From the NCBI RefSeq assembly GCF_902652985.1, contig NC_047022.1, forward strand, positions 16,988,001 through 17,052,000: a stretch of DNA of 64,000 nucleotides, given 5' to 3'. This stretch comes from Pecten maximus. Taxonomy: Eukaryota. Every line of letters begins with the position of its first letter. Positions within the stretch are counted from its first letter, which is position 1. A program made the translations under genes and the position numbers. Below are positions 1 to 64,000 of the stretch, piece by piece. The notes beneath the pieces are model-generated. The model ran no database searches and was not told where the DNA came from. It worked only from the letters and a program-made list of their open reading frames with translations.

Positions 1-195
1 CACTTTATCACTAGCCCTCCACCACTGGGTTGCGAGTTCAAAACCTACGTAGGGCAGTTGCTAGGTACTGACCCTAGGTCGGTGGATTTTCTCCGGGTAC
101 TCCGGCTTTCCTCCACCTCCAAAACCTGGCACGTCCTTAAATGACCCTGGCTGTTAATAGGACGTTAAACAAAAACAAACCAAACCAAACCAAAC
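1..195 (+). mobile_element. tRNA-derived V-domain SINE (5' end outside the window)
   Basis: B-box-like gagttcaaaacc, V-domain-like ttctccgggtactccggctttcctccacc, tail ttaataggacgttaaac followed by (AAACC)n; related copies at 25118 and 61876. Confidence 0.8.
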
Positions 196-3100
196 GTGTT
201 TATAACGAATTCCACTGAATCATAGAAACTAATTCTATGTCAAATTCCCGATTTTGATTTATTTCGTAATATGCAGAAATTCGCATCAAAGATGTTCGTC
301 TTAAGGAATTTTTACTGTACTGCTTATTAATTGCTTGCTAACATTTAATCTTAATTTATCCAGAAATATTAAAATTCCAAACTTATCAAAATCTATACGG
401 GTCCAAATGTAAACATCATAATACTGTGTAACGTGAAATATTCGTTGTGTACAATTTTTCGTGATTCCTATGGAACCACGAATTTAAAAACAACGAATAA
501 TGTTATATGTATTATTGAGTTATTGTTGCGTGGGGTTACCTCGAAAGGTTATACGGTACCTACGAAATAATTTCAAAGTATACGAAAACATTTCATGTTA
601 CACAACATCAAAAATATTCGTTATAATTAATCAAGGATGCAACTTAAAGTAGATACGAGAGCATATATATGACAGCCAGTTGAAATGTCGTGTCTGATGT
701 TATATTCTCTGTTAACTTAATCATACCATATAAATGTAAATATAATGTAAATAGAATGTAAAACCACTGAGGTATAGACGGAACAAGAGCAATCAGGCAC
801 AGGTAAATCCGGCTACACATTCAGAAGTGCACATGCAATTGAATATTTATCAAATGATATTCCGTCCCATCGCAAAATTGCGACAAGTTCGTATACATTT
901 GCATTAAGTGAAGATACATCTCATCATTAGCATTAGTGATGCTCTGTGTGTCTGCAATGCGTTTTATCAGACAAAAGAATCATTTATAAAATGAAATATT
1001 AATTTGTAATGCGTGTTATCAGGTATCGTACTATAAAGTAAAACCTTCAAACATTAAACAGAAACATTATTTGTCAAATGAACTGATTTGTTTATAATAT
1101 TTACTCGTATCTTCACACATATTTCGAATGAAACGAAATCTTTTATAATTAACTTCTTTGATATTGGAACTAATCTATGCTTTGATTTTGTGACATAGAT
1201 AATCTAAATGGTCTATTTCATCCTTGCTATGTAAAGACCATCTCTGGAATCAGAGATTCAGTAGAAGGAAGTGTGTTGTAACTCATTGCAAGGAAAGAAG
1301 AGAATATTTGCGCCAAAATCATAGATATTTTTTTCGTTGTAGTTGAATCATCCAGGTGATGAACGCAGGTCCTCTGGACCTTTTATGAGGACGGATAATG
1401 TCTCGCCCATAGCTCGTCAGAAAAGATCGCCAATTATATCTCGTCATTCTTAAATTCTATAAACTATTTCGTAATGTATCTGACACATCATATTTACCTT
1501 CATACTTTTGTTAATGTAAAAATATGTGTGGCTTTTAACGTGACATGTAGGTAAGGAAATATATTACGCCGTAGGCGCGACGGAGAATCCAATGACGTCA
1601 AAGTCAATGGGTTTTATCCAGAAGTTCCGGTTATACATTCTGCTGTCGCTTTACGTCATACTATTACACAGTAAAATCTACGATGTCTGTAATATTCATG
1701 AAGCTTTATCGGTGACGTTTTACCATGGCATACACTTTTATTGTACAGCTCTCTCGAAATAATTAATTGCGACATAACAATCGCAACGTTTGTAATATTA
1801 CAGTGACATCTTAATTCAAAGGTCAAATTAATATGACGTAAAGGTGGTCAGCTGATAAGCAGCACATGAGCATTTGATTAATAGACCGGCTTTACTAATA
1901 ACAATATGAACATTTTCCTCTTTGCTTGACAATACTAGATTACATTTGTCTACATAGAGCAGTAAAACAAAAGAAGGAAAAGAAAATAGACAAAAGAAAA
2001 AAAAAGAAGAAAAACAGAGAAATGTTTCTGCAATCATAAGATTTGCAATGCCAAGTCATCTGTTTGAAACCGTTCAGAACAAAGTCACATCTAGCTGTAA
2101 AATACTCTATTGAGAGTTCATCAGCATTATTTAATCATTATTGTCAAATTGAACAGTCGTTGTTATAGTAATTTTCTTTTCTGAAAATATAGCACTGTAT
2201 CAGTTTAACCTTTTAGACGTAATGTAGTTATTCATTTGTTATTTCCCGACAAATTCTGAAATTCTTTCGATGATATCGGGTCGTATTTTGTCACAATGCA
2301 ATAAAACATTTTCATTGCCAATGTAACGAAGACGAATTGATGTACATCTGCATTAGGACGGAGTAACTAAGAAGAAAACAGCAATCCGTGTTAATTGTCT
2401 ATAAGAAAGCCTTTGATATTCCTATAACTTATCCTTGGAGTGGCAAAAAAAAAAAAAAAATTATAAGGGAGGAGCAAACTAAAATGCATGCTTATACAAA
2501 GGCTAATTTTACAAATATCCTTCATTAGGCTAAAAGTCCCAAGCTTTTACGGTAACAAACTTTCCACTCTGAAACATTATGGACGTTTTATGTAAAACAT
2601 GTTTATAACGAATTCCACAGAATCATAGAAACTAGTGCTATGTCAAATTCCGGATTTTGATTTATTTCGTAATATGCAGAAATTCGCATCAAAGCTGTTC
2701 CTCTTAAGGAATTTTTACTGTACTGCTTATTAATTGCTTGCTAACATTCAATCTTAATTCATCCAGAAATATTAAAATTCCAAATTTATCAAAATCTATA
2801 CGGGTCCAAATGTAAACATCATAATACTGTGTAACGTGAAATATTCGTTATGTATCAATTTTCGTGATTCCTATGGAACCACGAATTTAAAAACAACGAA
2901 TAATGTTATATGTATTATTGAGTTATTGTTGCGTGAGGTTACCACGAAAGGTTAAACGGTACCTACGAAATAATTTCAAAGTATACGAGAATATTTCATC
3001 TTACACAACATCAAAAATATTCGTTATAATTAATCAAGGATGCAACTTAAAGTAGATACGGGAGCATATATATGACAGCCAGTTGATATATCGTGTCTGA

Positions 3101-5159
3101 TGTTATATTCTCTGTTAACTTTATCTTACCATATAAATGTAAATAGAATGTAAATAGAATGTAAAACCACTGAGGTATAGACAGAACAAGAGCAATCAGG
3201 CCCAGGTAAATCCGGCTACACATTCATATGTGCACATGCAATTGACTATTTATCAAATGATATTCCGCCCATCGCAAAAGTGCGACAAGTTCGTATACAT
3301 TTGCATTAAGTGAAGATACATCCCATCATTAGCATTAGTGATGCTGTGTGTGTCTGCAATGCGTTTTATCAGACAAAAGAATCATTTATAAAATGAAATA
3401 TTAATTTGTAATGCGTGTTATCAGGTATCGTACTATAAAGTAGAACATTCAAACATTAAAAAGAAACATTATTTGTCAAATGAACTTATTTGATTATAAT
3501 ATTTCCTCGTATCTTCACACATATTTCGAACGAAACGAAATCTTTCATAATTAACTTCTTTGATATTGGAACTAATCTATGCTTTGATTCTGTGACATAG
3601 ATAATCTAAATGGTCTATTTCACCCTTGCTATGTAAAGACCATCTCTGGAACCAGATATTCAGTAGAAGGAAGTGTGTTATAACTCATTGCAAGGAAAGA
3701 AGAGAATATTTGCGCCAAAATCATAAGATATTTTTTTCGTTGTAGTTGAGTCATCCAGGTGATGAACGCAGGTCCTCTGGACCTTTTATGAGGACGGATA
3801 ATGTCTCGCCCATAGCTCGTCAGAAAAGATCGCCAATTATATCTCGTCATTCGTAAATTCTATAAACTATTTCGTAATGTATCTGACACATCATATTTAC
3901 CTTCATCTTTTTGTTAATGTAAAAATATGTGTGGCTTTTAACGTGACATGTAGGTAAGGAAATATATTACGCCGTAGGCGCGACGGAGAATCCAATGACG
4001 TCAGAGTCAATGGGTTTTATCCAGAAGTTCCGGTTATACATTCTGCTGTCGCTTTACGTCATACTATTACACAGTAAAATCTACGATGTCTGTAATATTC
4101 GTGAAGCTTTATCGATGACGTTTTACCATGGCATACACTTTTATTGTACAGCTCTCTCGAAATAGTTAATTGCGACATAACAATCTCAACGTTTGTAATA
4201 TTACAGTGACATCTTAATTCAAAGGTCAAATTAATATGACGTAAAGGTGGTCAGCTGATAAGCAGCACATGAGCATTTGATTAATAGACCGGCTTTACTA
4301 ATAACAATATGAACATTTTCTTCTTTGTTTGACAATACTAGATTGCATTTGTCTACACAGAGTAGTAAAAAAAGAAAGAAAAGAAAATAGACGAAAGAAA
4401 AAAAAAAGAAAAAAAAAATGTTTCTGCAATCATAAGATTTGCGATGTCAAGTCATCTGTTTGAAACCGTTCAGAACAAAGTCACAACTAGTTGTAAAATA
4501 CTCTATTGAGAGTTCATCAGCATTATTTAATCATTATTGTCAAATTGAATAGTTGTTGTTATAGTAATTTTCTTTTCTGAAAATATAGCACTGCATCAGT
4601 TTAACCTTTTAGACGTAATGTAGTTATTCATTTGTTATTTCCTGATTGATGATATCGGGTCGTATTTTGTCACAATGCAATAAAAACATTTTCATTGCCA
4701 ATGTAACGAAGACGAATTGATGTACATCTGCATTAGGACGGAGTAACGATGAAGATCCTGTTCACAGTAGGGCTAAAACTATAGTGACCTTTGGCTCTTT
4801 AAGGATGCATCTTACTAAGGGCAAAATAATTATACAAATTTACATCCTCCTTCCCGATTAGTCGCTCACGTAGAAAAAAACAATCCGTGTTAATTGTCTA
4901 TAAGAAAGCCTGTGATATTCCTATAACTTATCCTTGGAGTGGCAAAAAAAAAATATATATAAGGGAAGAGCAATACAAATATTCTTCCCGCGTTGGGGCA
5001 TCAAACTAGATAATGTTTGCTATTGCTCTCTAAGCGTACATCAAACTAAAATGCATGCTTATACAAAGACAAATTTTCCAAATATCCTTCATTAGGCTAA
5101 AAGTCCCAAGCTTGTACGGTAACAAACTTTCCACTCTGAAACATTATGGACGTTTTATG
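196..5159. repeat. Direct tandem duplication, two ~2.4-2.55 kb units (196-2592 and ~2598-5159)
   Basis: Near-identical sequence at offset ~2402; both units start tgtttataacgaattccac and end acattatggacgttttatg; unit 2 has extra segments near 4748-4872 and 4975-5042. Confidence 0.97.
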
Positions 5160-8100
5160 AAGTGTTCGATATTGCAGACAAAAGCTAATCTGAATAGCAT
5201 ACAGGTGGTAATTCACACGGTCACAGCCAGGACAAGTGTGCGGTAGATAAGTTTGTTGCTAGGCATGCACTCGGAAGATGTGTACACTCACTTAAACCTT
5301 ATACTAATAACAAGTATACATGTTATAATGACCTTGAGTAAAATATCGTCATTACAAATTATCTCAGGGTAGAAGATCAGAAAACGAAATCGACACAACC
5401 AAAAAATCTCTGTCATGGCCAAGAATCTTTTAAATGAATCTAGGTCGTGTTTGCTAAACGTTTTTGTAAAAATCTGGATATCCTCTTAGTCTTTTTATAA
5501 CCTGTATACTGAAGCACCATATGTGTAGTTAACACTAAATACAACAAACATTTGTTATATAGTCAACCAAACAATGACGGTGTCAAGTTAACCTTATAAT
5601 TGGCATATTGATAGTAGATAAAAATATAGATAGATACAGACATTATATTTACATTGATACACACATGTGTGTATGCATATAGTACTCTACTCAAATAAGT
5701 TTATAATTGAAACACGTACAATGCACTTTATATATTTAGACAAAAAAAACAAAAAAAAAACATTCGATATGAAAATCTAACGAGGTCATAAAAGTCATCA
5801 AGAAATATCATGTTGGTGTTGAATTATGCGGACTTTGATGCTGTAAAGTTTGTTTTGATCAGGTTATTGTTAGAAAACTGTATTGTATTGTATTGTATTG
5901 TATTATGTTAAATCATATTATCCCATTATGATAGTATTTATAATCTGGAATTTAAAAAAGGACAGAAAAGAGACATCTCCCTTAGAACTAGATCTAGAGC
6001 TAACATTAAAACTAGAACATTTTAGTGCCCTCGAAGACAGCAACAACCCGGGTTAATTGTCTTTAATAAAGCATGCTGTATACTTAGCTATAAGGGAGAT
6101 ACCTCTTTTTACACATATATTAGCTCTTACATAACTGGTCTAGCAAGTCCATTGATATCAGCGATCGTTGAAAGATAACACAAACATTGTTGTTGAGAAA
6201 ATAATTTAATCTCTCTGTTTTTTTTATTATATGTGTCTGTATATATATTAAAACTGCACAATAAAATGCCATAACCTGGACAGGAAGTCATATCACCTCC
6301 AGGTAATTATCATGTTAACAACAGGCTAACCAGCATCTACCTGTCAACACGTGTATTGACCTCAGCGTAAGTAAAGAGTCTTAATTAAGTACTAATTATT
6401 TGCCTAACCTTCAACTTTTAAATGCATGAGACTGATCAGCCTGACGTCACTGTCACATGTAGGTTGGATTTCCAGTGTCGTATCTGGTGTGCTATGTGAG
6501 GTGGTTTTGTATCAGGAGTATAGTTCAAATAAGATATTGCCGTCTGTAGGAACTTCAAACGCAGACAAAGAAACCTTAGATAACGCAATTCACGAAATCA
6601 CAATGAACGTACAAACTGAATATATATATAAATATTTAAATGTACAGTATACATTGTATATAGATTAAAAAAATAGAGATGAACTGCAATAAAATGTGCC
6701 CGTTATTTAAACAGAGGTTTTACAATTACAACGGTATTACAAGGGCATATCTATTACACTTATTGTACCGAAATGTTGTAAAACTGCTAATTTTGAAGTA
6801 ATGTCCAGAGTTTTGAAATGATAAAATATTTACAAAGACTTTACAGCTACTTACATTTCTATAGATATATATACAGAGCATGGAACTTACTAAAAGCGCA
6901 ATGAAATATTATATCACTCATGTGATCATAGATTGCCAAGCAAGAAGTGAAGTTACATATAGCTAGAGGAAGCAATAAGGCCAGATAAAACTGAATTGAA
7001 TATTTTAAATTATAAGACGTCTACGACGCAATATACCTACAGACAAAGAACAGTGAGATATCAGGCTAGTAACCGGATACATAGAGAAATAATAAAAAAA
7101 TATTCATATGCATTATTTTGCACACAACGCAAATTATTTATCGTTTTCTTTACAAAACAAATGTCATTTAGTATTTGTTTCAAACGAAAGCAATGATTTG
7201 CATATAATTGTACATATAATTATACATAGAAATATACATAGAAATATACATAGGAATATACATTTTATAACCAAGTACCAGGAAATATAGGTAAACTGGA
7301 CCTTCTTGCTAATTGTTTCATTCCTACCGACGTGACAAGTCATCAAGTCATTAGACAAAAACACTTAATAATTTGTGTCAAGTAAGCAATTATGTACAAT
7401 ACAACGATAACTAGTTCAAAATAATCAGTCATGATTATTTACTTCTGGTAATCATATAAAACTATAAACTATTTATCTTGCAACAATTGACACACAATTG
7501 ATATCCACTCATACAAGTCATATTTGTGAGCTCAGATTGAAGGTTTTACTGTGAGAGGAAACACGATGACGTACAGAATATCCACGTGGTCGATTAGGTG
7601 ACACACGCGTTTATTTAAGTCGATCAGAGAATCGAACCTTGGTCTCGTAGTTGAGAGCGTTTTCTGTGCCATCCAGCCGCCAATAATGAATACATATATT
7701 ATCAGTGGCTAGGTTAATTATTCGATCTGATGTTCTTTAAAAAGAACGTTGAGCTTGAATGTCATAGTCAGGTGGCTTAGTGGATAGCACACTCGCCATC
7801 TACCAATACAGCATGGGCTCCATCACCGAATTGGAGGTGAAAAGGCAAATCTGTTTGACCACGTCGAGTTTCATCGAGTATTCTTTCCTTCCTCATGATA
7901 AGCAATTCTAACATCTTAATAATAAAGTTAGTCATGCCATCATATTTCCAAACAAGAACACATTTTACTCCATACCTCAAAGAATATTAGAAAGGACCTA
8001 ATATCTAAAAGACCCTTTTAACACTTTATCCTTTACGAAAGACAAATATGCTGTATGATGTTTCATTATTTTGTACCATCTTTTAAGGAATATCTTTAAT

Positions 8101-8282
8101 CTGATATGAGTGCTTGTGTGTAAAAACGCATAAGATACATTTATGTTATTATATGTTATCAAATAATGAAGCTTCACCTGAATTTGTTTCTTGTTTTTTT
8201 TTGTATTTCAAGAAAACATTTAAAAACCTACAGTTAATCACATCCTACTGTCACATTAAACATTTAACATAGGTAGCTGAGA

Positions 8283-8486
8283 TCAGAGTGTACTATTAAA
8301 AGGAAGGGATATAGGGGGACAGATGCATGTAGTGGTGGAATTCACAGTTGTATTCAAAAGAGTTAATGTAGAATTCTTGAAAAAATCCGGCTCCGTGTGG
8401 AAATGAAAAATACTTTCTCCCCACGATTCCGTCGCTCCAATAAGAACTAAAACCGCTATGATGTTCATTAGGAAACCAGCCGTCAC
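8283..8486 (-). CDS. SLC13 copy A exon 14 (last TM helix, N-glycosylation-rich tail, stop)
   Basis: [67 protein letters not shown]. Confidence 0.93.
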   Translation of the reverse strand: MTAGFLMNIIAVLVLIGATESWGESIFHFHTEPDFFKNSTLTLLNTTVNSTTTCICPPISLPFNSTL

Positions 8487-11400
8487 CTGAAAAAAATGGG
8501 GCGGCTTGATTGACTATCCAGAACAAAATATATGACAGACTGTCTGATAAAGGTCGGTTGATAAATTCACAATTATTTAAATCTAATTTAAAACAGACAC
8601 ACCATATTTAATACTATTATAAGAAATTTGTAAATGAGCATCAGTATAAATTAAAATTTCCGTAAAATGAACACATATAGATGATCTCAATTTAGATAAT
8701 TAATGACATATACTTACTTACACATTATGTTATGATAATTACATTTAAATATTTCTTAAAATAACAACGTTATGCATTATATTAAATTTAATTTCGTACT
8801 GTGGAAATTAATCAACTTATAACTTATATAAGTTAGACTGATTAAACATGTGTTCATGATGCCCATTTAAATAGTAGTTTCTTAGACACAAGCTTCTTAG
8901 TATTTTCAATATTCTGATTTGTTTATCCGGACACACACAACTGTTTTGAATAAAATGTCTTGTCATGCTTACTCGACATATCCGCAAATAAAGCGTTTGA
9001 TTGCATTAAGTACATAAACTCGTCTGACAGGTGGCGGAAGTAATATTTCAAACTCACCATATCGATGACCTTGACATAACCGTAGGAAAAAACGACGGCG
9101 TTAGGGGGTGTGGCCACTGGCAGCATGAAGGCGAACGATGTGGCGATGGCGGTTGGGAACATGTAGTATAACGGATTCACTCCCAATTTTATTGCCTGAA
9201 ACAAACAATAAGTAATGCATACTTGCAAGTTGAAACGTATTTCATACTCCTCATTATTGAAATGTTTTATCGTAGAAAAATAGGCAGATAATGACAAACG
9301 TACAACCGTTGTTTACGAAGTATACACAGTGCGATATGTGCAAAAAATATTTTTGAAACTTTCAAATCTTCAACATTAAACAGGTCTATTTCAGAAGTTT
9401 TTGGCTGACTATTGTGGGATAGAAAACTGTAAATATGGAGTTTCTGGCGATATACAGACTGATAAAATCACGAGGTAACTTTATGATCTACATCGTAATC
9501 TCATTAAAATGTTCTATTTATCACAATATGAAGTATAACTTGCCCGATGTTTATTGGCATTCCCCGTGAGACCGTTGCTATCACCGTGTTTCTCGTTTTG
9601 ACCACGTGACATTATCGATTTTTATTTAGAATTACGGGCTCGTTATTTTAGTCGGCATTTGGCGGATGTCTGTGGTAAGGCAATGTTTAAATATTGCCCT
9701 CGTTTTGAGTAAGAATTATTATTTTGTTTACATGTCGATGTTATCTGTTTGCTTTTAGTTTCAGTCTAGAACCAGAACGATAGTTGATCCTTTCTTCAAT
9801 TTAAACGAGATATTAGAATATATCAGTAAAGGGGTATGTTGTGGGGGTATATAAGAGAATGCACCCTAGTTGCTTGCAAATATAAACATGAAATGAAGGA
9901 ATGCTATGAACTGATAACGACTGTAATGTTCACTTAATCATTCAAAACTTTTGTTATATTTTACCAGTTCGGCCATAATGGGCATCATCAATGTACAGAT
10001 GGCTGTGTTACTGGTCACTTCTGTAGCGGCCGCTACGATGTAACATAGGATGAGATTCATTACCCAAGGTTCAAAGCTACTAAACACGGTCAGTTTGTCT
10101 CCAAGCCAGGATGACAACCCGGATACCTTCAAAAAACCAAAATTTGATATCGGTCAATATATATGATACCAGTAATGGATTACAACTACCAAGGCATAGA
10201 TCAGGTAATATTATGCAAATTGAGGTTTATCGAATGCATAAATAATTAAATCATAACTTCAACGTCCAAGACCAGTAACCACAACTAAAGGGTAAGACAA
10301 ACACTCCAGTACTTCACTCTAAGTAAGCAAGGAGTGATGATTTATTTTATAGGAGCCTAATATTTACATACTTGATATTCAAATATTAACGTAACATATA
10401 TTCACCTGACTTCCATTTGCAAGTGCAAATCCGCCACCAATCAGTAGAATGACACCCCATGGTATAGATTTCTCCACCACTTTCCATGACATTAAGGGTT
10501 TAACGGCCATTTTAGAAGCTGAAATTCATGAAAAGACTAGTAAATTTCTCATAAAAATGTTGCTGCGATTAGATAAAAACACATACAAAACAAATAAATA
10601 AATAACCACCCCCCCCCCCCCCCCCCTCACCCCCCGCAAAAAAAAAAAAAAAAAAGAAACAAAACAGCAAAAAACAAGACTAACAATGGAAAGACTTAAT
10701 CATATAGAATACAGTGTCCCTCAGAGAAACAAGGAAACTGCTGACTGGGTTACACATGCATACATTGCGATATATGGTAAATGATGATGTGCGTGTTTGT
10801 ATTTACTGTTAGAAGACGTTAATACCTGGTGAGGTTACAATATTGTAGATAATGTAGGGTTTAACGTAAGTTCCTTTTGACCTCGTGTCTCGTGACTAAA
10901 GCTAATGTGTTAGTGTATCATTAAAGCGAATAATGTTATACGGAAGTTACTGACCTTTGCTATCATAAATGGATTCATCTGTTTTTCCAAACCTGAAAAT
11001 GTTTGGTATCTCGGACGGAAACAAGAAGAGACTTGCTGATATCAAAACGGATGGAGTCGAATCTGTAACGGTTCTGAAACAAAAATTATAATGTATCATT
11101 ACATCCATCCAATAGGATTATTGCTGCGGGGAAACTCGTATATGTTTATATTTACAATGACAAAAATTCAGCATCCTAATATAAGTGTCTGTTCGTGTTT
11201 AAGGATAGTGTATTTGCACTGAATAGTATATTTCAGATTTGCTAATACATGTATTCTGTTAAAAAAACACAACATAATTTAAAGATTATAGGCGTTTTAA
11301 GCCTTTGTGTGTCGGCCCGATTTCCTGTTGTATATAATTTCTATTAATTTTTGTACCATTCGGTTTTTCTTATCTTTTTATTTGACATCTGATGATGTGC

Positions 11401-14400
11401 ATTTTGTTACAACTATCTCCTAGCCAATTGACCACTATGTCATTTGAATCATTTTGTTATGCAGATAGGAGACTACTTCAAAACTAACAATCTGTATACG
11501 AGGTTACATAACTTGTCGTAACATTATACAGGTTGGTTTATTTTGTTTAACGTCCTATTAACAGCGAAGGACATTTAAGGACGGCCTCCCGTGCGTGCGA
11601 CATACATGCGTGGGGTATCGTTTGACTACAAGTTAGAAGGGGTTTATACATTGTAAAAAGTCCACTGTAAAATTTTGATATTGACGAAATGTTTGTTTTG
11701 TATATATGTAATACGTACCATGCTCTAAGGCGAACGTTAATGTGCACCACTTCAACATGCATTATAGAGAGGGATGGTTTACAGCTTGGTAATGGACATT
11801 TTGTTACAACACAGATGTCAAATACGCAGTTGTTATTCATAAATCGAGGAGGATTTCCGCTATTTAAATGCGCATTTTTAAAAACGAGCCAGTCGGTATA
11901 TTCGTATGTTCTCGGTAAAAAGTATTAGGAAGCAACATTTATGCATGGCAAGTTTTGATTTAGAGTAACAATCTGTACGAATCATTTCATTTGTCTATTT
12001 GTAACATTTGATATCTCTAGCAGTTTTTGCGTCACTTTAGGACACGACACTAGCAGCGATTGAAAGTAAAAATAGCCATGTACATTTAAGTAAGTACATT
12101 TGTAGTGCCAATATCAGAAACTATTAAAAAGAAATTCTCTTCACTCCTTTTTTTTGTATTATTATTTGAAATTGTGTTCCATTGTCACCACCATAATATT
12201 CATTTTGAAAATGTACCTAAACAGATATTTGATCTAGATTTGTATGGTGGGTGTTGTCGACGTCGCTCCAAAACACCTGGGCTCATATTCATGAAACTGT
12301 ACTCCTGCTCAAATACACATTTTGTGCTTGGGCTTGGACTAAAGAGGGCCAAGAGAATTTAGGGTAAATCTGATAGCTTAATTTACATTTTTTCCCAATG
12401 ATTTGAAGGAATTATGTGAAATATTGATTGAAGTGTTAAGACTTTTTCTTTCAAACTTACATCTTATGATTTAAGTACATTAAAAAGAAGTTGGGTTGAA
12501 CACAAATCTCATGCTTGAGCATGAAAATAGTCTCATATATACGGCCCTTTGAACCTTTTCTGTGGTCTCTGAGCAAACCGATGTGTTTTTTTCTTATATG
12601 TTGCCCTTGCTTTATCGACATTGATTAAGAATTATGTTTTCGTTATTATCTCGCTGTTTGGTACATACTTCTCCGGGAACAAATCTCCCCATCCACCGAC
12701 TCCACCCAGATCACGTGAAATCCACAAAATGACAAGTAATAAGAAATGACCCATCACAGCGCCTTGAGCAAATCTGAAAAACAAGAGCCCAAACGAGCAG
12801 TTATTATCATTCACGAGTAGCATCATCGTTATATGGACTGTCATATTATATTAAAAATGCGAATTATTCAGATTTTATTATCGAAATAATTAATATATGA
12901 AAAAAAACCCACATATTATCTGAACATATTACTACCATTACAGGATTTTACATATACTTTGGGTACATGTTTTTTGCAATCTTTTTAACAAACAAAAGTC
13001 TTTGATACGTACGTAATGGGACCTAAAGCAGTATACTCCCTTCTCAACACCTCTGTAACTCGTCTAGATGTGTCTTCGTCCTGTTTGTGACAGCAACTAA
13101 AACACGATCTACAAAAGTAAAGGAATAATATCAGATGTAGCAATGCAAGTAGTCTTTTTAATACGCCAAGGAAAGATAAGAAAAGCATGTACAACACCAA
13201 ATTTCATGCATCTTTTACAATATTTAGGGAGAAGTAAATTATGCAAAACACGACATGAGAATGCTTGAGTAATTTAAAATATCCTGATAAATAGGAATAT
13301 CCGCCAATGTATAAGTGTTTCCAGCTACAATAGGTCTTAGATGTACGGTTGGCTTTGATCCTAGTGACGTGACGTCATTATTTCTTGTCCTTGTGACGTG
13401 ACCTCATTATTCCTTGTGACGACACCTTTTTACTAAGAGTTTATCAACAATTACGAATGGAAATGGATACAACTATAGGAAAAAAACCTATATACAGGGT
13501 TGCACTGTAAAGTTAAACATTGTTGTACGAATCAAATGTGGTTAGTGAGTTCAGGAACAGACAGCTGGTAAGATGAACATAAGCATACGAAATCCCCCAA
13601 AATACCTGTATGTTGCGAGGGATTTAGATTTATATTGAAAATATAATACAGAAAGGATAATAATATATACCTAATTTTTATTATTCTTTATACGTATATT
13701 TGCATCAGCTAAAATTGGCAAAGAAGACTTCTCATGGGAACACAATCTTATCACTATATGGAAAGTTTATGACATGCTGTTCTCGTAAGAATCATCGAGT
13801 TGCTTGGCTATCCCAGAGTGGCCTATTTGCTTAGGTATGTGGACATCGTCGTGCTTATATTGTCATTATATGACGATTTTGTTTTTAAACTGATTTTGAT
13901 TTTGATTTATGATGAGAAAATACGTGTAAACACACAAGACACCCAACGGGTAAATAGTTTAACTGGTGTTAAAAGAAAAGTTTAAGTGGTCACAAGATTA
14001 TTGTTTGTTGTCCTCATATATGCGTAATAACTGTAAAAGATAAACAAATGAGACCAGAGTGAAGAGCCATACGGAACAAACCTGAACTATATTTCATTTA
14101 AAAAAATGGAATTTATTACACCTTTCTATGTTTTATTGACAATGAACATATCATTTGAACTCTTTTCGCCACTGAAAGGTAGTCGAATTGTAAACACTTA
14201 CAACTATACTGTTTTAATATTGAAAATAAATATGAATTGAAAACCGTACACTATATATATATATATATACAATGTACATGTATATTCAAATATTCGTTGG
14301 TCAAACAAAATTATAAAGATTTTCCTTGTATGGATTTACAGTAATAATGCACTGAAACATCACAATAGTTTAATGTTAAGCCAATATGCACATTATCTGC

Positions 14401-17400
14401 GGCAGATCATTGCGAAACGTGGGTGAAATTGGCGCCGAATAACGTCATATTATTGTCTTGCTATCAGAAATGTTTGCATGAGCGTGCAATTGTTATTGAA
14501 CACTGATAAATGACGTCATATTATAGTCGTGTCACATTAGGTTAACTGGAACTCGAAATGACAAATGTAAATAATTATAAAATTTATTTGAAATATGTCA
14601 ATTAATACCGCCCATTAATACCTCACTATGTTTCCATATACTCAGAGACTACTTACTTACAACGCAGAAAGTAAATCTGTAGCCACACCCATAGAATAAC
14701 AAGGCAAATGGCAGACAGTGGGAGTCCGAATTGCATCCAGGAAGCAAAGGTGACAGGAGACTCGGCACCATACTTCTGAAATACACTAATTGGAGGAAAT
14801 ACATTCATTTATGCTAATGAACTTGAATTGGATGTAAATTCATCTGATGACAGGTAAATGTGAAGATGAGCATTGATGTGACTACTGCTGTATGTTTCAT
14901 TAAATAGCTTAATATAAATAAAAATTGGTTCTCGTTTAATCTTAACAAAACATTATGAAGCATAAGGCTTGATATTCATGCAGTATCCACCCAAATACAA
15001 TTTTCGATTTAAAAGAAACTTTGAAGAGTATCAAAACTTTAATATGGAATGCTAAATTCTGTACTTAAGTGAAGCATATCAAAATGAAAGACATACATGT
15101 CACTCTGTCCCTTCATGACGAGATTAGGTCCGGTCCCTGTCAGGCTACCGATGCCCCCAACATTGGCAGAGTAGGCGATAGCCAACGACAACGCTTTACT
15201 CATTCTCAGATGTTCAGATTCGGACTTGTCTTCCTGATCAGGAACATCCTCACTTTTTGGACTAAAATTAAATGAGTTTTGAAAATTGTATTTCAATCTG
15301 AAGATTTGAATATAAGGTGTATCATTATTATAGTTAAACATTATAATAGTTATAATTATAACTATGCAAAAAATGTACAGAAGTCACACGATTTATAAGC
15401 AGTTTTAAAATCTAGATGAGAAAGCGCAATTAACAAATTGCTGTGATAGGAAGGGAGAACAGAGATCAAACAGATCTGTATTGTACATAATGAATACCAT
15501 TATATCTTTCGAAATACGACTAAACAAAACATAAACCTTCATAAGGACGAATTCTTGTTTACAGATTGTCAACCAATGTAAACTGGTAAGTATATTTTTC
15601 AAAATATCATCATACTGTCATTTTATAAAAACAACGATGTATATGATTAAAAATGGTAGTTCTGCAACGTGTAATAAGTTTTGTTATTTCAAAATTGTAT
15701 CTGCTTTTCAACTTGATGATAGAAGCGCGTAAACTAAATGTAATCAAGCCAGAGACAAATACCATTGTCTAGAAACATCAATCCACATTACTCATACTCA
15801 CTTACGTGGACTTAAGTAACATACCTATTCTGGTCTGGTTTATCAATAGCCTCTTCATTTTTTTCCGTAACAGCTATACTTTCCAATTCTAGGGCCGTGT
15901 TATCGATACCTTTAGTGAAGGAATCATGTGTAATTAAGTTTAAGTTTGTTTCAATGTTAAATAAAACGCAGACAAATGACATTGACCTAAGTGTGTTAAG
16001 TTACTCTAGAGCTATTTAGTTCGGTATAATTCATAGCAAGAAAATAGCATTACATATATTGCTACAGCATCATATAACTGTAATTGCTTATATTGTCACT
16101 AAAATAGACGTAACATTTCCTTTGTGACAGATAAGCAGCGAGTGATTTAGCCTATTACTATACTAAGAATAATAATAAACATATTATCAATTTAAAACAT
16201 AGTCGTACTAGCCTAGTGTACAAGGTTACAGTTCTTCGGAGAATCCGTAAGAGGATGTCTTACATAAAACCTTACGTTTCAAGGAAGTAAGTAAAGAGTA
16301 GTCCGAATCAGGTTTCCTTGGTCGGTATTGATTTATTAGTTTCATTTGTTGTAGTGGTGGGAACGAATGTCCGCGGTAAATAATGAGCTACTATTTTGTT
16401 TTGATGTGTTGGAATGAGTCAATATTTGTTACGAGACAGGAACATGTCAATATTCTGTTATGAGGCAGGAATGAGTCTTTGCTTGGTTGTGATTCATGAA
16501 TGAGTCAATGTTTGGCTTTGAGGTAGGAGCGAGTCTATTCTTGGTTGTGATTCAGGAATGAGTCAAAGTTTGGTTTTGAGACAGGATCGAGTTAATATTT
16601 GGTTTTGAGGTAGGAATGAGTCAATGTTTGGTTTTGAGTTGCTCATTTCATCCATCCGTATTGTTTTTATATAATTGTACGCCCTTTTCACAAAATCAGT
16701 TAGTTTGAGAGGAGTATTCAAGGAAAGCCACTGCTGGGCGATGTTATTGTGCCATCACTAAGAAATGCCAGACCTGGACACTCAACCCAGTCATATCATA
16801 TCTATTACCAATTTTAAATACTTTGGTTTACCTCTGAAAGACAGAACAGAACCCACAACTCTCGACACAGTTGTCTTGTTACTTCACAATATTCCAGTTA
16901 AGTTTGTGGTTGTCTATTTGCTATGCTATCCAAAATGGCAGTTGAGATGTCAATGCTTCATATTGACATTCAGTATTACCTGTCATGAGTGCACTCAATT
17001 TTTAAACAACATTTATTGCCCAATTTTTACATTGGACGGCTGCCAATGTTAGGGCCTGGGCTCAGCCTTCAGATATAAATCATATCCCCACACCGGTGTG
17101 ATCGCAATCACCGAAATCTAAGCCTGTACATCAACTAAACATGCAGGTAAACATGGTTTAAATCATTCAATCAAACACATATCCTTGTTTTAAATGTACA
17201 TATATCATTATAAAAATAATGCATTAACGCATTCAAATATTCACCAAAGATATTAGTATTCAAACATATATAACATTTTCATATTCATTCCAACACACAC
17301 GATATATAATTATATTCACTGAAGCATATTTCACATCACATATATTTATATTCACTGAAACATATTTCACATTTATTCATATTCAATGAAACTGCCACAA

Positions 17401-20400
17401 TATGTATTTATATTCAGTCAAACATCCACCACATATATTCATATTCACTCAAACATCCACAAAATATATTCATATTCACTCAACTATCCACAACATATAT
17501 TTATATTTTAAGAAATTGAAAACTTACTTCATTCATGTATTCGTACGACATGACGTGTACATTACATAAACACATTAGCATCTGCTTGATGTGCAAATGA
17601 AGCCCGAGGCAACAACAGACATCTTATGGCTACCAATTTTCAATGAGATCACCTCAGCTACTATTTTGGATAACATACCACTACACTTTCATAGAATATT
17701 TTGTAAGGTAAGAAGAAAATTCTATTTTCTAGAAAGTAATTATGCCTTCCCAGATGATGACAGATGACGATCATTTTCAGAAATTTTAGTGACTTTTTCT
17801 TCACCTCCGGGATAATAAAGTTTCCGTATTTGTTATAGGCACTTTCAATCCTTCACATAATCGATCTCTGCATGACGCATATGGATCCCTGGTAAGCGAT
17901 AGCAGACGACTCTTTGAAATATAACGCCAGAATATGCATGACACGATACATTGTAAAAAGTTATGGTTGTAATTGATATTTTTCAACTTTATATTACCAT
18001 TAATTTCTGATTGGTCTGTCGTTTCTTTCATTGTCTTGGCGTCTTTGAGCTGGACCAGGACTGCGTTTGCTATTGGAATCATCATGGCAGTGGTAGCCGT
18101 GTTACTTATCCACATGGACAGAAACCACGTAGGAAGCATCATACCCAAGCATCAACCTTTTATAAAAAAAAAAAAGCATTTTGATATAACCTGAGCTGAA
18201 CGCATACTTAACAAAGTACAGATTTGGTGATGTGTAGCTTGGTCGAATAACGGAAACGCGTATATTTAATCTAATAGATTACTATTTCTATAAAAGTGTC
18301 CAGACAAAACAATAATGCAGTATCAATACTACTGTAAATGTTTAGTAAGTGTTTGTGTAACCGATATTCACATAATGCTTTCAGTTTAGAGTAACATGGA
18401 ACTCACCGATTTGTTACATAAACGTTTGACATTTATCTTTTGAATGGAATAGATACGTTATGTAGTACAAAACACAAACAATAATGAAGACAAAAATTGA
18501 AATTGCAAGTGTATGAAGCTATCGTATATTGTATCGTACCAATGAGGCTCTGATCCGACTATGACAAGGATCCTTAGTGCTATCCGTTTGTGGATGTTCC
18601 AATGTTCAATGGCAGCTGCTATCACAAGCCCACCAAAGAATAGCATGGTTGTGTCCTTGAGAACAGGGAAGCAAGACGGAGAAATGAATTTATCAACTGA
18701 TATATCAATTAATAATTATATTGTGGGGTTGGGCTGAAATACGTATATATCTACGATAACAAAGAAAATATATTGTGGACATTACATCCTATTTAAGAAA
18801 TATTTATTGTTGAACTACAATTTGAATTGATTACTAACGAACTAACTAACTAACTAATTAACTAACTAACTAACTAACTAAGTTAATAAACTAACTAATT
18901 GACTGACTTAATACTCTAAACTGAATCTTACATTGACATATTTTGCTGAAACATCTTTTGCAGACATCATCCCGACCATAGGGAATAAAATGATAGGCAG
19001 CAATGCTGTTACAGCTATTGGCAATGCTTCCGACACCCAATACACTGCCATGATGATGACGACATACGCACATTCTGACTCCTGTGAAAAAAAGAAACCT
19101 ATTATGTTTACAAACATTTACTACACTCGTATTCTTTATTCGAAAAACTAGGATAGAATTTGGAGATTATGTACATATCCCTTTCATCTTTCGACAGCTA
19201 AGAGTTGCATTTATTTGTCCTCGACTCACTACAGAGTTGGCAGTTTTTTTTATAGCAAATCTAGATTATTTTGAATAATAAGCGTAGTAGAATTCACTTA
19301 TGCCACATCATATATCGAACAATTTGTCTCAGAGGTGTGGACTCCAAATATGACACAACCCGTTTTGTATAAACTTCTATATAAAAATCCTTGTATATAT
19401 AAGCCACTTACTGCAGGCTTGCATCTACACAAGAGTAACATTTCAATATTTTTCGACGACGCATATGCTGACTTTGGTAATGCTGTCTTTTAGAATAATT
19501 GTTGTACGTGTAATTGATAGTATTTTATATAGCAGTGCAATTGCATATATTTTAATCTGCAGCGTCATCAGCGGTCTCAAAATTATTTCTTGCATTCAAC
19601 TATATTCTATTAAAATATTCTTCCAGTGAGCGGATTGTCAACCATTTGAACTCTATCCGAATGCTGTCGTTACGTCACCAATGATCAAAACGTTTGAATC
19701 CCGATTGGATAAGCATTGGGGAAAAACTGAATGTTTTTATAATCATGAAATAGACAATGATAACCTGATCCATGTTTCGGGGAAAAACTCATTGAAACTT
19801 CGATCTGGATATATGGGCTAATATTGCCTGCGTCCAGTAATAATATTATTATTGTTATTATTTAAACTGGCAACAAAAACCTTTCAATAAGTGATGGTAG
19901 TTATATTAAATTATCATTAGATCTTACATGCTGCTGCTAAACAAGTAATTTAAATTTGATCCGTATTCTGCCTTAAAATATTAAGGTTCGTTACACAGCA
20001 TATCCTGTAGCTATCATTGAAATGTTCTCTGCTAGTGGACTTCGTATCCCCTGGCTTTGCCATTATCCTGAAGGCCATGTTTGATGCTTATAAATAGTGG
20101 CACTGGTTCAAAATATCAACGCGTGTTTTCTATTTTGGATAATGATAAAATACATAAACAAATACGGAACTGATATAATTACAGGATCAATGACCCCCCC
20201 CCCCCCCCCCTCCCTCCCCCTATTTCCCCATTCTATTTTTGGATATTAGTCTAGGCCATATTAGATTTCCCGTATTTCTTTCTAGATTTCCACATTTGGC
20301 CTTTAGGATCGCTGACAAGTCCTATACATTTGTATTTCGGTTTCTATCATAAATCCGATGTGTTAAGGTGCTATGCATCTGTATGCCCTGTGTACTTTAC

Positions 20401-21907
20401 AATTAACGATGACGTTTAACGTTTACATTTATTTCCTTATTGGCCGCACTGTGTTTGATATTAACCAAGTAATGTGACATGAGTTATGCTATTTCACAAA
20501 AGTGGTGAAGTGCATGGTACACAAGATGATAAAAGCACATTTCCCTTCGGGACTCCTTGTCACCAAGTTATAAAACTCCGGAATACATATACATGAATAT
20601 AGATATGAGATAGCGCACTTAAACTGAATATTAAATATTGTCTTATGTTTGAACATTTAACTAGAGAATACTCAATATAATCATGCTAATCATGGAGGTT
20701 AAAGAAAGTTCAGATTTCGACATGACCAATATTACTCGCCCTATTTCATTAAAGCATTATCACGTTATGAACAGTAGTCAAAATACAGAAATGTCTGGGT
20801 ATCGAAAAGTACGTAAGATATCTACCTGTTAAGAAAAGAAGGAAACAGTATGTAAGAGTACGAAGCTTTTAGCTCCTTAATTTTTATCATTATGTTTTGA
20901 AAAGCATTTTTGCTTTATTCAAAATGGTTAAATATGTATAGTAAATACATCGACATAAATATTCTTTACATATGTTTGAAGTCTCTCCAATGCTGCCAAC
21001 ATAATAATATAAAGAATTATATTTTCCTTCAACTGACACTCACACAAAAAACTATGAGCACATGCATGCTACATGATAGTGTGGATGCACTATCGGTAAG
21101 GTAACATGTAGGTCAATGCCTTCGATAGGTGCATGGTGATAATATTAAAACGACATTATGCTGGTCTTAAGGTCAAGGTTAAAACCGAAGAGATTGTTGT
21201 AGACACGAAAAATAGTTACGCTGACAGGTAACACGATGTGTAGGTGCTCACAGGTACAGACTAGGTCCGTAATGTGACGAGGAAGCTACGTCGAAGTCCC
21301 ATATATATATACTACGTGTACGTCTGTATTGTACACGTGTTAACACGCTTACTCTCATCAATCATATAAAACACATACTCATTAGGGTCTCAGTGACGGA
21401 GTTTATGGTTTGTTTGTTCAATGTGTATTTGTTGACGTATATATTTAATGATAATGTATGCAAAGGAGAACAGGATTCTAAACAAATAACGGAGTTTCCA
21501 TGTTAACATAATTCCACTGATATCACACTAGAAAATAGTATGTTAGAAAATAGGAGCACAGGGGAAATGAATTTGACACAAATAACTTCCTTTTGATCTT
21601 AAAGTAATAACCAATTACAGAAAATTCATATCAAAAGATACAATGTTAACACGTCAAGATAACATACATAAACATCTTAAAAGAAAAAAAAGTTTAAAAA
21701 AAACCTATTTCTTTAAAGATAAAAATGCTATATTTATGTTTATAATTGATTAATTTATTTATTGAAAACAATATATGAAAATTATATACATACCTTCGTT
21801 TGTATACTGATTGGAATAGGCAACAACACAATAGGCGTAAGAATCACAAGCAGAACCTTTCTTATCGCCAGGATGTCATGTAAGAAATCGCTGAATGTAT
21901 ATCCCAT
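8283..21907 (-). CDS. SLC13: SLC13-family Na+/di-tricarboxylate cotransporter, copy A (14 exons, ~617 aa if a +1 frameshift in exon 4 is corrected)
   Basis: Exons 21907-21794, 19081-18932, 18655-18540, 18156-17998, 15909-15825, 15261-15097, 14785-14657, 13108-13013, 12773-12669, 11073-10955, 10518-10406, 10126-9965, 9195-9058, 8486-8283. All have GT-AG boundaries and compatible phases except for one extra base in exon 4. Family motifs: [79 protein letters not shown]. Orthology to SLC13A2/3/5 cannot be decided by eye. Confidence 0.95.
9058..9195 (-). CDS. SLC13 copy A exon 13
   Basis: [46 protein letters not shown]; 138 bp. Confidence 0.96.
9965..10126 (-). CDS. SLC13 copy A exon 12 (second SNT motif)
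   Basis: [54 protein letters not shown]; 162 bp. Confidence 0.95.
10406..10518 (-). CDS. SLC13 copy A exon 11
   Basis: [37 protein letters not shown]; 113 bp. Confidence 0.93.
10955..11073 (-). CDS. SLC13 copy A exon 10
   Basis: [39 protein letters not shown]; 119 bp. Confidence 0.88.
12669..12773 (-). CDS. SLC13 copy A exon 9
   Basis: [34 protein letters not shown]; 105 bp. Confidence 0.93.
13013..13108 (-). CDS. SLC13 copy A exon 8
   Basis: [31 protein letters not shown]; 96 bp. Confidence 0.9.
14657..14785 (-). CDS. SLC13 copy A exon 7
   Basis: [42 protein letters not shown]; 129 bp. Confidence 0.92.
   Translation of the reverse strand, partial: CISEVWCRVSCHLCFLDAIRTPTVCHLPCYSMGVATDLLSAL
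15097..15261 (-). CDS. SLC13 copy A exon 6
   Basis: [54 protein letters not shown]; tag acceptor, gtatgt donor. Confidence 0.93.
15825..15909 (-). CDS. SLC13 copy A exon 5 (hydrophilic loop)
   Basis: aag|(G)[27 protein letters not shown]|gtatgt; 85 bp, bridges the phase 1 and phase 2 neighbours. Confidence 0.8.
16409..16640. repeat. 29-bp minisatellite, ~8 copies (AGGAATGAGTCAATGTTTGGTTTTGAGGT)
   Basis: ggaatgagtc-type motif at 16411, 16439, 16468, 16497, 16526, 16555, 16584, 16613. Confidence 0.85.
17200..17510. repeat. Degenerate ~32-bp AT-rich tandem repeat (acatatattcatattcactcaaacatccac)
   Basis: atattcact/atattca motif recurring. Confidence 0.7.
17998..18156 (-). CDS. SLC13 copy A exon 4 (first SNT motif; one extra base)
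   Basis: LMLG[+1 nt][48 protein letters not shown]; 159 bp where 158 is needed. Confidence 0.9.
18540..18655 (-). CDS. SLC13 copy A exon 3
   Basis: aag|[38 protein letters not shown](W)|gtacg; 116 bp, same length as copy B exon 3. Confidence 0.93.
18833..18910. repeat. (TAAC)n microsatellite
   Basis: Directly visible, just inside copy A intron 2. Confidence 0.9.
18932..19081 (-). CDS. SLC13 copy A exon 2
   Basis: cag|[50 protein letters not shown]|gtaag; 150 bp. Confidence 0.95.
21794..21907 (-). CDS. SLC13 copy A exon 1
   Basis: ATG...[38 protein letters not shown] then gtatgt donor; 114 bp. Confidence 0.9.
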
Positions 21908-24900
21908 ATTGTAGCGAAATGGATATAAAATATAATTTTAAGATTTTTCTGATTTTGTTTTATATCAATGCATTCCAGCAGTCACTATCGAATACAGCCC
22001 ATCTGGTATCTGGTACAAATAGAAGTGTTCCATAGGTTATCTTCATATCCGTGTAAGGTAAGGTGTGGGCAAACAGACAGTACGGTAAACAATGTACTGA
22101 TAGAGTGTGTGACAGGTTGATATATATTTCGACATTAGCATGAGTATTACGCTTTGCACTGAAGAGTGTCACCTTCATGATTTGCATAACGTGTCTTATA
22201 TAATAAAAATGTGTATTATAAAATGTATTTTCATAGAATTTTTGAAATAGTCATCCTTGTCTCAATGGTATTGATTAATTAGCATATTATATACTATGGA
22301 AATTCTAATAGTATTTAGATAATAGTATTACGTGGATGTGCTCTTGACAGAAAGATGATTGTACTATATAACATAGTATCGCTGTTAATAATAAGTGGGT
22401 TCTTTTACTTCGTGGTCTGAATTTTTATTGGATTCACGAATGCTAAAAACAAAAATGTACCTCTAGAAATTTTCATTAGTGACTTCATTTTTTCAGGGCG
22501 TCATAATGTAAACTAATTTTCAACTCTTAATGAACAATGCTATTATGATCATCACGCAGCGCTTTCAAATGGATAAGTCTTAAATGTATTCTTTTATGAA
22601 CGCAGACCATTGGCATTCAAATTGCGTGAAACGTGTTAAGGTCCTGGTGAAAACATGCTAATTACATCGAGCGGTTAATTCATTCGAAAAAAGTAAAATT
22701 AAAATATGGAAAGTCCTACTTTGTAAGCTTAGTTATTTAGGAAACATACATTATATGTTTTAAAGGTCTAAAACCTTCATCTATTACGGAAGATATTTGG
22801 AAAATAAGAGGGACTGTGAGTGTTAAACTACGCCCATAACATATTTTATCTTGGAACAAAGAAGGATTTTAAGTAGTTATTTGGTGATTCTAATATCAAC
22901 AATTAAAATAATATATGTGCCAGTTTGTGGACAGAGAGAGAGAGAGAGCAACTCATACCTTTATCATTATCTATTACCCTGATAATATTCTCTGTTTGTA
23001 CACGGAACTAGGTTTTAATGATAACAAATAATACACATTATCCAACATTTTTTATTCCTAATGTTACGAATTTAAAAAGAAAATATGAAAATTGTTGAGT
23101 TATGGGTCTTTTCCACGTCCTTATCCAGGTTTAGAGTTATTTTGAGTTTTTGTCTCCTCTAATGATCAATAATTTCGGCCCTTAGCATCACTGACGCGTT
23201 ATAGAAGGACGAAACAGCTGTATAATGGAATTTAATCAATTTTGGCTCGACGGCATCGAAATCTAAGTGCGTTTTGAAAGATGATAATCTTTTGGGCGTC
23301 TTTTGCACAAGCGAACAACGTTACATCGCTTGTTTGTTGGTTAACCATCCCTTTTCCCCAAGTTTACTGTCTATCTCGGTATTACTAACTCGTGATTTGT
23401 GACACAGTTTACTCAAAAGTGATTTTGGAATGTGGATACCGAAGAGCTCTTGATAAATCTTGACCATTTGCTCCTGAATCTTTTAAATTTTAATTAACTA
23501 GAACATTTTGCCTTTTCCATCTAACAAGTCTAAGCTTCAGGAACGTATCAGTCATATACAGCATGTTTGTATATGTTTGTTGTGCAAAGAGACACGACTA
23601 GGATTACTGATGTTATGTATTACGACTCGGTAATTGTCTTAAAAGTAATTGAAATGATATGACGAATCGAAGCAGATAAAACAAAGAAGAGAAATAGATA
23701 ACACATAGATTTGGAGCAAGTTTGCATATTATCTTTATAAAAATAAAGTAACTATAAAACACGTTAAAAGAAAAACATTGATGAGTGACTTACAAATGGA
23801 ATAAGCCGTGTCGTTCGCAGGGCAGAACTTGTTTTTGTTTATGTTAAACTAATATTATAGAAGAACTTTTTATACACAGTAGCAAAGGCATTTCTGCTAT
23901 TCTCACTATTACATGTATTAGTGTTTTTTTTACTAGGGATATGGCAATTTGAAATAAAATAATTCTTATTGGCTATGCTGTTTAATCTTCGTACATTTTC
24001 AGTGACATATATATATATTACTAAATCATCAGCTAATACAATGTATCTACCAGAGAGGGAGCTATTTACTTAGCTGTATCGTGACATTTAGAATTATGAT
24101 TATGGAAATCTGCTGTTTAAAGTAATATTCGATGTCCCCGAATCCCCACCCGTCGGTGCTGCGATGTCGTATTTCATTCGATATGCAAAGTTATGTTCCA
24201 AATGATACGATTTCGATAAACGTTTATCAATTTCTTACGATAAAAGTTGACGAAGGCAATGGAAACATTTTATAGTCGTCAATATGTTCTCATTGGGAAA
24301 CAGTATATATCCGTATTAAGTCTAAATGTCAACGAGTTCAATACTTCATAATGTGCCTGGTGTGTTGGCTTAAACAATATTTTATTACCAAAATATTTAC
24401 AACATATGAGTCAATATATACAACAATTCAAGTTCAAGCCTGGTGTATTTGCGGCAATTTTCCGAAATGGGGGTCTCAGTTTGAAAATATGACGTAATCT
24501 GGATTTGAATATGATTGAAACTATTTACTCTAATTTATTTTTTCCAACGGTCGCCATTTGTTTTATTCAATATGATCGGGATGATAACATCGGTATTTGC
24601 ATAATGTTATTGTCATTATAGAAGTTTACAGTATCAAATGTTGATGTGTTTCAATGACGTCAATATCAGCTTGATATTTTATTTCTAAAACCTAAATATA
24701 TGTTTTATAACAAACATATTGTTCAGTCAAAACCGTTTATTGAAATATACATTGCTTTACATATAGACCATTCGGGTTAATACTAGTAGGGAGAATATCT
24801 CTTTGGCTCATTAGTTATGCGCCATTCAAAGAAACCATTGGTCCCGGATTCGATTCCTAGCGGGGACATTCGAATAACCTTTTTGACATAAAAACTTATT

Positions 24901-25117
24901 TAGGGATCCGTGGAAAATACTCAACCATGCTACATAAGAATTGCTGTCACACTTGAATGCCCGAGGCGGAGTATTTGTCTTAATGTGAGTGTATACTCCC
25001 GTATAAATACTAGCTGTATTCCACCGACTCTTCTATGAAAAGTTCCTCAATCGCTGGTTCAGTATAGCTCTAGTCTCTAGTGAAGAAATTTAAGTTGGAT
25101 TACCAGTGGATGTTAGG

Positions 25118-25320
25118 CTTGGTTTATTTTGTTTAACGCCCTATTAACAGCCTCGTTCAAGGTTTTGGAGGTAAAGGAAAGCCGGAGTACCTGGAGAAAA
25201 CCACTGGCATACGGTCAGTACCAGGCAACTTCCCCTCGTGGGTTTCGAACTCGTGATTCAGAGGTGGCGGGCTTGTGAGAAAGTGTTTGGACACCTTAAT
25301 CACTCGGCCACCGCTACCCC
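25118..25320 (-). mobile_element. V-domain SINE, near full length
   Basis: Reverse strand reads ggggtagcggtggccgagtgattaaggtg (A box), gagttcgaaaccc (B box), ttttctccaggtactccggctttcc, tail ttaatagggcgttaaacaaaataaacc. Confidence 0.82.
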
Positions 25321-25386
25321 ACACCAGTGCAGGACTTAATGATAACGTCTTCTGGTGTTTAGTATTTAACTTCGAGACAAAGAGCA

Positions 25387-26488
25387 ATGAAAACTTTGCT
25401 CGCGATCTTTGAAAATGTCTGTTTTCTTTATCAAGTAAAGAGTGCAGATGACTGGGCCTTCTCGACTGTTCTGTACCGGCGATGGGGTGGAGATGTACAG
25501 GTAGCTGTCAAACAGTTAAATATTAATGCAAAGTGCAAACAGCATACTGCAAAACCTATCTTAAATGAAAGCCAGTGAAATATAACTAGCATATATTTTT
25601 ATTCAACAAAGCACATGTAAAAGCCACGTGTCATACAGATTCTGTCATCGCTGTGAAAGTGTGATGATTTTTTTTCTCATTAAGACAATATGTAATTTGA
25701 TACGGCTTCTGTTTCAGGGCGTAATGCTTCAAAGTTTGAGAATATATCGATTGAGCGAGGTAATATTCTGCGAGAAACACTACGGTGATCAGAATTGAAT
25801 TGACCATGAGAGATACACCTTGTTGTACAATTATTATATTTCATATCATAGATATTATTTTCGATGACAAAGAGACGAAGACCCTTGTTTTAACTCAACC
25901 TAAACTGTCGTATTTCGGAATTCCATTGGAAACGTCTTCAGATTAAATATGCTATTTCCAAGAAACTCTGTCAAGAGGACGACGATCGGAATAGGGACGA
26001 TATTCATCAGAAGTCCAGTTTTGATCTAACAAAGAAATAAAAGCAATCGTAAGATGTCATTAATGCCGTGCTTTAAATATTTTAAAATGTTTGATTTGAA
26101 TTTGTTATTAATGATGTTTTATTACAATAGACGAGATAACTGTTTGATCAGTTAAAAACTGTTTAGTGTAATCTCATGATTTTGCGTCGTAAGAAACATT
26201 CCATGGTAACGACACAAAGACAATGTTGGATAATCTGCAGTACTTAGAACTAGCTTACCATATCTATAACCTTAATGTAACCGTATGAAAACACCACGGC
26301 ATTTGGCGGGGTTGCAACTGGTAACATAAATGAAATTGAGGCTGATATCGTCACCGGAAGTACCAAATAAAGTGGATTCACTTCTAGTTTCAAACCCTGT
26401 CAGAAAAAAAAGATCAGCTGAAGATAAAATCATTTTATTGAACGGACTTGATATTATAGACAGCAAGAAAATGTTTATACTTCATTAA
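25387..26488 (+). pseudogene. Degraded four-exon relic of an unidentified secreted protein
   Basis: Exon-like segments 25387-25500, 25718-25759, 25852-26048 and 26194-~26488 with AG/GT borders, signal-peptide-like start and an RKKR-S site; several frameshifts and stops. Confidence 0.45.
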
Positions 26489-29079
26489 AACTTTATGCTC
26501 CGACGGTGGGACGTAAGAATTGCTACCCTCATACACATTCTTAAGAGGCATACTGATTTGAGATCTCAACTTTTTTCTTCTTTCTACACCCAGCCACGCA
26601 AGTGTCTCTAAAATAGTGCTTGCTACTCCTGTGTTTTGGTAGTGGGACGACTGGTTCGCCCATTGTCAGTATAATGCGACCGAATGAGGTTTCCTGCTGT
26701 CGGCCCCGATTTTTTACTTACGTGATGTAGCACTATACATTCGGGTATCAGAAAGAGATATACCACACGCTTTAGCTCAAACACACAGGAGTAAGGGAAA
26801 AAAACGAACTGGTCGTTTCATGACTTTCTGTTCTTGTCCAACGGTACCGGCGTCATATGTCCTATGATGTTGTGAGGACACAACAACACACAAATATATT
26901 CAAATTTCTTTTATATTTCATTAAAGAAACGGACTTAAAACATTTGGGAGATCTCGTTATGTTCTGACGTTATACTGAAATATTTGCTTTTATCTTCAAC
27001 ACACTCTCATGAAGTTCAAGAGTTTGGTAGTTAATTCAGCTAGATTACATTATTACGACCACTTACATATTTACAGCCCTGATATCAAGCGGTAATGAAA
27101 ATCATAAACACACATAACTGATATAAGGCTATAATAGACAGTGAGAGAAGAAGGGGTAGTGGTTTAAAGACACTATATTTCCAGATGAACTCCGCTTCGG
27201 TTTATTTTGTCCTGATCTTCCATCTTTGCTTTGTCTATTTTTAGACGATATTCTCGTTGAAACGTTAAAAACCTGAACTATTTCAGAAAAAAATATCAAT
27301 ATTTGTCAGGCATGCATCATACTCGATTATTCTGCTTGAAAATTGCATTCCAACTACAAATATTAGATTATTTACAGTGTTGATATATCTGCTATTACTT
27401 CAAACATTAAAATTATTATAAATAAAAATTAATTGATATATATATATGAAACTGAAACATTTAAATCTTTCTCAATGTACAAATCAAACAATATTCTTTG
27501 TGCTATAGGTCAGTGCCATTTTGGTACTATTTTGGAATGCATTTATAGATCGCAAAATGAATTAAATATGAACGTTTGCACATGAGAATGCATCCTCGGC
27601 TCCAGGTGAAATCCGCACTAACATTTATTACCTGGGGCCGAGATTAATGATACTCTGTCTGTCACAAATTACTTAAATACCATGCTCGTAGGTATGTTGT
27701 GTCGTACTGCGCGACAGTGTGTGTTTATTTACGGAATGGAAAAAAAATGTGTGTGCTGTATTAATTCCTTAAATGAGTGATCACATATATTTTCAGGCCG
27801 TTTGCAATTCCTCCATTGGCATATACATATTTATAAGCCTTGAATGCCTTGGTATATACTCTCAGCCCTAAACCAAACAAAACGAAGATTACTGATCTGT
27901 TTAAATTTGTCAATTATTGATAATACTGTTGTTGTATCAGACGTCACAGTAAAGATCATCTGAAGACTGAGAATAGTTCGCTAACTTACAGCTGCTTTAT
28001 TGGCCTATTTAAGGATTACAAATAATTGCACATAGCATTTAATTCCTAGCAACAAAGTTGACTGATAACGTCCCTACCTACTAACGGTACACCCAAGTCT
28101 AATATGCGTGAAACTTCACGACGAAAACTTTGCTGTGGTGCTATTTTAGCAAAGGTGACCTTGACCTTGACCACGGAGCAGTGGATTTGATGTCCCACTT
28201 ATCGTAAAGTAAATCACGTTGAAATTTTACTTGTAAACATATTCCAGCTTTAGAGACTTGTGTTGAGTAAAGTAGAATAATAAAAAGGAATATTAGCATG
28301 ACATTTCCCTTGAATAATGATTTTGTTTTGTTTTGCATGGTTTAACGTCGTATGTGCGAGATGTATACCCGTTTTGAGTGTACCAATGTCTTTGGAAGCT
28401 TGGGTATGTTTCCATTGTTTCCTGGTCATAGCGCGAAACTGAGGCCGACATTTTGGTTTTACCTCACTAAAGGAGAGACACCCAGCAGAATACAACACCT
28501 GGTCACCTTATACTCACCGGTCGTCCCACTCTTAAAATGTTGACCTTTAAGCAGAAGTAGCAACTACTTATATATCTATAGACTCTGGTATGTCTCGCCA
28601 AGGATATAGAACCCAAAGCATTCCTCATTCCTCTTAACTGCGAAAACTCAAGAAAAGGCCAAATGTGAACCAGTGTCAAGGGAGACATTTGGAAGATTGT
28701 AAGTTGTTCAGAAAGAATAGGAGTATCAAGATCCTAAATACAGTCGCCTCTTGCAAATCATGCACTAGAGGGAACAGGTATAATTTTGACGCCCTAACAG
28801 TAGGATAGTCTGTAATTCTACATAGGTTGGGAAGCACTTGGGCGATAAAACTATTGTATATCACAGCCAGTGTTGGATTAACACTGTATAAGTTATAACA
28901 CACATACGAGAGCCATATTTCTAAGAGGCAGGTAAAGGAATCACTCCGGGCTGGTTCTATATCAGGACAAAAGGGCGAATAAACATTCATGTTGCATTTT
29001 CGTTCAAATTCAAACTCATTATACACACGCTTCCCTGACAATCCATGGTATTATTTAGATTAATGGTTAAAAGACTTAC

Positions 29080-29241
29080 GAGTTGTGCCACAATTGGCAG
29101 CATTAACGTGGCAGTTGCACTGTTGCTGGCCACCTCCGTGAATGAAGTCACAATGTAGCATAGGATTATGTTGAGAACCCATACATCTAGACCACTAAAT
29201 ACCGAAAGTTTATCTCCAATCCAATCTGACAAGCCAGTTTC
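29080..29241 (-). CDS. SLC13 copy B exon 12
   Basis: [54 protein letters not shown]|gtaagt; 162 bp. Confidence 0.93.
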
Positions 29242-32200
29242 CTGCAATGTAAAAATGGTGTATTTGTAATGTGTGTTCAATTAAATAAAATGCTGTATCC
29301 TATATAATTATGCTATATGTAAGATCATGGAGATATGCACAGCCAGAAATATAATCTAACCAATGGTGCCTCGTTGATAATCCTCCAAAGTTGAGTTATC
29401 TATTTTCTGTTATTATATATCATTATTCATATTGTTGATTATATGGAAATAAATCATAAAGCATCCCATACCTGACTTCCTTTGGCTAACGCAAATCCAC
29501 CTCCGAATAACCAAATAATGCCCCAAGATATGTTCTTTTCGGCTGATTTCCAATTAATTAGGGGTTGGATCTTTACACTACCACCTGCAATATCAATAGC
29601 ATGTCGCAGAAAGCAAAGTCAGGATAGTGGAAATTATATATATATAATAATAATTTGGATACAACAGTCTTTTTAAGATTCTACTCTCTATTGACTCTCA
29701 GCTTTGGTATTGGAAGGCAGTGATATCTGGTAAATCATATAAGCGAATGGTAGATACTGCTGGAGGAATTTAGTTCACGAGGTTTGCATTAACCAGTATG
29801 TCACTCTTTAGTTCATTTGAATAGTGACATTGTTCAGGGAAAAAACTTTATTTTTTTTCAACAATTGCAAGTTCTACCGACTTATATCTATTACTTTTGT
29901 TAACCGGGATCGAAGCGGTACAGATGTATGCGCATGTACTTTTAATACGGCTGTATGCTGTGTGCCTTTTGCAAAATCCAGTCAAGTGACAGTTTTATTT
30001 TGGTTTTGTTTGTTAACAAAATCATTTTTATTTTCCATAAACATGTGAGATAAACCAGGTGGGGAGACCTGGATTCACCCCTCTTACAAAACTTTGCCTC
30101 TCGCAAGAGGCGTCGTTCTCATTTTGTCTACAAATGTCCCATCTGTCTTCCTAAGAAGTTTGAGCACACCCTTCTCCCAAATTGGTCTAATTAAATATTA
30201 ATCTATACTGTTCCGATAAAAAGTTTCAATGGATTAAATAACTTCCCATACCAAAACGCAATATTTCCGGTAGATTGGCAGGAAAGAAGAAAAGACTGCA
30301 TGCTACAAGAATACAGGGTGTAGAGTCGGTGACTGTTCTATGGAACATAAACAATTATTCAGTTAGTATACTAGGAAATAAAATGGAAACCATTTTGTAA
30401 TGTAATCAATAGTATGTTCAAGCAAGTAAAGCATTTAGAGTCATATTCACAGGGGCGCTTCTGTTTGAATAAAAATATACTTTTCAGGAAACAGGTTTTT
30501 CCAGCCACCAATACCACCAAGGTCACGTGTGATCCAGAGAGAGGACATTGCTATGAAATGGCCTATAACTGCACCTTGTGCAAATCTGAAATACAGATAC
30601 AAATTTAAGTTTTATGTGTGTCTGCATTTTTAATCTTTCAACTTGATTTTCATTTTTCAAAATTCTATATAACCAAATCTTAACTTCAATTGGGTTATAT
30701 AGATCAATCTAATATTGATTATATTGTGGTGTCATAGTCTAAAGACGACGAAGAAACGAAAAAGGACCTGCATTTCTAACATGTTATCTATTAGGGATTG
30801 GAAAACTCCATTTACACTTGTGTTTTACAATCTTGCATGCTCTACGGATATATGTAAACGCCTTTGTGTCTGTGGCTTTTAAAAATGATCAAGGCCACCC
30901 ATTCTAAAATTATTAAGATTGATGCAGACAATTTATGTTCGGTATTTCATCTCTGCATTTTTTCGAAGTTTTAAGATAATATACAAATAGATACAGACAA
31001 ACACACGCATGTATGTGTATATTGAAGATAGTTTTGTAAACTGTGCCATATCTCGGTAGTGAAATATCATGACATTATAACGTAATTTGTATACGTTTGA
31101 AGTTCTGAGTGTTTACTTTGGTGATATGATAACATATAAGGCTTGATGAGAACATGTAACACGAGAACATGGAATTCCAAATAAATCAATAAAAGTATAA
31201 ATTCATTCTATACTTTAGCCTTTTAAGGAATTTTACGCCATATGCCTTCACAGCAAATATCACATGAATTTAAAACAAAAACAAAAAAACAACAACAGGG
31301 ACACGCGTTCGTTGGAATCGTGTTAATCCACAAACCCTTATTAACGTTCGGAAAATTGCTTTTTGTTACCCATGATCACCAAAATGGAGGATATTTAAGG
31401 GAATGTCCACAGACGCGTACATGTCAACAAAACATGATCATTATTGTGTTGGTCAAAAAAAAATGTCTTACGTAACTGAGCCTAAGGCATCATATTCCTG
31501 TCGGAGAACATTTCTTATTTCCCTAGATGTTTCCTTTGGCTGTTTTTTGCACAATGATCTACAAGAAAATAATACACAAAGTAGGAAATATTGTAAAATG
31601 TAAAATAAGGAATTAAAATTTAAGTAACATGTATTAGCATGATGTAATCTGAAATCGTTTATTTATTCCAGGTTTTAATTTGTTCAAATTACATTGTAAA
31701 GAGTGCAAAATTACCGATATTGAGTAATTGTAAAAGATTGAAAACAAGAGCAGACTGTTATATTTCTTTACGTTATTACCACCATCAAACACCGCTTTTA
31801 ACTTTCAAATTGAAAGTGAATAGATAATTCATTGTGTGTTCCGAATGGATGATTTTCAAGACTTACAGTCTGTCTTATGAGCAATCATTTTTAGGATATG
31901 AATGTTTGAATATATTCTAAATTATAATCCTTAATTATTTGTTTAACGTTATTATTTTGTGACAGGATGTGTATACGCTCCTGGTGAGGTTCCATCTTTA
32001 AAGATGCTAATTGTCTGACATTGACATTTAATTTTCATTTACAATATCTAAAGTTGCATATTTTGTGTTATCAATACTGATTTTTTCCTTTAAGCTAAAG
32101 TAGATGAATAATTAATTGCATTCAGAGGGATTTCTATCTGCTACCCTTTATATTTATCGTTCGCTCTTATGAGAAATCATTATCAGTTCACCCTTGCTGT

Positions 32201-35200
32201 TTTACATTTCTGTACAGTGGGTTAATTCCGTGTGATCATTTTTGAATATATAAGTGATATATCATACGACCACTGCTCTTTATCAGTGTGATTGTTTATA
32301 CAAAAGGTACAAATTTGCATAATGGGATTTCTCTCGTTATATTTCTTTACCTAAATCCAAGAAAGTATATAATTAGCCAGATCCAAGACATTAACAACAA
32401 GACAACGGCGATAGGAACACCATACTGCATCCACGTAGCAAACGTTACTGGATTTTCAACTTCATATTTCTGAAAAAGTCTAAAGGATGAAAAAAAATCA
32501 TGTACTGTAAATATTTGTACATGGTTTTGCAATGTAAACTGTAAAAGTGTATACTCTTGTTCAAAAATCATATAGCAGAAAAATGAAAAAATAGAGGTCC
32601 CAAGTGCTGAAATAAGCCATTAGATAAATTCTGTCTTATATGATTTTACTAGTTATTTGCCTTTTAGATGTACGTAAGAGGTGGTATTCAACTTTTTGTA
32701 TAATATCACAAATAAACATCAAATCTATATCATATCAATTCGCCGAGATATATACTAAATAACACATAAACCCATTTTAGGAGAGACTAAGGAGTAGCAA
32801 AAGTGTGATAACTTACATGTCAGTTTGACCTTTCATGATGACGTTAACGCCCGTGCCGGTAAGGGAGGCAATACCGCCTATGTTAGCAGCATAACATATC
32901 GACATAGACAAAGCCTTGCATAACCGCAGGTGATTTTGATCGGCATGCTTTTCCTGATCGAGAGCACTATTAAACATATATAGAACATATTTGATATTCA
33001 TCAATTATGGACCTTTGGTGAGGTCAATATGGTGTTATAATGACCAGGAAGAATCACATGTTAACCATGGGCGAAGCCCGGAGTCAATATTTGGGAATAA
33101 ACAGGTCGGTATTACATCATATTGACTGAATTAAACATCCTTTCTTTTTCATATTACATATGAAACTTGTTTGAGAAAGGATGCAATTGTATTATATATA
33201 TCCTGATAACAGAAACTTTTATTCGGGTAAATAAATATTGACTTTGACGTGACCACATTTAGCCAATCAAAATGTTTGTCTTAATGTAAACAACAAGCAC
33301 ATGCCTTGCACTTTCTGCTGTAATGACTTCAACTTTGGTACACGAGTCAGTGTTGACATGCACGTCTTGGTATGAGGTTTGATTAGCATTTTCTATGAAA
33401 TAAATTAAGAAAAAAAAATTATAATGTAAAACAAGGCTTTGAGGTGTAAACTACATGTTACTTTGTACTGCTGTTGATAGACGACGTGTCATTTAATACG
33501 CAAGTTTGTGCTGCAGTAGAACTTGTGCATGTTTATATCTTATCTGATATATACCTAATAACGTAACACATAAAAGGCTGATAATCATAATGATTTTGAT
33601 ATCTTAGTCAACATACACAATCTGGTAATGATGGAAAACTTTATAAGTGCTACATCTCTAACAAAGAGTAATTATGATGGATTGGAGTAGACTATTGCTA
33701 AGCGTTATACAACACTTTAATTTATATCATTCATGCCATTACAAATCTTCAAATTTTCAATTTTTCTTTTTCTTCTTCTTCAAATTCGAAGTGGATAACT
33801 ACTTGTATCTGGAGTAAATAATATAGGACTTCGCCTTTATATTCAGTATGTAACTTTCGCTGTTATAAAATGTTCACTTCTTTTGTTTTCATGCATTTCT
33901 GCGACAAAGGCGTTGTAGTATATTTACGAAGCATCAATTGCTAACTTTACCAGTGTCTGTGTCCTCGGTCGTTATATTGATATTTTTCAGCTGTAAAAGA
34001 ACGGCGTTGGCAATTGGGAGCATCATAACAGAGGTAGCGGTGTTACTTATCCACATGGAGAGAAAACATGTTGGAACCATCATCCCAAGCATCAACCTGT
34101 ACAGGAGAGATTTTATTAATCATTAGTGAAGGCAATTGTATATATACTAAACATAATAACCATTTATATTACATTCGTGAACTTTCCTTTTCTTCGTAGC
34201 AATACCCTTCATCTACTGTTTTTACACATCGCAGTTTAATGATTATGTTTTACAGTTTCCGAGTTCACGTTTAAATATTTTGATAAACGCATTATATTGC
34301 TTAATCTGAATTGTTTAATTTGAATACAATGAGCTGTGAACCAACAATGGTTATGTGCTGATATTAGAGCTCAATTATCTTTCCCTAATTAAATGATGGT
34401 AATCGTGCATATTTTCCCTCAAAAAATAATTATTTAGAATATCCCATAAATCCAGCATTAGGATAAGAACTGACATTAATTCTTATTTTGATGTCACTTG
34501 ATCCGGAGTTAACCTAGATTTTTATGACGGGTGTCGTCGATAAACAGAAAACGCTTACTCTACCAGGTCACATGGCCTTATTCTCCCTACACTTTCTCAT
34601 GGGTCTCCATCAAAGTATGTATTTTTTTTGTTCATATTTCCTCTAATTTTATCAATTTTGAGGCAGAATGCAGAATAATGATTTTGTTATTATATCTTGG
34701 AAATGTAGCCTATTCACCCCATTCGAACTACATCTAAATAATCATATCCAATAAAGTAACCTTTTATATAATCAAGTCGCTAGTGTTCTTGTTCGTCGTC
34801 TAATTTGTTTAGGTTCAATACAGATTCAGTTAATGGTGATTAAAACTATGGTAATTAGAAATGGATGTGGAACCACAAAATCGGTACCTTAATGTAAATT
34901 ATTGTAATCACCTTATGTATCAGTGTCTTTTATCTTTAGGTCTCTTGTTTTTCTTACCAGTGGGGTTCCGATCCAAACCACAACAGAACTCGCAATGCGA
35001 AAAGCTTGTGGATATTCCAATGCTCTATAGCATACGCGAGGATTAGACCTCCTACGAATAACATTGACGTATCCTACGGACGAAAATATGAATATTCAGC
35101 TCAAACATTCATAACAAAAAACAAAAGAGACAAAAGAGAAGCATCATTTCTATGCCATTCTTTTCCTCGCAAAAAGGAATTCAAGTTGACTGTGATTAAA

Positions 35201-38200
35201 TAAACCGACCAAGCGATGATATGATGATATATGTGAAGTGAGCATACTCTGTACACGTGCGCAATACATATGTACAAATGTAATCTCCCAATGGTATTTA
35301 TTTAAGTATAAAATGTCGCCCGTTAGGGCGACATGAAATATTTATCTGTCACCCAAAATGTATTTCTATCGACTGTATACTTCCATTTGGTAACAGTTCA
35401 ATGCTTATATTTACATTCATATTTTTTTTTATTTACTGTAGCTTAAGACGCGTTTAAAGTTGCCGCTTCCCCTATCACTGACGTCATCAGGTTCAAATAC
35501 CGGAACAGCCGAAATTTTCAGAAGGATTAATATAGTCCTTCATGTCGTTATTAATAGCAAACACATACAATGGTTTTGCACTTTGGCGTTATTTTCTATT
35601 TCATATACGGTTGTAGATATCGTCAAATTATTCACAATTGCATAATTTCTGATTGTTTAAAATCTAAGCCGTTTATCGGCGCAATGTTATACGGTTAATA
35701 TTGAGAAGTGATGCGGCTTTGAACGGGTATTGCACAGGACAGACTCGATTCCTCGGAAATACTTAAGTTTCTATCCACTGGATTTACGTTATTTTCAGAA
35801 GAATATCTGTTCTTAAATTCTAAATGAAAGTCGTCTTGAAAGTATGTGAAAACGATTCCAAAGATATTTCGTTTGAAACAGATTCAAGTCTAACCAGTCG
35901 CATCTTAGCAGACGATTTTCAACTTCACAGAAGCTCGATTTTGTAAGGTAGGCCTTTAACATCAGTGAATAACCACAAAATTAAATTCCAATATACATAC
36001 ACAACCGAAAACCATGTCGATGCTCCCGATTTTTCACAAGATTTTTATTATTATTTTTTTTATCAATACTGGACTTTTAATGTTGTCGTGTCTTACATTT
36101 CTGAAAATTCGGAAACGAGCCCCTGTGAGTGTGACGACATTGACAATTTGATAATTCTTATATCAAGAACGGCGCTTATAGTTATTTTGTGTTGACTACA
36201 TTTTGTTTTAATTATAAAATATTACTCTCATAACTTGTGAAGTTGCTTTATTTTTTGTGTTGTGGATTATAAATGCTAGCATTCGAAATCTCTCGAGGCC
36301 GAAAGTAACTGGCGGCCATTGTTTTGACTAGCAACATCTGGGGCTGTAGTCCTACTCTGACCGAATCACTGTAAATTGTAGTATAGTCTCATAAATACAA
36401 TTTGGTTCACTAACGACATCTATAGGCAAAAGCAACACAGAATGTAAATATAATTGGGTAATAGTCATGTTACAGGATTTTTAAACTCCTCGACACATTA
36501 TACACATTAACTTAACATGAGATGAATGATGATGATGATGGTGATGATGATGATTATGATGATGATGATGATGATGATGATGACACCCTCTTTTTTATTG
36601 TGTATCACATACGTTAACATAAGCTGTTGATATGTCTTTAGCGCTCGCTATTCCAACCAAAGGAAACAGGACCACAGGCAGCAGGGCTGTGACAGCAATT
36701 GGCAAAGCCTCGCTGATCCAAAAAACGGCCACTAACAGGATTATGTAGCCGCATTTTGCCTCCTGCATACAATAAAAGCAGGAGAATGACCTCTAAAATC
36801 AATGAAAGGAATTATATTGAAATATTAGACTAAAAGTTAATTCATTATTAGGTAGCCACGAAAGAACTTGAACAACAAAACATCTAAGCACTTTAAACCT
36901 TGAAAATGGAACCCGTGACGCATTTATGTTATATAGAAACAGCAAGAAGTGGACATCAATCTTTATATCATTATTATTGTTAAGTTTCCCCTGTATACGG
37001 AAGGCACATTTTCACTATCACAACAATTGCGTTATAAATATATAAGTCATAAAAATGTTTCCAAAGAAGGCTCCTTTGAATATTGTTGGTAAAGTCGAAA
37101 ATTCCATGTCAAACTTAGCCATGTTTAAACCTATGAAATACATATGTAATCTCAACGCTGATTGGTCATTTGAAATTCAGAACCCAATCAGCGTTGAGAT
37201 TACAGATGTTTACACGGGTTTAAACATGACCTTGTTTTACACAGAATTTCCGATCAGCGATTACGATGGGCAAATGAGACCAACAGGATAATCTACAGAT
37301 ATTAACAGTTGTGTAGGTAAGTTTGTTTCCTACCAAAGATTAATTTTGACAAAGCTGAAGTACTGACATGCTGTATTTGTTAAACTATCCACTAGAGACT
37401 TTGCATGTTAACGCCGGAGGTCACGGTGTCCAACTAATTGAAATCTAACTATTTTCTGATATTCCATGAAGTCAATAGACAATTCTACCGCGTGATATAT
37501 ATATATTGAACCATATACCAAGTAAAAGCAAATATATCTGTCTGTTGACTGGGACCATTTCCACCGACAGTTTGTCGACAATCACAATTTCCCCAAAATT
37601 GGGTTGTTTCATTAGGCCAATGGAGTTCCTAACCTTGATGGTATATGAGGTGTATTGACAGGCGAGTGCTGGTGGCTCGTTAGCCTTACAGATTGTCCCA
37701 CACGGAAATGTAATTGAACATCACGTCATTGGTAGTACTTGTACGACACAAAGAATATAATCGTCAACTTGGACTGTTCTTAGCTATTTAATTGGGAGTA
37801 GATACAAAAGAGCGAAATTGCGTCCGACTGTCAGTGATCTAAGGGTCTAAAATCTTGATAGTAAAAATGTGCTGAAATTTTGTATGAAGGCTACAGTGCA
37901 CCTCTGTTCCAACGAAACAAGATAGATAAAAGATAGATCATCTAGTTGACATCTGCAGAACTGGGACAACTTTTATAAGACCTTTGCACGTGCATTATTT
38001 ATTGGAAAAGAAGAGCAGGCAAGTGGAAGTTAATTACTCATGAAATATTGGTCATAGGTGGTATATATAATGTAGGGAGTCTATGTTATGCTTGGCTTAA
38101 CTACTCAGACATGCCCCAATTTAATTTAAGACAGTATCAGACCTATTTTCACAGCATCTATATCTATACTTACCTTGCCTTCAGCAACAAACACAATAGG

Positions 38201-38278
38201 AAGCAACAGAATGGGTGCTAGAACAACAACAAGGAATGTCCTCAGTCCCCATATGTTTTTCAGAATGTGTTTCGCCAT
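29080..38278 (-). CDS. SLC13: SLC13-family paralogue, copy B (exons 1-4 and 6-12 found; exon 5 and exons 13-14 not found; possibly truncated or pseudogenising)
   Basis: Exons 38278-38174, 36762-36613, 35073-34958, 34096-33951, 32966-32817, 32479-32351, 31558-31472, 30585-30481, 30337-30252, 29584-29472, 29241-29080. Same intron phases as copy A, and each found exon is open. Confidence 0.9.
29472..29584 (-). CDS. SLC13 copy B exon 11
   Basis: [37 protein letters not shown]; 113 bp. Confidence 0.92.
30252..30337 (-). CDS. SLC13 copy B exon 10
   Basis: [28 protein letters not shown]; 86 bp. Confidence 0.88.
30481..30585 (-). CDS. SLC13 copy B exon 9
   Basis: [34 protein letters not shown]; 105 bp. 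Confidence 0.92.
31472..31558 (-). CDS. SLC13 copy B exon 8
   Basis: [28 protein letters not shown]; 87 bp. Confidence 0.88.
32351..32479 (-). CDS. SLC13 copy B exon 7
   Basis: [42 protein letters not shown]; 129 bp. Confidence 0.92.
32817..32966 (-). CDS. SLC13 copy B exon 6
   Basis: [49 protein letters not shown]. Confidence 0.9.
33951..34096 (-). CDS. SLC13 copy B exon 4
   Basis: [48 protein letters not shown]; 146 bp. Confidence 0.92.
34958..35073 (-). CDS. SLC13 copy B exon 3
   Basis: [38 protein letters not shown](W); 116 bp. Confidence 0.92.
36526..36583. repeat. (GAT)n microsatellite
   Basis: Directly visible, just inside copy B intron 2. Confidence 0.95.
36613..36762 (-). CDS. 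SLC13 copy B exon 2
   Basis: [50 protein letters not shown]; 150 bp. Confidence 0.93.
37095..37253. repeat. ~160-bp imperfect palindrome (MITE-like)
   Basis: Perfect 21-bp arms TGTAATCTCAACGCTGATTGG (37145-37165) and CCAATCAGCGTTGAGATTACA (37184-37204); outer CATGTTTAAACC/GGTTTAAACATG. Confidence 0.9.
38174..38278 (-). CDS. SLC13 copy B exon 1
   Basis: [35 protein letters not shown]|gtaagt. Confidence 0.9.
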
Positions 38279-39199
38279 TGCTCATGAACATAAATATGTA
38301 ATGTTATACGTAACATGTACCTGGCGGCTCAAAGTACGTAGACTTGATAATCACACTTGTTCCAGATAACCGATAGGCTGTATTCAAACTAAATGCGAAA
38401 CAACAGAAGAATGATGAGGTGTGCCAATTTTGAAGAACCCCTAACCTGTACAGCAATTTCACCTTAAATTGTGCCTCATTTCCTTGTTATATAACGTTTA
38501 GTATTTACCCTTCAGCATTTTTTTCTGCTTTGCCTTCAATATTTATTCACACCAACAGCCAATGACAGCATACTCGCATAAATTCTATCAAATTGCTCTC
38601 TGCTTTCTATGATAAAGTTATGGACATTACGTGAGATGTCGGTGTTGATAAAAATATTACATTTTTATCCTTGAGATTTTAAAGAGTTATAACGAAAATA
38701 TATTCAATTTACAAAAGAAAAGACTTATGGCGCATTGATTATAACGTTGAAGAAACAGAGGTGGTGTTTCAAATTTTCGGCGCGCTATTTGCCAGAAAAA
38801 AATCAAATCTCAATATCAATTCCATATACACTGTTCTCATGTTCTAAAAATAAAATAATAATACTTAAAAAAATAAATAAAAATATAAAAGATTAAATAA
38901 TTAAATAAATAAATAAATAAGTATATAGATAAGTAAGTACAAAAATCAATAAATAAATGTAAAAATAAATAAATATTTAATCATATAAGGAGATGTTACG
39001 ATTACATGAAAGATAGCCAAAACCAAATAGAGTTTGTTTGTTTTTTTTTGTTTTTGCAGACAAACATACGTCTAAGCATTTTAACGTTAAGGCCATCAAC
39101 TTTAAGCCAATGAAAATACTTGGTACAAGCAAGATTTAATTATATTGTTTTCTTTTCTAGCGTGCAACTTCCCCGCAACCACCTTGGTCAAATTTAAGA

Positions 39200-39865
39200 A
39201 AAGTCATGAGAGATACCAGCGACCAGGGTTATATGGTTATATGAGAACAGCGCGCAGGTTACACAAACAGACCAGGATCATGTTTGGACCACCGCAGTCT
39301 CTAACTGCTTGAGTTATATGAGGACATCCAAACAGGATACACCCAACACATATGAGGACAGGTGTCATGGAGTCACCAACTGACCAAGATCCTATGAGGA
39401 CATTTGTCAATGAGACACCCATAGACCAGGGTTACATGAGAACAGATGCGACGGAGACACCAGCAGCCACGGTTATACGATAACATATGACATGGAAAAA
39501 CCAACATATCAGGGTCATATGAGGACAGATGCCACGGAGACACTAACAACCAGGATCATATGAGGACAGATGCCACGGTGATACAAACAGCTAGGGCCAC
39601 ATGAGGACAGATGACAAAGAGACATCATACCAATAGACAAGGATCATATGAGGACAACTATCAATGAGACTCCAACAGTTATGATTATTTGAGGACACGT
39701 GTCGAGAGAAAACAACAACCAAGGTTATATGAAATTAATGACAAGGAGACACCAACCTTCAGGATCATACCACAACCAGGATCATATAAGGACGAGGTTT
39801 AGGAGACACAACAGCCACGGTTATATGAGGATGTGTGTCTATGGGGACACCAACAGCTAGGATGA
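39200..39865. repeat. Degenerate ~41-bp minisatellite (CAGGGTCATATGAGGACAGATGCCACGGAGACACTAACAAC), resuming at ~40773-41015
   Basis: ggagacac-like and atatgaggaca motifs recur about every 41 bp. Confidence 0.85.
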
Positions 39866-40772
39866 CATGTGGATGGGTGTCAGGGTGATATGTGGACGGG
39901 TGTCAGGGTGATATGTGAACGGGTGTCAGGGTGATATGTGGACGGGTGTCAGGGTGATATGTGGACGGGTGTCAGGGTGATATGTGGACGGGTGTCAGGG
40001 TGATATGTGGATGGGTGTCAGAGTGATATGTGGACGGGTGTCAGGGTTCTATGTGAACGGGTGTCAGGGTGATATGTGGACGGGTGTCAGGGTGATATGT
40101 GGACGGGTGTCAGGGTGATATGTGGACGGGTGTCAGGGTGATATGTGGACGGGAGTCAGGGTGATATGTGGACGGGTGTCAGGGTGATATGTGGACGGGT
40201 GTCAGGGTGATATGTGGATGGGTGTCAGGGTGATATGTGGACGGGTGTCAGGGTGATATGTGGACGGGTGTCAGGGTGATATGTGGACGGGTGTCAGGAT
40301 GATATGTGTACAGGTGTCAGGGTGATATGTGGACGGGTGTCAGGGTGATATGTGGACGGGTGTCAGAGTGATATGTGGACGGGTGTTAGGGCGATATGTG
40401 GACGGGTGTCAGGGTGATATGTGGACGGGTGTCAGAGTGATATGTGGACGGGTGTCAGAGTGATATGTGGACGGGTGTTAGGGCGATATGTGGACGGGTG
40501 TCAGGGTGATATGTGGACATGTGTCAGGGTGATATGTGGACGGGTGTCAGGGTGATATGTGGCCGGGTGTCAGGGTGATATGTGGACGGGTGTCAGGGTG
40601 ATACGTGGACGAGTGTCAGTGTGATATGTGGACGGGTGTCAGGGTGATATGTGGACGGGTGTCAGTGTGATATGTGGACGGGTGTAAGGGTGATATGTGG
40701 ACGGATGTCAGGGTGATATGTGGACAGGAGTCAGGGTGATATGTGGACGGGTGTCAGGGCGATATGTGGACG
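39866..40772. repeat. G-rich 23-bp minisatellite, ~39 copies (GGACGGGTGTCAGGGTGATATGT)
   Basis: Directly visible, period 23 (tgtcagg at 39901 and 39924). Confidence 0.98.
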
Positions 40773-41991
40773 GTTTCAAGGAGACATTAACAGCCCGGAT
40801 GATACGCGGACGGGTTTCAAGGAGACACCAACAAATATCTTAAATGTAGTACAAAATAGAGCACAGAGAAGAAACTCTGCAGGGGTCCAACATGTTTTTC
40901 GTCTCGAACGATAACAAACAGTGGGTAACGGAGGGATTTTGGGCTCTCCATGGAGACACCGACAGCCAGGGTTCATATGAGGACGGCCGTGAAGGAGATA
41001 TCAACAGCCAATCTCAGGACAACCGTTAAAACATTCCTACGATCAAGATTTCGTATCTGTGTCATACGTCACGACCAAAACTTGGCCTGGCTTTCACTCA
41101 CCGGGGTCAAACATTGACATGCTTTATTGCCTTGTTACCTGGATGTGTTCAATTAGTGTTTCCAAAATCAAGGACTCTGTCACATTTTATTATCAACATT
41201 ATATATCATATAGAAATTTGGATAAATGTTTCTCTATAAAAGCCGTTTGTCTCTTAGATACAGACCAAGGTGGATAATTTATATTTTGTATAATTATTTT
41301 CCACGTTTCATCATTTCTTTTCATTTTTTCTTCGTTTTTTTTCCATCGTTATATTAGAGACATATAGAAGGACTTGGTATGTAAAATCTTATCGGTGCCT
41401 TTGGATTCGTGTTACATTATATCATTTGACGAATCGTTTGTTTGTCCAAAGCATTAAACCTTAGAAACTTAAAAAGAAAAAAATATCGGTAGTTGTGACC
41501 TTTTTGACAGACATGGCATTACTTGCGTCTCCCAATTTCTTTCATGTTATAGTGATGCAGATATGCTCTTTATGTATTTAGGTCATAGACTAAGGTATAA
41601 ATTAAGAGTAATCTGACTTGGTGTGCGGGCGATATCATAGCACGTAGAAGGTTAGCTACGTCAGATTACATATAGGGTGTGTACAAAGGGACGCAACTCT
41701 TACTGTTCCATACACTTCTTGGCATGCTTGGCGACCATTACGTTGAAGCACTATTACGACCCTGATGCTAAACACGAATCCAATGCGATCAATTTCAACA
41801 CAGTTGTAGCTAGATACATACACATATCTTCAGTTTGCAGAATTGAATATCTCGAGTTTCGGCCTTGTTTCCATAATATTAAGTTTAAGACGGAACTATT
41901 TTTTGAATGACGCCCCGGCTTACATTATTAATGGTCAATTAACAGTTTAATCTAATTAAGCATAAACTGCATTCCCTTTCGGGGTATTCAG

Positions 41992-42089
41992 GCATTGAAC
42001 TATTACCAGATGCTCGTATACTGTCGATATGAATACAATTTGGGTAACAGATAAATGGAATATACTAGCATCTGGTAACAGTTCAATGC
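41992..42089. repeat. 29-bp inverted repeat (2 mismatches) around a 40-bp spacer
   Basis: GCATTGAACTATTACCAGATGCTCGTATA / TATACTAGCATCTGGTAACAGTTCAATGC; related sequence at ~35340-35415. Confidence 0.88.
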
Positions 42090-45000
42090 TTATATACCTA
42101 CATTATATATATATATATATTTTTTATTGAAACAAAAATATGTTTGAATTTTCCGCATAACGTATAATTGACGTTAGTAAGATCTAGCCCAAGAGCGTCC
42201 AAATTTTACAAAAGAAATAATACAGTTCCTCGAAATACATAATGTAATGATGGATTTTAGAATCGAATAGATATTTAGACATTTGCACAAAACTAGTCAT
42301 AAAATACACCAACACATTTGTCTGGACATGTAGTTTCTTAAAGTCATCAATAATTTGCTGTAGATGCTAACAGTGTCTTCTATTCGGTTACTTTGTGGTA
42401 AGACGTAGCAGGGGATAATGTACAAGTCACAAACATTAACAAACCCCAAAAATAGCCATGCTGAAATTGTCTATAGAACAGAATAAGTATAGCCACTTAT
42501 TTTGTTTATACTTTGAAATGAAAATGAAGGCCGAGAATAATATTACGCTTCCCAGTTCATTAAATTTGTCTCAAAACAACTCAATTAATCACCTTAATGA
42601 AATCGATCAGTAATATTAAATCCTTAATCAATTAATGGATTTTTAGTAACAACATTATTCTTATTTATCTTTGCGAGTAAACCTACAGTTACAAACGTGC
42701 CTCAGTCGATGAAAATTAACCAGACCGACACATATATTATTGATGGCGGGCTGGGTCATTTTGTCAAGTCCCTGTGGGTTACAATATACCTACATTATAC
42801 TGCCGGAATTTACAAATGCAGCCATGCATTCAACTGTAAAAGCCAGCCTTTGGCATAAATTATCGACACTGTCAAATTGTATTCTATATACACTTCCAAG
42901 ATTGTTGTCAACACTGCCTTTATATCAATGGCATTTATAGACAGCACGTTTCATATTTAATGAACTTGTGCTAACTAACACAGAAACAGACTGTATTGTT
43001 ATAGACATCAAGTGGTAATGACGACTGATACCAATCAAATCAATACTTAATTAAATCCTTACTAGACAGTAATGTACGTTTATACACGTTGGACATCCAC
43101 GGCATTTAAATCAATACATGTATATATCAGCACGCTTTCGTTTTTAGATACATATGTTTGTAAATCACATTTTAAATCATATGTAATGACCATAGCTAAA
43201 TGTAGGTGCAACCAATTCTGTAAAAACAGTATTTTCCTATGTTAAAATTTTCGAAGTTATGACAAAAAATTTTTTTTATCATTTTGTTTTTATATAAAAA
43301 ATGAAACTGTAAAAAAATGAAACTGTAAAATGTATTTTGTAAGTATATATGTTTATGCCTTAATCCTGTCACAGAAAATTCTAAAAGGAGTTAACAGTGT
43401 ATTGCCAAGCCTTTGTCGCGGAGTTCACAACATGGAACCGAAGTAATTTACAACCCTATATCAAACCCCCTCGGAACTATTTGACAGTTACATGCTAATA
43501 CTAATTGCACAGCAATTTCGAAACATGTAATACCAACTTATATAAATAACCCATGTCGGTCGGGATGGAGCGACCCGGGGTCTTTATATCGGAAGAAACC
43601 GGCTCGGAGTAACCGGAGAAAACGTGATCGGGCAGGTGTGATCCCGATACCTTTCCGCGCAATAAAGGGAAATCAACACTTGATCTTCAATAGGTGAAAG
43701 GGGAGCATTTAACCATTAAACAACATGCAGATAATATGTTGCTGAGTTGGGTCTGCTACGATATTCGAAGGGAATAGATGGAAAACGTTAAGACAAAACT
43801 TTTAAAATGTTGATAATTATTTTGCTATCCTTAATTATACTTGATCATATTTCAGATTAACAGATCAGTATAATGCGGTACAGCTTAGTGGCCTTCTCCA
43901 GTATCTAGACATAAGATACATTTTGATAGTTATAGTTGATGGGTGGTGTAAATTAGTCGTTGTTGTACGAAGATTAAATCACACCAACAGAACACTGACA
44001 TAGTTGATGAGATGAAATCTAGCAAAAGGAGTCCTGAGGGACGTAAACAAGATCATTTGTAATTCGTAAGTCCCCCAATAATTAGTTTATATCTAATAAT
44101 GAGTTGACTCGATTCAGTTACATGGCTTGGCCAACAGAAACAGCTATTCACTTTAGCTACCATAACATTCACGTTAGCTTACATTGGGTTCTTAGTATAC
44201 ATCTTATACATTTTATGTTGGCCAGGTCATCTACTAGAGAACAACACAGCTGTTATAGCCCCTTAGCCTAACGAACTAACGCCGAAAGAACACTAACTAC
44301 AGTCGGTGAGATGAAACATGGCTATTGGAGAAGACATGTAGGCAGTAAGCTAGTAACTAACGAACAAACGCCGACTGAACACTGACTTTAGGTCGATGAA
44401 ATATAGCCTGACAATAGGCATAGACCTTTAGGCGGTTAACCAGTAGCTAAATAACTAAACCGATTTCAATTTTACGTTACCTTGCTGGCAAGGTTTTCTG
44501 GCAACGGCAGAAATAATAGAACGAGATTTGCCGCGATCCGCTAGCAACGTTGTCGGTTACCTTATGTTTCATTTGCATCATGGAATGTATTCGTTTGCAA
44601 ACAATATTTTGAAGTCATTAAAATATCTTTACTTACTTACCATAAACATAACGTTAAATGTTCGGATTAGTTACATATTGAAATTTCAGAAACTTACCAA
44701 CAAGAATATTTTTTCTGTCTCTGGCAATAATTATTATCTTAAATCTTAATACATAATCTCGTAACAATTGTCTGATATCTTTGTATGTTATAAACAGTGA
44801 GAGTGGTTTAGTACTCCTCGTGAACCAAATGCACTCTCATTAAAAGAACATTGTATGTAAAAAGTACATATCAGCCCATCTACATTTTTTGCTTTGTATG
44901 CCAACTCTTGTTCGCAATCGTATTAAACATTAATTTTTTTCTCTTCAAGCCACAACACATTCTCATAGAAATCATTTTTTATTAAAGAGGCATTAACGCG

Positions 45001-46099
45001 TGACTACTTATCATTAACAAACATCACAAACAGTATCATTAGTACATTTTCCAAGTACATTTTCCAATACAAGTAAACCTCGGCTTCAAGGAGTAACATA
45101 TTTCCACATTGGACAGTTCGTTTAAAGTAGGCGGTTCTCCACGTAGGGAGAATTCGAACATTTACATGCAATTAGGATATCCGTATGACAAATGCTAAAT
45201 AAATCGATTGTTTATATCGATGGTTGACTAGTTACTGGGGAGCTTCTTTCTGGTTAGAGAAATATGCTGTTGCTCATTTCCTGACAACAGCATTGCTTCC
45301 TCTTGAATCATTCGAAAACACATGCGTGACAAATTTGTAAACAGCACCTTGCGGGGCCCTACAACGCTAGATGGGGTCATAGGGAAATCGTACCAAATCC
45401 CTATGGAAATGATTATTAATTGAAATTCTATATAAATACATAAGTAGCCCTGGCTTCGAGGTAAAAAGTACCTTCAATTCAACAACGACACCGGTACAGA
45501 TAAGGATGATAGTTTAATTTACAATTGCAATAGTACTAGTACTAACAGTGGGCCTGACCATGGCGGTACACAAACACGTCGGAGGAAGCGACAGTTCTAC
45601 CTGCAATCTGAACTCAATTGGTTGAACGACAAACAGGATACGCTGTCGATATTAGCCTTTGTAATCACGAATTTGTCAACTTTATCAAGATGTGTACACA
45701 AATGTAATATAAAAAATAACCACCTCTTTGTAAACACCGGAGTATGGCTTCAGAATCTATACGGATCATGTTTGACATTGGTATGTATATCAACAACCTT
45801 AAACTAAATTGCTCTCGCATCGTATTTTCCTCTTGTACACCTGTATAAAAGGTTTGGCAGTTTCAGCATATTTAACCGTCCTTGAAACGACGAGTGTCTT
45901 TCTCTTTTCATTTTACAGTTGTTCTATATGTTTCATTGTGTAGTCTTTTCAAACAGCGCTATGATCTTCGAGATGGTTTCTTACTATTGATCTGTATAGT
46001 AGGATGAATAATTAAGACTTTGTACGATCTTGTTATCGTGCCAAATTGCTTAACCAACAAGTGTCTTTTTCCTTGCATACACTTACTCTCGTTCCGGTT

Positions 46100-46290
46100 G
46101 TTTGGCACAGTGGTAACACACTTGCCTTTCACCTAGGCGGCCAGGGTTCGATTTCCGATCGGACGTAAAGAGGTAAGGGGTTATCAGCCCAATACAATGG
46201 GTTTACCCTATGTTCTCCAGTTTCTTTCCACAGTAAGACCCCTCGCGCCCTTCCATCCGGGCCAACAACAGTGATTAATGTAACTTGTTT
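46100..46290 (+). mobile_element. Second tRNA-derived SINE family
   Basis: A box tggcacagtggt, B box ggttcgatttcc, V-like ttctccagtttctttccaca, tail atccgggccaacaacagtgatta; related fragments at ~62570-62670 (+) and ~43550-43720 (-). Confidence 0.7.
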
Positions 46291-48470
46291 ATTAATTGCA
46301 ATTGCAATCGGTTTTCCTGTAGGATTTTTTTTTCTTCTTTGAACTTTATAATCTAAAGCATTTTTGTGACATCTGTAGTAAATATGCATACAGTTTACTC
46401 AACTATTTCTGACAATTGGTTTATAACGAACCCAGAGGTATACCAGATGTTTCAACAGTGTGAGAATTTCTTCGTTGATGCCGTATGCCTTAAACATATA
46501 TGCACCATCCTATTGTCAGGGTCTGTTACAAAAACCTTTCTGAAACCTCTATTTAATACATTTTTACCCGTGAAATATTAAAAATTATTCATTTTTTAAA
46601 AGTCTTTGGATTAGATTTGGTTTCCCTTTAAATATTACTCTCAACGTTTTCCCTGACCTGACCTGTATGTTTAGCTACTTGATTCCTCGCCCAATATCAT
46701 ACTGTCCTAACACAGTTTCTGTTTTCTTTTCTCTGGCTGTTTTGTCCTAAGGGAAATTTAGGTTTTATATATCCGCCTACTTTTAGAATTTAGTTTCTTC
46801 ATTGCCACATATTATCTTCCCGTGCCTAATTTTTTTTTTTTTTTTTTTCAAAATATTTTTTTTTCTTCTTCAATTCTTTTATTACTTGAAGTTCATTTTC
46901 CCGATCGATCTTCTTAATTCCTTGTCTGCTTAACCATAGGCCTAAATAATAATGTGGTTTTGGATGATAAAAGAGGCTACCTGTTTAACACATGTTCCTA
47001 TTAGAAGCTGTATATCAACAGTGATGACAAGTGATCTCGAAAACGTGTATCAGAAATTCAATATCAACAGTTTTGAACCATTTAAACAGAATATCATTGG
47101 TGCCCTTATCTGTTATCAGGCATTTCAGACCATCTCAACACCAAGGTATTGTTCGATTTTGATACTCCTTTTAGTTTATTGACGCCCAAATCACACATGT
47201 ACTGTTCCTAACATCCTCAAACGGTGCCGTACTATAGGTTATTCTCGTTTAAGACACTAAAGACTTGTAGGAATTCTTGTCCCCTATATGTGTGTAGCGT
47301 CCTCTCTAAACCGAAGATATCTTTATCTGGAAGGGTTATTTTGATTGTTTTTTGTTTTGTTTTTTGTTTTTGATGAAGTCAAGTAATTGAAACATCAAGA
47401 TTTCATTTGGAAGTGTTCTATTTCCCCATGCGATATGAAGTCAGACATGTTGGATAAATGTTGATATGCCTAGTCGCTAGTTGTGACATTCCAGATTTGA
47501 CCTAGATGTGCAAGGCGGTTGCCCAGGATGCAGTAGAAGACGCTTACTCTTTCGGAACATGTTTGGTTTTTAATTCTCTTTGCACTTTTTAAAGAGGCTT
47601 CGTGACCATGCGTTTTTGTTCCAATTTCGCCCTAGGTAATAGGATATCTCATAAACTATGTATGTATATATATATATATATATATATAAGAAATGTTATT
47701 AAAATATCATATGTCTAATGAATTTTCATTACATATGAGATCTTATTAAACGAGTCCAAGAAACTTTTTGTGTTTTTTTTTATTCATTTATTTTGTGAGC
47801 AAAAATGACATCTTATACGCAAGTTTAATAAAATTTCAAATGACGTAAAATCGAATTTTTAAATATTTTTAATCAAATAACTCAAAAAGCGTACATTTTG
47901 TCAGATTTTAAAGTCAATAAACGTCATTCACAATTCACATGCCATAACATTCCTATCCATATTATGACGTCACAATTGATTTATGATTGACACATCCAAT
48001 TGAAAATGTCCCAGGGTATATTACACTAGCGACATATGCAAAAATATTTTATATGATTATATGATCAAAAGAAAATGGTATCTTATTTAAAAAGAATATA
48101 TATTTATCTTATAAATATTTAATGTTTATAAGACAAGTACTATCTTTCAAGAAATGATGCATATATCTCAAGTTATCTTATAACTTGATGACATATACTA
48201 TATTTCATATCAATCAGATATCTCTGAAAATTCTGTAATACAAAATATGATAACATTTCTTATATACATATACGATTATCATTATATTATCATTTCAAAG
48301 AAATCAGATATCTTGCATTATTCGGTTACTTACAAGATTAACTTTGCTCCAAAATAAATGATATGACTTTCGATAAACTGTTCATTTTAAAAATTGGCCT
48401 TGTAAACTACACTACCTAATATTTTATCGTATAATATTTTCATTTTATTAAAAAAATCTGTCTCTTGTAG

Positions 48471-48560
48471 AATTGATATTGGTGTTAATAGCGACTCTAA
48501 CCTCCGTCATCTGTCACACTCACAAGCCAGAATCTGAAAATACTCATGAAGCAACCGAAG
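48471..48560 (+). CDS. Gla-TSP1 gene: signal-peptide tail exon
   Basis: tctcttgtag|..LILVLIATLTSVICHTHKPESENTHEATE|gtacat; 90 bp, phase 1-1. Confidence 0.75.
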
Positions 48561-51500
48561 GTACATTGACATTTTTCTTATAACTTAAAATAAATGTTGT
48601 ATGTTAAATTAAACCAAGATGCTATGCATTGCCAAGACTAAGATTGATAGTTGATTTTCAAACACTGCATTTTGCTACAATGTAATTTGTTCTATAATCA
48701 CATCGATTATCAGTATAGTCGAGGTTTGGGGTGTTTACATTTTTCATTCTGTTTATTTAATCTTTGTCTTTATACGATTTGGATTGTAGTTATTTGATCC
48801 GATTTCGCCATAATAATATTCAAATTGTCTCTAGTTGTTTAACTCATTTTATACAAAACGCCGGTGAGCTAATACGCTGTGTCAGTCGTCTCTCCCTCTG
48901 TCCGTCATTTATTTCTTCAAACGGCATTCAGCCTTAAAAGATTTTAAACAAATTCATATTGAGCGCGAAGATGAATCAATTTTATATAATGGAGGTCATG
49001 GCTTTAACAATAGGAATATAAGCACACCTTAATTTTCTTTTTTCGGGAGAAATATAGAAATTAATTTTGTTCAAATTTGGGTTGTAGTGTCTTTGGATGA
49101 AGCTTTTTATCAGCAGGAATTCTTGCTCCCCTTGAGTTGAGTGTTTAAATATTGCATTTGCAGTGGGTCAGATTAGGAACCAGGAAATCAAATTTTATAC
49201 ATCATGTGCATAATTCTGAATGCTTTGAATGAGAAGTTTTTGAAATGATTGTTAAAATTGCGAAATGTGCGATAGAAGTCCTTTACGCCTCTTGTTTCCA
49301 TACGGCTCCATAATTCGTTCACAGACTGCTGGAATATACAGGCGTATGTGGTATTCATATATATTATTCATACATAACATTCAAATTATCAGATGGTTTT
49401 TTTTTCTAATACTGACCTCTCTGTAATTGATATAATGTTAATGTCATTTTTGTAATTAGCAAATATTTCCCCGGGGGTTCTCTATATTTGCTATGCCATA
49501 TCATGCGAGAGTTGTTATGACTGATTTGTCAGTTTCCATACTCAATATAGATAACTTGATCATCATTATATATTTATGACATTGGTACATATAAACGAAA
49601 ACGTGATTTAATTAAATACTTACAGACTATTAAGTTAACATAGTTTAGTCATTCCTAATATGTGACCTTCCAATGAAGGTAGTCATGAAAATCTAGTTCT
49701 TACTAGTATAGCAAATAGCATTGGGAGGGAAAATACGGTCACATATGAGAGGAAGTAGCTGAACCCAGGCGATAACTAAAGCGGTTTTGACTGTTTTTCA
49801 TAATAGTTTCAATGTAATCAATAAATGAAGATGTAAGTATTACTTACTGAGTGTGTTCAAATATAGATACAGTTTATAACATATATAGACCTTCTTATCC
49901 ATTCCGTAACAGAAATAGTGTGTGCAACAAATCGATGTTGTTAGTTTCATTTACCAATCAGTTGGACTGGACTGTAATTGCGTATGGATATATTTCGAAC
50001 AATCTACTCATTATGAATTATTTATTTATTTTGTAAAACATTGAACGAATTCTATTGAATGCAAGGGCATTTTAATATCTTACTGATGGGCCATGCATAT
50101 ATCCATTCTCTAACTGTGACGTTACAACTTCAGTTTTCAGTTTTCAGAAACCAATAAAACCAGTACCTATTTCTATCATTAATTAGTCAAAATATGTTAA
50201 TTTGTAGAATGCTAAAAAGAAATAAGCATGTAAATTTCATTGCTGTTGTGCTGAATATCTTTCTGTAGATATTGGATGATTGGGCGTTTGGTGGTTCTAA
50301 GAGAGCTGATGTTCTCTCGACAAGTGCTGTTTTCATTGTGTCCTTTACTTGGACACGTTACTAACCTCAATACACCTCTTAGTTGCTATACGTCAGACCT
50401 CTCACATGTTGATCAATAGAATAGCCACCGGCTACTGCACGAAAACATATCCTAAAGATGCCAAAACTGCTGCCAAAAACGCAACAAGCAAAGCTCTATT
50501 TTTTTTATTTTTTTTTTTTATATATATATATATAATTTGTCAAGTAGTAATAACGACTGCATAGACAATTTAATTGTAAAATAAATTTATATATATACAT
50601 TGATACTACATTCTGTGTGATTTATCAACTGAAATAGATAATACTTGCTACTAATTTCAAAGCATTGTTGAAATAAATCCATGTTAAATTAGTTTGGACA
50701 CTCGAGAAACATGTTATATCCTCATCAATGTTTTAGGTAACTTTTGCAACTCTGTTTTTGCAGTCGATTTTTTTCTGACTGAAAAAATAGCAAAGTCATT
50801 CCTGAATCATGGGCATCGCGTCCGAAGGGGGGATAATCCTCGAGCAGAATGTAGTGAGACGGGAGGATGTTCCTGGGAGGAAGTGAGGGAACACTATGGA
50901 AGCCACAATGCTATCGTAAGTAGCAGTAAAGCGAAATAAACTTTATATTTCATACTCATTAAACAGTGGTGTTTTTTTTATCAATAGTAAATAGGCTTAA
51001 ACTATAGTTATGCACGAGCTTATGCTGTAAATAAATGTTCTATACATATTCTATAAATATATGTTTAAGAGTTTTAAAACGTTGTTTACCTCGTTTACTG
51101 TTGATGCTACATTTAGAAAGCCGAGTGGCGAGTCCTTACAGCGGTCTACTTACGAGCTGTAACTTATGCATTATTTATATAAATATATACATTTGCTTTT
51201 AAATCACGTCTGATAATATTTTCAAACAGTGATTTTCACAGTTATATTCGCTTTTACTTACTTAACTGCAATACATATATATAATTTTTTATTGTTGTTT
51301 TTTGTAGAAGGGAGTTAATATATTGCAACAAAAGAAATTACTAATTACTGTAGTAATTGCTTTTCAGATTGAGTTCTCGCGTGAATTCAAATGTGGAAAT
51401 GACTGCCAATATGATAGTTTTACCTATTGTGAATTAACGACCAGTTCCTGGAACGAAATCAGCGAAGTTAAGTACAGATGTTCTCGTGAGTATAAATGAA

Positions 51501-54500
51501 ATTTTAACAATTGTTATTAATCGTTAAGTTCTGATAATAGAACGAATTAACATAAGAATTGGTATTGTCGATACCATTTCGGTAGCTGTCAAGAAATCGA
51601 GCTTAACTTTTACGACCTTTATTGATAGCTGGACTGTATACAAGCTTCACGTTTTCAAATAATTGAATTATTACTGGGAACAAAACGTTGAAGCACAATC
51701 AGAGACTTAGTCAATCTGCGTTATGTTAGTTAAACTTACAATACACGTACTCTTGAAATATGGTCTCATTTATAATTTCATGACTTCTCTTCGGGATTTT
51801 TTTTTTTTTTTTTGTAAAGATTTGTCCCAAATCAGTCTTGAGGAATAGAACATAACATATACATAATTCGGTTTGACATTCTTAATTCGGTATACAAAGT
51901 ACCATATCCGTAACTTAATGTACATGTGCTATTCAGTTTAGTATCTTTGATTTGCCCTCTATTGGAAAGATTCACACTCCGGTCTTTAGCAGTAGTCATT
52001 CCAATCTCAATATCTCGGCCAATCTCTTCAAGACTCAGTATCACGTCTGATTCCGTACATTTACGGAACTGATCGTGTTTGTCACTGATCGTGATATCGT
52101 GATGAACATCGTCCATAAATGTCTTTGTAGTTTAGGGATGTAAAGTTCAGTGCAATTACATGTACGAGTGCAAGGAATGTACGGTTTACTGCCCGAACCC
52201 GATAGTGGGACGCAAGGTTCAAATATACTAACAGTCAGCATCGTTATAATTCAATATTCCCCTTAAATATTTAACCAATCACATGCAAACAGATCCAAAA
52301 CCATAATTAGGCTGCATCTTGCATTTGTGAATTGTGCATAAATGCAATCTTCTTAATGATATAGGTATCAATGTTGCTATATATTTATAGGAGCAGGTGG
52401 ATGGGGAGGATGGGGTGAATGGGACGAGTGTTCAGTAACATGTGGAACAGGAAATAGGCAGAGGGAAAGGAACTGTGACAATCCAAGTCAAATGGGTGGT
52501 GGCGCCAATTGCCGGGGTAGCTCCGTCCAGACCACAGCATGCGTATTGACAGCGTGTCCTGGTAAGTGTTAGTTGCAAACGTTGAATACGGGCATTGAAA
52601 CAAAACTGTCAAAAGAAGTTTCGTACATTGGCAGGAGAAGGTGCTATATATATATATAAACAACCAAGTGCTAACGCCAAGAAAAGGTCAATAAAATTGA
52701 CACCGGGGGCTTATTTCCTTCTGCTTCAAGTTTAACATTCTTACGCAGTCTTATTATCAGTAATCTATGTGTACATTTTTAGCTCACCTGGACCGAAGGT
52801 CCGGTGAGCTTATGTCATGGCGCAGCGTCCGTCGTCCGTCCGTCCGTCGTCCGTCGTCCGTCAACATTTGCTTCAAATCGCTACTAGTCAAAAAGTTCTC
52901 GTTGGATGTTGACCAAATTTGGCCTGAAACATCCTTGGGGGCAGGGAACAGATTTTGCATAAATGGTGACTCTGACCCCCGAGGGGCCTAAAGGGACGGG
53001 GCCCAATAGTGGAAATAGAGGTAATTCCTTTAAATCGCTACTAGTCATAACGTTATGAATGGATTTGAACCCAATTTGGTCAGAAACATCCTTGGGGGAA
53101 GGGGAACAGATTTTGCATAAATGGTGACTCTGACCCCTGAGGGGCCAAAGGGGTGGGGCCCTAATAGGGGAAATAGAGTTAATTCCTTTAAATCGCTACT
53201 AGTCATATAGTTATGAATAGATTTGAACCCAATTTGGTCAGAAACATCCTTGGGGGAAGGGGAAGAGATTTTGCATAAATGGTGACTCTGACCCCTGAGG
53301 GGCCAAAGGGATGGGGCCCAATAGGGGAAATAGAGGTCATTCCTTTAAATCGCTACTAATCATATAGTTATGAATAGAGTTGAACCAAATTTAGTCAGAA
53401 ACATCCTTGGGGGAAGGGAAACAGATTTTGCATAAATGGTGACTCTGACCCCCGAGGGGCCAAAGGGCGGGGCCCAATAGTGGAAATAGAGTTAATTCCT
53501 TTAAATCGCTACTAGTCATGAAGCTATGAATGGATTTGAACCCAATTTGGTCAGCAACATCCTTGGGGGAAGGGGAACAGATTTTGCATAAATGGTAGCT
53601 CTGACCCCAAAGGGGCCAAAGGGGTGGGGCCCAATAGGGGAAATAGAGGTCATTCCTTTAAATCGCTACTAGTCATAAAGTTATGAATGGATTTGAACCC
53701 AATTTGGTCAGCAACATCCTTGGGGGAAAGGGGAACAGATTTTGCATAAATGGTAGCTCTGACCCCAAAGGGGCCAAATGGATGGGGCCCAATAGGGGAA
53801 ATAGAGGTCATTCCTTTAAATCGCTACTAGTCATAAAGTTATGAATGGATTTGAACCAAATTTAGTCAGAAACATCCTTGGGGGAAGGGGAACAGATTTT
53901 GCATACATGGTAGCTCTGAACCTAAAGGGGCCAAAGGGACGGGGTCCATAAGGGGAAATAGAGGTAATTCCTTTAAATCGCTACTGGTCATGAAGTTATG
54001 AATGGATTTTGACCAAATTTGGTCAGAAACATCCTTGGGGGAAGGGGAACAGATTTTGCATAAATGGTGACTCTGACCCCCGACGGGCCAAAGGGGCGGG
54101 GCCCAATAGTGGAAATAGAGTTAATTCCTTTAAATCGCTACTAGTCATATAGTTATGAATAGAGTTGAACCAAATTTAGTCAGAAACATCCTTGGGGGAA
54201 GGGGAACAGATTTTGCATAAATGGTGACTCTGACCCCCGAGGGGCCAAAGGACGGGGCCCAATAGTGGAAATAGAGTTAATTCCTTTAAATCGCTACTAG
54301 TCATGAAGCTATGAATGGATTTGAACCAAATTTAGTCAGAAACATCCTTGGGGGAAGGGGAACAGATTTTGCATAAATGGTAGCTCTGACCCTAAAGGGG
54401 CCAAAGGGACGGGGCCCATAAGGAGAAATAGAGGTAATTCCTTTAAATCGCTACTAGTCATATAGTTATGAATAGAGTTGAACCAAATTTAGTCAGAAAC

Positions 54501-57500
54501 ATCCTTGGGGGAAGGGGAACAGATTTTGCATAAATGGTGACTCTGACCCCAAAGGGGCCAAAGGGCGGGGCCCAATAGTGGAAATAGAGTTAATTCCTTT
54601 AAATCGCTACTAGTCATGAAGCTATGAATGGATTTGAACCCAATTTGGTCAGAAACATCCTTGGGGGAAGGGGAACAGATTTTGCATAAATGGTAGCTCT
54701 GACCCCAAAGGGGCCAAAGGGGTGGGGCCCAATAGGGGAAATAGAGGTAATTCCTTTAAATCGCTACTAGTCATAAAGTTATGAATGGATTTGAACCAAA
54801 TTTAGTCAGAAACATCCTTGGGGGAAGGGGAACAGATTTTGCATAAATGGTAGCTCTGACCCTAAAGGGGCCAAAGGGACGGGGCCCATAAGGGGAAATA
54901 GAGGTAATTCCTTTAAATCGCTACTAGTCATAAAGTTAGAATGGATTTGAACCCAATTTGGTCAGAAACATCGTTGGGGGAAGGGGAACACATTTTGCAT
55001 AAATGGTGACTCGGACCCCAAAGGTGCCGAAGGGGCGGGGCCCAATGGGAAAATAGATTTAATTCGTTTGAATCGCTACTTGTCATAAAGTTATGAATGG
55101 ATTTGAACCCAATTTGGTCAGAAACATTCTTGGCCCAATTTGGTCAGAAACATCCTTGGGGGAAGGGGAACAGATTTCCTTTAAATCGCTACTAGTTATT
55201 AAGTTATGAATGGATTTGAATCCAAATTGATCAGAAACATCATTGGGGGAAGGGAAACATATAGTGCATAAATGGTGACTCTGACCCCAAAGGGGCGGGG
55301 CCCAATAGGGGAAATAGAGGTAATTCCTTTAAATCGCCACTAGTCATAAAGTTATGAATGGATTTGAACCCAAATGGTCAGACATATCTTGGGGGAAGGG
55401 GAACAGATTTTGCATAAATGGTGGCTATGACTCCAAAGGGGCCAAAGGGACGGGGCCCAATAGGGGCAATAGAGGTAATTCCTTTACATCGCTACTAGTC
55501 ATAAAGTGATGAATGCATGTTCTAAAAACAATTCTTGAGGTCTTTCAGACCTTAGAGAGTCTGGACTTCATTCATCTTTAAAGCAGTTCGGATTCCCACA
55601 CTATAACCATATATAGCATTGTTTGAGATTTACAAATAAAACAAATTGAATATGAACATTATTTTGACATTTGGTCTAATCCAACCAGGTGAGCGATACA
55701 GGCCCTATGGGCCTCTTGTTTAAAACTAAATTAAAATCTACAGGTACTTAAAATGTTTGTGTCCTTAAATTACATTGACGACACGGAATGGTTATTATTA
55801 AGGGAGATTTAAGCGATATTTTCTATGTTATGCTCTATCAATAAAATAACAATGACCCAATCATCGTTATTAATGTTTCAATGTATCAACCACAGTCCTC
55901 ATTTAGAGAACGTGGCATTACCAGAATTCGACTGAGACCAACATGGCACACAAGTATCGCCGATGAAGCAATGGCAGTTGCTCGTCCGAATAGTGGTCTC
56001 ATTACCTTTGTACTTTTTTTAAAGGTCTTTATCGTATATTTTGATCATATTTTACCTACGTTATGTCAATTATGGGTTAGAATCATGGTTGTATTTCGTT
56101 ATCTGTTAATATTTCTTGATAGTAGTATCTCTGCTTTCACAACATATTCCTTATATATTAGCAATATAGACACTATATTTTGCATATATATTTCATATTT
56201 TCTGTAACGGAGATGTCAAAAGAGCTACTTAATTAGAATTTTCATTTTATATGTCTTCTGTTATATTTGGGATCTACAGTTGATGGCGTTTGGGGAAGCT
56301 GGGAACAATGGGGAGCTTGTCCTGTAACCTGTGATTCGGGAAACCAGTTTAGAAATCGTACATGTGACAACCCCACACCCAGCAATGGCGGTATCTACTG
56401 CCAAGGAAGATCTTTCGACTCCAAACAATGTACTTTGGCTGCATGTCCAGGTAAAATATGATCTGTAAAGGAACATCTCAAATATTTACTGTTACATGTA
56501 CCTCTATTCCTATTGTAACATGTATGTTGTCTTGGTTTTGCAATTTCAAGTTGTTGCACGAATTCGTGTTCGCCAAGTAAATCTAGGATTATGTGGATGA
56601 ACAAACTTATTCAGTTATTAAACCCAAAGTTCTAACCCTTAAATAATTCATGTTTGGCTTTTGAATAGAGATGTTTGACCCTGAAGAAATGCAGATATGT
56701 GTAAGGGAAATATTCCAGGAGAAAAATCTAATCATTATGATTTAACAAGACACAACTTATGATCTTCCTTCTAATTCATAAACAGTACGCATTCAATACC
56801 TTAGTTGAAATTAAGCAGTAATGACATGTTTGTGTTAGATAATTATCTAAATGTTTTATATGCATGCATATTTGCTTAGTTCATGGAGGTTGGGCGTCCT
56901 GGAAAAGTTGGAGCTCATGTGCTTTAGTGAACAAAAATGTCAAAAGGACAAGATGTCGCACGTGCACTAACCCTGTCCCTGAAAATGGGGGAAATAGCTG
57001 TCCTCGCCGTCGTATACATTCTGAGCGGTGTGCCATTCCGAAATGTAAGCTTTTTGCATATCTGAGCTGTATAACATTCAATTATTTAGATTTAACGTGA
57101 CGCTTTTTCAACATTATTGCAATGACACGATTTATTCACGTGATCACCAATGTGTTTTCATCTATGATATTGTTAAATCGCCCTTTTCCCAAAAACATGC
57201 GTAAGGGAAGTGAAATCATAAATGAATTTCACTCTTCAGAGACGACACATATTAATTATGCGATAAATTCAATCTTTGACTCTTTTAGTTAATGATATCA
57301 TAATAACATAACACCCGTGCATTCGTATCTATTGCCGACAGCATACGTAAATGCCTATCGAACACTTAAATAACGTGGTGGCGAACATAGCATTAATTGC
57401 TAAACATCCATTGTTTAAATATGGTCTAATTCTTTTGCCCATTAGCTGCTCTTCGGCGCCCATGTCGATGTCCGATATCGCGAGTCGCTGTGGCTAAGAA

Positions 57501-57977
57501 CATAAGTGCAGATGAATTAGTGGAATTGGTGAACAACATCAAAGAGGAGCTGAGCGTCGATGTGTCCAAACTATCAAGTAAGTATATCAGAACAATAGCC
57601 AAATGTCAAAATCTATTGAATTATGCTCAACTACAGGTGGCAGTATTTCATTAGCTTGAAAATAGTCTGAATACGACGATGATTGTGATTGATCTTTTAA
57701 AGAGTATAGCAAAACATTACAAGCTAAGTGAAAGACAAGAATAGATAATATATGTCATTAAAGGTATTGGATTTTGTTTTCAGAAACTATCAGAAAGAAA
57801 ATATCTGTGAAAGATACAAGATCGTCAGTAAAAACAATAGGAGTTCTGGGCACAATCATGTTGATCATCCCGTTGTCGATTGTCATCGGTCTTGATCTTC
57901 TAAACGTTTACAGATACTTCAAACAAGACAAGGTGGGGGTCGAACCAGGAGATGGACCTGCCGGAAGTCAACAGTGA
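48471..57977 (+). CDS. Type-I membrane protein: signal peptide, vitamin-K-type propeptide, Gla-like domain, 4-Cys module, 3x TSP1, coiled segment, TM helix (~400 aa; start exon not located)
   Basis: Exons 48471-48560, 50764-50915, 51368-51485, 52391-52561, 56280-56450, 56880-57044, 57446-57577, 57784-57977. All AG/GT bounded; intron phases 1,0,1,1,1,1,1 join them into one open frame ending at TGA 57975-57977. Confidence 0.88.
48858..49297 (+). mobile_element. Old degenerate HINE-like remnant in intron
   Basis: ccggtgagcta...tccgtc start and gtgcgatagaagtcctttacgcctcttgttt end. Confidence 0.45.
50764..50915 (+). CDS. Gla-TSP1 gene: propeptide + Gla-like exon
   Basis: tttttgcag|(V)DFFLTEKIAKSFLNHGHRVRR-GDNPRAECSETGGCSWEEVREHYGSHNAI|gtaagt; phase 1-0. 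Confidence 0.88.
51368..51485 (+). CDS. Gla-TSP1 gene: aromatic-stack-like helix + 4-Cys module
   Basis: ttttcag|IEFSREFKCGNDCQYDSFTYCELTTSSWNEISEVKYRCS|gtgagt; phase 0-1. Confidence 0.85.
52391..52561 (+). CDS. Thrombospondin type-1 repeat exon 1
   Basis: AGGWGGWGEWDECSVTCGTGNRQRERNCDNPSQMGGGANCRGSSVQTTACVLTACP; WxxWxxW, CSVTCG and RxRxRxC motifs; 171 bp, phase 1-1. Confidence 0.96.
52776..55721 (+). mobile_element. Non-autonomous Helentron-type (HINE/DINE-1-like) element with ~17 internal ~157-bp tandem monomers
   Basis: 5' sub-terminal TAGCTCACCTG with nearby inverted GGTGAGCT, (CCGT/CGT)n microsatellite, monomers starting aaatcgctactagtca at 52875, 53032, 53190, 53347 and onward, 3' CAGGTGAGCGA then hairpin AGGCCC-tat-GGGCCT, T-rich flanks; lies in the intron between TSP1 exons 1 and 2. 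Confidence 0.88.
56280..56450 (+). CDS. Thrombospondin type-1 repeat exon 2
   Basis: VDGVWGSWEQWGACPVTCDSGNQFRNRTCDNPTPSNGGIYCQGRSFDSKQCTLAACP; 171 bp, phase 1-1. Confidence 0.96.
56880..57044 (+). CDS. Thrombospondin type-1 repeat exon 3 (divergent, basic)
   Basis: VHGGWASWKSWSSCALVNKNVKRTRCRTCTNPVPENGGNSCPRRRIHSERCAIPK; 165 bp, phase 1-1. Confidence 0.92.
57446..57577 (+). CDS. Gla-TSP1 gene: CxC + amphipathic/coiled stalk exon
   Basis: ALRRPCRCPISRVAVAKNISADELVELVNNIKEELSVDVSKLS|gtaagt; 132 bp, phase 1-1. Confidence 0.88.
57784..57977 (+). CDS. Gla-TSP1 gene: last exon, TM helix and short tail
   Basis: TIRKKISVKDTRSSVKTIGVLGTIMLIIPLSIVIGLDLLNVYRYFKQDKVGVEPGDGPAGSQQ*. Confidence 0.9.
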
Positions 57978-60419
57978 TGTAGAATACTATATACCTTTTA
58001 TCGATAAAGGGTACTTGTCGCTTATGATAGGTGACAGTGATGTCAAAAGCTTCGGAAATGACATCGGCGAAAAGACGATAAAAGCATCACCATTTGTGAT
58101 ACTTAAACAAACATGTGTGTGAAGTTTAAGGTGATATAAAGATGTAAATACATTCCCGTGCTGTTTATGACGAATCACGTACGTTTGTTTTTGCTGAAAA
58201 AAAAAGACCCAAAAAAACCTGATACGTGTGTTGATGTTGAAACATAAGTGATCCGTGTGTTACTGGTGATAAAAAACTAACACGTGTGCTGTTGGCTACA
58301 AACAAAATGATTCATTTGACGTTAAAGACAAAAAACGGTATCTCCTTTCTGACAGACAAATCTGTGACTTTTATAAAACTGTATCTTATTGTACATATTT
58401 TTCTTCAAATGTAGTAAAAGTTATCTTGTTCTTGCTTATGGTGACCTTATGTGTCCTTTGCAGTCTCGGCGGGAAAATGGACCTGAAATGTGAACGTAAA
58501 TCAAAAGAAAACTAATTTGGTACTTCGGTACAAACGGCCGGCTACATCTAATATTCAAAATCTTTGAAAAAAAATAATCCATTAGGTTTCTGAAATACTT
58601 TTTTTTAAATATAGCGTGTAAGACGATTTACCAGTTTGTTTTATACTACCATTCATACATGATTGAACAGAGATAAGTAGTTTTAACGCCTTTCTTTAAT
58701 GAACATTTAATATGTTTACCTATACTGTACAGATAGATTGTCTTTTTAGAATTTTTTTTTTCATCATTTGAATATTGAAATGGATAATACAGCGCCAAAT
58801 GGTAACTTGCAAAACATGTACTTTAAAGACGCCCGTAAAAATACCGAAAGTTCGTATTGACCTACGTTGATGTAGATTTTCGCTCAACCAATCGCTTGAA
58901 ACAAATGCTAATATGGATCGAATACTGATGATATTGAAGAGTTCGAACGACCATGTTTACACAGGAGAAGTTTTACACTGACAGTCTTCTGTGGTAGGCT
59001 GTTTTTAATCGCAGATCAAATGTCAAATAATTTGTCAACGACGCTTTTGAATGAACAAACGGATATATTTGAAAAGTATTATATTAAAGTGTCTTTCCTT
59101 CGTTCGAGTGGCACTTGCACAAAGTTGCATACTTATGAGCACCACGGGGCGAAACACCTGTATCGTGTAAACAAAGCCTGTGACATGTATGTACAAAAAG
59201 GAAACGCCGACAAATTTAGTACCAAGATAAATACACAAAACTTTCACTTCTCATTAATTGGTGTTCGATGAGGTAATATTTAGTTTAAATGCCTGTGATT
59301 TGTCAGAACGGTGCCATTTTTAACTTTGAGCATAGTTTCATTACGAAACTGCCTGGCTTTTGAGTCGAATATCTCGCAGAAGCAATGCCAATTCCTCGTT
59401 CGACTCGACCGATGTGGCCTCCTTCGCTCTTTTCGAACTGTTCATCTGGTTGCCGATATATATACGACTTTTATTACTTTCGCTATATTGTCGTGTCCAC
59501 GTGTTCTCGCTGATTCCGATTTCAGTGACCCATCAGGTAATCGCTAACTCGGGGGCTGCATCCGTCATTTTCTTTCTTGTTAGTGAATTTGTATGCGCAT
59601 GCCCGTATTGATAGTCGTTGGCGGCGTTTAATTTTCACACTTCGGGTCGAAGTCACGTTTTCAAAAACTTAAATTTTCAAGAACTTTGGGTTATCTTCGG
59701 ACATTGAGTGATGTATTACGGTAAAGTTTATCACATTTACTAGTTGCGCAAAATACAAGATCCCCGTTTACTTTTATTTTTATAGCATCAACTCATTTCA
59801 ACAACAGAATGTCCCTTTAAAAACTATCATGGATATTTTGTCATAATAGAATAAATGCCTGCTGTACATACATACTTCATTTTTTATCATTACTTTTTTT
59901 AATAGCTTGTATTACTGTCGTTTGTTGTTTTATAGATAGATGACATTGGATGATAACAAATTGATATGCTGCTCCAATTGCAGACCCGATATTTTACTGC
60001 TATGTTAATTTATGTATATTTATCATTATCACATTGTAAATAAAACAGATGAATCTGATGAATATTTAATATGTTTCGTGCTATTGGTACTAGTGATACA
60101 ATAAACATATTGATTTTTCAACACATTCTCATTAGTCATTACACAGACAGTCAGCTGCATATCAAATCATTAAAGACTGCTGATAATGCTCTTTATAGAA
60201 TCGAGATATTCTGGCTGATGTATATTGCTAGTCATAAGAGACATTACGTTTATGACCTGATGCATGCCCTCTATATGATAAGAGATGAATTATGTAGGTC
60301 TGCAAAGAATCGGGACTGTTCTGTCATCCTTTACATAGATGACATTGGATGATAACAAATTGATATGCTGCTCCTATTGCAGCATTTGGTAGCCATCATA
60401 TATCCCTTTCTTTCCTATT

Positions 60420-61257
60420 AACTTTGGCGTCGAGCTCTTCATTATGTCACATGACACGTTTTTGTCCATCGAACGTAAAACATTTGCATTTTCGGTTTCT
60501 TTTCAGAAACCTCAGAAACCAATTTCAATTAAATTTTGCAGAATTTGTCCATGTATTAAGTATAGCCATACTTGTGAATTATATGGTCGCCTCCCCTAGG
60601 GGATAGAATCAAGTATTCTTTATAGATGGAAGGGTCTTAAGGTGTTTTACCAAAATTGTGAATTCCATGACCCTGTTGTTTCACGTGTCTCTGTTTAGGG
60701 GTAAACTATACAAAAGTTTATATAGGTGAATCATATGTTTTACTATCGTTTGTTGAATTTCTATTAGATTTAATTTCTAACTTGGTTATAATGATCAGTA
60801 TCGGATGACTGTTTGATGGTATGAACATGTTGACCTGACTGATTCAAGGGGCTGATGGGCGGGTCCAAACACGGCCAAATTGAGAGAAATGTTAAAAATC
60901 TTCTTTTCAAGACCCAAATAAGGTAACAATAAATACTCTTCCTAGGTGGAAGGGTCTTAAGGTGCTTTTCAAAATATTGTGAATGTCATGACTCTGTGGT
61001 CTCATGTTTACCCCTGGGGTGGAGATAAGCCTTACTATTGTTTACATAGGGAAATAACAGTTTTGACTATCGTTGGTTGAATTTCTATTGTAATTTGATA
61101 TAACTTGGTAAGAATTATCAATATGGGATGGTAGTTTTTGACAGCACATATTGACCCTGGTTGACCTCCAGCGGCTGATGGGCGGGGCCAAAAAGGTTCA
61201 AACTGACTGTATATTTCAAAACTCATGTGACCGTTCATGCCTTTGGGCCTCTTGTTT
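60420..61257 (+). mobile_element. Degenerate HINE-like element with two ~320-bp internal repeats
   Basis: tggaagggtcttaaggtg at ~60627 and ~60947; ends catgtgaccgttcatgcctttgggcctcttgttt, like the 3' end of 52776-55721. Confidence 0.6.
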
Positions 61258-61443
61258 CTTTCCTTTTAACTCTGGTGTCAATCTTTCCATTTCTTTCGTG
61301 CCTGCTGTTTCTCGTGTCGCTCAAAATATTCGTACAATTATACCATCTTCAGGATGTTTAAAACCCTCAAAAGAAAACGTTTAATATTATTCAATATCCG
61401 TGATTATCATAATTATCCAATATTATGGAGTACACTTATATAA

Positions 61444-61657
61444 TTCATATCATAGATATTATTTTCGATGACAAAGAGACGAAGACCCGTGTTTTAACTC
61501 AGCCTAAACTGTCGCATTTCGGAATTCCATTGGAAACGTTTTTAGATTAAATACGTTATTTCCAAGAAACTTTTGATCTACAAAAGAAATAAAAGCAATC
61601 GTAAGATGTCATTAATGCCGTGCTTTAGATCTTGAATAATGTTTGATCGGAATTTTG
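61444..61657 (+). repeat. Dispersed copy of 25840-26103 with a ~50-bp internal deletion
   Basis: Both read tcatatcatagatattattttcgatgacaaagagacgaagacc...aaagcaatcgtaagatgtcattaatgccgtgcttta. Confidence 0.92.
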
Positions 61658-61875
61658 TAGGTATATACTTCGAGACCCCTTTCCTGCTATATATACATAT
61701 CTTTACTTAACTTATCCTCTAGATTTCAACTTATTACATTTTATATCGCTATCTATTATTTTATTTTGCCGTTTTCATAAATAGTGTCAGTTGCCTTGTG
61801 GTTCCGTTGTCACCATACTAAATCTCTTCCCCTCCAGGAACGCCTCGTTCTATTATCCTTCTACGTTTAAAATAT

Positions 61876-62068
61876 CGGTTTGGTTTATTTTGTTTAATGT
61901 CATATGAACAGACAGAGTCACTTAAGGACGTGCCTGGTTTCGGAGGTGGAGGAAGGCCGGAGAATCCAGAGAAAAACCACCGGTCTACGGTCAGTACCAG
62001 GCAACTGCCCCACTTACGACCAAGAGGTGGAGGGCTAGTGATAAAGTATCGGGACACCACTCGGCTAA
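61876..62068 (-). mobile_element. V-domain SINE, same family as 1-195
   Basis: ggtttggtttattttgtttaa...ttaaggacgtgcctggtttcggaggtggaggaaggccggag...cggtcagtaccaggcaactgcccc matches the reverse complement of 1-195. Confidence 0.8.
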
Positions 62069-62781
62069 AAGGGTCTCCATACAAATATGTTTTTTTGTTC
62101 GTATTTAATCCTTGTCTTATTGACGTTGACTTTGTATTATGATTAATTAGTTCGGTATTCGCTATTGGTATTGAATGACACAATGCTACTTATACATATA
62201 ATGATTTATACAGCTGATATAAAGAATGGGTTACGATAAAAAAAAACGATAAATGTCTATCAACAGGGATTTCCCGGATGAATTGGGACTTATTTCGTGC
62301 ATGAAACCATTAATCGTAAATAATTCCAGTACTGGCTCCGAGTCAACAATATACAATGGAGACAAAAATAGACAAAAGAGGAGCGTTATTAATTATGGAT
62401 AATATTTTTAAAGGAATAATGACAATTTTTTGTGTCTCTACATTTTGAACAATTATCGCTGACAAATAATGATATAAGTATTTCTGTAGGTCATTTGCAT
62501 TATTAAGATAACATTGTGGTGATTTATTCGTATGTAAAGGCCGGCTGTAGTTTATCCTGGACTATTACATGAGTTTCTCCGGGTACTCACAGTTAACCAG
62601 TCGCGTTCCTTTATCCGGGCCAACGAGAGTGATTACCGTAAATTGATATAACTTGTTTTGCAAGTGATGTAAATTAATTACAGGCTATTTATTTTTTCCG
62701 AAAAATTTCCATTTATCATAATGCGACTTCTCAGCATGATTTTTTATTAAGACTATCAAATATTTCAACAGGGTCGGAAAC

Positions 62782-62911
62782 ATGCTGAAAGTTTTCACAT
62801 GGGTTACATTGACTGTTCTGAACGTGTTGACTGAATGTCACCAATACGAGAATGTACATCTTATGCATGACAAGCAGAGCACTAACTCTGGGGAATACTC
62901 ACAAAGGAAAT
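62782..62911 (+). CDS. Probable first coding exon of a secreted protein continuing beyond the window
   Basis: tttcaacag acceptor at 62771, ATG at 62782, MLKVFTWVTLTVLNVLTECHQYENVHLMHDKQSTNSGEYSQRK, phase-1 donor gtaagt. Confidence 0.6.
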
Positions 62912-63119
62912 GTAAGTATATATCTACATGAGAGCGTGGGCGAAGATGAAAATAATATCCTTCTCTACCATCTTATTTCATGAGCGTTTTATCTACATTG
63001 CTTTTTCATTTATTCACGTTTATCTGCATTATTTCAGGTATCTTGTCGACATTCGCAACCCTCAAACTCCTAAAATCCTATATATTGTCTGCATTAAAAC
63101 ATAAATTTGTATATGGATT

Positions 63120-63360
63120 ACTGGTGTAGAATTCGTGCCGCGTTCATATGGTCCTGGTGTAGAATTCGTGCCAGACCCCTGTGGTCCTGGTGTTGAAGCG
63201 TGCCAGACCCCTGTGGTCCTAGTGTAGAATTCGTGCCGGGCCCCTATAGTCCTGGTGTAAAATTTGTGCCGGGCCCCTGTGGTCGTAGTGTAGAATTCGT
63301 GCCAGGCTCCTGTAGTCCTGGTGTAGAATTCGTGCCAGGCCCCTGTGGTCCTGTTGTAGC
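63120..63360. repeat. 33-bp minisatellite, ~7 copies (CCTGGTGTAGAATTCGTGCCAGGCCCCTGTGGT)
   Basis: gaattcgtgcc recurring with period ~33. Confidence 0.92.
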
Positions 63361-63449
63361 CTTTTTTTGCATACCTTACGTTCTGTTTAGCGATTCTTAA
63401 CTAGAATTATGACTTTGTTGTTACGTCGTTATAATCCTGATTTGTTTGT

Positions 63450-63680
63450 GTTGCTGCACAACTGTATGGCGGATACTAAACTTGTGTGACAACCGATGCC
63501 GCACAATTGTATGACTCTTATACAATTATATGGCGGTTGCTATGCAATTGTATAACGGTTGCTGTACATTTGTATGATTGTTGCTGTACTCCTGTACAAC
63601 GATTGTTATATAATTGTATAACGAATGCTTGACAATTTTATGACAGTTGTTGTAATTTCCTGCGACAGTTGCTGTATCTT
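63450..63680. repeat. Degenerate ~22-bp tandem repeat (tgtatgacggttgctgtacaat)
   Basis: Recurring ttgtat..a.gg/gttgct.. motifs. Confidence 0.6.
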
Positions 63681-64000
63681 TAACATGATTTAAACATTTT
63701 GATGATAAAAAGTCGACCCCGATATTGCTTGCATTTATGTACTACATTTGTAGTACATTAAATTCTATACGCGTTGAGTGTAGCTTCATTACATATAAAA
63801 ATCAAATACTTTGTGCACACATCCTATATCTAGGAAGCAATGTCATAATGTCATTGAAGTAATTTAATGTTTCCAATTAGATTACTACGAACTGAAATGA
63901 ACATATACAAGGTTATTGAAATTAGACTGCTGTAAACGTACTCAAATTGTCGTGCATTTCCAAATTATAACAAATCAGTACAAACAGAATGATTGCATTA

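What the first reader, a model, noticed from the sequence alone, without database searches (positions are those of the whole stretch)
50764..51485. Hidden vitamin-K-dependent propeptide and Gla-like domain in an invertebrate gene
Seen: the exon encodes VDFFLTEKIAKSFLNHGHRVRR-GDNPRAECSETGGCSWEEVREHYGSHNAI, and the next exon starts IEFSREF. Established: the gamma-glutamyl carboxylase recognition propeptide has F(-16), A(-10), L(-6) and a furin site (factor IX: TVFLDHENANKILNRPKR), and the Gla core reads [34 protein letters not shown]. Here F-x5-A-x3-L has the same spacing, RVRR is a furin site, and ECxE..CSxEExRExY plus EFxxxF match the Gla core and aromatic stack. Inference: this is a gamma-carboxylated, Ca2+-binding module in a probable bivalve. 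Coagulation-type Gla domains are mostly characterised in chordates, and cone-snail Gla peptides use a different scaffold. The ORF track shows it only as an anonymous 81-aa ORF.
Basis: partly seen in the sequence, partly recalled or inferred. Interest (0 to 1): 0.92.

Follow-up and report, generated by a model that had tools for sequence, protein, structure and literature searches.

The report
Cryptic Gla-like module in scallop gene
A mollusc cell-surface gene starts with a short, divergent relative of the vitamin-K-dependent "Gla" calcium-binding module of blood-clotting factors, and it belongs to a small gene family, which gives testable candidates for the unknown natural targets of the vitamin K carboxylase in such animals.

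Summary
Exon 50764-50915 encodes a hydrophobic F-F-L..A..F-L helix, an RVRR furin site and an E-C-x5-C-S-W-E-E-V-R-E core. The next exon starts I-E-F-S-R-E-F.

It is not chance. The same genome holds six more such exons. All have the same intron phases, and the five with sequence to inspect are followed by a 4-Cys exon and TSP1 exons.

A profile of the seven exons hits only vitamin-K-dependent Gla proteins in the PDB (38 of 38, best E 7e-7). A protein-language-model search also puts Gla clusters first (0.90, 201/256 features). The single exon alone is below Pfam's Gla threshold (13.9 bits against 27).

Exon layout matches human F9: signal exon, phase 1; propeptide plus Gla exon ending 15 residues after the second Cys, phase 0; then the aromatic-helix exon. 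The invariant Glu residues sit at the prothrombin Gla16/26/29 positions. Three GGCX-type loci and one VKOR locus are present.

Caveats:
- The omega loop is missing.
- The register of the A-x-S-F-L motif (propeptide or mature N-terminus) is ambiguous.

Verdict: a real, divergent Gla-domain homologue heading a signal–pro–miniGla–4Cys–TSP1x3–TM protein, and a probable GGCX substrate. It is a new variant of a known kind.

The parts
48471..48560 (+). Exon with the hydrophobic core of a signal peptide (LILVLIATLTSVIC...). It is entered in phase 1 and left in phase 1. The exon carrying the ATG lies upstream and was not located.
   Evidence: The last base G joins TC of the next exon to give Val. One search found no convincing upstream ATG exon.
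50764..50915 (+). Exon for the propeptide-like helix, the furin site and the Gla-like core (the finding).
   Evidence: Acceptor phase 1, donor phase 0.
50769..50804 (+). Candidate GGCX recognition helix F-F-L-T-E-K-I-A-K-S-F-L, with F-x5-A-x3-L spacing.
   Evidence: A, F and L are invariant in 13 family sequences. AlphaFold2 predicts a helix over residues 6-14. In the FIX chain 9bvk_P the profile match starts at chain residue 3, which is F-16.
50817..50828 (+). RVRR, a furin-type R-x-[KR]-R site.
   Evidence: A dibasic or furin site stands at this place in 6 of 7 scallop copies and in the P0003 and P0005 clusters.
50847..50891 (+). Gla-like core E-C-S-E-T-G-G-C-S-W-E-E-V-R-E, with a Cys-Cys loop and conserved Glu residues.
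   Evidence: E28, C29, C35, E39 and E42 are invariant. The core profile alone hits only FIX and FVII Gla domains (E 0.065).
51368..51485 (+). Exon with an aromatic helix (I-E-F-S-R-E-F-K) followed by a 4-Cys module of unknown fold. Phase 0 in, phase 1 out.
   Evidence: Paralogues read x-E-[FY]-M-R-x-[FYL]-x-C. AlphaFold2 predicts a helix over residues 2-12 and then two strands, at pLDDT 64. No family match was found.
52391..52561 (+). TSP1 repeat 1, phase 1-1 exon.
   Evidence: Pfam TSP_1, E 4.8e-14; splice sites.
56280..56450 (+). TSP1 repeat 2, phase 1-1 exon.
   Evidence: Pfam TSP_1, E 2.2e-10; splice sites.
56880..57044 (+). TSP1 repeat 3 (divergent), phase 1-1 exon.
   Evidence: Pfam TSP1_spondin E 0.001 and TSP_1 E 0.0074, both below cut-off; splice sites.
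57446..57577 (+). Stalk exon, phase 1-1.
   Evidence: no family match.
57784..57977 (+). Exon with the transmembrane helix (TIGVLGTIMLIIPLSIVIGLDLL), a 24-aa tail and the stop codon.
   Evidence: The tail has no PPxY or LPxY motif.

Best explanation
Exons 50764-50915 and 51368-51485 encode a divergent, shortened homologue of the vitamin-K-dependent propeptide plus Gla domain. It forms the N-terminus of a type I membrane protein with this order: signal peptide, propeptide, mini-Gla, aromatic helix, 4-Cys module, three TSP1 repeats, stalk, TM helix, short tail.

Proposed mechanism (inferred, not shown):
1. In the ER, one of the scallop's GGCX enzymes docks on the amphipathic helix F-F-L..A..F-L.
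2. It carboxylates the Glu residues just downstream. Candidates are E28, E31, E38, E39 and E42 of the exon, and the two Glu residues of I-E-F-S-R-E-F.
3. Furin then cuts after RVRR.
4. The mature head binds Ca2+ through Gla residues arranged on two short helices pinned by the Cys-Cys loop.
5. Because the omega-loop keel is absent, the head probably does not insert into phosphatidylserine membranes. It more likely makes Ca2+-dependent contacts with a protein, matrix or mineral ligand at the tip of the TSP1 stalk.

Shown: sequence, exon structure, the family, and similarity to Gla domains. Inferred: carboxylation, cleavage, Ca2+ binding and the ligand.
For: 1. Specific similarity.
- Pfam's only hit for the exon is Gla, and PRRG2 is the only PDB hit.
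- Profiles of the scallop exons hit only Gla-domain proteins: 38 of 38 with best E 7.4e-7, 33 of 33 with best E 1.3e-6, and 11 of 11.
- A control profile of the neighbouring 4-Cys exon hits no Gla protein.
- ESM-Atlas features: the top three named clusters are all PF00594 Gla; the best scores 0.90 with 201 of 256 shared features.

2. Exon layout as in F9.
- PMC8911121 states that exon 1 carries the signal peptide, exon 2 the propeptide plus Gla domain, and exon 3 the helical stack.
- Its Table 3 gives coding lengths of 88, 164 and 25 nt, hence phases 1, 0, 1. Exon 2 therefore ends at residue 38, which is 15 residues after Cys23.
- The scallop exons have phase 1 in and phase 0 out, 15 residues after the second Cys. 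The next exon opens with x-E-[FY]-x-[RK]-x-[FY], like T-E-F-W-K-Q-Y.

3. Conservation.
- Invariant across 13 sequences: A, F and L of the helix, E-C, C, and the two Glu residues of C-x-W-E-E-V-x-E. The furin-site Arg residues are nearly invariant.
- A metagenome relative (P0005) reads C-W-F-E-E-M-Y-E-I-Y-E-N-Y-E-R-S up to the same intron.

4. Machinery. Three loci carry both HTTM and VKGC-lumenal exons, and one VKOR locus is present.

5. Secretory context. A signal-peptide exon, TSP1 repeats and a TM helix are present.
Against: - The single exon scores 13.9 bits against Pfam's 27-bit Gla cut-off. The other six copies and the metagenome relatives get no Pfam hit at all.
- The window copy has no omega loop, has Ser where vertebrates have the stack Trp, and has a Cys loop of 5 residues (3 in the paralogues) against 4 in vertebrates.
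- The best HMMER scores come from aligning A-[KN]-S-F-L to the mature ANSFLEE of factor X or protein C, not to the propeptide. The split profiles are only marginal on their own (E 0.66 and 0.065).
- The position equivalent to F-16 is M, V or T in the paralogues.
- The structure models are of low confidence (pLDDT 65) and fold searches found nothing.
- There is no direct evidence of transcription, splicing or carboxylation. Only 6-16% of the stretch's words occur in four runs, and only one of those is on record as RNA.
Confidence: 0.6

Rival explanations
1. The module is a true relative of the Gla domain but is not a GGCX substrate. It would be a relic in which ordinary Glu residues and the disulfide loop form a small acidic helical head, or a pro-region simply removed by furin. 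The A-K-S-F-L stretch would then be the degenerate counterpart of the mature omega loop (ANSFLEE) rather than a carboxylase recognition site.
For: - HMMER's best alignments place A-[KN]-S-F-L on residues 1-5 of mature factor X, protein C and FVII.
- In copy L014 the distance from that motif to the first Cys is the same as in factor X.
- The F-16 equivalent is not conserved among the paralogues.
- The Glu residues of the omega loop are missing.
Against: - The spacer between F-L and E-C varies from 9 to 15 residues across the family, unlike the fixed omega loop.
- The exon begins 2-3 residues before the hydrophobic pair, as F9 exon 2 begins one residue before F-16 (PMC8911121).
- A furin site is conserved just after the motif.
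- For FIX and PRRG2, HMMER spans the propeptide: query 4-43 against chain 3-54, with a 12-residue insertion.
- The genome keeps three GGCX-type genes that need substrates.
Confidence: 0.22
2. The resemblance is convergent or due to chance. On this view a Glu-rich helix with a small disulfide loop behind a prohormone-type cleavage site is a lineage-specific invertebrate module unrelated to Gla domains.
For: - It lies below the Pfam threshold.
- Each sub-profile is marginal alone.
- The 1.84-billion-protein representative search returned only repeat artefacts.
- No structural match was found.
Against: - Every hit in four independent profile searches is a Gla protein, and a control profile gives none.
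- The language-model search, which uses no alignment, agrees.
- Two intron positions and phases coincide with those of F9 (PMC8911121).
- The invariant Glu and Cys residues match functionally important Gla-domain positions.
Confidence: 0.1
3. The exon is not part of an expressed, correctly spliced gene. It would be a pseudo-exon or belong to a decaying duplicate.
For: The ATG-bearing first exon was not found. One family copy (L017) has lost the basic site.
Against: All eight exons from 48471 to 57977 join in frame, with canonical splice sites and a stop codon. The neighbouring tandem copy has the same layout. Four runs of the same organism hold word shares of a size compatible with exon-only coverage.
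Confidence: 0.06

Closest known systems
Coagulation-type Gla domain with its propeptide (factors IX, X, VII, protein C, prothrombin; Pfam PF00594)
   Same: - Order of parts: signal exon, then hydrophobic-x-A-x-x-[FI]-L helix, then dibasic cut, then E-C..C-S-[FW]-E-E-x-x-E core, then an aromatic helix.
- Intron phases 1, 0, 1, with the second intron 15 residues after the second Cys.
- Only Gla proteins are hit by the family profile (PMC8911121).
   Different: - No omega loop or keel, and no Glu at positions 6/7.
- Cys loop of 5 (or 3) residues instead of 4.
- Ser in place of the stack Trp.
- Below Pfam's cut-off.
- The aromatic helix shares an exon with a 4-Cys module instead of being a 25-nt mini-exon.
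- Followed by TSP1 repeats rather than EGF or kringle domains.
Vertebrate transmembrane Gla proteins PRRG1-4 (TMG)
   Same: Single-pass membrane proteins with an N-terminal propeptide and Gla module. PRRG2 is the only PDB hit of the single exon, and it recurs in every profile search.
   Different: PRRGs have a full Gla domain directly before the TM helix, and PPxY/LPxY motifs in a proline-rich tail (PMC5578492). Here a 4-Cys module, three TSP1 repeats and a stalk intervene, and the 24-aa tail has no PY motif.
Tunicate Gla proteins (Ci-Gla1-4, Gla-RTK; Kulman et al. 2006, cited in PMC9669250)
   Same: Gla modules placed on non-coagulation, developmental or receptor-type architectures in an animal without a clotting cascade.
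   Different: As I recall them, those are canonical Gla domains that Pfam recognises, and they are from chordates. This one is from a protostome and is divergent.
Gamma-carboxylated Conus venom peptides (conantokins and others)
   Same: Mollusc GGCX substrates whose carboxylation is directed by a hydrophobic recognition sequence in a cleaved pro-region (PMC12112360, citing Bandyopadhyay 1998 and 2002).
   Different: Conopeptides do not have the Gla-domain scaffold or its exon structure. They are secreted toxins, not membrane proteins.
Osteocalcin and matrix Gla protein (from memory, not tested here)
   Same: Short Gla regions without an omega loop, a C-x5-C loop like the window copy, and Ca2+ or mineral binding rather than membrane insertion.
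   Different: They are small soluble vertebrate proteins with an E-x3-E-x-C motif. No match to them appeared in any search here.

Membership tests
Gla domain (Pfam PF00594) | Score above the curated gathering threshold of the family HMM (27 bits) | tested here: not met
   13.9 bits, E 0.063, matching profile positions 12-29 of 41. The other six copies and P0003/P0004/P0005 get no hit. The genome-wide PF00594 scan gave only two sub-threshold matches, in ORFs with no Gla-like features.
Gla domain (Pfam PF00594) | Significant and specific profile similarity to proven Gla domains | tested here: met
   Family profiles against PDB sequences: 38 of 38, 33 of 33 and 11 of 11 hits are Gla proteins, with best E values of 7.4e-7, 1.3e-6 and 1.2e-4. 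ESM-Atlas puts Gla clusters first.
Gla domain (Pfam PF00594) | Disulfide loop Cys17-Cys22, with Glu at the positions of Gla16, Gla26 and Gla29 (prothrombin numbering; their functional weight is from memory) | tested here: met
   E28-C29, C35, E39 and E42 are invariant in 13 sequences. Loop length differs from vertebrates: 5 or 3 residues against 4.
Gla domain (Pfam PF00594) | N-terminal omega loop with Gla6/7 and a hydrophobic keel | tested here: not met
   Only 7 residues (G-D-N-P-R-A-E) lie between the RVRR site and the first Cys. Copies L016 and L018 do have [WF]-F-Y-E-L-E-E-E there.
Gla domain (Pfam PF00594) | C-terminal aromatic-stack helix (F-W-x-x-Y) encoded at the start of the next exon | tested here: inconclusive
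   I-E-F-S-R-E-F keeps E, F and the i+4 aromatic residue but not the Trp. Paralogues read E-Y-M-R-W-[YF]. A helix is predicted at low confidence.
Gla domain (Pfam PF00594) | Exon structure of vitamin-K-dependent genes (phases 1, 0, 1; exon 2 ends 15 residues after the second Cys) | tested here: met
   compared with the F9 exon description and coding lengths in PMC8911121.
Vitamin-K-dependent propeptide (GGCX recognition site) | F-16, A-10, L-6 and a dibasic propeptidase site at -4 to -1 | tested here: inconclusive
   F-x5-A-x3-L and RVRR are present, but a 3-residue H-G-H insert puts the residues at -19/-13/-9. A and L are invariant, while the F position is F, M, V or T in the family. The propeptide-only profile is not significant (E 0.66) and aligns to mature ANSFLEE.
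Vitamin-K-dependent protein (functional class) | Glu residues actually converted to Gla by GGCX | not testable with these tools
   Needs mass spectrometry or a carboxylation assay.
Vitamin-K-dependent protein (functional class) | GGCX and VKOR encoded in the same genome | tested here: met
   HTTM plus VKGC-lumenal exons at C1:58.32-58.34 Mb, C4:46.98 Mb and C4:47.02 Mb (C220 is a likely haplotig). VKOR is at C8:46.12 Mb.
PRRG/TMG transmembrane Gla proteins | Gla domain next to the TM helix, and a cytoplasmic tail with PPxY/LPxY motifs | tested here: not met
   Three TSP1 repeats and a stalk intervene. The tail N-V-Y-R-Y-F-K-Q-D-K-V-G-V-E-P-G-D-G-P-A-G-S-Q-Q has no PY motif.

The most novel reading that the evidence does not exclude
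The propeptide-plus-Gla cassette, with its exon structure, predates the protostome-deuterostome split. Scallops keep a multigene family of endogenous GGCX substrates (mini-Gla, 4-Cys and TSP1 heads on membrane and matrix proteins), served by an expanded set of three carboxylase genes. These would be the first non-venom vitamin-K-dependent proteins identified in a protostome, possibly working in Ca2+-dependent adhesion or CaCO3 handling.
Probability: 0.45. Interest if true: 0.82.

Novelty: new variant of a known kind. Interest (0 to 1): 0.7.

Why it matters
GGCX and VKOR are conserved in molluscs and insects. Outside cone-snail venom, however, no natural substrate is known, and fly GGCX knockouts show no phenotype (PMC12112360, PMC5578492).

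In the papers I could read, canonical Gla domains are reported from vertebrates and tunicates (PMC9643190, PMC9669250).

A family of Gla-like heads that Pfam cannot see, with the same intron positions as clotting-factor genes, would do three things:
- It would push the origin of the module back to the bilaterian ancestor.
- It would give concrete proteins on which to test vitamin-K-dependent carboxylation in a protostome.
- It would show a Gla module combined with TSP1 repeats, a combination I did not find described.

Tried and rejected
- **Whole-library HMMER search with the exon.** It returned only two repeat artefacts, so it says nothing either way; not even the window's own protein came back.
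- **PF00594 scan of the genome.** Two sub-threshold matches, in ORFs with no Gla-like features.
- **AlphaFold2 models.** The Gla-like exon gave pLDDT 65.6. Foldseek against the PDB found nothing and VIA-align wide gave Z <= 3. The model of the next exon gave pLDDT 64.5 and was not searched. All uninformative.
- **Relatives of the 4-Cys exon.** No Pfam hit. The PDB gave only weak knottin-like peptides.
- **RNA junctions.** One earlier-written local script and the coordinate-only ORF list covered them.
- **First coding exon.** A scan for ATG plus a phase-1 donor gave no convincing candidate.
- **Literature.** Motif strings and 'Gla domain' combined with mollusc or bivalve terms gave nothing relevant. 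Kulman 2006 is not held.
- **dN/dS between copy pairs.** Too few sites to be useful.
- **Joined (spliced) protein.** Every search was made exon by exon, by reference.
Full report
**1. The observation**

The window is G000:C8:16988001-17052000 of a 918-Mb assembly in 3,983 contigs. Those figures fit my recollection of the king scallop reference assembly, but the tools name no organism.

- Exon 50764-50915 has a phase-1 acceptor (ttgcag|TC) and a phase-0 donor (ATC|gtaagt).
- It encodes, after a split Val codon, a hydrophobic stretch D-F-F-L-T-E-K-I-A-K-S-F-L-N, then H-G-H-R-V-R-R, then G-D-N-P-R-A-E-C-S-E-T-G-G-C-S-W-E-E-V-R-E-H-Y-G-S-H-N-A-I.
- Exon 51368-51485 (phase 0 in, phase 1 out) begins I-E-F-S-R-E-F-K-C and carries four Cys.

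**2. The gene**

All downstream exons join in frame with canonical splice sites.
- 52391-52561 and 56280-56450 are clear TSP1 repeats (E 4.8e-14 and 2.2e-10).
- 56880-57044 is a divergent third TSP1 repeat.
- 57446-57577 is a stalk.
- 57784-57977 holds a transmembrane helix, a 24-residue tail and the stop codon.
- Upstream, 48471-48560 encodes the hydrophobic core of a signal peptide and ends with the G of the split Val codon.
- The exon with the ATG was not found.

The earlier notes s1-794533, s1-794554 and s1-794629 on architecture, intron phases and the missing omega loop are thereby confirmed. Every search used single exons by reference.

**3. It is a family, not a chance motif**

The exon or its paralogue, used as query in the window's own genome, found six further copies. 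The family profile found exactly those seven places in 918 Mb.
- One copy lies 2 kb beyond the window's end and is a tandem duplicate.
- Three lie at C8:42.70-42.93 Mb.
- Two lie on small contigs that look like haplotigs or recent copies.
- All seven have a phase-1 acceptor. Six have a phase-0 GT donor exactly 15 residues after the second Cys; L019 has it at 14.
- In each of the five loci where flanking DNA is available, the next exon starts x-E/D-[FY]-x-[RK]-x-[FYL]-x-C and carries four Cys (phase 0 in, phase 1 out). TSP1 repeats follow.
- After this cassette the genes differ: three TSP1 repeats and a TM helix here; three TSP1 repeats in the neighbour too, where no TM exon was looked for; EGF-like exons and very large exons elsewhere.

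Short ORFs from metagenome assemblies belong to the same family.
- P0005 and its cluster read, after R-T-K-R, S-A-Y-E-E-C-R-E-G-C-W-F-E-E-M-Y-E-I-Y-E-N-Y-E-R-S and then run into a GTAAGT-type read-through at the same place.
- P0003 carries two E-C-R-E-G-C units.
- P0019 has F-x5-A-x3-L in front of the core.

**4. Is it a Gla domain?**

Taken alone, the exon gives only weak hits, but they all point the same way. Pfam's only match is PF00594 Gla (13.9 bits, E 0.063, cut-off 27). The only PDB sequence match is PRRG2.

Profiles are clearer.
- The seven-exon profile hits 38 distinct PDB sequences. All are vitamin-K-dependent Gla proteins: factor X 7.4e-7, protein C 2.6e-6, then FVII, FIX, prothrombin and PRRG2.
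- The 13-sequence profile gives 33 of 33 Gla proteins (best 1.3e-6). A five-sequence subset gives 11 of 11.
- A control profile built from the adjacent 4-Cys exon hits no Gla protein.
- An alignment-free search by protein-language-model features puts three Gla clusters first. The best scores 0.90 with 201 of 256 shared features, a count the tool says is typical of true family members.

Invariant columns across 13 sequences are the A, F and L of the helix, E-C, the second Cys, and the two Glu residues in C-x-W-E-E-V-x-E. By the alignments, these are the residues before Cys17, Cys22, and the positions of Gla26 and Gla29 in prothrombin numbering. From memory, those three Gla residues are the ones whose loss is most damaging in prothrombin.

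**5. Exon structure**

PMC8911121 states that F9 exon 1 encodes the signal peptide, exon 2 the propeptide and Gla domain, and exon 3 the end of the Gla domain with the helical stack.
- Its Table 3 (patients per coding length) gives coding lengths of 88, 164 and 25 nt, hence intron phases 1, 0 and 1.
- Exon 2 therefore begins inside codon 30 (Val-17) and ends at residue 84, which is mature residue 38 and 15 residues after Cys23.
- The scallop exon also begins inside a Val codon just before the F-F-L, ends 15 residues after the second Cys in phase 0, and is followed by E-F at residues 2-3 of the next exon, as in T-E-F-W-K-Q-Y.

Two shared intron positions with shared phases are hard to explain by convergence.

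**6. What does not fit**

- The window copy has no omega loop: seven residues separate RVRR from the first Cys.
- It has Ser where the stack Trp should be.
- Its Cys loop has five residues.
- F, A and L stand at -19, -13 and -9 from the cut because of an H-G-H insert.
- HMMER's best scores come from aligning A-[KN]-S-F-L to residues 1-5 of mature factor X and protein C. On its own the propeptide part is not significant (E 0.66), and the core alone is marginal (E 0.065).

I nevertheless prefer the propeptide reading, for four reasons:
- The spacer from F-L to E-C varies from 9 to 15 residues in the family.
- The motif sits at the exon start, as the F9 propeptide does.
- A furin site follows it in nearly all members.
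- For FIX and PRRG2, the HMMER match spans the propeptide from F-16 with a 12- to 15-residue insertion where the omega loop lies.

Whichever register is right, a conserved R-x-[KR]-R means the helix is probably removed from the mature protein.

**7. Machinery and expression**

- HTTM and VKGC-lumenal exons lie together at three loci: C1:58.32-58.34 Mb, C4:46.98 Mb and C4:47.02 Mb. A further copy on C220 is a likely haplotig. VKOR is at C8:46.12 Mb.
- Four sequencing runs of the same organism hold 6-16% of the words of 50764-51485, where exons make up 37% of the stretch. Only one run is on record as RNA.
Splicing and expression therefore remain unverified.

**8. Verdict**

The finding is real.
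- Homology to the vitamin-K-dependent propeptide/Gla cassette is well supported; I put it near 0.85.
- That the protein is actually carboxylated is plausible but unproven; I put it near 0.55.
- It does not qualify as a canonical PF00594 member. It is best described as a shortened Gla-domain variant without an omega loop, heading a TSP1-repeat membrane protein.
- In the literature I could search, nothing describes Gla-domain proteins in bivalves or a Gla-TSP1 architecture. The library is incomplete, and genome annotations could not be consulted.

Noticed in passing
window 52871-55133 and 55176-55515: A 157-bp satellite (14.4 copies, 91% matches, plus a shorter 155-bp array) fills much of the intron between TSP1 exons 1 and 2. 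Its six-frame ORFs look like repeated peptides but are not coding.
   Followed up: partly
L025 2091-2225, 2671-2785, about 3135-5319 (G000:C8:17054091 onward, 2 kb past the window end): A tandem paralogue with the same layout: a Gla-like exon (R-R-K-R then S-A-Y-E-E-C-R-E-G-C-W-F), a 4-Cys exon and three TSP1 exons. It is the closest scallop relative of the metagenome cluster P0005.
   Followed up: partly
L027/L028, L029/L030, L031/L032 (G000:C8:42.70-42.94 Mb): Three more genes open with the Gla-like, 4-Cys and TSP1 cassette. They continue with EGF-like exons and, in two of them, giant 400-540-aa exons with only a weak fn3 match. The cassette is evidently shuffled onto different extracellular proteins.
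   Followed up: partly
G000:C1:58320828-58339845; C4:46979282-46988177; C4:47013429-47024085; C220:6599-16727: Three loci carry both HTTM and VKGC-lumenal exons, plus a likely haplotig on C220. This suggests an expanded gamma-glutamyl carboxylase gene set in this mollusc.
   Followed up: partly
L017 1498-1632 (G000:C8:42929417-42929551): This family copy has P-W-K-Y-P-D where the others have R-x-[KR]-R, and its donor site is less clear. It may be an uncleaved variant or a decaying copy.
   Followed up: no
P0003, P0004, P0006, P0007 (metagenome ORFs): These relatives have two E-E-C-R-E-G-C units in one open frame behind a single F-L-L..A-L-S-F-L..K-K-R-R leader. The Gla-like core is thus duplicated internally.
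   Followed up: no
window 8926-9297 and 17804-18148, minus strand: Exon-sized ORFs match the sodium:sulfate symporter family (Na_sulph_symp, E 3.4e-7 and 0.0032). An SLC13-type transporter gene lies upstream on the other strand.
   Followed up: no
They were left out of all later searches.
   Followed up: no
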